The position numbers and the translations under genes were made by a program. Shown here in pieces: positions 1 to 64,000 of a stretch of DNA of 64,000 nt. Every line of letters starts with the position of its first letter. Positions within the stretch are counted from its first letter, which is position 1. Source of the DNA: Planctomycetota bacterium (lineage in GTDB: Bacteria > Planctomycetota > UBA1135 > UBA2386). The stretch is from positions 4,064,001 through 4,128,000 of the forward strand of contig OZ245838.1 of NCBI GenBank assembly GCA_965228735.1, read 5' to 3'. The notes under the pieces are model-generated. The model saw nothing but the letters and a program-made list of their open reading frames with translations. It was not told the DNA's origin and made no database searches.

Positions 1-1
1 C

Positions 2-1222
2 GGCAACGGCCAGAGCTGGGGCACGGCCTACGACTCCCTGCAAACGGCGCTCGCCGGCGCCGGCGCGGGTCAGGCCATCTGGGTCGCGGCCGGGACGTAT
101 CCGGGCGGCTTCGTCGTGCCGGCGAACGTGACCGTGCTCGGCGGCTTCGCGGCCGGCATGCGACGCGCCCACCAGGCGCGCCCGACCGAGCAGGTGACGG
201 TCCTGACCGGCGGCGGAACGCAGCGCGTGGTGCAGCTCGGCGACGGCGCGGTCCTCGACGGCTTCCTCGTGCGCGACGGCAACGCGGCGTTCCCCGGCGG
301 TGGCGGCGCGCTGATCGACGGCGTCGCGGCGACGATCCGGCGGTGCGAGTTCACGGCGAACACCAACTCGGGCGGCCGCGGCGCGGCGCTGACCGTCAGG
401 AACGGCGGCGACGCGACGGTCACGGACTCGGTCTTCCACCACAACTCGGCGAGCGGTCACACGATCGACATCGCAACGCAAGGGCGCGGCACGTTCACCC
501 ATCTGACCGTCGTGGACAATCCGCACAACGGACTCCACATGCAGCAGCTGACGGTCTGCACGATCCGCGACTCGATCTTCGCGCGCAACGCCGGCCGCGG
601 CATCTGCGACGTGATGCAGGGCAACCAGCCGACCGTCGAGAACAACCTGTTCTGGGCGAACGTCGTGTCCGCGATGCACGTCGTCGGCAACGAGCTGCAC
701 ACCGCGAACGCGATCAACGCGCTGAGCTACGCGAGCGGCAACATCATCGCCGATCCGCAGTTCGCGGGCGCAAGCGACTACCGGTTGCAGGCCAGTTCCC
801 CCGCGATCGACCTCGGCGTGGCGGGGCTCCCGACGCGCCTCGACCTCGGTGGCTTCCCGCGCGCGACGGACGGCGATCTCGACGGCACGCTCCGCACCGA
901 CGCGGGCGCGCACGAGTTCGACGGTTGCGTGCTCACGATGACCGGCCAGGCCACCGGCGGCAGCACGATCACCCTGGATCTCCAGGCCGCGCCCGCGTTC
1001 GGCGGCATCGCGATGCTGTTCCCCGGCCCGACGACGACCGTCGCGCCGTTCGGCACGCTCTACGGCACGTCACCGATCGTCGCGATCCTCGGCTTCCTGC
1101 CCGGCACCCTGCCCGTCGCGCTGCCGCCGGGCCTCATCGCGGACGTCGTGTTCCAGGGGTTCTGCCTCAGCCCGAACTCGACCGGGAACCTGAGCAACCC
1201 GCTGGCGCTCGCGATTCAATAG
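2..1222 (+). CDS. Secreted right-handed beta-helix repeat protein (5' partial) with choice-of-anchor-Q-like region and C-terminal beta domain
   Basis: Frame is open from base 2 (GNGQSWGTAYDSLQTALA...IWVAAGTY, a typical start of a beta-helix domain). Also N/G-rich repeats, DPQF...DYRLQASSPAIDLG and D-x-GAHE motifs. Confidence 0.7.
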   Translation, partial: GNGQSWGTAYDSLQTALAGAGAGQAIWVAAGTYPGGFVVPANVTVLGGFAAGMRRAHQARPTEQVTVLTGGGTQRVVQLGDGAVLDGFLVRDGNAAFPGGGGALIDGVAATIRRCEFTANTNSGGRGAALTVRNGGDATVTDSVFHHNSASGHTIDIATQGRGTFTHLTVVDNPHNGLHMQQLTVCTIRDSIFARNAGRGICDVMQGNQPTVENNLFWANVVSAMHVVGNELHTANAINALSYASGNIIADPQFAGASDYRLQASSPAIDLGVAGLPTRLDLGGFPRATDGDLDGTLRTDAGAHEFDGCVLTMTGQATGGSTITLDLQAAPAFGGIAMLFPGPTTTVAPFGTLYGTSPIVAILGFLPGTLPVALPPGLIADVVFQGFCLSPNSTGNLSNPLALAIQ

Positions 1223-1227
1223 CGCGC

Positions 1228-2115
1228 GTGCCTGGCGCCGCGATCGAGATCCTGACGCCCGAGCCGTACGAATTGCGGCTCGGACTCTTTGGCCACGGTT
1301 GGATCGAGCTGCCGCCGAACGGTTTCGACGACGAGACCGAGACGTGGACGACCGCGCTGCGGCTCGACGACCGCACGTATCGCGCCGAGGTCCGGGCCGC
1401 GCGACCGGGCGCGCTCACGTTGCGCGTGCACGGCGACGCGCGCCCCGGCAAGCGCGTTCTCGCAGCCGCGGCGCAGACCATCCGGCACATGCTGCGCCTC
1501 GATGACGACCTCACGGAACTGTGGGCCGCGTGCCGCCGCGAACCGCGCCTGCACTGGGCCGGGCGCCGCGGCGCGGGCCGACTGCTGCGCTCCGCGTCGG
1601 TGTTCGAAGACCTGATGAAGCTGCTGTTCACGACCAACACGACGTGGGCCGGCACCGTGACGATGACCCGCAAGCTCGTCGAGCACTGCGGCACGGAAGG
1701 CGCCGGCGTGCGCGCGTTCCCCACGCCACGCGAATGCGTCCGGTCCGAGGCGTTCTACCGCGACACGATCCGCACCGGCTACCGCGCCGCGGCCGCCGTC
1801 GCGCTGGCGCGCGGCTTCGAGTCCGGCGAACTCACGGATGAGCTGTTCCTGCACGAGCCCGACACCGACACGTTGCGCGATCGCCTGCTCGCGTTGCGCG
1901 GCTTCGGCCCGTACGCCGCGGGTCAGGCGCTCCGTCTGTTGGGCCACTACGGCGACCTCGCGCTCGACAGCTGGTGCCGCGCCCGCATCGCCCAGCTGCT
2001 CGGACGCAAGAAGCCGCCGACCGATCGCGGCATCGCGCGCCGCTACGCCACGTTCCGCCCGTTCCAGGGCCTCGCGATGTGGCTCGACCTCACGGCCGAA
2101 TGGCACGGCGAATGA
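1228..2115 (+). CDS. HhH-GPD superfamily DNA glycosylase (AlkA/OGG1-like)
   Basis: C-terminal part of ORF 343..2115, with a GTG at 1228 just after the previous stop. Motifs LLRSASVFEDLMK, GYRA, HhH LRGFGPYAA and catalytic-like LALDSW. Confidence 0.75.
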   Translation: MPGAAIEILTPEPYELRLGLFGHGWIELPPNGFDDETETWTTALRLDDRTYRAEVRAARPGALTLRVHGDARPGKRVLAAAAQTIRHMLRLDDDLTELWAACRREPRLHWAGRRGAGRLLRSASVFEDLMKLLFTTNTTWAGTVTMTRKLVEHCGTEGAGVRAFPTPRECVRSEAFYRDTIRTGYRAAAAVALARGFESGELTDELFLHEPDTDTLRDRLLALRGFGPYAAGQALRLLGHYGDLALDSWCRARIAQLLGRKKPPTDRGIARRYATFRPFQGLAMWLDLTAEWHGE

Positions 2116-2230
2116 TGGCGGTACGGAACCCGCTTCGAATCCGCCACCCCGCCCTCGCCGATAACGACGGATCTGACGGTGGTTGCGGCGGTCGGCGGGT
2201 GGCGGAATCGAAACGGGTTCGGTACGGCCA
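2116..2230. repeat. Long imperfect inverted repeat (about 36-bp arms) between convergent genes; possible bidirectional terminator or REP-like element
   Basis: TGGCGGTACGGAACCCGCTTCGAATCCGCCACCC at 2116 pairs with GGGTGGCGGAATCGAAACGGGTTCGGTACGGCCA ending at 2230, with 4 mismatches. Confidence 0.75.
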
Positions 2231-2239
2231 CGGTCGGGG

Positions 2240-3034
2240 TCAGGACACCAGTTCGCCGCGCATTACCGTGACGGCGGCGCCGCGCAGGAGCACGCGGTCC
2301 TCGATGAGCTCGACGCCGACCTCACCCCCGCGGGCCGAGGCCTGGTAGCCACGCATGCGAGTCTTGCCGAGCTTCTCGCTCCAGTAGGGCGCGAGGGCGC
2401 AGTGGGCCGAGCCCGTGACCGGGTCCTCGTCGACGCCGACGGCCGGGCCGAAGAAGCGCGAGACGAAGTCGAACTTCTTGGCCGTCGCACGCGCGGTGAC
2501 GATCAGGCCGCGGCCGCCGAGCCGGGCGACCTCGCGGAAGTCCGGCGCGTAGTTCACGACCTGGGCCTCGCTGCCGACCTCGACGAGCAGGTCCTCGCCG
2601 GCTTCGACGACGTTGCGCGGCGCGCGACCGAGCGCCTTCTTCAGCGCCGCGGTCGGCTTCTTGCTGCGCAGGGCCTGGGACGGGAAGTCGAGCACGATCT
2701 GGCGACCGTCGGGCGCCGCGGTGAGCACACCGCTCTTCGTGCGGAACTCGAGCAGCCGGTCGGGCGGTGCCACGCCCTCGGAATAGAGCACGTAGGCGGC
2801 CGCGAGCGTCGCATGGCCACAGAGCGCGACCTCGACCGTCGGCGTGAACCAGCGCAACGAGAACCCGCGCTTGGTCGGGCACACGAAGGCGGTCTCCGAG
2901 AGGTTCATCTCCGCGGCGATCGATTGCATCCACCGCGCCGGTTTGGAGTCGGCGAGCAGGCAGACCGCGGCGGGATTGCCGCCGAACGGTCGCGCGGTGA
3001 AGGCGTCGACGTGAAAGCATGGGACGGTCGTCAT
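2240..3034 (-). CDS. PhzF family isomerase/epimerase
   Basis: VDAFT...GGNPAAV, EMNLSETAF, LRWFTP..EVALCGHATLA, EDPVTGSAHC. Start set at MTTVP (3034). Confidence 0.93.
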   Translation of the reverse strand: MTTVPCFHVDAFTARPFGGNPAAVCLLADSKPARWMQSIAAEMNLSETAFVCPTKRGFSLRWFTPTVEVALCGHATLAAAYVLYSEGVAPPDRLLEFRTKSGVLTAAPDGRQIVLDFPSQALRSKKPTAALKKALGRAPRNVVEAGEDLLVEVGSEAQVVNYAPDFREVARLGGRGLIVTARATAKKFDFVSRFFGPAVGVDEDPVTGSAHCALAPYWSEKLGKTRMRGYQASARGGEVGVELIEDRVLLRGAAVTVMRGELVS

Positions 3035-3057
3035 TGCGCATGTTGTAGCATGCGAGC

Positions 3058-3624
3058 GTGCGTTGTTTCGTCGCTCTCGATCTGCCACGGCCCGTGTGCA
3101 ACTACCTCGCGAGGACCGCGCGTGAATCGCTGACCAAGGGCACGATCAAGTTCGTGCCGCCGACCCAGTTGCACGTCACGCTCGTTTTCGCGGGCGACAT
3201 CGACGTGGATACGGCCCGCGCCCTCGAGGACGCCATCACGGCAGCGGACCTCGCGCCGATCGAGCTCCGCCTCGACGGCCTCGGGCGATTCCCGGCCAAG
3301 GGCGAGCCACGCGTGATCTGGGCCGGCCTCGCCGGCAGCGGCGTCGAACCGCTGCACCGGCTCCAGCGCGAACTCGCGGACTGGGCCGGCGCGGCCGGCA
3401 TCGAGCCCGACGACCGCCCGTTCTCGCCGCATGTCACGCTCGGCCGCGTGAAGAGCGCGTTCGGCGCCTACGCGGTCGTCGACGAACTCGAGAAGGTCGG
3501 CGAGACGCTGCGGGACAAGCCGTTTACCGCGACCGCGCTCACGCTCTACGAGAGTGAACTGCAGCCGGGCGGCCCGATCTACCGGCCGCGGTTGCGGCGC
3601 GAACTGCCGGGCGTCGACGGCTGA
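3058..3624 (+). CDS. thpR: RNA 2',3'-cyclic phosphodiesterase (2H phosphoesterase, LigT family)
   Basis: MRCFVALDL start, two HxT motifs (LHVTL, FSPHVTLGR), PRVIWAG, LYESEL...GPIY. Confidence 0.92.
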   Translation: MRCFVALDLPRPVCNYLARTARESLTKGTIKFVPPTQLHVTLVFAGDIDVDTARALEDAITAADLAPIELRLDGLGRFPAKGEPRVIWAGLAGSGVEPLHRLQRELADWAGAAGIEPDDRPFSPHVTLGRVKSAFGAYAVVDELEKVGETLRDKPFTATALTLYESELQPGGPIYRPRLRRELPGVDG

Positions 3625-3630
3625 TCCCGG

Positions 3631-4941
3631 TCAGCGTCGCCGGGGCGCTCGGCCCTTGGGCGCGAACAGGACGAACCACGTGCTGAGGGCGGCGGTGAGC
3701 CGCAGTCCTTGGATCCAGTTGATGTACGGCACGAGCGCATCCTTGTCGTCCGGCCCCGCGGCCACGAGTTCCGCGAAGCGCGCTTCGACGGCGAACGCCC
3801 ACCAGACCCAACCGACGAACAACGCCGCCGCAACGAACTGCATGACCCGCCGCCCCCAACCGGGCTGGAACAGACCGATCCCGGCGATGGGCAGCAACAA
3901 CAGCCACCAGAACAGCCAGCCGCCACGGGACCAGATGGCGAGCGGACCGAACAACGCGAACCCGCTCACGGTCAGCGCGCCGGCCAGGCCGAGCCCGAGC
4001 AGCACCGCGTCGAGACGGCTGCGCGGATCGAGCGCGTGCCGCCCGAGCGGGTGCAGCAGGAGCAGCAGGTTGAAGAACGGCGTCGCGCACGCCGTGAACA
4101 ACACGAAGAACAGCCACGCGTAGCTCACCACCTCACCGGCTGTCTGGTAGCCGCCATCGCGCAAGGCCTGGCCGCCGAAGCGCGCGACGAGCCACACGCC
4201 GACGAGGATCTGGATCTGCCGCCCGCGCGGAAACCGGTTGAGCCACAGGAACCACCCGAGCACGAGCCGATAGAGCGGGTTCTTCGCCTTGAGGGCTTCG
4301 GCGAGACCCTGCCGCGACGAGGCCAGCGTCGGGTCACGCCTCAGCGCTTCCTGGAAGTGTTGCAGCGCGCCGTCGACGTCCTTCTGCTGCAGCAGCGCGA
4401 ATCCGCGCGCCTGATGCGTGTACGGATTGTCGGGGTCGCGCATCAACGAGGCATCGAGCGTGTCCGACGCCTCGTTGCCGCGCCCCATGTTGGTGAGCGC
4501 GACCGACCGCAGGTTGAGACAGTCCGAGTCCTCCGGGTCGATCGCGAGCCCGGCCTCTGCAGCGGCGAGCGCGTCCGACCACTTCCGCCCCGACAAGTGG
4601 ATCTGCGCGGCGATGCGGTGCCCGCCCACGTCCTCCGGGTCGATCGCGATCGCGTGAGTGATGGCCGCCGTGGCCTCGTCGAGGCTGCCGCGCTCGTGAT
4701 GCACGAGCGCGAGAGCGTGATGCGTGATCGGCTCGTCCGGCGCGAGCCCGACCGCGGTGCGGGCCGATTCGAGGGCGCGGTCGACCTCCCCGAGCGCGCT
4801 CTGCGCGAGCGCGATGAACGCGTGGGCCACACCGTTCTCGGGCACCTCGACGAGGTGCGCGCGGAACTGCTCGATGCACAGCTCCCAACGTTGCTGCTGA
4901 TACAGCAGCGCGCCGCGCTGGAACGTCGCTTCGGCCGTCAT
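3631..4941 (-). CDS. TPR repeat protein with C-terminal multi-pass membrane domain
   Basis: About 6 TPR-like repeats (A..LAPD, AIAIDPED, ALRRDP) followed by about 6 hydrophobic segments. ATGA overlap with the upstream gene. Confidence 0.85.
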   Translation of the reverse strand: MTAEATFQRGALLYQQQRWELCIEQFRAHLVEVPENGVAHAFIALAQSALGEVDRALESARTAVGLAPDEPITHHALALVHHERGSLDEATAAITHAIAIDPEDVGGHRIAAQIHLSGRKWSDALAAAEAGLAIDPEDSDCLNLRSVALTNMGRGNEASDTLDASLMRDPDNPYTHQARGFALLQQKDVDGALQHFQEALRRDPTLASSRQGLAEALKAKNPLYRLVLGWFLWLNRFPRGRQIQILVGVWLVARFGGQALRDGGYQTAGEVVSYAWLFFVLFTACATPFFNLLLLLHPLGRHALDPRSRLDAVLLGLGLAGALTVSGFALFGPLAIWSRGGWLFWWLLLLPIAGIGLFQPGWGRRVMQFVAAALFVGWVWWAFAVEARFAELVAAGPDDKDALVPYINWIQGLRLTAALSTWFVLFAPKGRAPRRR

Positions 4942-6122
4942 TGCCGTTTCCCGCCATCGAACCAGCCGAGAACCGCGGCGGCCGAGTGCGAAGCCTTACC
5001 GACGAGCTCACGAACGCCGCCCGACCCTTGCCGAAGCTGGACCTCGCGAACGCCGGGTGAGAGGGCGAAGCGGACGACGACGATCATGAACAGAGTGACG
5101 ATAACGCCGTACATCACCGGGCACAGGTCGGCCCCGAACGGCGTCAGCTGAGCCAAGGTCAGAAGCGCCGCAACGACCGCCGTCACCACCGTTGCACCGC
5201 GCAGAAACCACTCGCTCGAGGGCACGACCACGCGTGCGAGGTCGTGGCGAAACACGAGCCAATCCTGCGCAATCCTCGTCCCGGAGAACGAGAGAATCAC
5301 GAGAACGGGTAGGCCCGAGAAGTTCATCAAGCCGGCCTCGACCAACTTGGCGCCACTCATCCAGATCGCCATGATCAGCCCAACGCACCAGGCATCCGGC
5401 AAGGCCGCCCTCTGGCGCGCCCGTTGCCGAATCGCCTCGGCGAGGCTCTCGCGCGTCCACTCGTCGTTCGGATCCGCCGCGAGCGCAGTTCGGAACCAAC
5501 GCTCGGCAACCGCTGGCCGGTCTTGGCGCAGCGCGGCGTCCGCGACGCGACGGTGGACCGCGAGGGAATCGGGCGCAAGTCGCAGCGCTGCCCTCACGAC
5601 CTTGTCCGCCGCACCATGCCGTTCGAGCGCCCGGAGAAGATCGATCTTCTCGACGCGGAACGACACGTTCTCGGGGTCCATCGCGAGCGCCACGTCGATC
5701 TCCGCCAGGCCTTCACCGGGCCGGTCCAGCGCATCGAGCAATTCGGCCTTGATCGCGTGCATGTAGGCGCTCTCTGGCCAGAGCTCGATCGCGCGATCGA
5801 AACACGCGACCGCGCTCTCGGCATCACCGTCGGACCACAGCACGATCCCGCGCGTGTAGTTCGCCCACGCGCTCTCGGGATCGATCACGAGCGCGCGCTC
5901 GGACGTCGCCCGCGCCGCGTCGTGGTCGTCCAACCGAGACTGGACGAAGGCCAGGATAGTGAGGCCATGCACCGAGTCCGGATGCGCGGCCAGGCCGCGC
6001 AACGCGAGCGCCGCAGCTTCGCGATACCGACCGAGTTCGCTGAGCTGGAACGCCCGATCGAAGTCCGCCTCTGCGGCGTCGTTGTCACCCTCGGCCGCAG
6101 GCACCAGGCCGCCTGCGCTCAC
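4938..6122 (-). CDS. TPR repeat protein with C-terminal membrane segments (paralog)
   Basis: TPR repeats (ALVIDPES, AIELWPES, ALAMDPEN, ALRLAPDS, ALAADPND) and about 4 TM segments. GTG start at 6122 overlaps the upstream TGA (GTGA). Confidence 0.8.
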   Translation of the reverse strand: MSAGGLVPAAEGDNDAAEADFDRAFQLSELGRYREAAALALRGLAAHPDSVHGLTILAFVQSRLDDHDAARATSERALVIDPESAWANYTRGIVLWSDGDAESAVACFDRAIELWPESAYMHAIKAELLDALDRPGEGLAEIDVALAMDPENVSFRVEKIDLLRALERHGAADKVVRAALRLAPDSLAVHRRVADAALRQDRPAVAERWFRTALAADPNDEWTRESLAEAIRQRARQRAALPDAWCVGLIMAIWMSGAKLVEAGLMNFSGLPVLVILSFSGTRIAQDWLVFRHDLARVVVPSSEWFLRGATVVTAVVAALLTLAQLTPFGADLCPVMYGVIVTLFMIVVVRFALSPGVREVQLRQGSGGVRELVGKASHSAAAVLGWFDGGKRQ

Positions 6123-7291
6123 CGGAACACGCCCTTCCAGATCGAGAACATCACGATCGTGATGCCGACCGTGATCCACGCGCCGCGCGTCTTACGGCGA
6201 TCATCCTCACCGCCGACACCGACGACCATTCCGCCGATCGCGAGAACCACGGTCATCGTCGTCGCCGCGACGGCGACGCTGCGAGCGCGAGGGATTGGCT
6301 CCGCACCGAGCGCCATCGTGACCGCGCCGCTGCCCCCAACGATCACGTAGGCCGCGATCGCCGCCGCGATGACCTTCTGATAGCCGTACAGCGCGTGGCG
6401 GCCGATCGGGTGCGCGAGCAGCAGAACGTCGGAGAGCGCCGTCGGGACCAGCAACGCCGCCATCACGAGCGCCCGATGGAACGAATCCTCGAACAGCCCG
6501 AGCCCCGCGAGCGCGATCATCGTCACCGCAAAGACCAGCCATGGGGAACCCGAGCGAACCTGCCGCGCCACCCAGAGCCGCAGCGCCAGGAACGGCCGAT
6601 ACAGCCGGTTCTGCGCGCGCAGCGCATCGATGAGTCCTTCGCGCGCTTGCGAGTCCGCGTGGTCCATGCCGAGCGCAGCCTGGAACAACTCCATCGCGCG
6701 TTCGGCGTCGCCACCCCGCAACGCGGCGCTGCCCGCGCGCCGGTGGACACCACGCGCGCCGGGATCGAGCCGCAAGACCTCGGCCACGACCTCGTCGGCG
6801 GCAGCGTCGCGCCCGAGCTCCTGCAGCAGATCGATGCGCACGAGCCGGTACTCCACGCTCTCGGGTTCGAGACGCAGCGCGACCTGCACCGGTTCGAGCC
6901 CCGCCTTGGGGCGGCCTGCTGCCCCGAGGAGCTCGGCCTTCAGAGCGTGAAAGTCAGCGTGCTCCGGCAGGATCGCGATCGCGCGATCGATGCTCTCGAC
7001 CGCCGCGTCGAGATCGCCCTTGGCCCACAACACGCTGCAGTGCGTGCTGTGCGACCACGGGTCATCGGGCGCCAGTCCGAGCGCGCGCCGGCTCGTCGCG
7101 AGCGCGCTCTGCACGTCGTTCTGCCGCGCCTGCGAGAACGCCAGCAAGTTGAGCGCCGGCACATTGTCCGCATCGATCGCGAGCGCCTGCATCGCCGCCT
7201 CCGCCGCCGCCTGGTCCCGGCCCATCCGGCTCAGCTCTTCCGCCTTCTGCAGGAACGCGCCCAGCGGCTCGCGGTGGCCGCCAGCACTCAC
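6119..7291 (-). CDS. TPR repeat protein with C-terminal membrane segments (paralog)
   Basis: C-terminal part of ORF 6119..7900. GTG at 7291 overlaps the AAA stop (GTGA). TPR repeats (ALGLAPDD, AIAILPEH, ALRLEPES) then about 4 TM segments. Confidence 0.8.
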   Translation of the reverse strand: MSAGGHREPLGAFLQKAEELSRMGRDQAAAEAAMQALAIDADNVPALNLLAFSQARQNDVQSALATSRRALGLAPDDPWSHSTHCSVLWAKGDLDAAVESIDRAIAILPEHADFHALKAELLGAAGRPKAGLEPVQVALRLEPESVEYRLVRIDLLQELGRDAAADEVVAEVLRLDPGARGVHRRAGSAALRGGDAERAMELFQAALGMDHADSQAREGLIDALRAQNRLYRPFLALRLWVARQVRSGSPWLVFAVTMIALAGLGLFEDSFHRALVMAALLVPTALSDVLLLAHPIGRHALYGYQKVIAAAIAAYVIVGGSGAVTMALGAEPIPRARSVAVAATTMTVVLAIGGMVVGVGGEDDRRKTRGAWITVGITIVMFSIWKGVFR

Positions 7292-8637
7292 AGCTTGAGG
7301 TAGTCCTTGAGGTCGTCGTAGAGACCCGCGTCGTTGGCGTAGAGCACGTAGTTCTTCGCCGTGGCGAACCACTCGCTCGTCGTCGGCTTCTGCGCCTTCG
7401 TGGCCTTGAGCAGGTCCTTGGTGACGAGCGGCTCGGGTACGCCGCTCTGAATCGCGTCGTCGAGCTTGGCCTCGATCGCGCGATCGACGACCGCCTTGAG
7501 ATCGGCGCCGGAGTAGCGGTCGGTCTTGGCGGCGACCGCCTCGAAATCGACGTCGCGCTGCGGTTTGCCGGCCATCATCAGGCGCAGGATCGCGACGCGC
7601 GCGGGCCGGTCCGGCGGCGGCACGAAGATCACGCGGTCGAAACGCCCCGGGCGGCGAAACGCGCTGTCCATGTGCCACGGCGCGTTGGTCGCCGCGAGCA
7701 CGAGCAGCCCCTCGTTGTCCGCCTGCATGCCGTCGAGCTCGGCGAGGAACTGGTTGATCGTCTGCCGCCCGGCGCTGTTCTTCATGTCGTTGCGGCTCGC
7801 GCCGAGCGCGTCCACCTCGTCGAAGAACAACACGCACGGCGTGTTCTGCCGCGCGGTCTCGAAGATCGAGTGCAGGTTGCGCTCGCTCTTCCCGATCCAC
7901 ATGTCGAGCACGTCGTGGATGCCGATCGCCAGGAAGCCCGCGTCGACCTCGCCGGCCGTCGCCTTCGCGAGGAACGTCTTGCCGCAGCCCGGCGGTCCGT
8001 ACATGAGGATCCCACCGCCGACCTTCTTGCCGTACGCCTGGTAGAGGTCAGGCCGCTGCAGCGGCAGCACGATCTTCTTGTTGATCTGATCCTTGAGCCC
8101 GTCGAGCCCGCCGACGTTGACGAACTTGACGTCCGAGCGAACCGGACGCAGCTTGCTCGGATCCGCGCTGTCGTCGTCGCCGCCGCCGGCCTGCCGCAGC
8201 ATGCCGTCGACGAGCTCGTCGTCCTCCGCCATGCCCTGGAGGCTCACGCCGAGCCGCTCGCCGAGCTCGTCGTCGACGAGCGACTCATCGGCCTCGATCG
8301 CTTTTCGATAGCTCCGCACCGCGCCGTCGACGTCGCCCTCCGCGAGCATGAGCCGCGCGAGCTCGACCCGGGCGCGGCCGCTGCCGTTCTGCACGAGCTG
8401 CTCGAGGACGACATGGGCGGCCGAGTTCTTGTTGCGAGCGCGGTAGGTCTTCGCGAGCAGCAGATGCCCGACCTCGGAATCCGGCACGATCTTGAGCAGC
8501 GCCAGCAGCTCCTTCTCCGCGTCCTCGTAGTGGCCGTAGGCGAACAACGTCTCCGCCAGGTGCTGGCGAAGGGGGCCATTGTCGGGGCTGGCTTCGAGCG
8601 CAGCCCGCAGCGAACGGATCGTGGCGTCGGCATCCAT
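7288..8637 (-). CDS. AAA+ ATPase (classic clade, Vps4/Cdc48-like) with N-terminal TPR domain
   Basis: Walker A GPPGCGKT, pore loop DMWIG, Walker B LFFDEVD, SRH ATNAPWHMDSAFRRPGRFD, and YSGADL. N-terminal TPR-like helices. Start set at MDADA (8637). Confidence 0.93.
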   Translation of the reverse strand: MDADATIRSLRAALEASPDNGPLRQHLAETLFAYGHYEDAEKELLALLKIVPDSEVGHLLLAKTYRARNKNSAAHVVLEQLVQNGSGRARVELARLMLAEGDVDGAVRSYRKAIEADESLVDDELGERLGVSLQGMAEDDELVDGMLRQAGGGDDDSADPSKLRPVRSDVKFVNVGGLDGLKDQINKKIVLPLQRPDLYQAYGKKVGGGILMYGPPGCGKTFLAKATAGEVDAGFLAIGIHDVLDMWIGKSERNLHSIFETARQNTPCVLFFDEVDALGASRNDMKNSAGRQTINQFLAELDGMQADNEGLLVLAATNAPWHMDSAFRRPGRFDRVIFVPPPDRPARVAILRLMMAGKPQRDVDFEAVAAKTDRYSGADLKAVVDRAIEAKLDDAIQSGVPEPLVTKDLLKATKAQKPTTSEWFATAKNYVLYANDAGLYDDLKDYLKL

Positions 8638-8648
8638 CGGGCGACGCA

Positions 8649-8677
8649 TTGAGCCACACGCACGGTTTCCACACAAT
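8649..8677 (+). promoter_or_regulatory. Possible sigma70-type promoter for the MBOAT gene
   Basis: TTGAGC-N17-CACAAT, about 40 nt upstream of the ATG at 8719. Confidence 0.3.
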
Positions 8678-8718
8678 GCCCTGGCCTCGCTGGTCTCGCG
8701 CGCGGCGCCGTACCGGCA

Positions 8719-10128
8719 ATGGTCTTCTCCAGCAGCGTCTTCCTGTTCGCCTTCCTGCCGGCGTTCCTGCTGCTGTACTGGCTCAGCCCGCGCCCGTGGC
8801 GCAGCCTGACGATCGCCGTCTCCAGCTTCGTGTTCTACGGCTGGTGGCGCGCCGACTTCGTGCTGCTGCTGCTGTTCAGCGCCGTCGTCGACTACTGGAT
8901 CGGCGGGCGGATCGTGCGCGCCCACGCGGCCGGCGCGACGGGGCGACCCGGCCGCTGGCTGTTGCTCTCGCTCATCACCAATCTCGGCCTGCTCGGCTGG
9001 TTCAAGTACGCGAACTTCGGCGCCGACACGTTCCGTGAGCTGCTGCGCGCGCTCGGCTTCGCCGGCGACTTCGCGTGGGTGGACGTCGTGCTGCCCATCG
9101 GGATCTCGTTCTACACGTTCCAGACGATGAGCTACACGATCGACCTGTACCGCCAGCAGGTGCGGCCAGCCGAGCGCTTCATCGACTTCCTCTGCTACGT
9201 GTCGATGTTCCCGCAGCTCGTCGCGGGTCCGATCGTGCGCTACTCGCTCATCGCGGACGAACTGCGCGACCGCCGAACGACGCTGGCCGGCATCTACCGC
9301 GGCGTCCTGTTCTTCCAGATCGGACTCGTGAAGAAGGTGCTCGTCGCGGACGCGCTCGCGCCCTTCGCCGACCGCGCGTTCGACATCCCGGGCGCGATCG
9401 AGCTCGGCACGACGCACGCATGGCTCGGCGCGGTCGCCTACGCGTTCCAGATCTACTTCGACTTCTCCGGCTACAGCGACATGGCGATCGGACTCGGGCT
9501 CATGCTCGGGTTCCACTTCCCGATCAACTTCGACTCGCCGTACCGCGCGGACTCGATCACCGACTTCTGGCGCCGCTGGCACATCTCGCTGTCGACGTGG
9601 TTGCGCGACTACCTCTACGTGCCGCTCGGCGGCAACCGGCGTGGCCCGGTCCGGACCTACGTCAACCTCGCGCTCACGATGCTGCTCGGCGGGCTCTGGC
9701 ACGGCGCCGCGTGGAACTTCATCGCCTGGGGTGGCTACCAGGGCTGCTGGCTCATCGTCGAACGGGCGACCGGCAAACGGCCGTGGTACGGTGCGGCGCC
9801 GCGACTCGTCCGGATCGCCGTGACGTTCGTGCTCGTGCTGTTCGGCTGGGTGCTGTTCCGCGCCCACGACCTCGGTCACGCCATGAACTACGCCGGCGCG
9901 ATGCTCGGACTCGGCAATGGCGAGACGGACTTCGCGGCGCTCCGCCCGGGACCGTGGGCCGACATGTTGATCGCCGGCCTCGTCGTCTGGCTGCTGCCGA
10001 CGAGCCAGCGCCTCGTGCCGCGCGCGGGCCTCGCCGTCGTGCTGCTGCTGCAACTGCTCTTCGCGTTCGCCGTCGCGGTCGTGCAGCTCGCGCCCGAAGA
10101 GATCCCGTTCCTCTACTTCCGCTTCTGA
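8719..10128 (+). CDS. MBOAT family O-acyltransferase (AlgI/PatA-like)
   Basis: LPIGISFYTFQ, FPQLVAGPIVR, QIYFDFSGYSDMAIG, FWRRWHISLS, LGGLWHGA, C-terminal PFLYFRF. Confidence 0.95.
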   Translation: MVFSSSVFLFAFLPAFLLLYWLSPRPWRSLTIAVSSFVFYGWWRADFVLLLLFSAVVDYWIGGRIVRAHAAGATGRPGRWLLLSLITNLGLLGWFKYANFGADTFRELLRALGFAGDFAWVDVVLPIGISFYTFQTMSYTIDLYRQQVRPAERFIDFLCYVSMFPQLVAGPIVRYSLIADELRDRRTTLAGIYRGVLFFQIGLVKKVLVADALAPFADRAFDIPGAIELGTTHAWLGAVAYAFQIYFDFSGYSDMAIGLGLMLGFHFPINFDSPYRADSITDFWRRWHISLSTWLRDYLYVPLGGNRRGPVRTYVNLALTMLLGGLWHGAAWNFIAWGGYQGCWLIVERATGKRPWYGAAPRLVRIAVTFVLVLFGWVLFRAHDLGHAMNYAGAMLGLGNGETDFAALRPGPWADMLIAGLVVWLLPTSQRLVPRAGLAVVLLLQLLFAFAVAVVQLAPEEIPFLYFRF

Positions 10129-10135
10129 GTCCACG

Positions 10136-11659
10136 ATGAGCCGAGCCGAGATCGCAGTCACGCACGCGGACGACGCACCCGCGGCCGAACCGTTGCAGCG
10201 GGTCGCCCGCGGCACGGCGCTGGGCGCATGCGCCGCGACGCTGCTCGGCTTCGCCGCGGTCGAGGCGTTCGGCCCCGACCCGGTCGCGAATGCACGCGCG
10301 CAGGTGCTCGCGCACTCGGCCGAGCGCGCGCCGTCCGTCGACCCCGCCTGGCTCGACGAATCGCCCGCAAAGGTCGCACGCCAGGACGCACCGCCGCGGC
10401 TCCTGGCCGCGTGGCATCGCACCCCGCAGTTCATGTACCTGTGCGAGGTGAACGAGACCGTGCTGCGCGCGCTGTGGCAGCCCGGCGTCGGCCTCGGACC
10501 CGATGCCCCGCGCGAGTTCGACACGTTCTCGATGCCGGGCGGCGCGCCGCACCCGATCTTCCGCTACCCGCGGTCGACGACGATGCCCGACGGGCTCACG
10601 ACCAACCGCTTCGGTTTCCGCGGCCCCGACGTCGCGCTCGACAAGCCGGCGGACACGGTGCGCATCGCGTTCGTCGGCGCGTCGGCGACGGTCGGCAATC
10701 ACTTCCTCGAGTGGAGCTACCCCGAGTTCGTCGGCCACTGGCTCACGCTCTGGGCGCGCGCGAACGACCTGGGCGTCGACTTCGAGGTGCTCAACGCCGG
10801 GCGCGAGTCGATCCAGTCGCGCGACATCCGCGCGATCGTCGAACACGAGGTGCTGCCGCTCGCCGTCGACTACGTCGTCTACTACGAGGGCCAGAACCAG
10901 TTCGGCGCGCCGTCGCTCCGGCGCCACGTCGAGGTCGACGGCGATGCCGGAACGACGCCGCCCGCGGACCTCGTGCTCGACCTCGCCGCCGCCGATTCGC
11001 TGCAGCCGCACTGGCTCGACGTCCTGTGCCGCGACGTTCACAACGCGCGCCGCCTGCGACGACTGCTCGGCGTGCATGCCGACCTGCCAGAGCCACCGAA
11101 ACCGCAGCAGAGGCTGCAGCTGCCTGCCGGTCTGACCGCGACCGATCCCGACCTCGACCGCGCGCGGGAAGTGCTCGAGCTCGGAACGATCCTCGCCGAC
11201 CTCGACGCGATGAAACGCGCGTGTGACGCCCAGAGCACCCGCTTCGTGATGTGCTCGTTCGACCGGCTCGTGCGCGATGGCATGCGCGTCGACCTCGCGC
11301 CGGCGCCCTCGGTCTACAGCCGACTCAACGGCGAGTACTGGCCGCTCAGCTACGAGACGATCGCAGCGCTCGACGAACTGCAGAACCGCTACTTCGAGGC
11401 CTGGGCCGCGGCCCGCAACGCCCCGTTCCTCGACATCGCCGCGGCCATGCCCGACGAACCCGCGCTCTTCACCGACCCCGTGCACTCGACGGAGAGCGGC
11501 GTGCGCCTGCGAGCCTGGGTCGTGTTCACCGAGCTCGTGCGCGTGATCGAAGCCGACCTCGCAGCCGACCGCGTGCCCGTCCCCGACACCGAACCGACCC
11601 CGCGCCACCCGTTCCTGCAGCCGGCCCGCCGGCTCACGGCGGAAGACCTGGGCGGTTGA
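10136..11659 (+). CDS. SGNH/GDSL-like hydrolase or acetyltransferase, probable partner of the MBOAT
   Basis: TNRFGFRG, RIAFVGAS (block I variant), LNAG, YEGQN, DPVH (DxxH). Starts 7 bp after the MBOAT and has an N-terminal hydrophobic anchor. Confidence 0.7.
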   Translation: MSRAEIAVTHADDAPAAEPLQRVARGTALGACAATLLGFAAVEAFGPDPVANARAQVLAHSAERAPSVDPAWLDESPAKVARQDAPPRLLAAWHRTPQFMYLCEVNETVLRALWQPGVGLGPDAPREFDTFSMPGGAPHPIFRYPRSTTMPDGLTTNRFGFRGPDVALDKPADTVRIAFVGASATVGNHFLEWSYPEFVGHWLTLWARANDLGVDFEVLNAGRESIQSRDIRAIVEHEVLPLAVDYVVYYEGQNQFGAPSLRRHVEVDGDAGTTPPADLVLDLAAADSLQPHWLDVLCRDVHNARRLRRLLGVHADLPEPPKPQQRLQLPAGLTATDPDLDRAREVLELGTILADLDAMKRACDAQSTRFVMCSFDRLVRDGMRVDLAPAPSVYSRLNGEYWPLSYETIAALDELQNRYFEAWAAARNAPFLDIAAAMPDEPALFTDPVHSTESGVRLRAWVVFTELVRVIEADLAADRVPVPDTEPTPRHPFLQPARRLTAEDLGG

Positions 11660-11685
11660 AGGGTGGGTAGGGTGCCAGCCCCCCC

Positions 11686-12723
11686 TTACGTTGTCAGGAC
11701 GATCTTGCCGAGCGCTTCGCGCGACTCGAGCAGGCGATGGGCCTCTCCGACCTCCGTCATCGGCAGCGCGCGGTCGAGCACCGGGCAGAATCGGCCCTGG
11801 TCGAACATGCGCAGGACCTGGCGCAGGTCGCCCTTGCTGCCCATCGTCGAACCGAGGATCGACAGGCTCTTGAAGAACACCGCGTGCAGTGACAACTGCA
11901 CGTCGCCGCCGGTCGTCGCGCCGCAGGTCACCATGCGGCCGCCGCGCGCGAGACACTTGAGCGAACCGGCGAACGTCGCCGCGCCGACGTGCTCGAAGAC
12001 GACCTGCACGCCGGCCTTGCCGGTCAGCGCGCGGACCTCCTTGCTGAAGTCGGTCGCCTGGTAATCGACCACGTGCTGCGCGCCGAGCGCTGCGACGCGG
12101 CGACACTTCTCCGCGCCGCCGGCCGTCGCGATGACCTGCGCGCCGAGGGCGTTGGCGATCTGCACTGCCGCGCTGCCCACGCCCGAGAGCCCCGCGTGCA
12201 CGAGCACGGCCTCGCCGGCGCGCAGCTCGGCGCGGCGAACGAGCATGTTCCACGCGGTCTGGAACACGAGGCAGATCGACGCCGCCTGCTCGAACGACAG
12301 GTCCTTCGGCTTGGGCGCGACGTTGGCCGCGGGCAGGCACACGAACTCGGCCGCCGTGCCATCTGAGCTCTCGCCGAGGATGTGATACTCGCGGCACAGC
12401 TGATCCATGCCCGAAAGACACGCCTCGCAGTGACCGCACGACACGCCGGGCAGCACGACGACCTCGTCGCCGACCTGCACGTGACTCACATCGGCACCGA
12501 CCGCGTCGACGACGCCAGCTCCGTCGCTGCTCGGGATCAACGGCAACGGGAACGTGTGACCCGGAACGCCCCGGCGCACCCACGTGTCGAGGTGGTTGAG
12601 CCCGATCGCTCGCATCGCGACCCGCACCTGGCCCGCGCGCGGCTCGGGGATCTCGCGTTCTTCGTGCAGCAGTCGATCGAAGTCGCCGTGCTCGCGCACG
12701 ACGATGCAACGCATGGTGGGCAT
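11686..12723 (-). CDS. Zinc-binding alcohol dehydrogenase / MDR family oxidoreductase
   Basis: GLNHLD, structural Zn site CGHCEACLSGMDQLC, HAGLSGVGSAA, GRMVTCGAT, GKIVL. Confidence 0.92.
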   Translation of the reverse strand: MPTMRCIVVREHGDFDRLLHEEREIPEPRAGQVRVAMRAIGLNHLDTWVRRGVPGHTFPLPLIPSSDGAGVVDAVGADVSHVQVGDEVVVLPGVSCGHCEACLSGMDQLCREYHILGESSDGTAAEFVCLPAANVAPKPKDLSFEQAASICLVFQTAWNMLVRRAELRAGEAVLVHAGLSGVGSAAVQIANALGAQVIATAGGAEKCRRVAALGAQHVVDYQATDFSKEVRALTGKAGVQVVFEHVGAATFAGSLKCLARGGRMVTCGATTGGDVQLSLHAVFFKSLSILGSTMGSKGDLRQVLRMFDQGRFCPVLDRALPMTEVGEAHRLLESREALGKIVLTT

Positions 12724-12942
12724 GCGGCCGTTCTACCGCGCGCAGCGCCTCGCCCCAACGAGACCGGGGATCGCTATGGCCGCGAGCGCCGGCGCGACTG
12801 CAAATTCGACAGTCGCGCGTGCCGACGATCTGTCACGATGACGGCCCCGGAACGGGGGCGTCATCCCGACGCGGTGCCGGCAGTGATCCCGAGCCTCGCG
12901 AGACACCGGGACTTGCGCGCGCCATTCGCGCCTCGCGTCGGA

Positions 12943-12960
12943 CTGGCACGCTCGTTGCAT
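12943..12960 (+). promoter_or_regulatory. Sigma54 (-24/-12) promoter upstream of hsp20
   Basis: CTGGCACGCTCGTTGCAT matches TGGCACG-N4-TTGCW with exact GG-N10-GC spacing, in an intergenic position. Confidence 0.75.
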
Positions 12961-13061
12961 CCCGGTGCCCGAACTCGCTGTGCATGTCGAATCGACGCGC
13001 GCGGTGCGCGTCGTGCTGCACAGCCATCCTGTGGTCCTTTGCGACAACAACGGAGAAAGAC

Positions 13062-13511
13062 ATGCAGTACATGACCGAACGTCCGACCCGTCTCGCCGGG
13101 GGATTGCTCGATGTGCCCCGGACCGTGGACGATCTCTTCCAACGCTTCTGGGGTGACGTGCACCAGCCCCGAACCGCCAACTCCTGGCGGCCGCACGTGG
13201 ACGTCGTGGAGACGCCGGAGGCCTACCTGCTCCGGGCCGAGATGCCGGGGGTCAACCCGGATGACATCGAGATCACGCTCGCCGGCGACGTGCTGACGAT
13301 CCGCGGCGAGAAGGTCGTCGAGAACACGCTCGAAGGCGAGAGCTGGTGCCTCAGTGAACGCACCGGCGGCCGCTTCGAGCGCAGCTTCAAGCTGCCCGGA
13401 CCGCTCGCGGACGACCAGGTCGAGGCCGAGTCCCGACACGGCATTCTCGCGATCCGGGTGCTCAAGGCCGAGCAGGCCAAGGCACGTCGGATCAAGATCC
13501 GGTCGGCCTGA
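13062..13511 (+). CDS. Hsp20/alpha-crystallin small heat shock protein
   Basis: WRPHVDVVET, AEMPGV, LTIRGEK, ERTGGRFERSFKLP, HGILAI, IKI tail. GGAG RBS before the ATG at 13062. Confidence 0.93.
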   Translation: MQYMTERPTRLAGGLLDVPRTVDDLFQRFWGDVHQPRTANSWRPHVDVVETPEAYLLRAEMPGVNPDDIEITLAGDVLTIRGEKVVENTLEGESWCLSERTGGRFERSFKLPGPLADDQVEAESRHGILAIRVLKAEQAKARRIKIRSA

Positions 13512-13583
13512 TCGCGCGCGACGCAGAGGCCGGCGGCCGGATGCTGGCCGCGGGCGTCCTGCCCCGCCACGGCCGCGGAGAGG

Positions 13584-16500
13584 TCACGCCGACACCTCCG
13601 CGCCCGTGGCCTCGATCGCCGTCTGCTTCACGGCCTTGAGGTCGAGCTTGCCGGTGCCGAGCACGGGCAGCTCGTCGACCATGACGAACTGGTCCTGCCG
13701 CGGCACGAACAGGGCGGGCAGGCCGCGTTCGCCGAGCGCCGTGACGATGTCCGCGATCTCGTCCTGCGGCATCGTCGTGAGCACGACGAGGCGTTCGCCC
13801 TTCTTCGGATCGGGCACACCGGTGACCGCGAACACGCGGTCCTCGCGCCCGACGATCTGCTGCAGGTGCTCCTCGACCGTGCCGTGCGGGACCATCTCGC
13901 CGCCGATCTTGGAGAACCTAGACAGGCGATCCGTGAGGAACAGGAAGCCGTCGTCGTCCAGCCGGCCGATGTCACCCGTGACGTAGTAGCCCTCGTGCAT
14001 GACCTCTGCCGTGAGGTCATCGCGACCGAGGTAGCCGCACATGACGTTGGCGCCGCGCACGAGCACGAGCCCGGCCTCGCCGCGCGGCAACGGCTCGCGC
14101 GTGTCCGGATCGACGATCTCGATCGTCACGCCGGGCAGCGCGCGTCCCACCGAACCGCGCCGGCAGCCGGCCTGGTAGAAGCCGGCCGCGCGGTAGCCCG
14201 GCGAACTCGTCGAGACGACGGGCGAGGTCTCGGTCGCGCCGTAGCCCTGCACGGGACGAAGCCCGAACTTGTCGAAGAAGGCGTCGGCGAGCTGTTCCGT
14301 GAGCTTCTCCGCAGCCGTCAACGCGATGCGTACCGAACCCAACTGGCCGGGCTCACAGCGCCGCATGTAGAGCTGCAAGAACGTCGGCGTCGCCAGCAGC
14401 ACCGTGATCTCGTGCCGCGCGACGAGCTCGCCGATGACGGCCGCGTCGAGCGGATTGGGGTGGAACACCAGGCGGGCGCCCTGCTGCGCGACGTACCACA
14501 GCGCGAAGTTGCCGAACGAGTGGAACAACGGCAACACACCGAGCACGCTGTCCTTGCCGGTCAGCGGGATCACCTGCGCGACCGCCTCACTGTTACACTG
14601 CAGATTGCCGTGCGAGAGCATGATGCCCTTGGGCTCGCCCGTGCTGCCGCTGCTGAACAGGATCGCCGCGAGGTCGTCGCGCTCCACCGCGCGTTCGGCG
14701 CCGCACGCGCGCTCGAGCGCCCGCACCGGCAGGAACAGCCCGCGCAGCAGCGCGCCGAAGCGTTGCGCACCCGTGATGCCGGCCATGACGTCCTCGAGCA
14801 TCACGAGCTCGACGCCCGCCGGCAGCTCGACCGGCATTCGTTCGAGGAACGCGCGCGACGTGATCACCGTGCGCAGCTCGGCCTGGCGCACCGCCGAGTG
14901 GAGCGCGTCCTTGCCGACGGTGTAGTTGAGCGCGACCGACGTGCGACCGGACAGGCTCATCGCGATCGCCGTGAGCGCGCCGCCGATCGACGGCGGCAGC
15001 AGCACGCCGACCTTGCTCTGCCCCGCGAGCTTGCCGCGCAGCGCCCGCGCGAGCGCCACGCTGCCGGCGAGCGCCTTCCCGCGCGACACCGACTTGCCGG
15101 CGCTGTCGAGCAGGAGCGTGCGCCACGGGCCGCGCCGAACGCGCCGCACGAAGTCGTAGTGCAGCGGCTTCAGCAACTCGGCGCGGTGATCCCAGGCCTT
15201 GCCCGCGAGTTCTTCGACGCGGGCCCGAACCTCCGCCGGCTTGGCGGTGTTCGGGAGCGCTTCCCCGAACGACACCGTGATCGGGCAGGGCACCTGATTC
15301 GGCAACCACTGCACCCGCCCACCGAGCGCACTGAGCAGCGTGCCGTAGACCCGATCGAGGTGCACCGGCACGATGACCGCGTTCCGCCCCTTCGCGATGC
15401 GTTCCATGCCGCGGCGGAACGGCAGCGTGCTGCCGACGCGACTGATCTCACCCTCGGCGAAGAGGCAGACGACCTCGCCGTCGTCGAGCGCCTGGCCGGC
15501 GTTGCGCAACGCCTTGATCACGACGCGCGGCCCGCCCGCGGCGGAAACCGGGATCGCGCCGAGCGCTTGCATGAACGGCTTGAGGTACGGCCGTTCGTAC
15601 CAATACGTGTCGATGACGAACCGGATCGGTCGATCCGTCGAGGCCAGCAGGAAGAGGCCATCCATGAACGACACGTGGTTCGGCATGAGCAGCACGCCGC
15701 CCTTCTCCGGCACGTGGCGCTGGCCGAACACCGTGAGCCGATAGAACGTGTGCGCCAGCAGGACGACGATCATCCGCAGCAGCGCGCTCGGCAGCAGCCA
15801 GATCGCCCACGTGGTCGCGATCACCGTGAGCGCCGCGGCGACGAGCAGGATCGTCCCGCAGTCCGCCCCGAGCTGGGACAGGAACAGGCAGCCGAGATTG
15901 CCGGCGAGGATGCCGACGAACGACAGGCCGTTGTAGAGCGCGATCACGGCGCCGCGACGCGACTCGGGCGCGAGCCACTGGACGAGCGCGTTGATCGGCA
16001 CGACGACGAGGCCGCTGGCCAGACCGAGCACGACCATCAGCAGGAACGTCCCGACGATGCCGGGAGTCCACAGACCGAAGATGCCGGTGCCGACCGCGAG
16101 ACCGATCGCACCGAGCGGGATGAGGCCGGTCTCGACCTTGCCCTTCGACAGCTTGCCCGCGAGCATCGCGCCCGCGCCGACGCCGATCGCGAACAGCGCG
16201 TACGGCGCGCCCGCCCACTTGTCGGAGAACTCGAGGACCTGCTTGCCGTAGATCAGGACGTTCTGCCCGAGCAGGCTCGCGAGCCCCCAGAACGCCACCG
16301 AACCGAGCGTCGCGAGCCAGAGCGCGCGTTCGCCGCGGACCGCGCGCCAGGCGCCCTTGATGACCTGACCGACGGACTCGTCGCCGCCGACAGCCGGCAC
16401 GTGCGGCACGCGCAGCGCAGCGAAGAAGCCGGCGACCGACAGCGCGGTCAACACGACGCCCGCCGGCCACGCCGACGAGCTGACTTCGAGCAGCGCGCCG

Positions 16501-17009
16501 CCCGCGACCGTGCCGAGGATGATCGCGAGGAAGCTCGCGGCCTCGAGCTTGCCGTTCGCCGCCGCGAGCCGTTCGTGCGGCAGCGACTCCGGCAGGATGC
16601 CGTACTTGGCCGGCGCGAAGAACGAGCTCTGCAAACCCATGCCGCCGAGCACGACGAGCGGCATCCAGCCCGACGGCTGCAGCCAGAGGGCGAACGTGCC
16701 AGCCGCCATGAGCACGAGCTCCGCGCCCTTCGTAGCGACGAGCAGCGTGCGCTTGCTGACGCGGTCGCCGAACACCATCGCCGGGACCGAGCCGAGCATC
16801 AGCGGCAGTGTGAGGATGACGAACGCCCAGGTCGTGACCGCCTGCGCCGCCGCCTCGTCGCCCGCGGGCACCGCCGCGATGCCGAGCAACGCGACGATCA
16901 TCTTGAACGCGTTGTCGTTGAAGGCCCCGAAGAACTGCGCCACGAGCAGTCCGCCCAACGGGCTGCGGCTCGATCGTGCGCTACGGCTCTGGATCTCGGT
17001 CTCGGTCAT
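13584..17009 (-). CDS. aas: Aas-type fusion: MFS (LplT-like) + PlsC acyltransferase + acyl-ACP synthetase
   Basis: QFFGAFNDN and FAPAKYGILPE (MFS), NHVSFMD and FAEGEISR (acyltransferase), FSSGSTGEPKG, GYGATETSP and TGDIG...RFSKIGGEMV (AMP-binding). Confidence 0.92.
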   Translation of the reverse strand: MTETEIQSRSARSSRSPLGGLLVAQFFGAFNDNAFKMIVALLGIAAVPAGDEAAAQAVTTWAFVILTLPLMLGSVPAMVFGDRVSKRTLLVATKGAELVLMAAGTFALWLQPSGWMPLVVLGGMGLQSSFFAPAKYGILPESLPHERLAAANGKLEAASFLAIILGTVAGGALLEVSSSAWPAGVVLTALSVAGFFAALRVPHVPAVGGDESVGQVIKGAWRAVRGERALWLATLGSVAFWGLASLLGQNVLIYGKQVLEFSDKWAGAPYALFAIGVGAGAMLAGKLSKGKVETGLIPLGAIGLAVGTGIFGLWTPGIVGTFLLMVVLGLASGLVVVPINALVQWLAPESRRGAVIALYNGLSFVGILAGNLGCLFLSQLGADCGTILLVAAALTVIATTWAIWLLPSALLRMIVVLLAHTFYRLTVFGQRHVPEKGGVLLMPNHVSFMDGLFLLASTDRPIRFVIDTYWYERPYLKPFMQALGAIPVSAAGGPRVVIKALRNAGQALDDGEVVCLFAEGEISRVGSTLPFRRGMERIAKGRNAVIVPVHLDRVYGTLLSALGGRVQWLPNQVPCPITVSFGEALPNTAKPAEVRARVEELAGKAWDHRAELLKPLHYDFVRRVRRGPWRTLLLDSAGKSVSRGKALAGSVALARALRGKLAGQSKVGVLLPPSIGGALTAIAMSLSGRTSVALNYTVGKDALHSAVRQAELRTVITSRAFLERMPVELPAGVELVMLEDVMAGITGAQRFGALLRGLFLPVRALERACGAERAVERDDLAAILFSSGSTGEPKGIMLSHGNLQCNSEAVAQVIPLTGKDSVLGVLPLFHSFGNFALWYVAQQGARLVFHPNPLDAAVIGELVARHEITVLLATPTFLQLYMRRCEPGQLGSVRIALTAAEKLTEQLADAFFDKFGLRPVQGYGATETSPVVSTSSPGYRAAGFYQAGCRRGSVGRALPGVTIEIVDPDTREPLPRGEAGLVLVRGANVMCGYLGRDDLTAEVMHEGYYVTGDIGRLDDDGFLFLTDRLSRFSKIGGEMVPHGTVEEHLQQIVGREDRVFAVTGVPDPKKGERLVVLTTMPQDEIADIVTALGERGLPALFVPRQDQFVMVDELPVLGTGKLDLKAVKQTAIEATGAEVSA

Positions 17010-17105
17010 CGGTCGTTTCCTCGGCTCCCTGAGTCTCCGAAGTATCGCCATTTCCTTCGCCCTCGGTCCGTTACTTGTCGATTATCCATCGTTAAGCTCT
17101 GCTTT

Positions 17106-17993
17106 ATGATCGATCTGCATCGGCTCGCCGGGTTCCACCTCGTCGCAACGTCCGGTGGCTACGCTCGCGCGGCGCGAGAGGCGCCGTATCCGATCACGCA
17201 GCCAGCACTCCACCAGCAGGTCCGGAAGCTCGAGGCCGAACTCGATCTGCAGCTGCTCGAACGCGTCGGCAAGGACCGCATGCAGCCGACCGCGGCCGGC
17301 GCCGAGCTGCTGCGCTTCGTGGATCCGTTCTTCCGCGACCTCCCCGTCGTCGTCCGGCGGCTGCAGGCCAACGACTTCGACGGCGTGCTCACGATGCAGG
17401 CCGAATCCCTGCTGATCCGCCAGCTGCTGCCCGGTTGGCTCGCTGCCATGCGCCGGCGGCGACCGGGCGCCGAGCTGCGCCTCACGGAGGTCGCGTTGCC
17501 CGACGTCGACGAGCTGCGCAGCGGCCGAACGGACGTGATCGTCGCGCATCTGCCGGAGGTGCCCGACGACATCGCCGCGGAGCTCGTCGCGCGACTGCAC
17601 CCGAGCCTCGTCGTCCCGCGCGAACTGCTCGGCCGTCGCAAGCGGGCCCCGCGGTTCACCGAGCTCGCCGAACACCCGTTCCTGTCGTACCCGAGCGGCA
17701 GCCGGCATCGTGAGCTGCAGATGCAGGCGCTCGCGCTGCACGGGGTGAACCCGCCGCAATCGATCGCGCTCGATACCGCGGACTCGATCCTCGGCTTCGT
17801 CGAGTCGGGGCTCGGCTGGTCGCTGGTACCGAGTCTGCAACAGGGCGGCCCCTCGGGGCGGCGACTCGCCGCGTTCCCGCTCGAGCGGCCGAAGGTCACG
17901 TTTCCGGTGTATGCGGCCTGGCGGCGCGATGCGCCCGAGAACCCGATGCTCGACGCACTGCTCGAGACGCGGCCGGATCCAGCCGCCGGGTAA
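17106..17993 (+). CDS. LysR family transcriptional regulator, divergent from aas
   Basis: C-terminal part of ORF 13866..17993. HTH ITQPALHQQVRKLEAEL...PTAAG, VESGLGWSLVP, 295 aa. Confidence 0.9.
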   Translation: MIDLHRLAGFHLVATSGGYARAAREAPYPITQPALHQQVRKLEAELDLQLLERVGKDRMQPTAAGAELLRFVDPFFRDLPVVVRRLQANDFDGVLTMQAESLLIRQLLPGWLAAMRRRRPGAELRLTEVALPDVDELRSGRTDVIVAHLPEVPDDIAAELVARLHPSLVVPRELLGRRKRAPRFTELAEHPFLSYPSGSRHRELQMQALALHGVNPPQSIALDTADSILGFVESGLGWSLVPSLQQGGPSGRRLAAFPLERPKVTFPVYAAWRRDAPENPMLDALLETRPDPAAG

Positions 17994-18097
17994 CGACGCT
18001 GTCGCATGCCGGCGTTTCCAGGAACCCGCGGCGCGAGCACGACGTTCGCGCACCCGTAGGATTGCACAGCTCGCTCCGCGCCGAGAACCCCGCCCCC

Positions 18098-20752
18098 ATG
18101 AGCCCGAGAACCGCCCTCCTGATCGTGCTGCTGCTGGCCGGCGGCGCCGGCATCTACCTGCTGCTCGGGACCGGCGCGACGATCGCGCCGGACGACCCGA
18201 ACGGGCCTGTGACAGCTCCGGTCGGCAACGCCGGCGACCCGACCACGGCTACGGGCACCGGCGCGACGGACGCCACGACCGAGTCGACGACGCCCACCAC
18301 GATCCGCGACGCGGCCGACACCGCCGGTGGCGCCGTCGTTCCCGTTCCCGACGACGCGGAATGGATCGAGGTGCGCGTCGTCGCGGGAGCGACGGGCGAG
18401 CCGATCGCCAGCGCGGAGGTGTGGTGGTTCGACGACACGGTGACGGACTGGGTCGGCGACCGCCCCGAGCTCGTCCCCGAGGCCGAGCACCAGGTGCAAC
18501 GCGACATCGAGGACTTCGCGAGCCGCTTCGGCTGGCGCACCCAGAGCGACAGAAACGGCATCGCGCGGGTGCACCAGACTCGCACCACCGAGGTCGTCGC
18601 CCGCAGCGGCAAGCTGTTCGGGTCGGCCGAGGTCGGGAACAACCTCGTGCCACCCGCCGACGGCTTTCGGGTCACGCTCGTCGAGGACCGCGAGTTCGCC
18701 GTTCAGGTGCTGACGGCCGACGACACGCCGGCGATCGGCGTACCGATCATGGTCACGATCCAGCGCGAAGGCAGCAACCGCACCCAGCTGCTGCGCTACC
18801 AGTCGCTCGCCGCGACGCGCGCGCCGGACGGCATCGCCCGCCTGCGCCACGTGCAGGACTGGCCGGAATCGCTGCCGAAGGACGTCGCGTACACGCTGCG
18901 TGTGCGCACCGCGTTGCCCGGCCACCAGGACGAGGGCGTCGAGCTCGTTCTCGACGAGCTGCCCACCGAACCGATCGTGATGCGGCTGCCGACGACCGGC
19001 ACCGTCCTCGTGCGCATCGACGTACCCGAGGCGAATCCGACGCAAACGGCGACCCGCATCCAGCTGCGCGAGGCCGGGCCGACGACGCGGCGGCGGGCGA
19101 GCGCATCGCGGCGGGCGGGGCCGGACGGCTGGGCCCGCTTCGAACACATCGCGACCAACGCGACGCTGCGGGCCGTGGGCTACGTCGACGGCGGGTCCGT
19201 CAGCGCGGATGTCACGGGGCCGGCGACACCGGGCGGCACCGTCGAGGTCGTGCTGCGAGCCGACGGCGACGCGATCCGGCTCGTCGGGCGCCTGCTCGGC
19301 ACCGACGGTCAACCCGTCGCGGGCACGAAGTTCTCGCTGCGCCTGAACGGACGTCGCACCGGGCGCTTCACTCTCACGACCGATGACGACGGCCGCTTCC
19401 ACGCCCTGGTCGGCGCACCGCGCAGCAACGATCGCAACCAGGTCGACAGGATCACGGCGGTGCTGCAGCAAGCCGGTGAACGCCCGCTCACCGCGAGCGT
19501 CGGCGCGCGCGAGCTGCGCTCGGGCATCCAGAACCTCGGTGACTTCCGGCTCGCCCTGCCGCCGCTGATCGTCGCGGGGCGCTGCACGATGAACGGCGAA
19601 CCCGCGGCCCTGTCGTCGGGATCGCGCATCGAGTACGAGCACCGCCGTGAGAATCGCGATCCCCGATGGCGGCGGGTGAGCAACACCATGCTCTACGCGG
19701 GCGACGACGGCACGTTCGCCTACTACGGCGAGACCACGCACGACCAGCTGCGGCTGACCCCGCGCGGCGATCACCTGCCGGCGGAGCCGATCGCGTTTCG
19801 CCGCGGCCAGCGCGACCTGCGCGTCGAGCTCACGAGCGGCAGCGGAGTCGTCGCGACCATCCTGCTCGATCAGGTCGGCTGGCTGCGGCCGATCGCGCGC
19901 CTCGTGCGCACGAGCCCGCCGGCGAACGGCACTGCGGTGACGGACAGCGAGCCTGTCGTCGCGCGCCTGAACAGCCGCGACGATGACCGCTTCCAAGCGC
20001 GCTGGCGCGAGCTCGTCCCCGGCACGTTCGACCTCGAGATCGCGCTGCCCGGCATCATCGAGCCCCTGGTCCGCATTCCCGACGTCCAGGTGCCGCAACC
20101 GCCCGGCGGCGATCCGCGGCTCGTCGACATCGACCTCCAAAGCCGCTGCCGGTTCCAGGTCATCCGGCTGTTCGACTACGCGGGCGCGCCGGTCGAACGC
20201 GCCAGCCGATTCAACCGCGGCGGCCTGTTCCCGGCGGGCCAGCCAGCCGACGAGGAGCTCGTCGGCGCGCAGTTCTCGGGTCACGAGAACAAGATCCTGC
20301 TGCCAACGGAGCAGACCGAGGTGCTCATCGCCGTCGCCGGCTACCGGCCGACGACCGTGCTCTGCACGGGCGAACCCGTCGACGTGCGGCTCGACCGCTG
20401 GCCATCGGTCCAGCTCACCCTGCCCGATCTGCCCGCGCTCGACGACGGCTTCGACCTCGCCGTTCGCCTGCTGCCCGGCAACGACCGCCGCCGCTACCGC
20501 GCGGGCTGGTCGCGCGGCAACCTGCGCTATCTGCTCGCGCCGCCGGAGACCGCGGTGAAGTTCGAGAACGGCGTCGCCGAGCTGTTCGTCGACGACACCC
20601 TGCGCCGCGCGCAGGTCGTCGTGCGCCGCGGCCGATCCACGATGGGCGTCAAGATGCCCGAGGTGCACGTCTCCTCGACGACGGGCGGCCGCCAGATGCC
20701 GGTCACGGCCGAAGCCGTCGAAGCGGCGGCGAAGCTGCTGCGACGCGACTGA
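18098..20752 (+). CDS. Large membrane-anchored/secreted protein with repeated carboxypeptidase-regulatory-like beta-sandwich domains
   Basis: N-terminal hydrophobic anchor, Thr/Pro linker, repeated V.V....GEPIA.A.V, GRLLGTDGQPVAG and TTDDDGRF motifs. Confidence 0.65.
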   Translation: MSPRTALLIVLLLAGGAGIYLLLGTGATIAPDDPNGPVTAPVGNAGDPTTATGTGATDATTESTTPTTIRDAADTAGGAVVPVPDDAEWIEVRVVAGATGEPIASAEVWWFDDTVTDWVGDRPELVPEAEHQVQRDIEDFASRFGWRTQSDRNGIARVHQTRTTEVVARSGKLFGSAEVGNNLVPPADGFRVTLVEDREFAVQVLTADDTPAIGVPIMVTIQREGSNRTQLLRYQSLAATRAPDGIARLRHVQDWPESLPKDVAYTLRVRTALPGHQDEGVELVLDELPTEPIVMRLPTTGTVLVRIDVPEANPTQTATRIQLREAGPTTRRRASASRRAGPDGWARFEHIATNATLRAVGYVDGGSVSADVTGPATPGGTVEVVLRADGDAIRLVGRLLGTDGQPVAGTKFSLRLNGRRTGRFTLTTDDDGRFHALVGAPRSNDRNQVDRITAVLQQAGERPLTASVGARELRSGIQNLGDFRLALPPLIVAGRCTMNGEPAALSSGSRIEYEHRRENRDPRWRRVSNTMLYAGDDGTFAYYGETTHDQLRLTPRGDHLPAEPIAFRRGQRDLRVELTSGSGVVATILLDQVGWLRPIARLVRTSPPANGTAVTDSEPVVARLNSRDDDRFQARWRELVPGTFDLEIALPGIIEPLVRIPDVQVPQPPGGDPRLVDIDLQSRCRFQVIRLFDYAGAPVERASRFNRGGLFPAGQPADEELVGAQFSGHENKILLPTEQTEVLIAVAGYRPTTVLCTGEPVDVRLDRWPSVQLTLPDLPALDDGFDLAVRLLPGNDRRRYRAGWSRGNLRYLLAPPETAVKFENGVAELFVDDTLRRAQVVVRRGRSTMGVKMPEVHVSSTTGGRQMPVTAEAVEAAAKLLRRD

Positions 20753-20873
20753 GGGCCAACAGGAAGTCGAAAGTCCGAAAGCGGCGAGACGTTCATCGCC
20801 AGCCCGGTGGCCACGTGGCCCGCCGGCCCTACGATGCTGCCCCCGTTGCGCACCCCGGCTGTGACCTCCTGAC

Positions 20874-21107
20874 ATGACGAACAAGATCCGCAAGGTCTGG
20901 ATCGAAGACGGCTGCATCTCCTGCCAGGTGTGTCAGGACATCGCGCCGCAGGTGTTCCTCGTCGAGGACGGCGAGGATTGCGTCGTGCTGGCCGATGCGG
21001 CGCAGCACTTCGGCCCGCTCGCGGAGGACATCGAACAGGCGGTCGAGGACTGTCCGGTCGAGGTGATCAAGATCGCCGGCGAAGGCGACGAAGCGGCGAC
21101 CGAGTAG
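20874..21107 (+). CDS. Ferredoxin (single-cluster type)
   Basis: CISCQVC...CPVEVI, acidic, 77 aa. Confidence 0.9.
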   Translation: MTNKIRKVWIEDGCISCQVCQDIAPQVFLVEDGEDCVVLADAAQHFGPLAEDIEQAVEDCPVEVIKIAGEGDEAATE

Positions 21108-21119
21108 CTCGCGTTCGCG

Positions 21120-24100
21120 CTACCGCGTGACGCTGACGTTGAAGTACTTCGCGGCCGGGTGGTGGCAGATCACCGCGGACGTGCTCTGTTCGGGCACGAG
21201 CTGGAACTCCTCGCTCAGCGAAACGCCGATCCGTGAAGCCTCCAGCAGCATGAGCAGCTTGTCCTGGTCCTCGATGTTCGGGCACGCGGGGTAGCCGAAC
21301 GAGTACCGACTGCCCTGGTACTTCTGCTTGAAGAGGTCGTCGATGTCGGCGGCGTCCTCGTGCGCGATGCGCAGCTGCTGGCGGATGCGCTTGTGCCAGT
21401 ACTCGGCGAGCGCCTCGGCACCCTCGACGGACAGGCCGTGGAAGTGCAGATACTCGTCGTAGCGGTTCTCCTTGAACAACCGCTCGCTCTCGGTCGTCGC
21501 GACGGCGCCCATCGTCACGAGCGACAGGCCGATGATGTCGTGCTCGCCACTCTCCTTGCCGCGGAAGAAGTCGGACAGGCACAAGCGGCGCCCGCCGGGC
21601 TGCCGCGGGAACTCGAAGCGGCAGAGCTCGCGCGCGCGATCGTTCGGATCGAGCACGACGACCGCGTTCTTGTCGCTGAAGCACGGCCAGTAGCCGTAGA
21701 CGACGCGCGGCTGCAGCACCTTCTCCTCGCGCACGCGCTTGACGAGCTCGCGGAACCGCGGCTCGACGGTCGACTGGATGAACGCCTCGTAGTCCTCGTC
21801 GCTGCGCTTGCCCTTCTTGTACTGCCACTGCAGCCGGTAGAGCGCCTTCTTGTTCACGTACTGCAGCACGGTGCCGAGGTCGAGCTCGTCCGGCCCGACC
21901 ACCTGCGCGCCCCAGAAGGGGGCTTCCGGGATCGTCACCGCGGGCTCGACCCCGCTGTCCGCATACTCGGTGAACGCGTGCTCGAGCATCTTCTCCTTCT
22001 CGGCGCGCGTCAGGCGGCGGTGGCTCGTCACCCGCTTGTTGGGATCGCTCGGCGCCTGCGTCAGGGTCTTGGCCTTGGAGCGACCCGTGAGCTCGTCCAT
22101 GATGTGCAGCCCCGAGAACGCGTCCTTGCCGTAGTACACCGGCCCGGTCCCGTAGGCATCGCGCAGATCGTTCTCGACGAAGTGCCGATTGAGCGCCGCA
22201 CCGCCGCACACGACAGGCGTCTCGATGCCGCGCTGGGTCATGATCTCGAGGTTCTCCTTCATGATCGCCGTCGACTTCACGAGCAGCCCGCTCATGCCGA
22301 TGGCCTGCGCCTTGCTCTCACGCGCCGACTCGAGGATCTGCTCGACCGGTACCTTGATGCCGAGGTTGACGACCCTGTAGCCGTTGTTGCTGACGACGAT
22401 ATCGACGAGATTCTTGCCGATGTCGTGCACGTCGCCGCGCACGGTCGCGAGCACCATCGTGCCCTTCTCCTCGCCCTCGACCTTCTCCATGTGCGGCTCG
22501 AGGTGCGCGACGGCGGCCTTCATCGCCTCGGCGCTCTGCAGCACGAACGGCAGCTGCATCTCGCCGCGCCCGAACAGGTCACCGACGACCTTCATGCCGT
22601 CGAGCAGGATCTCGTTGATGATCTCGAGCGGCTTGTACTTCTTGAGCGCCTCGTCGAGGTGCTTGCCGATGCCGATCTTGTTGCCGTCGATGATGCGCTT
22701 CTCGAGGCGCTCCTCGACCGGCAGCGAGTCCTCGTCGACGCCGCCGCCGAGGTCCGCGCGCTTCTGGCCCGCGAAGCGCTCGATGAACTTGAACAACGGG
22801 TCGTAGTCGTCCGTGCGCCGGTCGTAGATCAGGTCGAGCGTGACCTTGCGATCGTCCTCGTCGAGCTTGTGCATCGGCACGATCTTGCTCGCGTGCACGA
22901 TCGCCGCGTCGAGGCCGTGCTGCAGCGCCTCGGCCATGTAGACCGAGTTGAGGATCTGGCGCGGGTACGGGTCGAGGCCGAAGCTGATGTTGGACAGTCC
23001 GAGGATCGTGCGAACGCCCGGGATGTTCTCCTTGATGAGCTTGATGCCCTCGAGCGTCTGGACGCCGGCGTCGCGCGACGCCTCGTCGCCGGAGCCGATC
23101 GTGAACGTCAACGGGTCGAACAGCAGGTCGCCAGGCTGCAGCCCGTGGCGGTTGACGACGATGTCGTAGAGGCGCCTGGCGACCGCGAGCTTCTGATCTG
23201 CGGTCTTGGCCATGCCCTCCTCGTCGATCGTCAGCGCGACGAACATCGCGCCGTAGCGGCGCGCGAGCCGGCAGAGCTCGTCCGCCTTGCCCTCGCCGTC
23301 CTCGAGGTTGATCGAGTTGATGATCGCGCGGCCCGGCACGACCTTGAGCGCGGCCTCGACGACGTCGAGCTGCGTGCTGTCGATCATGATCGGCAGCGTG
23401 ACCTGCTGCACCATCGGCCGCAGCAGTCCGAGCATGTCGGCGGTCTCGTCGCGGCCGACGTAGGCGGTGCAGACGTCGAGGACGTGCGCGCCCTCCTTCA
23501 TCTGCTCCTTGCCCATCGCGAGCATGCCCTCGACGTCGCCCTCGAGCATGAGCTCGCGGAACTTCTTGCTGCCGTTCGCGTTCGTCCGCTCGCCGACGAG
23601 CAGCGGCCCGCTGTCCTGGTCGAGCGGCATCGAGTGGAAGAGCGACGCGACCTGCGGCTCGAAGTCGGTCGGGCGCTCGGCCGCCTTCATGCCCTCGACC
23701 GCCTTGGCCATCGCCTCGACGTGCTCGATCGTCGTGCCGCAGCAACCGCCGATCACCGCGATGCCGAACTCCTCGACGAACTTCGCCTGGAACCGCGCGA
23801 GCTCCTCGGGCGTGAGGTCGTAGACGGCCTGGCCGCCGACGTTGCGCGGCAGGCCGGCGTTGGGCATGACCATGATCTGCCGCGTCGTGCTCTTGCCGAG
23901 ATAGCGCACCGACTCCTGCATGAGGTCGGGACCCGTCGCGCAGTTGAGCCCGACGACGTCGACCGGCAGCGCCTCGAGCGTCGTCACCGCGCCCTGGATG
24001 TCGGTGCCGACGAGCATCGTGCCCGTCGTCTCGATCGTGACCGTGCAGAAGATCGGCACCTCGCGGCCGAGCTCCGCCATCGCGTCGCGCGCGGCGATCA

Positions 24101-24641
24101 CGGCGAGCTTGACCTGCAGGATGTCCTGGCACGTTTCGATGTTGAGGCAGTCGACGCCGCCCGCGATCAGGCCCTTGGCGTAGACCTTGTAGGCCTCGAA
24201 CAGCTCGTCGCCGGTGATGTGACCGAGCGTCACGAGCTTGGTCCCCGGCCCCATCGAGCCCGACACGAATCGCGGCCGCTCGGGGGTCGAGAAGCGATCC
24301 GCCGATTCGCGCGCGACCCTGGCCGCCATCTCGTTGAGCTCGAACGCCCGGCTGCCGAGGTCGAACTCGTCGAGCACGTAGGGCATGCCGCCGAACGAGT
24401 CGGTCTCGACGACGTCGGCGCCGGCCTCGAAATAGCGATCGTGGATCGCGCCGATCACGTCGGGGCGGGTCTCGACGAGGATCTCGTTGCAGCCTTCGAG
24501 GTTCTTGAAGTCGTCGAGCGTCAGGTCCGCGGACTGGATCTGCGTCCCCATCGCGCCATCGAAGACGAGAACGCGATCGCGCATCACACGCAGGATGGGG
24601 AAGCGCTCGATGCGCTCTCTGGGGTCGAATCGTGCCGTCAT
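21120..24641 (-). CDS. metH: Cobalamin-dependent methionine synthase
   Basis: DGAMGT, GLNCATGP, GGCCGT, VGERTNANGS, B12 motif GDVHDIGKN...MSGLL, RYSFGYPACP. Start set at MTARF (24641). Confidence 0.97.
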   Translation of the reverse strand: MTARFDPRERIERFPILRVMRDRVLVFDGAMGTQIQSADLTLDDFKNLEGCNEILVETRPDVIGAIHDRYFEAGADVVETDSFGGMPYVLDEFDLGSRAFELNEMAARVARESADRFSTPERPRFVSGSMGPGTKLVTLGHITGDELFEAYKVYAKGLIAGGVDCLNIETCQDILQVKLAVIAARDAMAELGREVPIFCTVTIETTGTMLVGTDIQGAVTTLEALPVDVVGLNCATGPDLMQESVRYLGKSTTRQIMVMPNAGLPRNVGGQAVYDLTPEELARFQAKFVEEFGIAVIGGCCGTTIEHVEAMAKAVEGMKAAERPTDFEPQVASLFHSMPLDQDSGPLLVGERTNANGSKKFRELMLEGDVEGMLAMGKEQMKEGAHVLDVCTAYVGRDETADMLGLLRPMVQQVTLPIMIDSTQLDVVEAALKVVPGRAIINSINLEDGEGKADELCRLARRYGAMFVALTIDEEGMAKTADQKLAVARRLYDIVVNRHGLQPGDLLFDPLTFTIGSGDEASRDAGVQTLEGIKLIKENIPGVRTILGLSNISFGLDPYPRQILNSVYMAEALQHGLDAAIVHASKIVPMHKLDEDDRKVTLDLIYDRRTDDYDPLFKFIERFAGQKRADLGGGVDEDSLPVEERLEKRIIDGNKIGIGKHLDEALKKYKPLEIINEILLDGMKVVGDLFGRGEMQLPFVLQSAEAMKAAVAHLEPHMEKVEGEEKGTMVLATVRGDVHDIGKNLVDIVVSNNGYRVVNLGIKVPVEQILESARESKAQAIGMSGLLVKSTAIMKENLEIMTQRGIETPVVCGGAALNRHFVENDLRDAYGTGPVYYGKDAFSGLHIMDELTGRSKAKTLTQAPSDPNKRVTSHRRLTRAEKEKMLEHAFTEYADSGVEPAVTIPEAPFWGAQVVGPDELDLGTVLQYVNKKALYRLQWQYKKGKRSDEDYEAFIQSTVEPRFRELVKRVREEKVLQPRVVYGYWPCFSDKNAVVVLDPNDRARELCRFEFPRQPGGRRLCLSDFFRGKESGEHDIIGLSLVTMGAVATTESERLFKENRYDEYLHFHGLSVEGAEALAEYWHKRIRQQLRIAHEDAADIDDLFKQKYQGSRYSFGYPACPNIEDQDKLLMLLEASRIGVSLSEEFQLVPEQSTSAVICHHPAAKYFNVSVTR

Positions 24642-24790
24642 TGCCGCCTGGCCGAACGAGCATAGCGACGGCGACAAGCCAGCAAACGGCAATCGTGGGT
24701 AACGGGCGGCGGCGGCACCTACCGCGCCACCGTCCGAATTTCGACCCGCCGGCAATCGTACGCCCGCGCAGATCGCCGGCGCGCCGCCGC

Positions 24791-26752
24791 CTACTTCGTC
24801 GGCATCACGATACCGATGCGCTGCGGCTCGGCCGTGATCACGGTCGAGATGTACGCCGTGCCGCGATCCTTGCTCGTCACCCAGAGCTCCAACGGCCCGA
24901 GTGGCAGTCTTCGTATCGGGCCATCGGGCACGTCGACGGTGCGATCGGCGTACGTCACCTCCGCGCCGATCTCGTCGCCGTCGGCGTCGGTGACCGCGAT
25001 CGTGAGCTGGCCCGTCGGCGCCGTGAACCGCCACGGGCCATCACCCTCGATCGGGAAGCGCACGGCCTGATTGCCGGTCTCGTCACCGCGCAGTTCGACG
25101 ACGTCGCCGGCCATGAGGTCGGGCCCGCGCCAGTCACCGGCATCGCCGAGCTCGAACTTCATCCACCGATCCGGCCCCTGGAAGCCGGCGCGCGCCCAGC
25201 GGACCTTCGCACGTTTGCACGGCCCGGCAGCATCCGAGATCACGAGCTGCGGCGCCGTGCCCAGCGCCAGATCGCCGAGCGCCACGACGCGATCGTCGCC
25301 GCGCAGCGGCAAGGTCACGAACACCAGGCGATGCACGAGCCCCGGTGTCGCCGGCGCGATCTCGAGCATCGCCTTCCCCGTACGCGTCGCCGTGAGCTCG
25401 AACCGACCATCGGGGCACTGCGTGTATGCGTCCCCCTCGTCGTCGTCGCCGCGACCCCAGCCCCGAACCCAGCGCACCTGTGCCGCGATCAGAGCGCCGC
25501 TGCCATCGACGATCCGACCGGTCACCCGGGTCGGCGGCCACGGCCGCAGCTCGACCGCGCCGTCGAACAATTCCTGCACGTCGGCGAACGCGAACGTGCG
25601 CTGACCCGCCCAGCCGTCCTCGTGCAACGGCCGGCACGTCAGAGCGAACGGCCCGGTGGCCGGCACCTCGACGCTGCCGTCCTCGACGTCGAACCGCTTG
25701 TCGAACCCGGGTGCCGTGGCGAACGCGCTGACCTTGGTCGGGTCGACACCCTCGGCAAACGCGACCCGGACGAGGCGCAACTCCGGCAACGGCAGCACCG
25801 CGGGCGGCTTGCCGTCCGGGCCTTCGACCGTTCCTTCGTGCGGATCGTCACCGCGCGGGTCCGGCAGCCGCAGCGTGATGGGATAGACGGCGCGGTCGGG
25901 CGTGCTGAACCACACGCCGTGGCCGAAACGTGTGCGCACATGGTTCGCGCCGATGTCGGGGTCGGCGCCGAGCAGCGTGAACGTGCCGTCCAACGCCGTT
26001 CTGGCCCACGGTCCGCGATGCACATCGGGCGCCGCGACGTGCGCACCGGCGACGGGCGCTCCGAGGTGATCGACGACCTTGCCGGTCAGCGCGTACGACC
26101 AGTCGCAATCGACGATGACCGGCGGGTCCCCCGGACGCCAGTCGATGCAGTGATAGCCGAGCCCGAGGCCTGCACGCTGCACGTAGACGTCACGGATGTG
26201 ATTGTAGGGATCGACGCCGCGCAGGATCGCGATCCCGTCCTCACCGGTCGTCGCGTTCACGAGGTCCGGGGTATGACCGCAACCGCCGCAGTAACCGACG
26301 AACGCGCCTTTGGCCGGACGCTTCTGCCAGTCGCGCACGAGGATCGGCACGTCGAACGGGCGATTGAGCCGCCAATTCTCGTACTCACCGCCCGAGCGAC
26401 TGCACACGCCGTAGTCGGGGTGCTTGACGATCTGCTCGTCGATATCGCCGCCGATCTTGCCGATGGGGACGTCGATGAGCCCGTCGTCGTCGGACGTGGC
26501 CTTCGCGAGGTACCAGAAGTCGCCGGCTATCGGCGTCTTCGACTCGCGCAGGAAGAACACCTCGGCGCCTGCGACCGGCGCACCGGTCAGATCGTCGAGC
26601 ACTCGGAAGCAGAGCCAGTCGGGCCGGTAGAACTGCCCCGGTACGCGGTCCTCGGAGAGTTCGACGCGCGCCTGAGCAACCAGCCCGGATCCGAGTGTGG
26701 CGAGGGCGATGGCAGAGCTGACTCGCAGGGAGGACAGGTTCACGTTCACCAC
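24791..26752 (-). CDS. Secreted hypothetical protein with carboxypeptidase-regulatory-like domains and a CGGCGH motif
   Basis: Signal-like N-terminus (AIALATLGSGLVAQ), repeated G.VVD..GAPVAGA.V motifs. Start uncertain (GTG at 26752, 26749 or 26743). Confidence 0.65.
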   Translation of the reverse strand: MVNVNLSSLRVSSAIALATLGSGLVAQARVELSEDRVPGQFYRPDWLCFRVLDDLTGAPVAGAEVFFLRESKTPIAGDFWYLAKATSDDDGLIDVPIGKIGGDIDEQIVKHPDYGVCSRSGGEYENWRLNRPFDVPILVRDWQKRPAKGAFVGYCGGCGHTPDLVNATTGEDGIAILRGVDPYNHIRDVYVQRAGLGLGYHCIDWRPGDPPVIVDCDWSYALTGKVVDHLGAPVAGAHVAAPDVHRGPWARTALDGTFTLLGADPDIGANHVRTRFGHGVWFSTPDRAVYPITLRLPDPRGDDPHEGTVEGPDGKPPAVLPLPELRLVRVAFAEGVDPTKVSAFATAPGFDKRFDVEDGSVEVPATGPFALTCRPLHEDGWAGQRTFAFADVQELFDGAVELRPWPPTRVTGRIVDGSGALIAAQVRWVRGWGRGDDDEGDAYTQCPDGRFELTATRTGKAMLEIAPATPGLVHRLVFVTLPLRGDDRVVALGDLALGTAPQLVISDAAGPCKRAKVRWARAGFQGPDRWMKFELGDAGDWRGPDLMAGDVVELRGDETGNQAVRFPIEGDGPWRFTAPTGQLTIAVTDADGDEIGAEVTYADRTVDVPDGPIRRLPLGPLELWVTSKDRGTAYISTVITAEPQRIGIVMPTK

Positions 26753-26761
26753 GGTATCACG

Positions 26762-26777
26762 GCAACCCCCGTGCCAA
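26762..26777 (-). promoter_or_regulatory. Sigma54 (-24/-12) promoter for the secreted protein gene
   Basis: Minus strand TTGGCACGGGGGTTGC, exact GG-N10-GC spacing, in the 52-bp gap after the ECF gene. Confidence 0.65.
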
Positions 26778-26804
26778 GCTGCCGCCCCGAACCGCCGCGT
26801 CGGG

Positions 26805-27377
26805 CTATCGGGCGAGCCAGGTGTCGACCACCTTGCCGAGCTGCTGACGCAGCAGCGCCTTGCTGCGATGCACGCGCACCTGCAGCGTGTTCGGGCTCGC
26901 CTCGCAGAGCTCGCTCATCTCCGCGTAGGACAGCCCTTCGACGTGGAACAGCACGAACGCCTCGCGCATCACGATCGGCAGCCGGTCGATCGCGAGCGCG
27001 AGCTGCGCCGCGGACTCGCGCCGGACGATCGAGCTGAGGGCCGAACGCGAACGGTCGGGCACGCTGCAAAGCGCCGCGTCGCCCTCGTGCGTGCGGCGCA
27101 CCTCGTCGCGCAGGAAGTTGCGGCACCGGTTGACCGCGATCGCGAGCAGCCAGCTCGCGAACCGCGCCGGGTCCTGCAGTTGTCCGATCTTCTCGAAGCC
27201 CGACCGCAGTGCGTCCTGCGCGACGTCGTCCGCGATGGCGTCGTCGCCGGTCATCACGACGAGGTAGCGCGCGAGCCGTTCGCGCTGGGTAGCGAACAGG
27301 CTCTCGAACGCGGCGCGGTCACCGCTCTGCGCGCGGCGAACCAGCTCGAGGTCGACGGGTTCGTCACTCGACGCCAC
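26805..27377 (-). CDS. ECF-type RNA polymerase sigma-70 factor
   Basis: LVRRAQSGDRAAFESL, ADDVAQD, FASWLLAIAVNRCRN, region 4 REAFVLFHVEGLSYAEM...RVHRS. Confidence 0.93.
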   Translation of the reverse strand: MASSDEPVDLELVRRAQSGDRAAFESLFATQRERLARYLVVMTGDDAIADDVAQDALRSGFEKIGQLQDPARFASWLLAIAVNRCRNFLRDEVRRTHEGDAALCSVPDRSRSALSSIVRRESAAQLALAIDRLPIVMREAFVLFHVEGLSYAEMSELCEASPNTLQVRVHRSKALLRQQLGKVVDTWLAR

Positions 27378-29475
27378 CGCAGACCTCCTGTTCCCAGTCC
27401 AGCCGAAACTCCGGCACGTGCAACAGGCGCCACGGATCGACGCCGAAGTCCGGTTCGATCCCGGCCCGCAGCAGCGCGGCCATGGCCTCGAACGAACGGA
27501 GGTCGACGCTCGCCGCCTCTAGCGCCGCGCGCAACTCGGCCGGCGACTCCCAGTATCCCGGTGGCGCCGTCAGCGCGGCCGGCCGATACACCGGCTCGTC
27601 GTTCAACCTGTGCTGCAGTTCGCCCGCGACCGGCACCTCCACCGGGTCGCAACCAGCAAGCAGACGCAAGAGTCGCGCGCGCTCGGCGGAATCGATCGCC
27701 ACGCCGGATCGCCCGGACTGCCAGCGCCGGAGCCCGGCGAGCCACACGACGGCCGCCTCGCCCGCGCCGTGGAGCCACGCCATCTCGGCATCGCTCGACA
27801 GCCCGTTCGGGTCGACCGCGTCCGCCGCGAGCATGCGCAGCAGCCAGTGGTCAGGGCCCGAGGACGGCATGCGACGAGCGCGGTCGCGCAGCAGCAGGCG
27901 TCGCTCCGCGCGGCTCGCGAACCGCAGGCGCAGCACGCTCACGACCTCGGGCGCCGCATCGGCGTAATCGGCTCGCGCCGTGACGCGCCGCAGCACGGTC
28001 GCGTCCCAGCAGGCGAGGTGCGCGGCCAGGAGGTCGCGGGTCGGCAGCAGGGCGGTCTGGACTGGGGTCGGCGCCACGTGCGCGGACTTGAACCCGTCGA
28101 GCACGCCCTGCGCCGTCACGGCGTCCCCCACCGAGAGCAGCGCACCGACGTCGGGGCCCGCCGATGCACGATCCGCCCCGGGGTCCGCCCGGCCGAAGAG
28201 CCGCAGTCGGCGGCGCTCGTCGCAGTCGCTCCATGCCGCCGGTACGCCGATGACCCGCGGCAGCGCGCGATACGCCACGAGCCAGGCAAGGCGGGCGTGG
28301 GCCATCGCGTCGGACGTCCCCGCGGCTTCGAAGTCCGCGATCGCGGCGAAGAACTCGCCGCGGTGCCAGCGCGCCATCCCGCGTTCGAACGCCGTCGGCG
28401 GCGCCGCGACGACGGGATCCACCCGCGTCGGCGCTTCACCTTCGCGTGCCGTCGACGTCGCCATCACGATCGCAACTGCGGCCACCGCCAGGCCCAGGCC
28501 GGCGAACACCAACGGCCAACGCGCCGCCTTCGGCGCGGCCGGTTCGATCGCGGCGCGGAGCTGCTCGCCGAACGCGGCCGCGGACGGCTGCCGCGAACCC
28601 CGGTCCTTCTGCAGCGCGGTCGCGATCACGCGATCCAGCGACTTTGGCACGTCAGATCGAACCTCGGACACCGGGCGCGGCACGAGCGACTCGACGAGCT
28701 TGAGCTCGGCGAACAGGTTGGCACCGGCGAACGGGTTCTTGCCCGTGAGCAGTTCGTAGAGCACGACGCCGAGCGCGTGCACGTCGGCGCGTTCGTCGAT
28801 CTCGTCGCCGGCGTCGAGGATCTGCTCGGGCGCCATGTACTGCGGCGTGCCAAGGATCTCGCCCGTGCGCGTGACCGGCGCCTCGGCGCCGCCGTCGCGG
28901 GCGCGCGCGATGCCGAAGTCGAGAACGCGCACGCGGCCGTCCTCGGCCCGCAGCACGTTCTCCGGCTTGATGTCACGGTGGAGAACGCCGTGGGCATGGG
29001 CCGCGGCCAGCACGTCCGCGATACCGACAGCCAGTCGCACGGCCTCACCCACCGGCAACGGCCCCTCCGCCAGCAACGCGCGCAGACTCTGACCCGGAAC
29101 GTACTCGAGCACGAGATACGGCCGGTCCTCGAGCACGTCGCAATCGAGCACGCGCACGACGCCCGGGTGGTCGATCGCCGCCTGCAGCCGCGCCTCACGC
29201 GCGAACCGCTCGCGCATCGCCGTCGCGTCCTCGCCCGACGGCGGCGGCATGATCTTGATCGCGACGCGGGTGCCGAGGTCCTGGTGATGCGCGAGGTAGA
29301 CCTCGGCCATGCCGCCCGCCGCGATCGGCCGGTCGAGCACGAACTCGCCGATCCGTTCGGGCACCGGCCGGCCGTCGCAGTGCGGACACGTGGGCGGCAT
29401 CCCGCCGATGTCCGCGAGCGTGAGCGTTCGCCCGCAGCCGCCGCAGCGGATCTGCATGCCCGGAGCCGCCGTCAT
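27364..29475 (-). CDS. Hanks-type Ser/Thr protein kinase with N-terminal Zn ribbon, one TM helix and a helical C-terminal domain
   Basis: CGGC...CPHC, GGMAEVY, VAIK, HRDIKPEN, DFGIA, GTPQYMAPEQ, then TM WPLVFAGLGLAVAAVAIVM. Confidence 0.93.
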   Translation of the reverse strand: MTAAPGMQIRCGGCGRTLTLADIGGMPPTCPHCDGRPVPERIGEFVLDRPIAAGGMAEVYLAHHQDLGTRVAIKIMPPPSGEDATAMRERFAREARLQAAIDHPGVVRVLDCDVLEDRPYLVLEYVPGQSLRALLAEGPLPVGEAVRLAVGIADVLAAAHAHGVLHRDIKPENVLRAEDGRVRVLDFGIARARDGGAEAPVTRTGEILGTPQYMAPEQILDAGDEIDERADVHALGVVLYELLTGKNPFAGANLFAELKLVESLVPRPVSEVRSDVPKSLDRVIATALQKDRGSRQPSAAAFGEQLRAAIEPAAPKAARWPLVFAGLGLAVAAVAIVMATSTAREGEAPTRVDPVVAAPPTAFERGMARWHRGEFFAAIADFEAAGTSDAMAHARLAWLVAYRALPRVIGVPAAWSDCDERRRLRLFGRADPGADRASAGPDVGALLSVGDAVTAQGVLDGFKSAHVAPTPVQTALLPTRDLLAAHLACWDATVLRRVTARADYADAAPEVVSVLRLRFASRAERRLLLRDRARRMPSSGPDHWLLRMLAADAVDPNGLSSDAEMAWLHGAGEAAVVWLAGLRRWQSGRSGVAIDSAERARLLRLLAGCDPVEVPVAGELQHRLNDEPVYRPAALTAPPGYWESPAELRAALEAASVDLRSFEAMAALLRAGIEPDFGVDPWRLLHVPEFRLDWEQEVCGGVE

Positions 29476-30861
29476 CTACATGTCCCGGAAGCGGTCGACG
29501 TAGCGCCGCAACACGCGACTGTAGTCGGTGGCCATGGCGCGCACGCGCGCGACGTCCCGGTCGTCGTCGGTCTCGAACTCGCGCCGCGCGAACGCGAGCG
29601 CGTCCTGCAGCGCGCGATCGGCCGCGGCCCACTGCCGGCGCTGCCCGTGCTTCGCCATCTCGTGCATGCCCTCGGCCAGAACGGCGATCGTGTAGTTCTT
29701 GCGCACCTCGGGGTCGCGCTGCGGCCGGCCGCCCTCGGACACGAACCGCAGCTCATCGAGTGCCGCGACCGAGTTGGTCGACGCGCCGCTGCGATAGCTC
29801 AGCGTGGCACGAACATCGGCCATGCGCTCGCCCGCCCTCGCCTTGCCGCGCACCCGGCAGACCGCCAGCACCACGCCCGTGGCACCCCGGTTGAGGTTCG
29901 GCAGCTCGACGATGTAGCGCCCTTCGTGACCCTCGACGTCGTGGCCGATCACGCGCTCGAGGCGCAGACCGTCCGGCAACTCGAACCGCAGATCGACGCG
30001 TCGTGCGACGGGCGCGACGAGGGCCTCGTGCTCGTCGACGAAGACCTTCTGCACGTCCTGCCCGTCGGCGACGTAGTGGAACAGCCCGCGGCCACCGCGC
30101 GCGAGCCGGTCGAGCAACGCGACGTCGAGGTTGCGGCCGACTCCGATCGTCGACAGGTCGATCTCGCCCTCGGTCGTGAAGCCCGACGCCGCCGCGAGGA
30201 TGCGCTCGGGATCCGTCTCGCCGCGGTTGGCGATCCCGTCGGTCAAGAGCAGCACCCGGTTGCTCGACGACGGTCGCGCCGCCCGGCTGACTTCCTGCAA
30301 ACCGAGCATCAACCCGCCGTGCAGATTGGTCGCGCCGCCCGGCTCGAGGCGCGCGATCGCGTCCTGCAGCCAGCGCCCGTCACCGAGCTCGCGACCGGCG
30401 GCATCGAGGCGCGCCTCGCTGTCGTACGACACGAGGGCTACGCGATCGTGCGGTCGCAGCCGATCCACGAACGCGCGCAGTGCGGCCTTGACCTGTCGCA
30501 TCTTCCCGGCCTCCTCCATCGACCCGCTGCGGTCGATGACGAGCGCGAGGTTCAGCGGCGGCAGGTCGGCGCGGTCGTCGCCCGGCGCGGTCGTGTAGCC
30601 GAACTGCACGACGACCTCGTCGCCGGGACCGAGCACGCGGCTGCTCGCGCGCACGTCGAGCATCACGCTCTCGTCTGCACGCGGCAGCGGCAGCCGGTGG
30701 CGGTGGTAGTTGACGATGTCCGCGACGGCCACCTCGAGCGGCGTCGGCAGCTTGCCGAGGGCGGCGGCTTCCCGGGTGCGGGCGTGGCCGAACGAGGAAC
30801 CCGCGTCCTGCGCAAGCAGGCTGGACAGCAGGGACAACGACGAAACCAAGATCTGGCGCAT
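29476..30861 (-). CDS. Secreted von Willebrand factor A (VWA, YfbK-like) domain protein
   Basis: Signal peptide MRQILVSSLSLLSSLLAQ, LPTP..V.VADIVNY, MIDAS DRSGS, GGATNL, LLTDG.AN.G. Confidence 0.88.
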   Translation of the reverse strand: MRQILVSSLSLLSSLLAQDAGSSFGHARTREAAALGKLPTPLEVAVADIVNYHRHRLPLPRADESVMLDVRASSRVLGPGDEVVVQFGYTTAPGDDRADLPPLNLALVIDRSGSMEEAGKMRQVKAALRAFVDRLRPHDRVALVSYDSEARLDAAGRELGDGRWLQDAIARLEPGGATNLHGGLMLGLQEVSRAARPSSSNRVLLLTDGIANRGETDPERILAAASGFTTEGEIDLSTIGVGRNLDVALLDRLARGGRGLFHYVADGQDVQKVFVDEHEALVAPVARRVDLRFELPDGLRLERVIGHDVEGHEGRYIVELPNLNRGATGVVLAVCRVRGKARAGERMADVRATLSYRSGASTNSVAALDELRFVSEGGRPQRDPEVRKNYTIAVLAEGMHEMAKHGQRRQWAAADRALQDALAFARREFETDDDRDVARVRAMATDYSRVLRRYVDRFRDM

Positions 30862-30912
30862 GTGGTCTACTCCGGTCAAGAACGACCGAGAGAACCGGGT
30901 GCGCCCGAGACC

Positions 30913-31335
30913 TTACCGCAAACTCTCGATTCGGCCCGCGGCGTCCACGATCTGGGTGATCCGGAGACCGTAGGCGTCGTCCACGAGCACGACCTCGCCG
31001 CGGGCGACGAGCTTGCCGTTCACCCGCAGATCGACCGGCTCCTCGCTCTTCTTGTCGAGCGCGATCACGCTGCCGGGCACGAGCTTGAGCACGTCCTCGA
31101 GGCACATCTCCGTGCGACCGACCTCCACCGAGATCGGAATCTCGACATCCAACAGCAGGTCGAGGTTCTTGTTGGCCTCGCCCTGGGAGCCGTTGCCGAG
31201 TTGACCGAAGGCGACCGGCTGAACCGCCGCTTCCGCGAACTCGGCCGCGGCGTTGGCGACTTCACCTTCGCTCCAGCTGCCGCTGCCTTCGCCGTCGCCG
31301 CTGGCGCCGGTGTTGCTGTCATTGGGGTCGGTCAT
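30913..31335 (-). CDS. fliN: Flagellar motor switch protein FliN
   Basis: NLDLLLDVEIPISVEVGR, GSVIALDK, VNGKLVARGEVVLVDD.YGLRIT. Confidence 0.93.
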   Translation of the reverse strand: MTDPNDSNTGASGDGEGSGSWSEGEVANAAAEFAEAAVQPVAFGQLGNGSQGEANKNLDLLLDVEIPISVEVGRTEMCLEDVLKLVPGSVIALDKKSEEPVDLRVNGKLVARGEVVLVDDAYGLRITQIVDAAGRIESLR

Positions 31336-31350
31336 GCGTCCTGGGTTCGT

Positions 31351-32346
31351 CTAACCGTCGATGACATCGGCAACCTGGAGCCCGATTCTGTTGCCAATCC
31401 GCCCGACATGGGCCCGGAACTTCGGCTTGCCCTGGACCGGGACCGTCGCCAGCTGCCCGAGACGGCGCTCGAGCGGGATCACGTCACCGGGCTGCAGGTC
31501 CAGCATCTGCCGCAGCCGAATCCGGGCTTCCCCCAGCTCGCCAGCCAGGTGGATCGGCACCCGCCGCAGCGTCGACGCCAGGGTCTCCTGCATCGCCCCG
31601 ACCTCGACCGTGGCCGTTCGGTCGCGCGTGAAACTCTCGATCATCGGCTCGATCGACGAGAACGGAATCGTCAGTCGGAGATCGCCGATGAGGAAGTCGC
31701 CTGCGACCTGGAAGTAGACCGTCATCACGACGTCCTGCGACGGCAGGATCTGCGCGAACGAAGGATTGCAGAACCGCTTCTCGATCTTCCACTCGAGCTG
31801 CACGACTTCCCGCAGACTCTCGACGATCCGGTCGAGACACGGACCGATCAGCGCCTCGGCAACCGTGTATTCCGCGGCCGTGAAGTCATCAGGGATTCGA
31901 GCGACCTTGCCCGAACCACCGAGGATGCGGTCCACCGCCCCGTAGAGCAGACTCGTACTGGCGGTCAGCAGGCATGGGAACTCGAACGGCTTCAGCTCGA
32001 GCACGTAGAACGAAACCGGCCCCGGCACCGTATCGAGCCAGGCGCCGAATCGTTGCTGCTCGACGGCAACGCAATCGCACCGAATTTCGGTACGGAGCTT
32101 GTCGCTGATCGTCGCCGAGAGCAGCTTGCCGGCGCTCTCGAAGTGACGCTCGATCCCTCGCAGCTGCTCGCGCCCGAGGCGATTGGGTTTCAGCAGGTCA
32201 ATCGGACTCACGACCCGATGACCCGAGTCGATCACGGGGGCGTCGGCCGAGTGGGGCGAATCGCTCTCCACGTCGACATCCCCGCCCTCTGTGCGGAACA
32301 TGTCGAGCAGGGTGTCGATCTCTTCGTTGCTGAGGATCTCGTTCAC
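31351..32346 (-). CDS. fliM: Flagellar motor switch protein FliM
   Basis: N-terminal CheY-binding motif EILSNEEIDTLL, DRILGGSG, C-terminal SpoA domain LQPGDVIPL. GTG start inferred at 32346. Confidence 0.9.
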   Translation of the reverse strand: MNEILSNEEIDTLLDMFRTEGGDVDVESDSPHSADAPVIDSGHRVVSPIDLLKPNRLGREQLRGIERHFESAGKLLSATISDKLRTEIRCDCVAVEQQRFGAWLDTVPGPVSFYVLELKPFEFPCLLTASTSLLYGAVDRILGGSGKVARIPDDFTAAEYTVAEALIGPCLDRIVESLREVVQLEWKIEKRFCNPSFAQILPSQDVVMTVYFQVAGDFLIGDLRLTIPFSSIEPMIESFTRDRTATVEVGAMQETLASTLRRVPIHLAGELGEARIRLRQMLDLQPGDVIPLERRLGQLATVPVQGKPKFRAHVGRIGNRIGLQVADVIDG

Positions 32347-32404
32347 GGGGGGGGTCCTGTCGGGCTTGGGGGCGCCGGGCACTAGCGTTCGGATGACGTC
32401 GGCT

Positions 32405-32917
32405 TCACTGGAACAACTTCTGTTGCCACATGAGCCGCACGATCTCGGCGATCGGCTCCTCTTCGCCAAGCGTCGGGAAGATCGCGCGATTGAGTTCGTC
32501 GAGGATCGCCTTCTCGGCCATGCGGAAGCCAGCCTCCGTGCGCAACTCCGCCATCGATCGCTGTGACAGCAGCGTCAGCACGCGTGAGTAGGCCTCGGTC
32601 CACGCTTCCTTGATCCGCTCGAACGCGTCGTGCTCCAGGTCTTCGCGGGCGCGATAAACGAACTGGAACTTGAACTTCGCCGTGCCACGCCCGGTCTTCG
32701 AGACCGGGTTGAACACGAACTCGAGGACATCCGGATGCTGGATGTCCCACTCCTGCAGCACGGGTTTCTCGACCTCGACCTCCACCACCTTCGGCGGGAC
32801 GGCAAAGACCACGCCGACACCACCCAGGGCGGCGCCCACGGCTACGAGAACGATCGCAGGAAGTCCCTTCTTCTTGCCCTCGGCCTCTTGGCCCTCGTCC
32901 TTCTTCTTGTCGGCCAC
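32405..32917 (-). CDS. fliL: Flagellar basal body protein FliL
   Basis: Lys-rich N-terminus KKK, single TM, FVFN, L.T.AG motif, position before fliM, GGAGG RBS. Confidence 0.75.
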   Translation of the reverse strand: MADKKKDEGQEAEGKKKGLPAIVLVAVGAALGGVGVVFAVPPKVVEVEVEKPVLQEWDIQHPDVLEFVFNPVSKTGRGTAKFKFQFVYRAREDLEHDAFERIKEAWTEAYSRVLTLLSQRSMAELRTEAGFRMAEKAILDELNRAIFPTLGEEEPIAEIVRLMWQQKLFQ

Positions 32918-33072
32918 GTGCTGCTCTCCTCCGTTGCTGCGATGCCGATCCCCTGCGACTGCAGGCGTCGTGTCGGAGGTATCGGCACCCCGGGGCAGCA
33001 GAGTGTTGCGAAAGCGGCCGGACCGTCGGGAAAGCCAGCGGTCGGACGAGTCGGAAAAAGGCGCTCACGGCG

Positions 33073-34173
33073 TCATTTCCCCGTTGGCGCCGCCTCTTTG
33101 CTGACGAGCAGACGCTTCTTGAGCACGTCGCGAATCAGCGCATTGTCGAGCATCTGGATGATCTCGTTGACCTTGTCCTTCTGCATGAACTCGAACGTCT
33201 TGAGGACCTCGGTCTGGCCGTCGTCGGTCTTCCACTGCTGCTGTATCAGCTCGGCGGCCTTCTGGGCCTCGAACGACTCGAGCGTCTTCGCGTTGCGACG
33301 CAGCGCCTCGACCTCATCGTTGCGCACGAGCTTGACCTGATCCTGGAACTGCCGGATGCGCTCGTCGAGCCGCCGCTGCGCGCTGACGATGTCCTCGCGC
33401 ATGCGACCGAGCTCGAGATGCCGCCGGCTGACGTCGTCGGCCAGCTCTTGCAGTTCTTTCTCGCGCAGATCGAGCGCGGTCTTGCGCTTGCCGAGGTCCT
33501 CGAGCTCGAGCTGCACGCGCTCCCACGCTTCGTTGAGCTGCTCCGGCGAGATTCCCGCCGGCATACCCTGGAAGTTGAAGAACCCGCCCGGCGCGTAACG
33601 GTTGGTCTGCTCCTGCGCGAGCGCGATCTCACGCGCCGAGAAGTCACGCTCCGCACTGCCGGCACCGTGCCCACTCGGTGCCCGCGCCGGGGCCGGCGTG
33701 TGCGTGCCCTCGGCTTTCTTGTGACCGTCCTCCTCGGCGTGCGCATCGTCGCCATGACCGTCGTCGGCACCGTGGCCACCGCCGTGGCCACCGCCGTGAC
33801 CCCCGCCATGCCCGTCGTCGCCGCCCTCGGGTTCCGGATTGAGCACCGACTTGCCGGTCTTGACCGGCCGGGGCCCCTGCGGGCCGGGCGCCTGACCGCC
33901 TTCGTGGCCGGCCTCGGTCGTGCCCGGCTCACCGCTGTGCGAGCCCTCCGCGACCTCGCCGTGCGGCGCGGCACCGGGTTGACCTTCGGCGTGGGCTCCG
34001 TCCTCGCCGGCCTCCTCGCCATGGCCGTCGGGCGGCGGGGGGAAGAACGAACTCAACACCGGGATGTTGGCGACGCCCTCGTGGTTGAGGCGGCCCGTCG
34101 CAGCGAGCCCACCGATCAGCGAGCCACCGAACAGGAGCACCCCGATCACACCGTTCACGATCAGCTTCTTCAC
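33073..34173 (-). CDS. Membrane-anchored coiled-coil protein in the YlxF/FlbB/MotE position, with a long His/Gly-rich linker
   Basis: GTGA overlap with the fliJ stop, N-terminal TM, GH repeats, coiled coil, then AKTLESFEAQKAAELI...M..DKVNEII resembling the MotE/MgtE-N helical domain. Confidence 0.6.
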   Translation of the reverse strand: MKKLIVNGVIGVLLFGGSLIGGLAATGRLNHEGVANIPVLSSFFPPPPDGHGEEAGEDGAHAEGQPGAAPHGEVAEGSHSGEPGTTEAGHEGGQAPGPQGPRPVKTGKSVLNPEPEGGDDGHGGGHGGGHGGGHGADDGHGDDAHAEEDGHKKAEGTHTPAPARAPSGHGAGSAERDFSAREIALAQEQTNRYAPGGFFNFQGMPAGISPEQLNEAWERVQLELEDLGKRKTALDLREKELQELADDVSRRHLELGRMREDIVSAQRRLDERIRQFQDQVKLVRNDEVEALRRNAKTLESFEAQKAAELIQQQWKTDDGQTEVLKTFEFMQKDKVNEIIQMLDNALIRDVLKKRLLVSKEAAPTGK

Positions 34174-34595
34174 TTCTTGCCCTCCCGGATGAGCTGCGCG
34201 AGCTCGTCGAGTTCTGCCTGTTCGGTCCGCTGCGAGTCCACGCGCCACTCCTCGTGCTCACGTTCCCGCCACTGCTCGAGCGCCCCGAGCTCCCGCTTCT
34301 TCTGCACGTAGTCCGCACGCACGGTCTCGAGCTGCGCCGCCATCTGACGCTGCCGCGTCAACAGCTGGAACTCGTGCCGCGACAGCCCGGCTGCAAGCGC
34401 ACTTGCGAGCGTTTCACCGAGCCCGCCACGCGCTGCCGCTTCGCTGAACTCGCGGCGACCGTGCGCCGCCGCGACCAGCTGTTGATCGACCTCGTGCAAC
34501 GCCGCCGTCGCCCGCGCGAGCTCACGCCGCGACGCGCGCTCGAGCTGGGAGCGCAACCGCAGCAGCGGATCGAGTCGGAAACGAAATCGGCGCAT
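34170..34595 (-). CDS. fliJ: Flagellar export protein FliJ
   Basis: MRRFRFRLDPLLRLR start and EQAELDE end, helical, directly after fliI. Confidence 0.88.
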   Translation of the reverse strand: MRRFRFRLDPLLRLRSQLERASRRELARATAALHEVDQQLVAAAHGRREFSEAAARGGLGETLASALAAGLSRHEFQLLTRQRQMAAQLETVRADYVQKKRELGALEQWREREHEEWRVDSQRTEQAELDELAQLIREGKK

Positions 34596-34660
34596 ATCGC
34601 TCTATCGACCGTGACACGGGCGGTTCGTGAGCGCATTGCCGGGTTTCGGAAGGCCGCGAC

Positions 34661-35974
34661 TCACCCCGCTGCAGCCGCGTCGAGCAGCTGCAGCGTCGCC
34701 GCTGCCGGCCGCAGTCCGGGCGCGCCGAACAACAGCTGCTCGATCGCCGGCTGTTGGGCAATCGCACGATCGAGCTCCGGATCGGACCCCGGGCGATAGG
34801 CACCGACCGTTACGAGATCACGATTCTCCTCATAGCGCGCCATCAGCGTGCGCACCTTCTGCGCCGCATCGCGGTGCGCGTCCGTCGTCACCTTGGGCAT
34901 CAGGCGGCTGACCGAACCGAGCACGTCGATCGCCGGGAAGTTGCCGCGCTCGGCCACGCGGCGGCTGAGCACGATGTGACCGTCGAGGTAGCCGCGCATC
35001 GCGTCGGCCACGGGTTCGTTCATGTCGTCGCCGTCCACGAGGACGGTGAACAGGCCGGTGATCGTGCCGCGCACGTCGTTGCCGAGACGTTCGACGAGGC
35101 GCGGCAGCAACGAGAACAGCGACGGCGGATAGCCGCGCAGAGTCGGAGGTTCACCGGCGGCGAGGCCGACCTCGCGCACGGCCGTCGCATAGCGCGTCAC
35201 CGAGTCCATCATGAACATCACGTCCGCGCCTTGATCACGGAACGACTCCGCGATGGTCACGGCAGCCAGCGGCGCCTTCATGCGCAGCATCGGCGGCTCG
35301 TCGGACGTGCACGCGATGACGACGCTCTTCTGCAACCCCTCCGGGCCGAGGGTGTCGGCGACGAACTCACCGACCTCGCGGCCGCGTTCGCCGATGAGTG
35401 CGATCACGTTGACCTGGCCGGCGTCGCTCTTGGCGATGTTGCCCATGAGCGTCGACTTGCCGACGCCCGAGCCCGCGAAGATGCCGACGCGCTGGCCCTT
35501 GCCGCACGTCAACATGCCGTCGATCGCGGAAACGCCGGTCTCGATCGGCTCGTGAATCGGCGCGCGCTGCAGTGGCGACGGGCTCGAACCGACGAGCGCG
35601 CGACTCATCCCCCCTGGCGCCGGACCACCATCCAGCGGGCGGCCGAGCGCGTCCACGACTCGACCGAGCAGCGCGGGACCGACGGGCACTTCGAGCGGCC
35701 GGTGTTCGTTGACCACCCGGTCCCACGGCGCCACGCGGTGGTGGTCGCCGAGCGTCAGCACGACGGTGTCGTCGCCGTCGAAGCCGACGACCTCGGCCGG
35801 GATCGGCGTCTCGCCGCCCTCGGCCGCAATGGTGCAGACATCGCCGATCGCCGCGTGCAGGCCCTGCACGTGCACCGCGATCCCGCGGATCGCGCGAACG
35901 CGCCCTTCGGCCCGGGGGCGATTCACGGCGCGGGCGCTGTCCAGCGCGCGCCGCAGCTCGGCCGGCAACGTCAC
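34661..35974 (-). CDS. fliI: Flagellar export ATPase FliI
   Basis: GIFAGSGVGKS, ALIGERGREV, MMDSVTRYA, GEPPTLRGYPPS, LDGHIVLSR, FPAIDV..SVSR. Confidence 0.95.
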   Translation of the reverse strand: MTLPAELRRALDSARAVNRPRAEGRVRAIRGIAVHVQGLHAAIGDVCTIAAEGGETPIPAEVVGFDGDDTVVLTLGDHHRVAPWDRVVNEHRPLEVPVGPALLGRVVDALGRPLDGGPAPGGMSRALVGSSPSPLQRAPIHEPIETGVSAIDGMLTCGKGQRVGIFAGSGVGKSTLMGNIAKSDAGQVNVIALIGERGREVGEFVADTLGPEGLQKSVVIACTSDEPPMLRMKAPLAAVTIAESFRDQGADVMFMMDSVTRYATAVREVGLAAGEPPTLRGYPPSLFSLLPRLVERLGNDVRGTITGLFTVLVDGDDMNEPVADAMRGYLDGHIVLSRRVAERGNFPAIDVLGSVSRLMPKVTTDAHRDAAQKVRTLMARYEENRDLVTVGAYRPGSDPELDRAIAQQPAIEQLLFGAPGLRPAAATLQLLDAAAAG

Positions 35975-36564
35975 CGCGCGACCTCGCGCCGAACCTCGGC
36001 GCAGACTCGTTCGAGAGCGTCACGCGGATCGTACCGCAGCCGACCGGCGTCCGTTTCGACCCGCGCCGCGCCGCGCGCGACCTGCGGATCGGGCACGAAG
36101 CGCGTCGCCTTCAGCTGTTCCGTGAGCCCGGGCATCGCCGCGAGTCGGGTCTGCGCGAGTTCGAGATCCTCGGGATGGAGATGCACCTCGATCTCGGAGT
36201 CCTTCGCGCCACGGATGCAATCGCGCAGACTCCGTGCGACGACTGGCACGACGTCGACCGAACCCTGATCGAGTGCGGCTCCGACGATCTCACGCGCGAC
36301 GCCGAGGCCGAGTTCGACGGCCAGACCGGCGACTTCATCGAGCCGCTGATTCACTTGGCCAGGCAGGGCCTGAAACGCCTGCAGCGTCGAGTCGACGATC
36401 GCCCGCAACGCGGCCGAGTCCTCGCCCTCACGCTTCTGCCGATCACGCAGGGTCATGAGCCAGCGCACGCGCGTGGCCTTCTTGCTGTCCGCGGCGGGAC
36501 GCGCGTCGTGCAGCTCGAGCCGCCGCAACGGCTCGTCCATCGGCACCCGGATCGTCGTAGCCAT
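35971..36564 (-). CDS. fliH: Flagellar assembly protein FliH
   Basis: VHLHPEDL and DPQVARGAARVETDAG, located between fliG and fliI. Confidence 0.85.
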   Translation of the reverse strand: MATTIRVPMDEPLRRLELHDARPAADSKKATRVRWLMTLRDRQKREGEDSAALRAIVDSTLQAFQALPGQVNQRLDEVAGLAVELGLGVAREIVGAALDQGSVDVVPVVARSLRDCIRGAKDSEIEVHLHPEDLELAQTRLAAMPGLTEQLKATRFVPDPQVARGAARVETDAGRLRYDPRDALERVCAEVRREVAR

Positions 36565-36576
36565 GATGAGTCCGGG

Positions 36577-37590
36577 TTAGACGAACTGCTCCGCGCCGCC
36601 GACCTTGATCTCGCCCTTGTCCATCATCTCCCGGATGATCTTGAGGATCTCCTGCTGGGCCTCGAGCACATCCGTGAGCGCGGTCGGACCGAGTGAGTCG
36701 CGTTCCTCGCGCACCATGTCGGCAGCGCGCTTGCTCAGGTTGCCGAGGACCGTCTCCTCCACCTGCGACGTCGTCGCCTTCAGCGCGACGGCGAGCTGAC
36801 GCGAGTCCACTGCGGCCAGGACCTTCTGAATCGACTTCTTGTCGAGTTTGCCGACATCGTCGAACGTGAACATCTCTTCCCGGATCGCTACGGCGATGCT
36901 CTCGTCCAGGGTCTCGATGCGTTCGAGCACGTCTTTCTCGCCACCACCGAGGTTGTTGAGCATCGAGGCAGCGGCCTTGATCCACGCGCCCGGCTCGGCT
37001 CGCAGCGACGTCAACCCGAGGTCCTTGACCTTGCGCCGCATCACTTCCAGAACCCGCTGGACGACTTCGCCCGGCGTTCGGTCGAGGGTCGCGACCCGGT
37101 GAACCACGTCAGCCCGCAGGTCCTCGCCCAGGTGCACGAGGACCTCCCCGGCCTTCTTGCGATCGAGGTGCGCGATGAAGACGGCAGCGATCTGGGGATG
37201 CTCTTCCGTCAACAGGCCCGCCAGGTCGGACGGCGTCAACGACTCGAACATCGCGAACGGCCGCTTGGCCAGGATGTCGCTGTTCGCCCGCCGCGAGACG
37301 TCGTCGCCCCGCTCCTCGCCGAACGCTCGCTTCAGGACCCCACTCATCAGGCCGTCGACGTCGCCGAGGCCGAGGCCTCCGCTCTGACGCATCAGCGTCG
37401 TCGAGCGCTCGAATACTTCGAGCATCGCGTCACGGTCGATCGTGATCTCCTGCAGCTCCTGCATCGCCCGGGTGATCTTCTCGACGGCGTCGTCACTGAT
37501 GCAACGCAGCACCTGCGCCGCCATCTCCTGATCGATGGACAGCAGCAGAACGGCGATTGCCTTGTCGGGAGACAGCGATGCGTCGGACAT
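36577..37590 (-). CDS. fliG: Flagellar motor switch protein FliG
   Basis: KAIAVLLLS, EEHPQIAA, MFTFDD, LAVALK, NLSKRAADMVREE. Confidence 0.95.
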   Translation of the reverse strand: MSDASLSPDKAIAVLLLSIDQEMAAQVLRCISDDAVEKITRAMQELQEITIDRDAMLEVFERSTTLMRQSGGLGLGDVDGLMSGVLKRAFGEERGDDVSRRANSDILAKRPFAMFESLTPSDLAGLLTEEHPQIAAVFIAHLDRKKAGEVLVHLGEDLRADVVHRVATLDRTPGEVVQRVLEVMRRKVKDLGLTSLRAEPGAWIKAAASMLNNLGGGEKDVLERIETLDESIAVAIREEMFTFDDVGKLDKKSIQKVLAAVDSRQLAVALKATTSQVEETVLGNLSKRAADMVREERDSLGPTALTDVLEAQQEILKIIREMMDKGEIKVGGAEQFV

Positions 37591-37596
37591 GGGGAC

Positions 37597-39111
37597 TCAG
37601 GCGCTCTGTTCGACCAACCAGGACTCGAGCAGACGCGCGAGCGCGGCCGGATCGCTCGCGATCGCGCGCTCGATCTCGCGGCGCATCTTGCGCTGCTGCT
37701 CCTCGGGGCTCAGATCCCGCTCCGGAACCTCTTCGGCGCCGGCAACACCGGCGCTCGGGGCCCCGGCCGCGCTGCGGCCACCGGAGCGCTTGAAGAGGCC
37801 TCGAAGGAAGAACAAGACGACGATCACGCCGAGGATCTGCCCGACCGTCGGTGCCCAGCGCGCTGCAACGTCGATGAAGCCGGTCTCCGAAGTGATCAGC
37901 TCGAGGGGTTCGACGGGCGCGAACTCACCCGGCATCACACTGAAGGACTCGTCGCTGTCGCGCTGGCTGTCCCAGCCGACCATCGTCTTCACGGATCGCG
38001 TGAGTTCGTCCTTGTTGAAGCCGTCGGCGTCTTCGAGCGAGCGATCGTAGACGAGCGCGACGCTCAGACGCCTGATCTCCGGCGCGTGTTTGCCGGAGCG
38101 GCGCTCGCCGATCTCGGTCACGAACTCGCGATCCTTGGTCTCGTCCTTGGTCGTGTTGGTCGTCACGGGATCGCCGACACCCGAGGTCGCCACGCCGACT
38201 GCGTTGGCATCGCCGCTGGATTGCTCCGACGTCTTCTTCGTCGACTTCTCCGATCGCAGGAGCTCTTCCTTGGGCAGCACCTTCTCGGAGATGACCTCCC
38301 ACGCCGGGTCGAGCTCCACGGTCACGGCCACCGACGTCTTGCCGGGCCACAGCTGATCGAGCAGCTCCTGCGCGCGGATGGTCTTCTCCCGCGCGATGTT
38401 CCGCTGCATCGCCATGAACTCGGACGACCCGCCGCCCGCTTCGCGATCGGGGTCGTAACGCCAGCGCGCGCCGCCCACCGCATTCGCGACGGTGACGTTC
38501 GGCAGCGGGATCCCGAGCTGCGACGCCGTCGCCGCTGCCGCCGTGTGCGCCGTCGCCTCGAACGGCGTACCCATGCGCAGCTTCAGCAGGACGGTCGCCG
38601 TCGGCTGATTGGCGCGCGCGGTGTCGACGAACGCACGCACGCGCCGGGCGGCCGCCGCCGTGATGTTCACGCCCGTGACACCCTCGATGTTGCGAACCGC
38701 GCTCTCGGCGCGCGCGATCGACGCGTTGGCGAGCTTCCAGGCCTTGGTCTGCGCGTCGTCGATGATCGACGATGCATCCAGTCCATCGTCCTTGGCCTCG
38801 GACATGAGCCCGGCCTCGCGCAACGCAACGGCAGCCATGCTGACATCGTCCGCGTCCACCATGAAGCTCATGCCGTCGGGGACGTAGGAGATGTTGTTGG
38901 ACTCGAGCGCGCGTCTCGCCGAAGCGAGTTCGTCGCTCGATGTGCCCGTGAACACCGTCCGGTAGCTCGGTTGGCCCGCGTACCAGACGATCGCGCCGAG
39001 ACCGACCACCGTCGCGAGCAGGACCGATGCGACGACGAGCCGCTGCCCGCCGTCGAGCCGAGCCCAGATGCCGCGGAGCTGCTGGGAGAAATCCGTGAAG
39101 AAGGCACGCAT
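37597..39111 (-). CDS. fliF: Flagellar MS-ring protein FliF
   Basis: Two TM helices, PTATVLL, IRRLSVALV, VGWDSQRD, C-terminal DP...ARLLESWL, located between fliE and fliG. Confidence 0.88.
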   Translation of the reverse strand: MRAFFTDFSQQLRGIWARLDGGQRLVVASVLLATVVGLGAIVWYAGQPSYRTVFTGTSSDELASARRALESNNISYVPDGMSFMVDADDVSMAAVALREAGLMSEAKDDGLDASSIIDDAQTKAWKLANASIARAESAVRNIEGVTGVNITAAAARRVRAFVDTARANQPTATVLLKLRMGTPFEATAHTAAAATASQLGIPLPNVTVANAVGGARWRYDPDREAGGGSSEFMAMQRNIAREKTIRAQELLDQLWPGKTSVAVTVELDPAWEVISEKVLPKEELLRSEKSTKKTSEQSSGDANAVGVATSGVGDPVTTNTTKDETKDREFVTEIGERRSGKHAPEIRRLSVALVYDRSLEDADGFNKDELTRSVKTMVGWDSQRDSDESFSVMPGEFAPVEPLELITSETGFIDVAARWAPTVGQILGVIVVLFFLRGLFKRSGGRSAAGAPSAGVAGAEEVPERDLSPEEQQRKMRREIERAIASDPAALARLLESWLVEQSA

Positions 39112-39114
39112 CGA

Positions 39115-39501
39115 TCAGACCGCCGACCTCGACAGCTTCTCCCAGGCCTCGACGAGCTTGTTGCGCACCTCGAGCATGAGGTTGAACGTCACCTCGCTCT
39201 TGTTGGCAGCGACCATGACGTCGTGGAGCTCGACGTCCTCACCCATGATGAGGCCCTTGTACTTCGCGTCGACGTCGTTCTGCATCTTGCGCAGCGCGCC
39301 GAGAGAGTCCGCGAGCGCCTTGCCGAACGTGCCCTGTTCCGCAGCAGCGTCGACGCCTTCGCCGAGCGGGCGGAACGGGTCCTGGCCGATCGCCATCGGC
39401 CCGGCGCCGTCACCGCCACTCGTGGGGCGCTCACCGCCGAGCGGTGCGCCCTTGTAGAACTTGTCGAACCCCGTCACTGGGGGCAGGTCGAAGCCGCTCA
39501 T
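39115..39501 (-). CDS. fliE: Flagellar hook-basal body protein FliE
   Basis: F...L...L, ELHDVMVA..KS..F.LMLEVRNKLVEAWE. Confidence 0.92.
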   Translation of the reverse strand: MSGFDLPPVTGFDKFYKGAPLGGERPTSGGDGAGPMAIGQDPFRPLGEGVDAAAEQGTFGKALADSLGALRKMQNDVDAKYKGLIMGEDVELHDVMVAANKSEVTFNLMLEVRNKLVEAWEKLSRSAV

Positions 39502-39570
39502 CGTCTCCTCACTCCGGGTTCACGCTTCGTTGGCGCTGTCGCGCCGAGGTATATGGACTGCGGGTGCCGT

Positions 39571-40011
39571 CTACTTGCCCATGTTGTCGATGATCTTCTG
39601 GAGCATCGCCTTGTAGGTGCGCATCGCCGCGAGGTTCGCGTCCACGCTGCGCGAGATCACCTGCATGTCGGCGAGTTCCTGGAACAGCTCGACATTGCTG
39701 CCGAGCACCATCCCCTTCTCGTCCGCGTCCGGGTGTCCCGGCTGATAGAACGCCGGGAACGGCGAGCTGTCGTCCACCACGTCGACGACCCTGGCGCCGC
39801 CGCTGAAGTCGGTGTCGCGACTGCTGATCTCGCCGTTGAGCACCTCTTCGAACACCGCGATCTTGCGCCGATAGGGCTCCTGCTGGGAGTTGCCCGTCCG
39901 GTGCATGTTGACGAGGTTCGACGACACGATCTCGGAGCGCGCCATCTCGGCGCGCAGCCCGGTAGCCGAGATGTCGAACCCCTGGAAGACTCCGCTCATT
40001 GCCCCGACCAT
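39571..40011 (-). CDS. flgC: Flagellar basal-body rod protein FlgC
   Basis: ISATGLRAE, SNLVN, PYRRK, YQPGHPDAD, NV...E..DM...SR...AN. Confidence 0.93.
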   Translation of the reverse strand: MVGAMSGVFQGFDISATGLRAEMARSEIVSSNLVNMHRTGNSQQEPYRRKIAVFEEVLNGEISSRDTDFSGGARVVDVVDDSSPFPAFYQPGHPDADEKGMVLGSNVELFQELADMQVISRSVDANLAAMRTYKAMLQKIIDNMGK

Positions 40012-40017
40012 GGCTCA

Positions 40018-40374
40018 TTACCTCCCGAAAACGGCCTTGTTGAGGTTCGACTTGTAGCCGCTCAGACGCTGCGTCATCAGATCGTGCAGCAACGCGGTCT
40101 TGCCCAGCAACGCCAGCTCGTCCATGAGCACGACGTTGTTCTGACCCTGCGGGCCGGAGTCGACACGAACGATCTCGTGTGACACGCGTCCGAGATCCTC
40201 GCCGGCACCCGCGCGCGCGCGCTCGGCCGTCAGCAGGTCCTCGAATCGAACCTCGAAGCGCTTGAAACCCGGCGTGTTCTGATTGGCGATGTTGTGCATC
40301 GCCATCTTGGTCCGCGCGGACAGCGCCCCGAGCACTTGTCGGGTGAACGCGGTGTCTTTATCGAAATCGATCAT
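40018..40374 (-). CDS. flgB: Flagellar basal-body rod protein FlgB
   Basis: HNIANQNTPGFKR..V.FE and GQNNV...E. Start set at MIDFD (40374). Confidence 0.9.
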   Translation of the reverse strand: MIDFDKDTAFTRQVLGALSARTKMAMHNIANQNTPGFKRFEVRFEDLLTAERARAGAGEDLGRVSHEIVRVDSGPQGQNNVVLMDELALLGKTALLHDLMTQRLSGYKSNLNKAVFGR

Positions 40375-40398
40375 TCTCTCTCTACCTGGGCAACGCCT

Positions 40399-40427
40399 GC
40401 ATCGGCAGTTCGCCGTGTCCGCCTTGA
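40399..40427 (-). promoter_or_regulatory. Possible sigma28-like promoter for flgB
   Basis: Minus strand TCAAG-N16-GCCGATGC; the spacer is 1-2 nt longer than consensus. A second GCCGATAC lies upstream of fliL at 32979-32986. Confidence 0.25.
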
Positions 40428-40514
40428 GACCGGCAGTTCGAGAGCCGCGACAATTCGGCAACCGCTGTCGAGAAATCCGACGCGCCCCCATCACGCGGTT
40501 ATGCTGCGTCGTTC

Positions 40515-41492
40515 ATGCCTGATTCCACCACGTCTCCGGAGCAGGAGGGTGATTTCGAGGTCTCACCGGACTTGCACGCCGATCTCGTCGCCTCGGTCCG
40601 CGACCTGTTGACGCAAGATCGGCCGGAGATCCCGCCACGCTTCCTCTACGACGAGCTCGGCTCGCGCCTGTTCGAGGTCATCACGGCCTTGCCGGACTAC
40701 TACCCGACGCGCACCGAAGCCGCGATCTGGCGCGATCACATCGCCGCGATCACGGCTGCCCGGCCCGTCGCCGGCTGCACGATGATCGATCTCGGCGCCG
40801 GCAATTGTCAGAAGGCCGCGTCGCTGTTCGATGCGGTCGAGCCCGCAGGCTACCTGGCAGTCGACGTCTCGGCCGACTTCCTCGAGGAAGCCCTCGCCCG
40901 GCTGCGGCTGAAGTTCCCGACCATCGAAATGATGGGCTACGGCGCCGACTTCTTCGAGAACCTCGAGCTGCCCGATATCCCGCAGGAGCGCCGCCTGTTC
41001 TTCTATCCCGGCTCGTCCATCGGCAACTTCACCCGCGACGGCGCGCTGCGCTTCCTCGAGTCCGTCCGCGCCCAGATGTGCGCCGACTCGACGCTGTGGA
41101 TCACCGCGGACCTCGACAAGGACCCAGCCGTGCTCGAGCGCGCGTACGACGACGAGCTCGGCGTCACGGCGGCGTTCAACAAGAACTCGCTCTATCACCT
41201 CAACGAGGTCGCCGGGACCGACTTCCGGCTCCCGGACTGGCAGCACGTCGCGTTCTACGACCGCGACAAGATGCGGATCGAGATGCACCTCGAGGCCGTC
41301 CGGGATGTCACCGTGTCGTGGCCCGGCGGCAGCCGCGAGTTCGAGAAGGGCAACCGGATGCACACCGAGAACTCGCACAAGAACACCGTCGCGACGTTCA
41401 ACGAGCTGCTGCAGCAGGCCGGGCTCCGGACGGTCCAGCACTGGACCGACGAACGCGACTGGGTCGGCTTCTTCGTCGCGGCGCCGGCGTGA
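40515..41492 (+). CDS. egtD: L-histidine N-alpha-trimethyltransferase (hercynine synthesis)
   Basis: YDELGSRLFE.IT.LPDYYPTRTE, DLGAG, FYPGSSIGNF, YDDELGVTAAFN, HTENSHK. Confidence 0.93.
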   Translation: MPDSTTSPEQEGDFEVSPDLHADLVASVRDLLTQDRPEIPPRFLYDELGSRLFEVITALPDYYPTRTEAAIWRDHIAAITAARPVAGCTMIDLGAGNCQKAASLFDAVEPAGYLAVDVSADFLEEALARLRLKFPTIEMMGYGADFFENLELPDIPQERRLFFYPGSSIGNFTRDGALRFLESVRAQMCADSTLWITADLDKDPAVLERAYDDELGVTAAFNKNSLYHLNEVAGTDFRLPDWQHVAFYDRDKMRIEMHLEAVRDVTVSWPGGSREFEKGNRMHTENSHKNTVATFNELLQQAGLRTVQHWTDERDWVGFFVAAPA

Positions 41493-42754
41493 GCAAGGGG
41501 CGCGAGCGCTCCCGCACCGGCGGGTCGCCGCGCGGGCTGCGCGGCGAGGCGCTCGTCCTCGCCCTGCGAGCGGCGCGCGAGCGCACGCTGGCGGCCGTGA
41601 ACGACCTCGACGACGCGCAGTGGCGCGTGCCGTTCGACCCCGGCATCCAGCCCGTGGCGTGGGACCTAGCGCACGTCGGCTGGTTCGCCGAGTTCTGGAT
41701 GCTCCGCGGGCCGCACCGAATCGCGCACGACGGCATCGTCCGCGCCGACCGCGGTGCGCGGCTCTTGCCGCCCGACGAGCACTATGACTCCGCGCAGATC
41801 GACCACCGCGACCGCTGGCAGATCGCGCTCTATCCCCGCGCGACGCTCCTCGAACGCCTCGCCGATCAGCTCGAGGCGTGCTGCCAACATGCACGATCAA
41901 CAACTGGCGGCGACGAACTGTGGAGTGCACGCATGAGCCTCTACCACGAGTGCATGCACCACGAGGCGTTGCTCTGGACGCGCGATCGCCTCGGTTACCC
42001 GGCAGTCGATGGCTACGCGATGCCGGCGCGGCCATCCCGAGGTGGCGACGACCGCGGGCTCCCCCTCGATGGCGGCGTGCAGGAACTCGGTCGCGACCCC
42101 GCGCACGAGTTCGCGTTCGACAACGAACAGCCACTCTCACGCCATCGCATCGCCCCGTTCCGCATCGACCGCACGCTCGTGACCAACGGTCAGTTCCTCG
42201 AGTTCGTCACTGCTGGCGGCTACCGCGAACCGCGCTACTGGATGGGCCCGGCCGCGACCTACCGCGCGCGCATCGAGCGCGAGCACCCGGAGCGTTGGCG
42301 CCGGGCCGGCGGCCAGCAGGACGGCAACGAGTTCGAACACCGCTGGTTCGCCGAATGGCGCCCGCTCGCGCTCGACGAGCCGATCTGCCACCTCAGCGCG
42401 TTCGAGGCCGAAGCCTACTGCGCGTTCCGTGGCCGCCGCCTGCCGAGCGCGGCCGAATGGGAACACGCGGCCGCGGTCACGGCGAACACCGAGAACACCG
42501 CGCACGGGGCGAGCGCGGACTTCGATTGGGGTGGCACGGTGTGGGAGTGGACGTCGACCCCGTTCGCGCCGTATCCGTTCTTTCGGCCTGGTCCGTACAC
42601 GACCTACTCCGCGCCGTGGTTCGGGAGCCAGCGCGAGACCCGCGGCGGCGCGTTCGCAACCGACCCGCTGCTCCACGACCGCGCCTACCGCAACTTCTTC
42701 CTGCCGTTTCGCACCGACGTCTTCACCGGCTTTCGCACGGCAGTGGACGGGTAA
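41489..42754 (+). CDS. EgtB-superfamily non-heme iron enzyme (DinB_2 + FGE-sulfatase domains), SenA-like
   Basis: GTGA overlap with egtD. WDLAHVGWF, HECMHHEA (HxxxH iron ligands), FAFDNEQP, RLPSAAEWE, VWEWT, YRNFF...FTGFRT. Confidence 0.85.
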   Translation: MSKGRERSRTGGSPRGLRGEALVLALRAARERTLAAVNDLDDAQWRVPFDPGIQPVAWDLAHVGWFAEFWMLRGPHRIAHDGIVRADRGARLLPPDEHYDSAQIDHRDRWQIALYPRATLLERLADQLEACCQHARSTTGGDELWSARMSLYHECMHHEALLWTRDRLGYPAVDGYAMPARPSRGGDDRGLPLDGGVQELGRDPAHEFAFDNEQPLSRHRIAPFRIDRTLVTNGQFLEFVTAGGYREPRYWMGPAATYRARIEREHPERWRRAGGQQDGNEFEHRWFAEWRPLALDEPICHLSAFEAEAYCAFRGRRLPSAAEWEHAAAVTANTENTAHGASADFDWGGTVWEWTSTPFAPYPFFRPGPYTTYSAPWFGSQRETRGGAFATDPLLHDRAYRNFFLPFRTDVFTGFRTAVDG

Positions 42755-42775
42755 CGCGGAGGTCCAACGCGCCCG

Positions 42776-45055
42776 CTACGCGGGCAGCGGCAGAGGCTGC
42801 GGCGCACCGGCGGAAACCGGCAACCCGACCGCCGATGCCGGCGCCGACGCGGCCACGAGGGGCACGATGGGTTCGCTGCACTCCCGACCCTGCGCCGACA
42901 GACAACCCGCGAGCCGTTCGATGGCGGCTGCAGCGTCACTCCACCGGAACCGCTCGCGCACGGCAGCCGCGTTCGACTGCGCCGTCGCAGTTCGCGCCGG
43001 CAGGTCGCGCAGCGTCTCGACGAGCAACCGAGCCGCCGCATCGGGGTCGGGCTCGAGCACCCAGGGCGTGCCCACGTGCGAGCCGGGCAACTCGAGCTCA
43101 CGACGGGTCGCCGGGATCGGCCACGCGCCAGGCACTTCGAGCATCGCATCCGCGCCGCCACCGGACGTCGTGATCACCGGCAGACCGACCACTCGAGCCT
43201 CGAGGACGGGCAGCCCGAAGCCCTCACCGCGATACGGATGCAGCAACACGTCGCAGGCGCGGTAGAGCCCGGCGAGCTCCCGCCGCGCGAGCGGTGCGTC
43301 GACGACGTGCAGCGGCGGTGTTCCCGCGGTGTCGCGGAACCGCTCGATCAAGTCGCCGAGATGGAACTGACCGTAGTGCCGATCGCGACCGACCGACTTC
43401 ACGACGACGACGAAGTCGAGCCCCGCGGCGCGCGCCGCGAGCACGGTGCGCATGAACACGTCGAAGCCCTTGCGCCACACGAGCCCGCCGCAGAACAGCA
43501 CCGCGGGCCGGTCCCCCTTCCATTGGACCAGGTCAGCAGCCGGCGCGACGTTCTGGTGCATCACTTCGTCGACGCCGTGCGGCACGAGCGCGATCGTCGC
43601 CGGATCCCGCCCGGCAGCAGCAACGCAATCGCGAACGTGCGCGCTGTGCACGACCACGACGTCGGCGTCCTGCGTCACGTGCGGCGTGAGATCGACCGGC
43701 AACGCGCCGTATTCCCAATCGACGCGCAAACCGAACACGCGACAGTCGGGGCGGTCGACGCGCGGCGGCCAGCCGGCCGCGAGCCACAGGTCGGCGCGGC
43801 CCGGCTGCCGCGACAGGCACGACTCGAGTTCGGGAGCACGCCGCCGGAACGCCGCGAGCCCGTGCTCGAACGGCCCCCGCGGCACCAGCCGCAGATCGAC
43901 GTTGCCGCGTTGCTGCAGCGCCCGCGCGGTCTCGATCGTGAGTTCGGCGCTCGACGAGGTCTCGAAGAACGGTGCCTCGAGCACGACGACCGGTCTCGTA
44001 TCACCGAGCGCCCGCGGCACCGCCGGCGCCGGTGCCGGTCGCCCGCGAACGAAGTTCTCCACGACGTGCCGCCGCCCGCGATCGCCGACCATCGCGCCGC
44101 CGCGCCCGAACGCCGCTTCCACGGCCGCGATCAGCGCATCGACATCGGGCTCGAAGCGGTCGCCGGTTCGCGTGCCACCGATCCGGCTCGCGACACCCGG
44201 CACCGCGATGGCCGGGGCGGCCGATGGGCTCGCGCTCACGCATACCGGGCGGCCGCTCGCGAGCCACTGGATGAGTTCTTCGGCCGCGGGCACGGCGCGC
44301 GCGGGCACCAGGATCGCAGCCGCGTCGACGCAGTGCTCGGGCCCGAATCGACCGCGGACGATGTCGACCTTGCCGGGCGACAGCCGGGCCCGCTGCAGCA
44401 GTTGCGCCGCCCGTTCGCCCGCCACTCCGAGGTCGACGGCGTCCTCCGGCCAGACGATGCGCAGCCTACGATCCGCTCGCGCGAGCCCCGCCGCCCATGC
44501 CGCCAGCACGAGATCGGTGCCGCCGCGGTCCACGTCATACGCCGAATGAACGATCGTGTCGCGCGGGCCGTCGCTCGGAATCGCGAGCCACGGCGCTATC
44601 CGCGCCTCACTGGCGGCGCCCGCGGGCGCGTCGTTGCCGCCCCAGCGCAGCTCGCCGAGCACCCGGTCCAGCACATCGACGGGCGCCCGGCTCGGCGCGG
44701 CCGCGAGCACGACACAGGCCCGGGGCCACTCGAGGCCAGCGAGGCGCGTGGCGTCGTCGAGGACGGACTCCGCCCCGAACACCACGAGCGGCGCGGTGCT
44801 CGCCACCGGCGTATCCGCCGCGCGCATGAGCAGCTGGATCTCGGCTGCCGGCAGGCGGGTGCCCACCTCGAGGTCGCGCACACCGTCCGTCAGCGGAATC
44901 GCGGTCTCACCCGCGAGCGGCGGCCGCGTCCGCACCGCGCCGAGCGCCAGCGAACACTGCAGCCCAGAGCCGTTCGCCAGACGCAGGAAGGTGCGCAGGA
45001 GGTTCGCCGCCGCATCCTCCCCGAAGGGATCGCCGTAGATGCGAACGTGGCTCAT
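42776..45055 (-). CDS. Glycosyltransferase family 4 (GT-B) with a degenerate N-terminal GT-like module
   Basis: VPHGVD, RKGFD, HPYRGEGFGLPVLEA...GLPVITT, FRWS..A in the C-terminal half. Confidence 0.85.
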   Translation of the reverse strand: MSHVRIYGDPFGEDAAANLLRTFLRLANGSGLQCSLALGAVRTRPPLAGETAIPLTDGVRDLEVGTRLPAAEIQLLMRAADTPVASTAPLVVFGAESVLDDATRLAGLEWPRACVVLAAAPSRAPVDVLDRVLGELRWGGNDAPAGAASEARIAPWLAIPSDGPRDTIVHSAYDVDRGGTDLVLAAWAAGLARADRRLRIVWPEDAVDLGVAGERAAQLLQRARLSPGKVDIVRGRFGPEHCVDAAAILVPARAVPAAEELIQWLASGRPVCVSASPSAAPAIAVPGVASRIGGTRTGDRFEPDVDALIAAVEAAFGRGGAMVGDRGRRHVVENFVRGRPAPAPAVPRALGDTRPVVVLEAPFFETSSSAELTIETARALQQRGNVDLRLVPRGPFEHGLAAFRRRAPELESCLSRQPGRADLWLAAGWPPRVDRPDCRVFGLRVDWEYGALPVDLTPHVTQDADVVVVHSAHVRDCVAAAGRDPATIALVPHGVDEVMHQNVAPAADLVQWKGDRPAVLFCGGLVWRKGFDVFMRTVLAARAAGLDFVVVVKSVGRDRHYGQFHLGDLIERFRDTAGTPPLHVVDAPLARRELAGLYRACDVLLHPYRGEGFGLPVLEARVVGLPVITTSGGGADAMLEVPGAWPIPATRRELELPGSHVGTPWVLEPDPDAAARLLVETLRDLPARTATAQSNAAAVRERFRWSDAAAAIERLAGCLSAQGRECSEPIVPLVAASAPASAVGLPVSAGAPQPLPLPA

Positions 45056-45383
45056 CGCGCCGTGTCATCGGTGGTTTCCCGACCCGAACATGATCCGAAT
45101 TCGCCGGGCCGGGACCCCGGCGACTCCCCCGGCCACGGCAGGCCCCGCAAGGTGTTTCGCGGCCGGCACTTGGCGCGCGCCCGGCGGCCCCGTGCACACT
45201 CAATGCACCAGCTACTGGCGTGGGACCGGCGCAGTGGCAAGATCGCGGGCAATGCCCCCTGAGCCGCGCTCCCACCCCGACCGCCGCGCCGCGACGCTGG
45301 CGACCGCTGAGTCGGCGGATCCGCGACCGGCACCGGAGAACGGTGCGTTCCTGGTGCCAGGGCCCGGCGCCCGCGACTGCCGC

Positions 45384-46235
45384 ATGGACCTCAAGCTGCT
45401 GATGTGGCGCGCGCGCGCCGCGGCACAACGGTCGCAGGCCGCGGCGCAACATCTCGACCGCTTCGATCCGAAGACCCGGCCCGACCTCTGGGCCGGCACG
45501 GTGCAGGACGGGACGGCGCGCGGCTTCGCCGCGGCGCTCGAGGAGGCGATCGATCTGGCCGGGGCACCACCGGCCCCCGAACCGGCCGAGCCCGGCGGTC
45601 CGCTCGCGAATCCCGAACAGCCCGTCCAGGAGTTCACCGGCCGCGAGCTCCGCCGGAAGAAGGATCTCCTCGTCGCGAGCGGCGGTCCGCGGGTGCGGTT
45701 CTCGCGCCGCGAGGGCCTGCTGTTCGTCGACCGTTCGAGCGCCACCAACTCGCCGAACTGTCTGCGGTTCGAAGCCCGCCGGGATCACGGCACGCTCGAC
45801 GACTTCGTCGCCGACGCCGACGAACGGCCGCGGCTGTTCTCGGCCCAGTTCCTGCAACCGGTGCGTTACTGCGCTGGCCCGGGCGGCACCCGGCTCGAAC
45901 TCGGCGGCCGGCTCGGCCGCGGGCCCGTCGGCTGGCCCATGACGCTGACGATCGCCGGGGCACCGACCAACGCCGAACTGCGCCTGACCCTCCGCATCGA
46001 GACGTGCCCGCCGGACTGGCGCCTGCGCGCCCGCTTTCTCGGACTGCGGCCAGAACACCTCGTCCACGAGTGCGAAGACGTGCGCGACGTGGTGCAGAGT
46101 GACGCGGGCGGGTTCGTCGCGTTCACGTTGGCACGGCCGAGCGCTGCGTTGCTGGTCGACGGCGAACCGGTCGCGGTCCCGGCCGCGGCGCGACTCGGAC
46201 CGCTGGTGCACGACTTCGTGCTGCGATCAGGATGA
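45384..46235 (+). CDS. Hypothetical protein, weak resemblance to the GH38 alpha-mannosidase C-terminal beta domain
   Basis: Coding-like codon bias from MDLKL. Motifs LRFEARRDHG, DWRLRARF, AFTLAR. Start uncertain. Confidence 0.45.
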   Translation: MDLKLLMWRARAAAQRSQAAAQHLDRFDPKTRPDLWAGTVQDGTARGFAAALEEAIDLAGAPPAPEPAEPGGPLANPEQPVQEFTGRELRRKKDLLVASGGPRVRFSRREGLLFVDRSSATNSPNCLRFEARRDHGTLDDFVADADERPRLFSAQFLQPVRYCAGPGGTRLELGGRLGRGPVGWPMTLTIAGAPTNAELRLTLRIETCPPDWRLRARFLGLRPEHLVHECEDVRDVVQSDAGGFVAFTLARPSAALLVDGEPVAVPAAARLGPLVHDFVLRSG

Positions 46236-46353
46236 CGGGCGGCAAGCCTGCCAGGCGCCACGCCCGTCGGAGAGCGCACCCGGCAACGTGAACCCGATTC
46301 GCTACGGATCGGTTTCGGTAGGGCCGGTTCGGTACGGGCCGGCTCGATGCGGT

Positions 46354-48000
46354 TCAGCTGGGCTTCCAGTACTCGTTGCCGTCGCGATCCCAGATCTGGT
46401 AGCCGATGTCCATGCGTTCGGCGAGTTCGATCAGGGCTGCGATGTGGTCGCCGTAGACGAAGCCGAGGTGATTCGATGGCCAGCGTTTGCCGAGCACCTT
46501 GTCCGACACCGGCACCCTGCCTTCGATGATCGGCCAGCTCGGGTTGTAGTCGTTGTGCCGTGACTTCTTGACGGCCGTCGTGCGCATCAGCGTCGCGACG
46601 AGGTAGAGCCGACCGTTCTCGACCCCGAGCCGCGCGACCGTGACGTCCTGATCCGCTGCCGTGCGCATGCGGACCGCGGCGCCGCCGGCGGCGTAGAAGT
46701 GCTCCTGCCCCGGGTACTCGACCTCGCTGAGCTTGCTCGCCGTCGAGTCGTCTTCGTGACCGGCGTAGTAGACCGGATGCTGACCGCAGTTCACGATCGC
46801 GAGCAGGGTCTGGCCGCGCTTGTCCGTCTTGACGTAGCGGAAGTCGCCGAAGCCCGCCGGCTTGCCGGCGAGCTCCTTCAGCAGGTACTGCGAATACATC
46901 GTCGGCAGATCCGTCTCGCAGCTCGTCGGGATCATCTGCTTCTTGCGACCGAGCGGGTCGACGTCGTTGCCGAGGAACGACGTCGCCATGCAACACGTCG
47001 CGTAGCGACCGCTGCACTCGTCCTGACACTTGATCGTGACCGCGCCCGCGCCCTTCTCGCGCGCGATGTCGAACGTTGCGTAGTACATCGCGATCTGCAG
47101 CGCGTACTTGTCACGCGTCACGGTTCGGCCACGGATCACGCCGAAGCGCTTCGGGTCGGTGTCGTAGTTGGCGCCGACGGCCCGACGAACGCGGGCGTCG
47201 CGGATGCGTTCGATATCCGAAAGTCCGGGCTGTCCCGCCCAGTCGAACATCTCGAACGCGCGGTCGAGGAAGACCTGCTGGTCGAGGCTCTCGCTCGTGA
47301 TTCCCCACCGCCGGGTCAGCTCCTCCTGGTCGATCCGCGTCGTCGGCATCTTGAGGGAGAACGAGCCGAACTCGAGCGCGTGCAGCTTGTGCAGCCCTTC
47401 GACGACCTTCTTGACCCGTTGCTCCTGCGCCGCGCGCTGCGCGAACATCGCGAGGGCGGCCTCGAGTTCGCCGAACGCCTGCGCGCCCTCGAAGTCGCCG
47501 TAGACGTGCACGAACGACTCGCCGTTCTGGTTGAACGAACCGCCCGTCGCCATGCCCGACACCATGCCTGGCACGGTCGTGTCCTGGATCGACATCAGCA
47601 CGAGCCGCGGCTTCGCGGTCGCGTCCGTGGCCTTGAGCTTCTGCGCGTAGGCGGCGACGACCTTCTGGCTCGTCTGCGGAAACGTCCACGTCTGATGCAC
47701 GTTGACGAGTGCATCGACACCGACCTTCGCGAACTCGGCCGCGTACTGCTCGCACAACGCGGTCGAATGGCACAGTCGGTCGTAGCCCGCGAGTTTCTTC
47801 CCGGGATACACGACGTCGTACTTGCCGGTCTTCTGCAGGCGTTGGATCAACCGTTGCATCACTCCGATATCGTGCTCGGCGTGATCGCGCATGACCCAGG
47901 GGCGCGGGTCGTAACCCGAGAACACGCCGACGCGGATCTTGCGCGGGCGTGAAGGAGAAGAACGCGAAGCGCGCTTCGCGGCCGTGGTCCGGGCAGTCAT
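46354..48000 (-). CDS. L-fucose/L-arabinose isomerase-like protein
   Basis: PGMVSG, TIKCQDE, SCETD (metal-ligand ExD), NCG, TVARL, WPSNHLGFVYGD. Confidence 0.7.
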   Translation of the reverse strand: MTARTTAAKRASRSSPSRPRKIRVGVFSGYDPRPWVMRDHAEHDIGVMQRLIQRLQKTGKYDVVYPGKKLAGYDRLCHSTALCEQYAAEFAKVGVDALVNVHQTWTFPQTSQKVVAAYAQKLKATDATAKPRLVLMSIQDTTVPGMVSGMATGGSFNQNGESFVHVYGDFEGAQAFGELEAALAMFAQRAAQEQRVKKVVEGLHKLHALEFGSFSLKMPTTRIDQEELTRRWGITSESLDQQVFLDRAFEMFDWAGQPGLSDIERIRDARVRRAVGANYDTDPKRFGVIRGRTVTRDKYALQIAMYYATFDIAREKGAGAVTIKCQDECSGRYATCCMATSFLGNDVDPLGRKKQMIPTSCETDLPTMYSQYLLKELAGKPAGFGDFRYVKTDKRGQTLLAIVNCGQHPVYYAGHEDDSTASKLSEVEYPGQEHFYAAGGAAVRMRTAADQDVTVARLGVENGRLYLVATLMRTTAVKKSRHNDYNPSWPIIEGRVPVSDKVLGKRWPSNHLGFVYGDHIAALIELAERMDIGYQIWDRDGNEYWKPS

Positions 48001-48075
48001 GAGCGCCGCAGTCTACTCGACATCAACTCGGGCTCGCGATACGTTGCGGGATCCCGTCCCCCGCCTCTCTGTCTC

Positions 48076-49596
48076 ATGTCGGAAGTTGCCTGGTTCAGCG
48101 CTGGCGCAGTCGTTGCGGCCGCCGTTGCCTGGAGCATCGGTCGCTGGCGCGCAGGCGACGAGAATCGGCGCCGGATGCGAAGCTCGATCCAGGTCGACGC
48201 CGACGGCATCGCGGCGGACCGCCGGGCAAGCGCGAGCCAGACCGTCGATCGACCCGTTGGCGAAGACGCGCTCGGCGAGGGTGCACGCCATCTCGTTGAT
48301 GAACGGCTGGCTGATGAACGGCTGGCTGATGAACGGCTGGCTGATGAACGGCTGGCTGGCAAGAACGGTCCGGACGCGGCAGCGCCGGTCGTCGACCTGC
48401 AGCAGTTCTCGGACCCAGGGCCGAACGGCGATTTCGACGGCGAACGCAGCGACGATCACGACACGCCACACGCGCTGTCGATCGACGCAACACCGCCCGA
48501 CGACGTCGACGGCCCACGCGTCGCACGTTCCGTCGCTCGCGAGATCGCCGACGTCGCGTCCGCCGTCGAAGGCAGCGCGTTCGACCTCGTCGAGGCTGCC
48601 CCCGAACCAGAGCGGGTGCCGCGCGCGGCCGAACGCTTCCTCGGCGCCGTGCAGCGACTCCGCGATCTGCACGCCAAGCTCGTGTCGTACGGCACGGAAG
48701 CGTCGCCGAGTGACGGCACTGCCGACTTCCGCGAGGTCGTAGACGGGCTCAAGGAAGAACTGCAGCACCTCCGACTCGGACTCGAGCTCGACACGGAGCT
48801 CCCGGCGAATCTGCCCGTGCTCGCGTGCAGCCCGAGTATCGCGCGCAACATCCTGCTCTTCGCGTGCTCGGCGATGTTCCGATCCGAACCCGGGGCGACC
48901 AACCTGACGATCTCCGCGGAACGCTCGCTCGTCGAGAACGAGCCGCGCCTCCGAATCGAGATGCTGCTCGAATGGGTCGTGGATCCGCGTGACGGTGCGC
49001 ACCCGGCGCCGCACGAGTCCGACGTCGCGTTGGCGATCGAGGCCGCGCGCCGGCTGGCCGAAGGCCATGGCGGCAAGATCCGGATGGACCGGCCGGCCGA
49101 TCGGGTGATCCGGACGAGCTTGCGCCTGCCCGCGTCGGTGCGGCCGCAGGAGTCCGAGCCGGAGACCGGCGAATCACGCACGGGGGCCGTTCACGTCCGG
49201 GCGGGCGCAGCAGCGCAGCAGCACGACTTCGGCGGCGCGCTCGTCGTCGAGGCCGACCCCGACGTGCGGGCGATGCTGGCGCGCGAGCTGCGAGCCCGCG
49301 GTCGGGCCGTGTTCGCGTGCGCGGACGGCAGCTCCGCGCGCACGTTCCTCGAAGCGACCCCGCAGCGGTTCGAACTGCTCATCGTCGACCAGGAACATCG
49401 ACTCGAGGACCGCGACGCGCTCGGCGAGACGATCCGGCGCCTGACCCCGGAACTCAAGATCTGCGTTCTCGGCCCGGCGGCCCAGGCGGCGGCGAGCGAC
49501 ACGACCGAGCCCGCATGGCCCGAAGTCTGCCGCCTGCAGAAGCCGTTCGGCGTCCACGAACTGCGGCGCGCACTCGCCTCCGTTCTCGACGCTTGA
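48076..49596 (+). CDS. Degenerate hybrid histidine-kinase-like protein (pseudo-HisKA/HATPase + receiver)
   Basis: N-terminal TM. H-box equivalent reads VAREIADVASAVEG, then HGGKI...LRLP, receiver LVVEADPDVR...LLIVD...LQKPF. Confidence 0.65.
   Translation: MSEVAWFSAGAVVAAAVAWSIGRWRAGDENRRRMRSSIQVDADGIAADRRASASQTVDRPVGEDALGEGARHLVDERLADERLADERLADERLAGKNGPDAAAPVVDLQQFSDPGPNGDFDGERSDDHDTPHALSIDATPPDDVDGPRVARSVAREIADVASAVEGSAFDLVEAAPEPERVPRAAERFLGAVQRLRDLHAKLVSYGTEASPSDGTADFREVVDGLKEELQHLRLGLELDTELPANLPVLACSPSIARNILLFACSAMFRSEPGATNLTISAERSLVENEPRLRIEMLLEWVVDPRDGAHPAPHESDVALAIEAARRLAEGHGGKIRMDRPADRVIRTSLRLPASVRPQESEPETGESRTGAVHVRAGAAAQQHDFGGALVVEADPDVRAMLARELRARGRAVFACADGSSARTFLEATPQRFELLIVDQEHRLEDRDALGETIRRLTPELKICVLGPAAQAAASDTTEPAWPEVCRLQKPFGVHELRRALASVLDA
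48298..48357 (+). repeat. Perfect 15-bp tandem repeat x4 (GATGAACGGCTGGCT) encoding DERLA
   Basis: Read directly from the sequence; in frame. Confidence 0.95.
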
Positions 49597-49624
49597 TAGG
49601 CTCGGCCGCTCGGAGGAACCCAAG

Positions 49625-50413
49625 CTGGCTCGCAAAGACAATCGCCCACCGGAGCAGTTCCGGCCCATCCGTTTCACGCGCTCGTTCACCGATCGCCCGG
49701 GCTCGGTCCTGACCGAGTGCGGCAACACCAAGGTGCTGTGCACAGTGTGTGTGCAGGATCAGGTCCCGATGTGGATGGCCAACCGCCACGCCGGCGGCTG
49801 GCTCACGGCCGAGTACGCGATGCTGCCCGGCGCCGGGCAGCCGCGCAAACCGCGCGACGGCCGCACGGGCCGACCGCCGGACGGCCGCAGCCTCGAGATC
49901 CAGCGGCTCATCGGCCGGGCGCTGCGCAGCTCGCTCGATCTCGCGGCACTGCCGGAGATCACCCTCTGGGTCGACTGCGACGTGATCAGCGCCGACGGCG
50001 GCACCCGGACGACGGCGATCAACGGCGCCGCGGTCGCGCTCTACGACGCGCTGCTGTGGCTCGAAGAACAGCGCAAGCTGCCGAACTGGCCGCTGCGCGG
50101 ACTCGTCGCCGCGATCTCCGTCGGGCTCGTTCAGGGCGAAGCGCTCTGCGACCTCGACTATCACGAGGACAGTTCGGCCGAAGTCGACCTCAACGTCGTG
50201 ACGAGCAGCAGCGGCAACCTGATCGAGATCCAGGGCACGGCCGAGAAGAAGCCGTTCAGCAACGAGCAGCTCCAGGAGATGCTCGGCATGGCCGGCAACG
50301 CCTGCACCGAGATCCGCACGCTGCAGAAGCAGGCCCTCGGCCTGCCGACCGGCGACAGCAGCAGCGACGGCGACAGCAGCAGCGACGGCGACAGCAGCAG
50401 CGACGGCGATTGA
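49625..50413 (+). CDS. rph: Ribonuclease PH, probable CTG start
   Basis: GSVL.ECGNTKVLC, GWLTAEYAMLP, EIQRLIGRALR, DCDVISADGGTRT, DLDYHEDS, EIQGTAE. Homology extends upstream of the track ORF to CTG at 49625, which follows GGAGG. Confidence 0.93.
   Translation: MARKDNRPPEQFRPIRFTRSFTDRPGSVLTECGNTKVLCTVCVQDQVPMWMANRHAGGWLTAEYAMLPGAGQPRKPRDGRTGRPPDGRSLEIQRLIGRALRSSLDLAALPEITLWVDCDVISADGGTRTTAINGAAVALYDALLWLEEQRKLPNWPLRGLVAAISVGLVQGEALCDLDYHEDSSAEVDLNVVTSSSGNLIEIQGTAEKKPFSNEQLQEMLGMAGNACTEIRTLQKQALGLPTGDSSSDGDSSSDGDSSSDGD
50351..50410 (+). repeat. 18-bp tandem repeat x3.3 (GGCGACAGCAGCAGCGAC) encoding a GDSSSD tail on RNase PH
   Basis: Read directly from the sequence. Confidence 0.95.
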
Positions 50414-50579
50414 TCGCCCTCCCGCGCCGTCGGGAGACGCGCCGCGGGATAGAGACGTGCCGCGGGCCAAGGCGAAGAAGCGGTCCGTACATGCAACCGG
50501 CCGCTGCCCGGAGGCAGCGGCCGGTCGATCGATCTCGACCGGGCCAGAGGCCCGATCGTGAATCGTGATCAGCCCGTGA

Positions 50580-52472
50580 TTACGTGCCGATCTTCGCGCA
50601 GACGCCGTTCGACGCGATGACGCCAGCGGCGTTGAGGCCCGGCGTGATCGTGCCCGACTGCAGGAACACCTGCGTGTTGTTGAAGCCCGTCGGGACGTTC
50701 CAGGTCCAGCGCAGCTCGTTGTTCGCGGCGAACACGAACACACTCGTCACGATCGCGCCGATGTTCAGGTTCGACGTGCAGCCAGGCATGCCGAACGGGC
50801 CGAGGTTGAGGCCCGGGCTCTGCGGCAGCAGACCGATCGAGATGAAGCCGGCGCCGGTGCCAGCCGTGAGGCTGTCGACGACGATGTCGACGCTGGTGCC
50901 CGCGATCGGGCGGCCGTCGACGAACAGGTTCGGCGGGAAGGCGCCGTCACCCGTCTGGATCGCGCCAGCGCCCGACCAGTCGGTCAGACCGCCGAGCGGC
51001 GAGCCGTCACCCTTCGAGTAGCCGAGGATGGCATCGTTGCCACTCGCGGCGTCCGAGTTGAACAGGGTGCCGAAGGCGACGTCGAACTGGCCGCTGTCGT
51101 ACAGCGTCAGCTGGATGTCGCAGACTTCGTTCGCAACCGCCGGCCAGTTCGGGACGCCCTGCCACGTGATGCGGGCCGTCGTCGGGGTCGGGTTCTCGAA
51201 GTAGAGCGCACCGACGCCGCCGTTCAGGGCGAGGTCGAGGTCGAGGTCGGCGTTGAACGCGCAGATCTGCGCCAGCGGACCGCTCGGCGGGCCGTCACGG
51301 AAGGTGGCGGTGCTGCCGTAGTTCGAACCGCAGGTCGCGAACGAGGCATCCGTCGTCAGACCGAGGTAGATCTTGCCGTTGCTGTTGATCGTGATGTCGG
51401 TCGTCGTGCCACCCGGGTGCGGGAACGAGAAGCCCAGCGGCTGGGTGATGCAAGCATCGTCCCAGGTGCCAGAAGAGCTCGACGTGAAGCCCGTCGGGTT
51501 GCCGGCGAGGTTCGTGCCGCTCGCAACCGGAGCGAACGGGGCGCCCGGAACGATGAGGTAGGAGTCCTGCGGGGAACCCTGCGGCAGCCACGTGTAGCCA
51601 CCACCGACGGCGCCGGTCGCCTCGTACTGCGAACCCTGGGCCGTGCCGGCCGGGATGACGTCGTACGCCGCCTGCGGGCGGTTGTAGCAGCCTTCACCGT
51701 ACTGGAGCGAGAGCGCAGCGCTCGCGTCCGGCGTGTACTGGATCTGGATGTTGACGCTGTCCTGCGCGCCGTTCGGGGTCGCGTTGTCGATCACCGCGCC
51801 CGTCGCGTCGACGGTGTGCCAGCCGTTCTGCTGGATGCCGTCGTTGCTGAGCGTGATGAACTGGTCGCTCCAGGTGATCGCCGGGTTCGGGCTCACACCG
51901 ATCGTGTGGATCGCGCCCGTGTTGGCGGTGACGACCAGCGGCGTGTTCGTGTAGGTCGTCGGGATGACCTGGATGCACATGCCGTACTGGCCGGCCGGCA
52001 GCGTGAACGGCGTCGGGTTGCCGGTGACCGGGTCCTTGAAGTTCGCGATCGGGCTGTCGCCGTTCCAGGCGACGACCGTCAGCTCACCGAGAACCTCGGG
52101 CTCACCGTCGGCGGTGCCGGCACCGGTCGCGTCGATGCCCCAGTTCGCGCGCATGGTCTCGTTGCCGACGCGCGTGCCCGGGATCAGGTAGATGCGAACC
52201 TCGGCGATGTTGCCGACCTGGTCCGGAACGACCGGGTTACCAGCACCCTGGTCGTACGTCGTGACGTTCATCCCGGTGATCTCGATCGGCGACGCCAGAT
52301 CGATGTCGATGAACTGGCCGAGCGAGTTGTCGACGAGGTTGCCGTAGTAGAAACTCGCGGCCCACGGATCGTAGGTGCGAATGTCGGACGGAGGCGGACT
52401 ACCGGCGCAGTTCTGCGCCATGGCGATCGTCGACGTAGCGGCGACCGCGAGAGCCAAGGAGACCTTGTGCAT
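50580..52472 (-). CDS. Secreted acidic Gly/Thr/Asn-rich protein, possible surface protein
   Basis: Signal peptide MHKVSLALAVAATSTIAMAQ, nidogen-like segment LGFSFPHPG...ITINSNG.I, C-terminal beta domain, strong codon bias. Confidence 0.75.
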   Translation of the reverse strand: MHKVSLALAVAATSTIAMAQNCAGSPPPSDIRTYDPWAASFYYGNLVDNSLGQFIDIDLASPIEITGMNVTTYDQGAGNPVVPDQVGNIAEVRIYLIPGTRVGNETMRANWGIDATGAGTADGEPEVLGELTVVAWNGDSPIANFKDPVTGNPTPFTLPAGQYGMCIQVIPTTYTNTPLVVTANTGAIHTIGVSPNPAITWSDQFITLSNDGIQQNGWHTVDATGAVIDNATPNGAQDSVNIQIQYTPDASAALSLQYGEGCYNRPQAAYDVIPAGTAQGSQYEATGAVGGGYTWLPQGSPQDSYLIVPGAPFAPVASGTNLAGNPTGFTSSSSGTWDDACITQPLGFSFPHPGGTTTDITINSNGKIYLGLTTDASFATCGSNYGSTATFRDGPPSGPLAQICAFNADLDLDLALNGGVGALYFENPTPTTARITWQGVPNWPAVANEVCDIQLTLYDSGQFDVAFGTLFNSDAASGNDAILGYSKGDGSPLGGLTDWSGAGAIQTGDGAFPPNLFVDGRPIAGTSVDIVVDSLTAGTGAGFISIGLLPQSPGLNLGPFGMPGCTSNLNIGAIVTSVFVFAANNELRWTWNVPTGFNNTQVFLQSGTITPGLNAAGVIASNGVCAKIGT

Positions 52473-52817
52473 GTTTTGTCTTGTCTTGGAGAAGGGAGAA
52501 AGAAGGTCCTGGGACAGGACCAGGGGGAGCCATGGTTCCGCGCCCGGGCGATCTCGTCAACGTGGTCCGAAGACCAGGGTGATTCGACGCTTGCGGCGAA
52601 GGCGAAATGCAGCGAGAAACCTGGCGGCGAAGGGTATCGCACCGACCGGGGGTGAGTCGGCGGACTACGGACGTCGGGCGCCCGGGCAATGTTCGGCGGA
52701 TCCGCAGATTTTGACCGGGCACGTTGCCATGATGCAGTTTGCGGTGATCCGTAGCCCGCGGCAGTCGCCCCGTCATGCCATGGCCCTAAACCCGGGCGAC
52801 ATCGTAGACTTCGCGCG

Positions 52818-53447
52818 ATGACCGACCTGTGGATCGCGACCGGGAATGCCAAGAAGCGCGCTGAGCTCGAGCGCCTCGTCGACTCCTTCGGCGTCCGCGT
52901 CCTATCGCCCGCCGCATTGGGTAGTCGGTCGAACGAATATGTCCCGATCGAGGACCAACCGACGTTCGCGGGTAACGCCGAGAAAAAGGCGGCGGCGCTG
53001 GCACGACTTTGTGACGCCCACACGCTCGCGGACGACAGCGGCCTGTGCGTCGACGCGCTCGATGGCCGCCCCGGGGTGCACTCCGCCCGCTACGGCGGCC
53101 CCGGCCTCGACGACGCCGGCCGCGTCCGCGCGTTGCTCGAGGAGCTCGCGGCGGTCCCGCCCGAACGCCGCACGGCGCGCTTCGTCTGCAGCCTGTGCGT
53201 GTGCGATGGCGACGGCACGGTGCTGACCCGCATCGAGGAGAGCTGCGAGGGCACGCTCCTGACGGAGCCGAGCGGCGCCGGCGGCTTCGGCTACGACCCG
53301 ATCTTCGTGCCGCTCGAGTTCGACGGCGATCCGGCGCGCACGTTCGCCCGCCTCGACGCGGAGCAGAAGGACCGACTGAGCCACCGCGGCAAGGCGCTGC
53401 GCAAGCTCGCTTCGGTGCTGCCGACGATTCTGCCGAAGGATCGATAG
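52818..53447 (+). CDS. rdgB: Non-canonical purine NTP pyrophosphatase (Ham1/RdgB)
   Basis: ATGNAKK, TFAGNA.KKA, ADDSGL.VDAL.GRPGVHSARY, GFGYDPIF, SHRGKAL. Confidence 0.95.
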   Translation: MTDLWIATGNAKKRAELERLVDSFGVRVLSPAALGSRSNEYVPIEDQPTFAGNAEKKAAALARLCDAHTLADDSGLCVDALDGRPGVHSARYGGPGLDDAGRVRALLEELAAVPPERRTARFVCSLCVCDGDGTVLTRIEESCEGTLLTEPSGAGGFGYDPIFVPLEFDGDPARTFARLDAEQKDRLSHRGKALRKLASVLPTILPKDR

Positions 53448-53484
53448 GCCAGCACCCCCCGCGCCGGCCCCAGCCGCGACCGCC

Positions 53485-55323
53485 ATGACGATCGAGATCC
53501 TCATCGTGCTCACCACGCTCGCCGCGGTGCTCACGCTGCTGATCGGCACGCGCATTCCGGCCGATGCGATCCTCGTTGCCGGGCTGACGCTGCTGCTCGC
53601 CGTGCCGGTCCCGGTCGACGGTGGCGTGCAGATCGGCATCGTGACGCTGGCGGACGGCGTGCAGGGCTTCGGCAACCCCGGCATGCTCGCGGTCGGCGCG
53701 CTGTTCGTCGTCGTCACGGGTCTTCGCGAGACGGGCGCGATCGACTGGATCGCGACGACGCTGCTCGGTCGGCCGCAGAACGAACGCTCCGCGATCGTGC
53801 GCGTCATGCTGCCGGTCGCCGCGATGAGCGCGTTCCTCAACAACACGCCCGTCGTCGCGATGATGATCCCGGCGATCCAGGACTGGAGCAAACGACTGCA
53901 GCTGGCCGCGTCGCGCCTGCTGATCCCGTTGAGCTACGCCGCGATCCTCGGCGGCACGTGCACGCTGATCGGCACGAGCACCAATCTCGTGGTGGCCGGC
54001 CTCGTCGCGGAGAACCCGACCATCCCCGACCTCGCCATGTTCGACCTGACCTGGGTCGGGCTGCCGTGTGCCGTGCTCTGCGGCGCGCTCGTCGTGTTCC
54101 TCGGCCCGCGGTTGCTGCCGAACCGCGCCGGCACCCTCGGCACCGGCGCTGCGGGCACCGCCGGCACCGCGAGCCTCGCCGACACCAAGGAGTACACCCT
54201 CGAGCTCGTCGTGCCGACCGGCAGCCCGCTCGCGGGCCGCAGTATCGACGAGGCCGGGCTGCGTCGATTGCCGGGGTGCTTCCTGATCGAGATCGAACGC
54301 GGGGGCGAGATCATCGCATCGGTCGGACCGCACCGCCGGCTCGAGGAAGGCGACCGTCTGTTGTTCGCCGGCGTCGTCGACTCGATCCGCGACCTCGTGA
54401 AGACGCGCGGGCTCGAACTCGCGACCGACCAGGTCTTCAAGCTCGACGCGCCGCGCTACAAGCGCCGACTGTTCGAGGCCGTCGTCGCGCCGACCTCGGA
54501 GCTCACGGGCACGACGATCCGCGCGGCCGGCTTCCGCAACCGCTTCGCCGGCGCCGTCATCGCCGTCGCGCGCAACGGCGAACGGGTGCGCGGGCGCCTC
54601 GGCGACATCCGGCTCAAGGGCGGTGATCTGTTGCTCGTCGAAGCCGAACCCAAGTTCGACGACCGCGCGAGCGCGTCCGGCGACTTCCTGCTCGTGCGGT
54701 CGCTCGAGGACTCGACGCCGCGCCAGCATGCGCGCGCGCCGCTCGCCGTGCTGATCCTGCTCACGATGGTCGTGCTCGTGACGACCGGCGTCTATCCGAT
54801 GCTGGTCGCCGCACTCCTCGCGGCCGGCGCCATGGTGCTGACGCGGTGCTCGACGCTCACGGTCGCGCGGCGCGCGATCGACTGGTCACTGCTGATCGTG
54901 ATCGGCGCATCGCTCGGCATCGGCGAAGCGATGTCCCAGAGCGGCGCGGCCGACTGGCTCGCAGGCTCGGTGCTCGCCCTGAGCGGCGGCAACGCGTGGC
55001 TCATGCTCGCGGCCGTCTACGCCACGACCGCGCTGCTCACCGCGGCGGTCAGCAACGCGGCCTCCGTCGCGCTCATGTTCCACATCGCGGTCGCGGGCGC
55101 GACGGCCCACGAGCTCGACCCGATGCCGTTCGTGATCGCCGTGATGATGGCCGGCTCCGCGAGCTTCGCGACGCCGATCGGCTACCAGACCAACCTCATG
55201 GTGTACGGCCCGGGTGGCTACACGTTCCGCGACTTCCTCCGCATCGGCGTGCCGGTCAACCTCGCGGCCGGCATCGGCACCGTGGCGCTGACGCCATGGG
55301 TGTTTCCGTTCCACCCACAATGA
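53485..55323 (+). CDS. SLC13/DASS family permease with two TrkA-C domains, probable sulfate transporter
   Basis: SAFLNNTPVVAMMIP, LIGTSTNLVV, TPIGYQTNLMVYGPGGY.F.DF. Substrate inferred from the cys gene context. Confidence 0.85.
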   Translation: MTIEILIVLTTLAAVLTLLIGTRIPADAILVAGLTLLLAVPVPVDGGVQIGIVTLADGVQGFGNPGMLAVGALFVVVTGLRETGAIDWIATTLLGRPQNERSAIVRVMLPVAAMSAFLNNTPVVAMMIPAIQDWSKRLQLAASRLLIPLSYAAILGGTCTLIGTSTNLVVAGLVAENPTIPDLAMFDLTWVGLPCAVLCGALVVFLGPRLLPNRAGTLGTGAAGTAGTASLADTKEYTLELVVPTGSPLAGRSIDEAGLRRLPGCFLIEIERGGEIIASVGPHRRLEEGDRLLFAGVVDSIRDLVKTRGLELATDQVFKLDAPRYKRRLFEAVVAPTSELTGTTIRAAGFRNRFAGAVIAVARNGERVRGRLGDIRLKGGDLLLVEAEPKFDDRASASGDFLLVRSLEDSTPRQHARAPLAVLILLTMVVLVTTGVYPMLVAALLAAGAMVLTRCSTLTVARRAIDWSLLIVIGASLGIGEAMSQSGAADWLAGSVLALSGGNAWLMLAAVYATTALLTAAVSNAASVALMFHIAVAGATAHELDPMPFVIAVMMAGSASFATPIGYQTNLMVYGPGGYTFRDFLRIGVPVNLAAGIGTVALTPWVFPFHPQ

Positions 55324-55459
55324 CCGACGACGCCGGCGGCCTGGTGAATTCTCGGCGCTCGCGTGGATCGGTGGGATGATCTGTGAACAGTGGCGTTGCC
55401 GCATCGGGCGTTGGAGTTTGTACCTGGCACCGCACCCAACCCGTGATACGACTTTCGCG

Positions 55460-56305
55460 ATGACTGCCCCGACTGCGGATGAACTCCAGGCGCGCCTCGA
55501 CTTCGCGGCGCAGATCGCCGGTGAAGCCGGCCAACGGCTCAGCGGATTGCGGGCGAGCGGGCGTTGGGCGGACGAGAAGATTCTCGGCGACGTCGGCGAT
55601 CAGGCCGCGGACGGCTATCTGCAGGGCTATCTGCGTGGGCGCTATCCCGAGGACGGCATCCTGTCGGAGGAGACGAAGGACTCGCCCGAACGGCAGCAAC
55701 GGCGCTACACGTGGATCGTCGATCCGCTCGACGGCACGAAGGAGTACCGCACGCAGCGCCACGACTGGGCGGTGCACGTCGGCCTGTGCCTCGACGGGGA
55801 GCCGCTGCTCGGCGCGGTGGCGCTGCCGGGGGTCGGGCGCGTGATGCGGGGCATCTGCGCTGCGGGACACGTTCGGGCAGATGTCACGGTCACGGGCGAC
55901 GTCGCGGGCAAGGCGGATTGGCCGCGCGCGTTCGCCGGCGATTCGCACGAGGCCCCGCATGACGGACCGCTCCGCATCGCCGCGAGCCGGAGCCATACCC
56001 CGGACTGGATGACGCGCTTCGTCGACCACCTCGGCAACGCCGAACTCGTGCCGTCCGGCAGCGTCGGCTTCAAGGTCTCGCTGCTGCTGTTCGGCAAGGC
56101 CGACGTCTACGTCCACAAGACCGGCCTCAAGGAGTGGGACACGTGCGCGCCGGAGGCGATCGCCCGCGCCGCGGGCTGGGCCGTCTGCCGGCTCAGCGGC
56201 GAGGCCCAGCGTTACAACCAGGACAACCCGCGGAACGACGAGATCGCGGTGTGTCGCAAGGAGTTGCTGCCGCGGGTGCTCGAGAGCGTGCAGGCCGCGC
56301 TGTAG
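55460..56305 (+). CDS. cysQ: 3'(2'),5'-bisphosphate nucleotidase (inositol monophosphatase family)
   Basis: ILSEE, WIVDPLDGTKEY, ASRSH, GSVG.K, EWDTCAP. Start set at MTAPT (55460). Confidence 0.88.
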   Translation: MTAPTADELQARLDFAAQIAGEAGQRLSGLRASGRWADEKILGDVGDQAADGYLQGYLRGRYPEDGILSEETKDSPERQQRRYTWIVDPLDGTKEYRTQRHDWAVHVGLCLDGEPLLGAVALPGVGRVMRGICAAGHVRADVTVTGDVAGKADWPRAFAGDSHEAPHDGPLRIAASRSHTPDWMTRFVDHLGNAELVPSGSVGFKVSLLLFGKADVYVHKTGLKEWDTCAPEAIARAAGWAVCRLSGEAQRYNQDNPRNDEIAVCRKELLPRVLESVQAAL

Positions 56306-56351
56306 TGGGCTTCTGTCCGACCCCGCACCGTGTCGATGACCGACTGACCCC

Positions 56352-57248
56352 ATGAGCTTCGTTCGCACCTACGACGCCGGCAACGCACCGCGCGGCATCT
56401 TCCGCCACCTGCGGGCGCTGCTCGGCTACCCGGCGCTGGTCTGGCAGAACCGGTTCCTGATCCACAACAGCTTCCGCCGCGAGCTCATGAGCCGCTGGCA
56501 CGGCTCGTTCCTCGGCGCGTTCTGGATGCTCGCGCAGCCGCTGTTCCAGTTCGCGATCTACTACTTCATCTTCGGCCTGCTGTTCGGCGAGCGCGGCACC
56601 GACAAGGCACCCGACGGTGCGTTCGCGGTCTACCTGTTCAGCGGCATCATCGTGTTCCACGCGCTGACCGAAGCGTCGAACAAGTGCGTGAGCATCATCG
56701 GCGCGAACGGCAACCTCGTGAAGAAGGTCGCGTTCCCGTCCGAGGCGCTCGTCATCCCCGTCACGATGATCTCGCTCGTGCTCTATCTCATCGGGGCGAT
56801 CGTCTGCCTCGTGATCGGGATGGCACTCGGGATCCTCGAACCGGGTCCGCTCCTGCTGATGCTGCCGGTCATCCTCGCCGTGCAGGCGGTGTTCACGATC
56901 GGCTTCGGACTGTTCCTCGCCAACCTCAACGTGTTCGTCCCCGACGTCGGACAGCTGTGGCGCATCATCTCGATGGCGTGGATCTTCCTGACGCCGGTGT
57001 TCTGGATGCCGGATCGGCTGGCCAACCTGCACGATCACGGGCTCGGGTTCGTCGAGACGATCGCGCGCTACGGCAATCCGGCGTTCTCGCTCGTCATGTG
57101 CCACCGCCTCGCGCTCGGGGGCACCAGCCCGATGCTCGGCGAGTTCTGGCCGCAGTTCGGCGTCTTCTGCGCCTGGGCGTTGTTCTTCCTCGTCCTCGGC
57201 TACACGACGTTCGTGAGCCAGAAAGAGAAGTACGCCGACATCGTCTGA
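56352..57248 (+). CDS. wzm: ABC-2 polysaccharide export permease (Wzm/TagG-like)
   Basis: GSFLGAFW..AQPL, NLVKKVAFP, FLTPVFW, NP, C-terminal YADIV. Confidence 0.88.
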   Translation: MSFVRTYDAGNAPRGIFRHLRALLGYPALVWQNRFLIHNSFRRELMSRWHGSFLGAFWMLAQPLFQFAIYYFIFGLLFGERGTDKAPDGAFAVYLFSGIIVFHALTEASNKCVSIIGANGNLVKKVAFPSEALVIPVTMISLVLYLIGAIVCLVIGMALGILEPGPLLLMLPVILAVQAVFTIGFGLFLANLNVFVPDVGQLWRIISMAWIFLTPVFWMPDRLANLHDHGLGFVETIARYGNPAFSLVMCHRLALGGTSPMLGEFWPQFGVFCAWALFFLVLGYTTFVSQKEKYADIV

Positions 57249-57272
57249 CGCGCGCGACCGCCCAGAGAACGA

Positions 57273-58499
57273 CTACGACTGCGGCGCCGCGGCGCCCTCG
57301 TCGACCGTCCAGCGGTGGTCCTGCAGGAACAGGCCGATGTCCTTCGTCCGGTTCTTGATGATCAGGCACTGCTCCGCCGGTCGCTCGTGGAACCGGTGCA
57401 CGCCGTTCTCGTCGAACAGCCAGATCGGCAGCGTGAACTCACCCGACAGCAGGTTGACGCCGTCGTAGTGCAGCGTCACGTGGCCCTCGGCAAAGTCGAA
57501 CACGAGGTCGTGGAACTGCGTCGTGTGCGCGAAGCACAGCGTGCCGTCCGAACGCATCGCGCCGACCGCCATCGTCAGACGCTCGCGCTTCGGGTTCCTC
57601 ACGTGTACGCGGATCGCGACGTCGTCCCCCGGAGCGAACTCGTTGCGCAGCTCGCCGGTCTTGCCGTCGAGGATCTGCGCGCCGAGGATGCGCGGCGCGT
57701 CGTCACCGCGATTCTTCGCCTCCGGCTTGTCATCGTAGGCGACGTGATCGCCGCCGCCCGAGACCTTGTTCTCGTAGGTCGCGTACTCGTTGGTCACGGC
57801 GACCGAGTCGTCGAGCATCTCGATCTGCCCCTGCTTCATCCAGATGGCGCGGTCGCAGATCTGCCGCACGTCGTAGAGCGAGTGCGAGCAGAAGAACATC
57901 GAGCGCCCCTTGCGCTTGAAGTCCCAGATCTTCTCGACGCACTTGCGGCGGAAGTTCATGTCGCCGACCGAGAGGATCTCGTCGATGATCATCAGGTCCG
58001 GCTCCGTCGACATCGCGACGCTGAAGCCGAGGCGGGCGGCCATGCCGGACGAGTAGGTTCGCACGGGCGCGTTGATGAACTCGCCGAGCTCGCTGAACTC
58101 GATGATCTCGTCGACCTTCTTGCGAGCCTCCTTGCGCGAGAACCCCATGATCGCCGCGTTCATGAAGATGTTCTCGCGGCCCGTGAAGCTCTTGTGGAAG
58201 CCCGATCCGAGCTCGAGCAGGCTCGTGACGCGACCGCGAACCGTGTAGCGGCCGCGCGTCGGGAACGTCGTGCCGCTGAGCACCTTGAGCAACGTCGACT
58301 TGCCAGCACCATTGGTGCCGACGAGCCCCATGCACTCGCCCGGCTTGACGTCGAAGGACACGTTCTTCAGCGCGTGAATCGCACGATGCCGCGGCTTCTT
58401 GTTCCACGGCATCCGCTCGAGCAAGCGACCGTACGGGTTGCCATACAGCCGATACGTCTTGCTCAGGTCGAATGCTTCGATGACCGGTTCGGTCGCCAC
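57273..58499 (-). CDS. wzt: ABC polysaccharide export ATPase with C-terminal carbohydrate-binding (Wzt-C) domain
   Basis: ALKNVSF, GTNGAGKST, LLELGSGF...TGREN, YSSGMAARLGF, IIDEILSVGD, CSHS. Confidence 0.92.
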   Translation of the reverse strand: MATEPVIEAFDLSKTYRLYGNPYGRLLERMPWNKKPRHRAIHALKNVSFDVKPGECMGLVGTNGAGKSTLLKVLSGTTFPTRGRYTVRGRVTSLLELGSGFHKSFTGRENIFMNAAIMGFSRKEARKKVDEIIEFSELGEFINAPVRTYSSGMAARLGFSVAMSTEPDLMIIDEILSVGDMNFRRKCVEKIWDFKRKGRSMFFCSHSLYDVRQICDRAIWMKQGQIEMLDDSVAVTNEYATYENKVSGGGDHVAYDDKPEAKNRGDDAPRILGAQILDGKTGELRNEFAPGDDVAIRVHVRNPKRERLTMAVGAMRSDGTLCFAHTTQFHDLVFDFAEGHVTLHYDGVNLLSGEFTLPIWLFDENGVHRFHERPAEQCLIIKNRTKDIGLFLQDHRWTVDEGAAAPQS

Positions 58500-58502
58500 T
58501 TG

Positions 58503-60446
58503 TCAGCTCAGCAGGTTGCGGGAACGCAGGAACGCGAGGACCTTGTCGACGTTGGCATCGACGCCCTCGTTCACGGTATCCAACACGAGGTCCGGCTGCT
58601 TGCTCGGCTCGTACGGCGCATCGACGCCCGTGACGTTGGCGATCTCCCCGGCGCGGGCGCGGGCGTAGAGGCCGTCCTCGTCGCGCTGCTCGCAGACGTC
58701 CAGCGGCGCGTTGCAGAACACCTCGACGAACGCCTCGGAGTCCACGATCTCGCGCGCCTGCTGGCGCTCGAACTCGATCGGTGACACGAGTGCCACCACC
58801 GTGCTGACGCCGAGTCCGAGGTTGAGCCGCGCGATCTCCGCCGCCCGTCGCTGATTCTCCCAGCGGTCCGCGCCGGAGAAGCCGAGGTCGCGGTTGATGC
58901 CGAGACGCAGGATCTCGCCGTCGAGCACCTGCACGTGCTTCTGCTCGTCGAACAGCTTCTGCTCGAGCGCGTAGGCGATCGACGACTTGCCCGACCGCGG
59001 CAAACCCGTGATCCAGAGCACGAACGGCTCCTGGCCGAGGCGCTGCCGGCGCGCCTCCGGCGTGACCTGCCGTTTCTTCTGCAGCCGCACGTTGCTGCCC
59101 GCGTCGGCGCTCTTCTGCCGGCGACCCGTCGTCTCGTCGGCCGTCTTGCGCTCGACGATCATCGCCGCGCCGACCGTCGCGTTGGTCAACCGATCGATGA
59201 GGATGAACGAGCCCATGCCGCGGTTCTTGACGTAGGCGTCGGCGGCGAGCGGCCGGCTGCACTCGACGCGAATGCGGCCGACCTCGTTCATCTCGAGCTT
59301 GCTCGCTTCCTCACGGTGCAGGTCACCGACGTTGATCCGGTAGCGGATGTCCGAGACGACGGCCGGCGTTGACGACGTCGCGTGCTTGACGAGGTACTGC
59401 TTGCCCACCTGCAGCGCGGCCTCGTCGAACCAGACGATCATCGCCTCGACGGCGTTACTCAGGGACGGCGCGTTCTTCGGCGACACGATCACGTCACCGC
59501 GGCTCGCATCGATCTCGTCCTCGAGCGTGACCGTCACGGCCATCGACGCGAACGCCTCCTCGAGATCACCGTCGTAGGTGACGATCGACTTGACCTTGCT
59601 CTGCTTGCCCGACGGCACGACGGCGATCGGATCCCCGACGCGCAACACACCCGACGCGATCGTCCCGGCGAAGCCGCGGAAGTCGAGGTTCGGCCGCACG
59701 ACGCGCTGCACCGGCAGGCGCAGATCGACGAGGTTGCGATCGCTCGCGAGGTGCACCGTCTCGAGGTGATCGAGCAACGGCGAACCCTGGAACCACGGCA
59801 TGCTGTCGCCGCGGTGCACCACGTTCTCGCCCTTGAGCGCCGACATCGGGATGAAGTGGATGTCGCGCACCTGCAGGCGCGCCGCGAACTCGCTGTAGTC
59901 GTCGCGGATCTCCTGGAAGCGGTCCTCGCTGTAGTCGACGAGGTCCATCTTGTTGATCGCGACGACGAAGTGCTGGATGCCCAGCAGCGCGCAGATGAAC
60001 GAGTGCCGCCGCGTCTGCTCGAGCACGCCGTGGCGCGCGTCGATGAGGATCACCGCGAGGTCGCAGTTGCTCGCGCCCGTCGCCATGTTGCGCGTGTATT
60101 GCACGTGCCCCGGCGTGTCCGCGATGATGAACTTGCGCGACTCGGTCGCGAAGTAGCGATACGCCACGTCGATCGTGATGCCCTGCTCACGCTCGGCCTG
60201 CAGCCCGTCGACGAGCAGCGCGAGGTCGACCTCTTCGCCCGTCGTGCCGAACTTGGCGGTCGCCTTCTTGGTCGCGGCCAACACGTCGTCGAAGACGAGC
60301 TGGCTGTCGAAGAGCAACCGGCCGATGAGCGTCGACTTGCCGTCGTCGACGCTGCCGCACGTCAGCAACCGCAGCATGCCGCGATCGCCGTAGCGCTCGA
60401 GGTAGCCCTCGATGCCGTGTTGATCGATCTCGCTCTGGTAGGACAT
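58503..60446 (-). CDS. cysN: Sulfate adenylyltransferase large subunit fused to an APS kinase-like domain (CysN/CysC)
   Basis: CGSVDDGKSTLIGRLL, EREQGITIDVAY, DTPGH, NKMD. C-terminal WITGLPRSGKS domain. Confidence 0.95.
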   Translation of the reverse strand: MSYQSEIDQHGIEGYLERYGDRGMLRLLTCGSVDDGKSTLIGRLLFDSQLVFDDVLAATKKATAKFGTTGEEVDLALLVDGLQAEREQGITIDVAYRYFATESRKFIIADTPGHVQYTRNMATGASNCDLAVILIDARHGVLEQTRRHSFICALLGIQHFVVAINKMDLVDYSEDRFQEIRDDYSEFAARLQVRDIHFIPMSALKGENVVHRGDSMPWFQGSPLLDHLETVHLASDRNLVDLRLPVQRVVRPNLDFRGFAGTIASGVLRVGDPIAVVPSGKQSKVKSIVTYDGDLEEAFASMAVTVTLEDEIDASRGDVIVSPKNAPSLSNAVEAMIVWFDEAALQVGKQYLVKHATSSTPAVVSDIRYRINVGDLHREEASKLEMNEVGRIRVECSRPLAADAYVKNRGMGSFILIDRLTNATVGAAMIVERKTADETTGRRQKSADAGSNVRLQKKRQVTPEARRQRLGQEPFVLWITGLPRSGKSSIAYALEQKLFDEQKHVQVLDGEILRLGINRDLGFSGADRWENQRRAAEIARLNLGLGVSTVVALVSPIEFERQQAREIVDSEAFVEVFCNAPLDVCEQRDEDGLYARARAGEIANVTGVDAPYEPSKQPDLVLDTVNEGVDANVDKVLAFLRSRNLLS

Positions 60447-61354
60447 CAGAAGTAGCCCTCCCGCTTCTTCTCTTCCATCGAGCCGGCTTCGTCGTAGTCG
60501 ATGACGCGCCCCTGGCGCTCGCTGTCCTTGCTGCGCAGCATCTCCTCGATGATCTTCGGCAGCGTGTCGGCGTCCGACTCGATCGCGCCCGTGAGCGGGT
60601 AGCAGCCGAGCGTGCGGAACCGGACCATCTTCATCTCCGGCTCCTCACCGTCCTCGAGCGGCAGGCGCTCGTCGTCGACCATGATCCACGTGCCGTTGCG
60701 CTGCACGACCGGCCGCTCCTTGGCGAAGTAGAGCGGCACCATCGGCAGGTTCTCCTGGTAGATGTAGAGCCAGACGTCGAGTTCGGTCCAGTTGCTGAGC
60801 GGGAAGACGCGGATCGACTCGCCCTTGTTCACGCGGCAGTTGAACACGTTCCAGAGCTCGGGGCGCTGGTTCTTCGGGTCCCACTGGTGGAACTTGTCGC
60901 GGAAGCTGAAGATCCGCTCCTTCGCGCGACTCTTCTCCTCGTCGCGCCTGGCACCGCCGAACGCCGCGTCGTACTCGCCGGCATTGAGCGCCTGCTTGAG
61001 CGCCTCGGTCTTCATCACGTGCGTGTGCCGCTGGGTGCCATGCGTGAACGGGCCGATGCCCTGCTCGACGCCTTCCTGATTGATCCACTCGACGAAGTCG
61101 AGATCGAGGTCCTGCACGAGCTTGTCGCGGAACTCGATCATCTCGCGGAACTTCCACGTCGTGTTGACGTGCAGCACCTTGAACGGGATGCGATCCGGCG
61201 CGAACGCCTTCTCGGCGAGGCGCAGCATCACGCCCGAGTCCTTCCCGATGGAGTAGAGCATCACCGGGTTGTCGAACTCGGCCGCGACCTCCCGCATGAT
61301 GTGGATGCTCTCCTGCTCCAGTTGGCGCAGGTGGCTGAGGGCATACTTCGTCAT
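60446..61354 (-). CDS. cysD: Sulfate adenylyltransferase small subunit
   Basis: [52 protein letters not shown]. Start set at MTKY (61354). Confidence 0.96.
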
Positions 61355-61367
61355 AGTTCGGTCGTCG

Positions 61368-61982
61368 TCACTCCGTTGGCGCCCGCAGCAACCCGCGCTG
61401 CTCGAGCAGTTGTTCGACTGCGCTCGCCGATTCCGCGAGCTCCTGCACACCCGTGTCGATGCGCAGCTCGGGGTTCTCCGGCGCTTCGTAGGGCGAGCTG
61501 ATGCCGGTGAATTCCGGGATCTCGCCGGCCCGCGCCTTCTGGTAGAGCCCCTTGGGGTCGCGCGATTCGCAGACCGCGAGGTCGGCGTCGACGTGCACCT
61601 CGACGAAGTCGTCGCCGACGAGCTCGCGCACCTGCGCCCGGTCGCTGCGGAACGGCGAGATGAACGCGGTCAGCACGATCGCGCCGGCATCGGCGAACAG
61701 CGCCGCGACATGGCCGATGCGCCGGATGTTCTCGACCCGCCCGGCATCGGAGAAGTCGAGGTCGGCGCAGAGGCCGTGCCGGATGTTGTCACCGTCGAGC
61801 ACGTAGACGAGCCGGCCCGCTGCATGGAGCCGTTCTTCGAGCGCCCGCGCGACCGTCGACTTGCCCGAGCCGGACAGGCCCGTGAACCACACCACCGCGC
61901 CGCGCTGCCCGAGCAGTCGCTCCCGATCGGCGCGGGACACGACGCCATCGTGGCGTTTGATATGGCGAGGAGGAGTCGGCAT
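61368..61982 (-). CDS. cysC: Adenylyl-sulfate (APS) kinase
   Basis: [48 protein letters not shown]. Confidence 0.96.
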
Positions 61983-62239
61983 CGGCGGTCTGGCCCCGAG
62001 TTTCGGGGCGAAGCAGGGTCCGCAGTGCCCGCGGACTTGTCAATCCTCTTTACCATCGGCGCGGGCCCGGTGGACCTCGCGCCCGGTAGTACCGCGCTCA
62101 TGGCATGGGCGGATCGCCGTCACGCCGCCGCGCCGCGCGACATCTTCATGCCGCCTTCGCACGAACCGGGCCGGCGGCACCGGATCGCACTCCCCTTACG
62201 ATCGGAAAGCCGAGCCGCCGCCGACTCGATCCGTGCGCA

Positions 62240-64000
62240 TCAGTCGACCCGAATCGGCGTGAACAGCGTCTCCGCGTTGCCCGCGCCGTAGCCCCAGGCC
62301 GTGACCGCCGTCCAGTCCGCGGGCAGCGGCACGGTGAGCGTCTTGCCCGCAGCCGTCGCGCGCGCCTCGTGCTTCTCGAAGTCGACCTCGAACACGACCT
62401 CGATCGGGGACCGACCGTCCCATTCGATCGGCAGGGTCTTCTTCTGCCGGAAGTTCTTCGGCCCGATGATGGTCAGCTCCCGGGAGCCGAACTGGATGCC
62501 GCCGCGCACGAGGTCGCGGCGCGGGTGGCCGCCGCTCAGCACGATGTAGCCGTTCTGCCGCAGGCGTCCGGGCAGCGGCGTCATCGTCGACCGGAAGCGC
62601 GTGCCCTTGGGGTCGTCCGTGCGGAGCAGGTAGCCGCCCGCGGTGTTGGCCCACAGCCCGATGCCCGCCTCACCGGCCATCGAACGCGCGACGCCCGCGG
62701 TGACATCGAAGCCCGGCAACAGCGAACCGGTGTCGTCGCCGTACTGCTCGCGCAGCTCCTGCAGCCGCCGCTTCAGCGCCTCGAACACCGCGGCGTAGGC
62801 CGGATCCTCGTGCACGCTGCGCAGCTCGTCCGGGTCCTTCTCGAGGTCGAACAGCTCCCAGTCGTTCCACTGCGGTTCGTAGTAGCGCACGAGCTTGTAG
62901 CGATCGGTGCGCACCCCGTAGTGCGCCGGGACCATGTGGACCGCGTGCGACTCGTAGTAGTGGTAGTAGAGCGCGTCGCGCCAGTCGTCGGGCTCCTCGC
63001 CGTCGAGCAGCGGCACGAGCGAGGTGCCGTGCATGTCATCGGGCGTCGCGATGCCGGCGAGATCGAGGAACGTCGGCGCGTAGTCGATGTTCTGCGTCAG
63101 CGACTCGACCTCGACACCTTCGGGCAGCTTGCCTGGCCACGACATCACGAGCGGCATGCGGAAGCTCTCCTCGTACATCCAGCGCTTGTCGTACCAGCCG
63201 TGGTCGCCGAGGTAGAAGCCCTGGTCCGAGCTGTAGACGACGATCGTGTTGGCCTTCACCTTCGGATGCGCATCGAGCCACGCGAGCAGCCGCCCGACGC
63301 TGCGGTCGACGCCGTTGACGCACCGCAGGTAGTTCTTGATGTAGCGCTGGTAGTACCACCGCAGCCGCTCCTTGCCCGTCGGCGGATCGGCCTGGAACGC
63401 GTCGTTCTCGGCCATGAACGCCGCGTCCCACGTCTTCTTCTGCGCGGGCGTGAGGCGCTTCATCATGTTGTCGAAGGCCCGATCAGGCCCCTGCAGACCG
63501 GCCGCACGCTGCGCGTCGGTCGGCGGCACCATGAGGTCGTAGTGCAGGTACATGTGCTCGACGAGCGTCATCTCCTGGTGCTTCGCGCCCTCGGTGCGAC
63601 CCGCGTAGTCGTCGAACAGCGTCGCCGGCTCCGGCAGCGTCTCGCCCTGATAGAGCGGCAGGTCCTCAGGTGCAGGCATCCAACTGCGATGCGGCGCCTT
63701 GTGCTGGCACATCAACAGGAACGGCTTGTCCGGGTCGCGCCCGTCGAGCCACTCGATCGCGAGATCGGTCGTGATGTTGGTCGCGTGACCTTCGATGCGA
63801 ACGCGGCCTTCGGGCGTCTTGAAGTCCGGGTTGTAGTACTGCCCCTGCCCCGGCAGCACGATCCAGTGATCGAACCCCTGCGGGTCCGACGTCAGGTGCC
63901 ACTTGCCGATCATCGCCGTCTGGTAGCCCGCCCTCTGCAGCATCTTCGGCATCGTCGGCTGGTTGCCGTCGAACGTGTTGCCGTTGCGCATGAAGCCATT
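62240..64000 (-). CDS. Sulfatase (formylglycine family S1), 5' partial, with C-terminal extension
   Basis: GYQTAMIGKWHL, HKAPHR, YSSDQGFYLGDHGWYDKR..YEES, NIDYAPT, GVRTDRYKL. The CxPxR motif would lie beyond the window. Confidence 0.92.
   Translation of the reverse strand, partial: NGFMRNGNTFDGNQPTMPKMLQRAGYQTAMIGKWHLTSDPQGFDHWIVLPGQGQYYNPDFKTPEGRVRIEGHATNITTDLAIEWLDGRDPDKPFLLMCQHKAPHRSWMPAPEDLPLYQGETLPEPATLFDDYAGRTEGAKHQEMTLVEHMYLHYDLMVPPTDAQRAAGLQGPDRAFDNMMKRLTPAQKKTWDAAFMAENDAFQADPPTGKERLRWYYQRYIKNYLRCVNGVDRSVGRLLAWLDAHPKVKANTIVVYSSDQGFYLGDHGWYDKRWMYEESFRMPLVMSWPGKLPEGVEVESLTQNIDYAPTFLDLAGIATPDDMHGTSLVPLLDGEEPDDWRDALYYHYYESHAVHMVPAHYGVRTDRYKLVRYYEPQWNDWELFDLEKDPDELRSVHEDPAYAAVFEALKRRLQELREQYGDDTGSLLPGFDVTAGVARSMAGEAGIGLWANTAGGYLLRTDDPKGTRFRSTMTPLPGRLRQNGYIVLSGGHPRRDLVRGGIQFGSRELTIIGPKNFRQKKTLPIEWDGRSPIEVVFEVDFEKHEARATAAGKTLTVPLPADWTAVTAWGYGAGNAETLFTPIRVD

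Follow-up and report, generated by a model that had tools for sequence, protein, structure and literature searches.

A TPR-headed AAA ATPase from a bacterial sister clade of Vps4/CdvC, with TPR-transmembrane partners: a candidate membrane extraction module

A TPR-headed AAA ATPase encoded in a planctomycete genome belongs to a bacterial clade that is sister to Vps4/CdvC, not inside it, and its gene is linked far beyond chance to genes for proteins that combine six TPRs with several predicted transmembrane (TM) helices. The conserved module consists of these two genes; the four-gene unit described in the earlier note is not what is conserved. A family-specific C-terminal tail of the ATPase tracks the presence of the partner. 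In the reading we favour, to which we give about even chances, one unfoldase is docked by interchangeable membrane adaptors and extracts membrane clients.

The operon comprises four open reading frames, all on the minus strand of the window, the 64-kb stretch of DNA that was analyzed (Table 1). As recorded in the earlier note, the genes are joined by 4-bp overlaps with GTGA, GTGA and ATGA junctions, and the motifs quoted there are all present: MWIG and ATNAPW in the ATPase and three junction motifs in the partners. The motif HPxGRHAL occurs in partners A and C only; partner B reads HDLARVV at the same place. A divergent MBOAT gene (8719) forms the upstream border of the operon and a convergent 2H-phosphoesterase gene ending at 3624 the downstream border. 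No promoter-like sites were found for the operon, and terminators occur at chance level only. The 24 sequencing runs listed as carrying the sequence include no RNA run, which is uninformative as to expression. A natural fusion of the four genes was considered and rejected (P0574). The source genome (G000) contains one ATPase of the family for the three partners.

Table 1 Features of the operon (positions within the window).
Feature	Position	Strand	Description
TPR-AAA ATPase	8637-7288	-	449 aa; TPR head ~2-131, linker 138-156, AAA ~168-400, two-helix tail 420-449
ATPase C-terminal tail	7291..7380	-	Consensus EWFxTARNYxxYxNxxGxYDD; may dock the partner
Partner A	7291-6119	-	390 aa; six TPR with junction helix and ~5 TM helices (predicted); fast 'second paralogue' clade
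Partner B	6122-4938	-	394 aa; six TPR and 3-4 TM helices (predicted); probably a recent copy of A
Partner C	4941-3631	-	436 aa; six TPR with amphipathic junction helix and six helices that coincide with predicted TM segments (239-426)
Partner C predicted outward loop and TM6 start	3700..3753	-	Residues 397-414; topology inferred from charge

The ATPase is composed of TPR, AAA and lid domains (Pfam) and, as the earlier note stated, has neither a protease domain nor a predicted TM helix (maximum 19-residue hydropathy 1.38). The Walker A (GPPGCGKT, 214-221) and Walker B (FFDEVD, 271-276) motifs are intact. MWIG (246-249) is the aromatic pore loop 1, with an aromatic residue at position 247 in 99% of 150 rows, and the SRH contains ATNAPW (316-321) and RRPGRFD (328-334) with the arginine finger. 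By analogy to the AAA family, the ATPase, modelled here as a monomer, is predicted to form a hexamer that threads substrate via its pore. An MIT domain is absent: the 12 Pfam hits at E ≤ 0.001 include TPR families and no MIT, TPR_19 is present in 49 of 54 family members, and the N-domain of the model aligns to TPR proteins with a Z-score of ~15. The linker is modelled at low confidence. The motor fold is nearer to p97 D2 (Z 28.7, rmsd 2.2, 262 aligned) than to Vps4 (Z 24.8, rmsd 2.7, 256 aligned), so that Vps4-like behaviour is not to be assumed.

PDB sequence searches were dominated by two-domain p97 entries, from which the clades cannot be ranked, and the Cdc48 model TIGR01243 matches the ATPase with 213 bits against a cut-off of 803. 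In phylogenetic trees that did not include eukaryotic Vps4, katanin, spastin, Msp1 or the euryarchaeal Vps4 groups, the ATPase groups with Vps4/CdvC against Cdc48 D1/D2, PAN and FtsH (100/97). Inside this clade, Vps4 and CdvC form a group of their own (100/99), with the ATPase family outside it as its sister. A topology that unites D2 with the family and its relatives was rejected (p-AU 0.027). The TNxPW motif is found in 49 of 52 family rows, in 33 of 36 Vps4/CdvC rows and in none of 56 Cdc48/PAN/FtsH rows. It covers a wider group than the Vps4/katanin/spastin clade it had been taken to mark. The RPGRF finger, by contrast, occurs in 47 of the 52 family rows and in 0 of the 36 from Vps4/CdvC. 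The kinship to Vps4 seen in the earlier note is supported by the grouping with Vps4/CdvC, but with its TPR head, Cdc48-like RPGRF finger and lack of MIT the protein is no Vps4 proper.

With archaeal Vps4/CdvC (ESCRT-IV), the family shares a single AAA domain, the TNxPW motif, its sister position in the tree and a helical N-terminal interaction domain. It differs in having neither MIT nor an ESCRT-III neighbour, in reading RPGRF instead of RRRF and in its C-terminal tail; MIT domain and ESCRT neighbourhood are the Vps4/CdvC criteria of Makarova et al. (PMC11188069). No ESCRT genes were present among the 92 neighbours or 7 window genes scanned, and neither PspA nor Snf7 was found in the source genome (93% complete). 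Within the order, PspA occurs in 3 of 151 genomes and in none of the 33 with the ATPase. Because TPR replaces MIT and the genome yielded no PspA, Snf7 or other ESCRT-III-like filament gene, the membrane remodelling considered in the earlier note is unsupported in its ESCRT-like sense. Cdc48/p97/VAT give the top sequence and fold matches and share the RPGRF finger, and their adaptor-dependent extraction is our working analogy. However, Cdc48/p97 has two AAA domains behind an N-terminal barrel, whereas the ATPase has one AAA domain and a TPR head. The TM anchor and M41 protease domain of FtsH are absent from it. Pex1/Pex6, docked at the membrane by Pex15/PEX26, is a membrane-held motor that extracts membrane-associated proteins. 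No likeness of the partner to Pex15/PEX26 was detected among the Foldseek matches listed. Msp1/ATAD1, a motor of the same kind, would be a further parallel to our model, but it has its own N-terminal membrane anchor, which the ATPase lacks; Msp1 is a member of the Vps4-containing meiotic clade (PMC7018516).

The earlier note knew of no characterised function for the module; the module itself was already in print: in a few sentences and with no test, Ravi et al. (2024) describe a dyad of a "VPS4-like AAA+ ATPase followed by TPR + 6TM", with ACB74714.1 of Opitutus terrae as exemplar (PMC11237479). Architecture, gene order and phyla (Cyanobacteria, Bacteroidetes, Verrucomicrobia, Planctomycetes) are the same as in our operon family. 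Their table labels the N-domain MIT, whereas it is TPR here, and their dyad has one partner, in contrast to three in tandem. The passages on the dyad make no mention of actinobacterial, Bacillota, Myxococcota or Pseudomonadota members, of a short subtype, a third gene, the tail or tandem partners (PMC11237479). Opitutaceae members are found in the ATPase family (L025); ACB74714.1 was absent among the 120 matches listed and 10 clusters.

A survey of gene neighbourhoods, one of the checks suggested in the earlier note, found that ATPase and TPR-TM genes stay linked across nine phyla, contrary to the lack of linkage that the note had named as refuting. A partner adjoins the ATPase in 49 of 59 single-AAA loci, 48 on the same strand and one divergent, the partner in distant loci being called mostly by its TPR part, a common fold. 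Four of the remaining loci are cut by contig ends and six are without partner. None of 21 control loci has a TPR-TM neighbour. Across the 151 genomes of the order, the ATPase is present in 33; these include every one of the 25 genomes that carry a long partner, and none of the 118 ATPase-less genomes has a partner. Most genomes carry one partner, which lies ~9 kb from the ATPase in G133 and on the opposite strand in G153; G017 and G158 have one additional partner away from a single canonical operon. No third family is common to the whole locus set.

The ATPase tail follows the same pattern. Trp423 is invariant and Asn429, Asn435, Gly438, Tyr440 and Asp441 are conserved at 91-95% (150 rows); a PDB sequence search with the tail gave no match. 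The tail scores 33-71 bits in 53 of the 59 loci, among them every one of the 49 that have a partner, and ≤14 bits in the partnerless loci L034, L052, L061, L069, L070, L262 and L263. Three of these (L034, L262 and L263) nest inside the ATPase family on long branches (0.99, 3.74 and 5.82), so the missing tail may be part of a general decay and need not mean that a docking site was given up.

The model of partner C shows a TPR solenoid and a helical bundle, with six modelled helices after the TPRs. Its Foldseek matches are TPR-type, with no ESCRT-III among the matches listed, and residues 200-436 retrieved only unnamed or TPR clusters from the ESM Atlas (<0.9). The partner TPRs are probably cytoplasmic, as they start at the N-terminus with no preceding hydrophobic segment, and the predicted inside loops are basic. 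The most conserved parts of the long subtype are TPR5-6, together with the junction helix and inside loop. Across the family, the membrane half has from 1-2 to 7 predicted TM helices and none of its polar residues is invariant, as would hardly be expected of a conserved enzyme or channel. The membrane halves diverge faster than the TPRs: identity to the counterpart in genome G001 falls from 47% in the TPRs to 28% in the TM half for partner A, and from 62% to 56% for partner C.

In the favoured reading, the partners would hold the motor, a predicted hexamer, at the inner membrane on its cytoplasmic side, with the ATPase tail and/or TPR head binding the partner's last TPRs and junction helix. 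The variable membrane half of the partner would pick the client, which the motor would thread and then extract or unfold from among membrane-associated proteins, and extra partner copies may widen the client range. Adaptor or substrate roles for the partners remain the best reading of the sequence data, which do not separate the two.

Loci of a short-partner subtype have a third gene, so far unnamed, for a membrane protein. The protein is small, with a conserved DDLLxPxL motif at its N-terminal end, and has no convincing Pfam or NCBIfam family; homology to the membrane half of the long partner was rejected (hhalign probability 0.3% and 1.7%). This small protein could be a client. Alternatively, the partner itself would be the client, which oligomerises or changes shape in the membrane and is reset by the pulling ATPase, in the place that ESCRT-III has in the archaeal system; this is the reading implied by Ravi et al. 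(PMC11237479). The dyad travels alone, the long subtype having no conserved third gene, and no other candidate client is linked; in the sister clade, Vps4 recycles a protein encoded beside it. However, the partner model is of TPR type, with no ESCRT-III among its listed matches, the variable TM count is hard to fit with one polymer, and in the short subtype the DDLLxPxL protein could be the client instead. We regard the partner as an unlikely client.

The three partners are unequal. Partner C is orthologous to the conserved partner that adjoins the ATPase in other genomes, while A and B form a separate, faster paralogue clade that is kept in G001, G202, G017 and G158 (99/98). The TPRs of A and B share 44% identity. 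Of the three branches, that of B is the longest; the 90 other genomes of the family that were searched gave a match to B in G001 only, and JGI metagenomes yielded no relative of it. On one contig of a related strain (96% identical elsewhere), partners A and C differ by 3.5-4.0%. The alignable part of B differs by 15.5% and the rest is replaced by unalignable DNA of the same length, so the middle slot holds a far more diverged sequence of the same size. In the partner C allele of another strain, 10 of 18 substitutions fall in residues 397-414, a region whose length varies among relatives.

This divergence in the B slot, the clustering of substitutions in the predicted outward loop of C and the patchy distribution in the order would suit a role in conflict or defence, in which variable partners at the membrane detect or inactivate proteins that phages or competitors bring in, the ATPase removes these proteins and paralogues diversify in an arms race. 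Against this, almost all of the 92 neighbouring genes that were scanned have housekeeping or metabolic functions; HipA and WYL were hit once each, and the surroundings are not defence islands. Family members were found in none of 50,697 phage records and gave 11 matches in 72,556 plasmid records, all non-mobilizable, and within the genus the ATPase is 82% and partner C 59% conserved. PADLOC matches to the ATPase cover the shared AAA core only. IetAS-type defence pairs the IetA ATPase with a linked peptidase, whereas the partners here are TPR-TM proteins and the ATPase scores 113 bits with NCBIfam IteA against a cut-off of 510. We hold a defence role to be improbable.

Codon adaptation is lowest in partner B (0.556, a value between percentiles 10 and 25). 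This partner lacks the NxLYR helix as well as HPxGRHAL, and its C-terminal half is missed by the family C-terminal profile; a frameshift hiding a normal C-terminus was rejected, as only frame 0 matches. The TM halves of A and B have an uncorrected pN/pS of 0.83-0.87, with pS saturated. These features and the single partner of most genomes would fit a working system of ATPase and partner C, with A and B as redundant duplicates drifting to loss, but we think this improbable, given that the A/B clade is old, that the frames and both 4-bp overlaps of A and B are intact at a divergence where simulated neutral runs rarely stay stop-free (8/200 to 66% identity, 1/200 to 55%), and that the other strain keeps a sequence of the same size in the B slot (frame not seen).

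Bacteria usually remove membrane proteins by the protease-coupled FtsH. If the docked-unfoldase reading is correct, a protease-free motor with a separate membrane receptor would represent a second route beside FtsH and would reveal the task of the Vps4 lineage where ESCRT-III is missing. A bolder version, which we consider doubtful, is that this widespread ESCRT-free sister of Vps4 is a membrane extractase in which one motor docks by a dedicated tail on a set of exchangeable TPR-TM receptors; the membrane halves of these receptors would differ from strain to strain so as to recognise different foreign or damaged membrane proteins. Relative to the dyad already noted in print (PMC11237479), the tracking of partner presence by the tail, the third gene of the short subtype, and the partner paralogy with its divergence in the B slot are new. 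Concrete experimental handles are the tail, the third gene and the presence of three partners for one motor. The module occurs in at least nine phyla, and carriers of the ATPase include cultured Streptomyces, Paenibacillus, Flavobacterium and Calothrix.

The ATPase and its three TPR-TM partners lie in four ORFs on the reverse strand, and our ORF and junction check in the window reproduced the lengths and three 4-bp overlaps described in the earlier note; the sequence motifs quoted there are all present where it placed them, and the ATPase indeed lacks a predicted TM helix. A TPR head, a single AAA domain and a lid make up the ATPase. AlphaFold models it at a mean pLDDT of 92.7, with a head made of helices, a linker of low confidence (residues 138-156) and two additional C-terminal helices (420-447). 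In the model of partner C (pLDDT 95.4), 12 TPR helices are followed by a capping helix, a junction helix and then six long helices at 239-426. Partner C probably has a six-pass topology with cytoplasmic TPRs, which fits the basic inside loops and the acidic 395-405 loop. The closest named homologues are from Planctomycetota. The window's genome encodes one family ATPase; the sole other match (36% identity) falls with FtsH. An NCBI nr protein (P0574, 1567 aa) joins all four ORFs at 100% identity, skipping short junction pieces; rather than a natural fusion, it is in all likelihood an artefact of a eukaryotic gene caller applied to a bacterial contig. A divergent MBOAT acyltransferase gene starts only 81 bp from the ATPase start and is followed by a 507-aa ORF (together 8719-11659, + strand) without a Pfam match at 1e-6. 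The neighbours at 2240-3624 and 11686-17051 are ordinary (PhzF-like, 2H-phosphoesterase, zinc-binding dehydrogenase, Hsp20 and an MFS-acyltransferase-AMP-binding fusion).

The linkage of ATPase and partner, proposed from this operon, is kept in many genomes. Scanning GTDB genomes with a profile gave 538 confirmed relatives; 80 loci were retained. An adjacent partner is present at 49 of the 59 single-AAA loci, in nine phyla (Planctomycetota, Verrucomicrobiota, Cyanobacteriota, Acidobacteriota, Bacteroidota, Bacillota, Myxococcota, Pseudomonadota and Actinomycetota): at 48 it is a TPR gene on the same strand that encodes predicted TM helices, and at L046 a divergent one. It is absent at six, and at four a contig edge was reached before the upstream side could be read. 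The other 21 loci, which are for the most part two-domain Cdc48 genes of archaea, all lack a partner. Close downstream partners overlap the ATPase gene by 4 bp in 14 of 37 cases. Within the window's order, where related genomes are not independent samples and scoring covered only 11 candidates per genome, 33 of 151 genomes carry the ATPase and 25 the long form of the partner, all 25 among the 33. In six of the other eight a short partner adjoins the ATPase; the ATPase of G194 is tail-less and has no partner, and the G184 locus was left out of this check. Apart from generic enzymes, the loci share no further recurring family. The partner faces the ATPase on the opposite strand at L252 (G153:C130:40013-42806), and lies about 9 kb away at L248 (G133:C98) and 2.3 kb away at L247 (G108:C4). 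Two MAGs have broken genes, a partner split over two ORFs (L024:7321-8576) and an ATPase broken over several (L074:5986-7368), reflecting either assembly error or real decay.

Judging from the accessible part of Ravi et al. (PMC11237479), their dyad of a VPS4-like AAA+ ATPase and a TPR + 6TM protein is almost certainly this module, although the MIT label they give the N-domain does not fit that of the ATPase. Our literature search, mostly without subscription papers, found no functional study of the dyad. The module is real and uncharacterised, yet previously noted.

Trees were built with Asgard, Thermoproteota and bacterial reference sequences (a quick one of 112 rows and a careful one of 59). 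The family forms one clade in both (98/93), and its nearest relatives are Micrarchaeota TPR-AAA proteins and unnamed multi-AAA proteins (99/97); P0125-P0127, P0133 and P0134 are unnamed relatives with two or three AAA domains. This wider group is sister to Vps4 and CdvC, in a joint clade (100/97) that leaves out Cdc48 D1 and D2, PAN and FtsH. The Vps4-like affinity suggested earlier thus stands against Cdc48, PAN and FtsH, but the ATPase falls outside Vps4 and CdvC themselves. A constrained tree joining the wider group to Cdc48 D2 was rejected (p-AU 0.027). The SRH is a mosaic: 49 of 52 rows have the W typical of Vps4, and 47 of 52 have an RPGRF finger as in Cdc48, PAN and FtsH. Against the tree position, p97 ranks first in sequence and fold searches (Z 28.7, versus 24.8 for archaeal Vps4). 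In the accessible part of Makarova et al. (PMC11188069), Vps4 is recognized by an MIT domain or ESCRT neighbours; because the ATPase has neither, it is no Vps4 on that definition. Neither PspA nor Snf7 was found in the window's genome, and PspA occurs in 3 of the 151 genomes, none of them carrying the ATPase. An archaeal origin would be compatible with the trees, which do not test direction.

The final 30 residues of the ATPase equal the catalytic core in conservation and have no sequence match in the PDB. A profile of this tail gives 33-71 bits at 53 of 59 single-AAA loci, among them every one of the 49 that have a partner, as well as for 18 of 20 ATPases of relatives. Scores of at most 14 bits were obtained for L034, L052, L061, L069, L070, L262 and L263, none with an adjacent partner. 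Three of these (L034, L262 and L263) fall within the family, and tail and partner were therefore lost jointly at least twice; general decay could also account for this, the branches being long. The tail is thus a candidate docking element. The Micrarchaeota relatives L061, L067, L069 and L070 are tail-less (the L067 sequence is cut before the tail), and L061 and L070 have a hydrophobic C-terminus.

The TPR part of the partner is constant, and its membrane half ranges from 1-2 to 7 predicted TM helices with no invariant polar residue. The short form (TPR plus 1-2 TM) is accompanied, at 13 loci spread over five phyla, by an unnamed third gene. Its product (~150 aa, 3-4 TM) carries an N-terminal DDLLxPxL motif in the pattern DDLLxPxL ... 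FFGG ... NxxRLG, matches no Pfam or NCBIfam family convincingly and has no detectable homology to the TM half of the long partner. Nine of the 151 genomes of the order carry it, eight of them with a short-partner-type ATPase (the alignment included six). It is absent from all 24 with a long partner only and was not found in the window's genome. The protein is a candidate client or co-adaptor. In Anaerocolumna, a different gene lies upstream of the partner (L030:3979-4605), encoding an N-terminal hydrophobic segment and a TPR-like C-terminus, without a match to the small-protein profile.

Loci of the third gene
Feature	Coordinates
Third gene	L031:4602-5123
Third gene	L036:4674-5114
Third gene	L038:4484-4942
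Third gene	L048:4176-4613
Third gene	L055:4086-4586
Third gene	L032:7086-7556
Third gene	L046:5502-5927
Third gene	six further loci in genomes of the order (G)	

We give roughly even credence to a predicted docking-and-extraction model, in which a soluble threading motor would be recruited to the inner membrane by the TPR-TM partners, putatively via the ATPase tail and/or TPR head, and clients would be selected by the variable membrane halves. That the partner is itself the client is unlikely.

The window locus is a variant with an enlarged, fast-changing partner set. Tandem pairs occur in G001, G005, G117, G177 and G202, and two nearby partners at L029, L040, L059 and L062; three were seen in the window's genome only. 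Partner C clusters with the usual single partners, and A and B fall in a second clade (99/98) with G001b, G202b and stand-alone copies of G017 and G158. B probably arose later, by duplication of A (96/76). Divergence is concentrated in the membrane half, where the two share 16% identity against 44% over the TPRs. Sequencing run X14 yielded one 4,887-nt contig (depth 7.3) differing from the window at 62 of 1,542 bases in C and its flank, 40 of 1,149 in A and 37 of the 238 bases of B that can be aligned; in this single contig, the rest of the B slot holds 769 and 141 other letters in place of the window's 793 and 144. Run X9 matches the window almost exactly across B, where two amino acids differ. 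In partner C of another strain, 10 of 18 changes fall within residues 397-414, which could stem from one recombination tract. A role in conflict or defence is less probable still than the partner being the client, and the least probable reading is one working partner with decaying copies. Codon adaptation is lowest in B, whose branch length is 1.76, yet its open frame is intact, which neutral drift would rarely leave in simulation.
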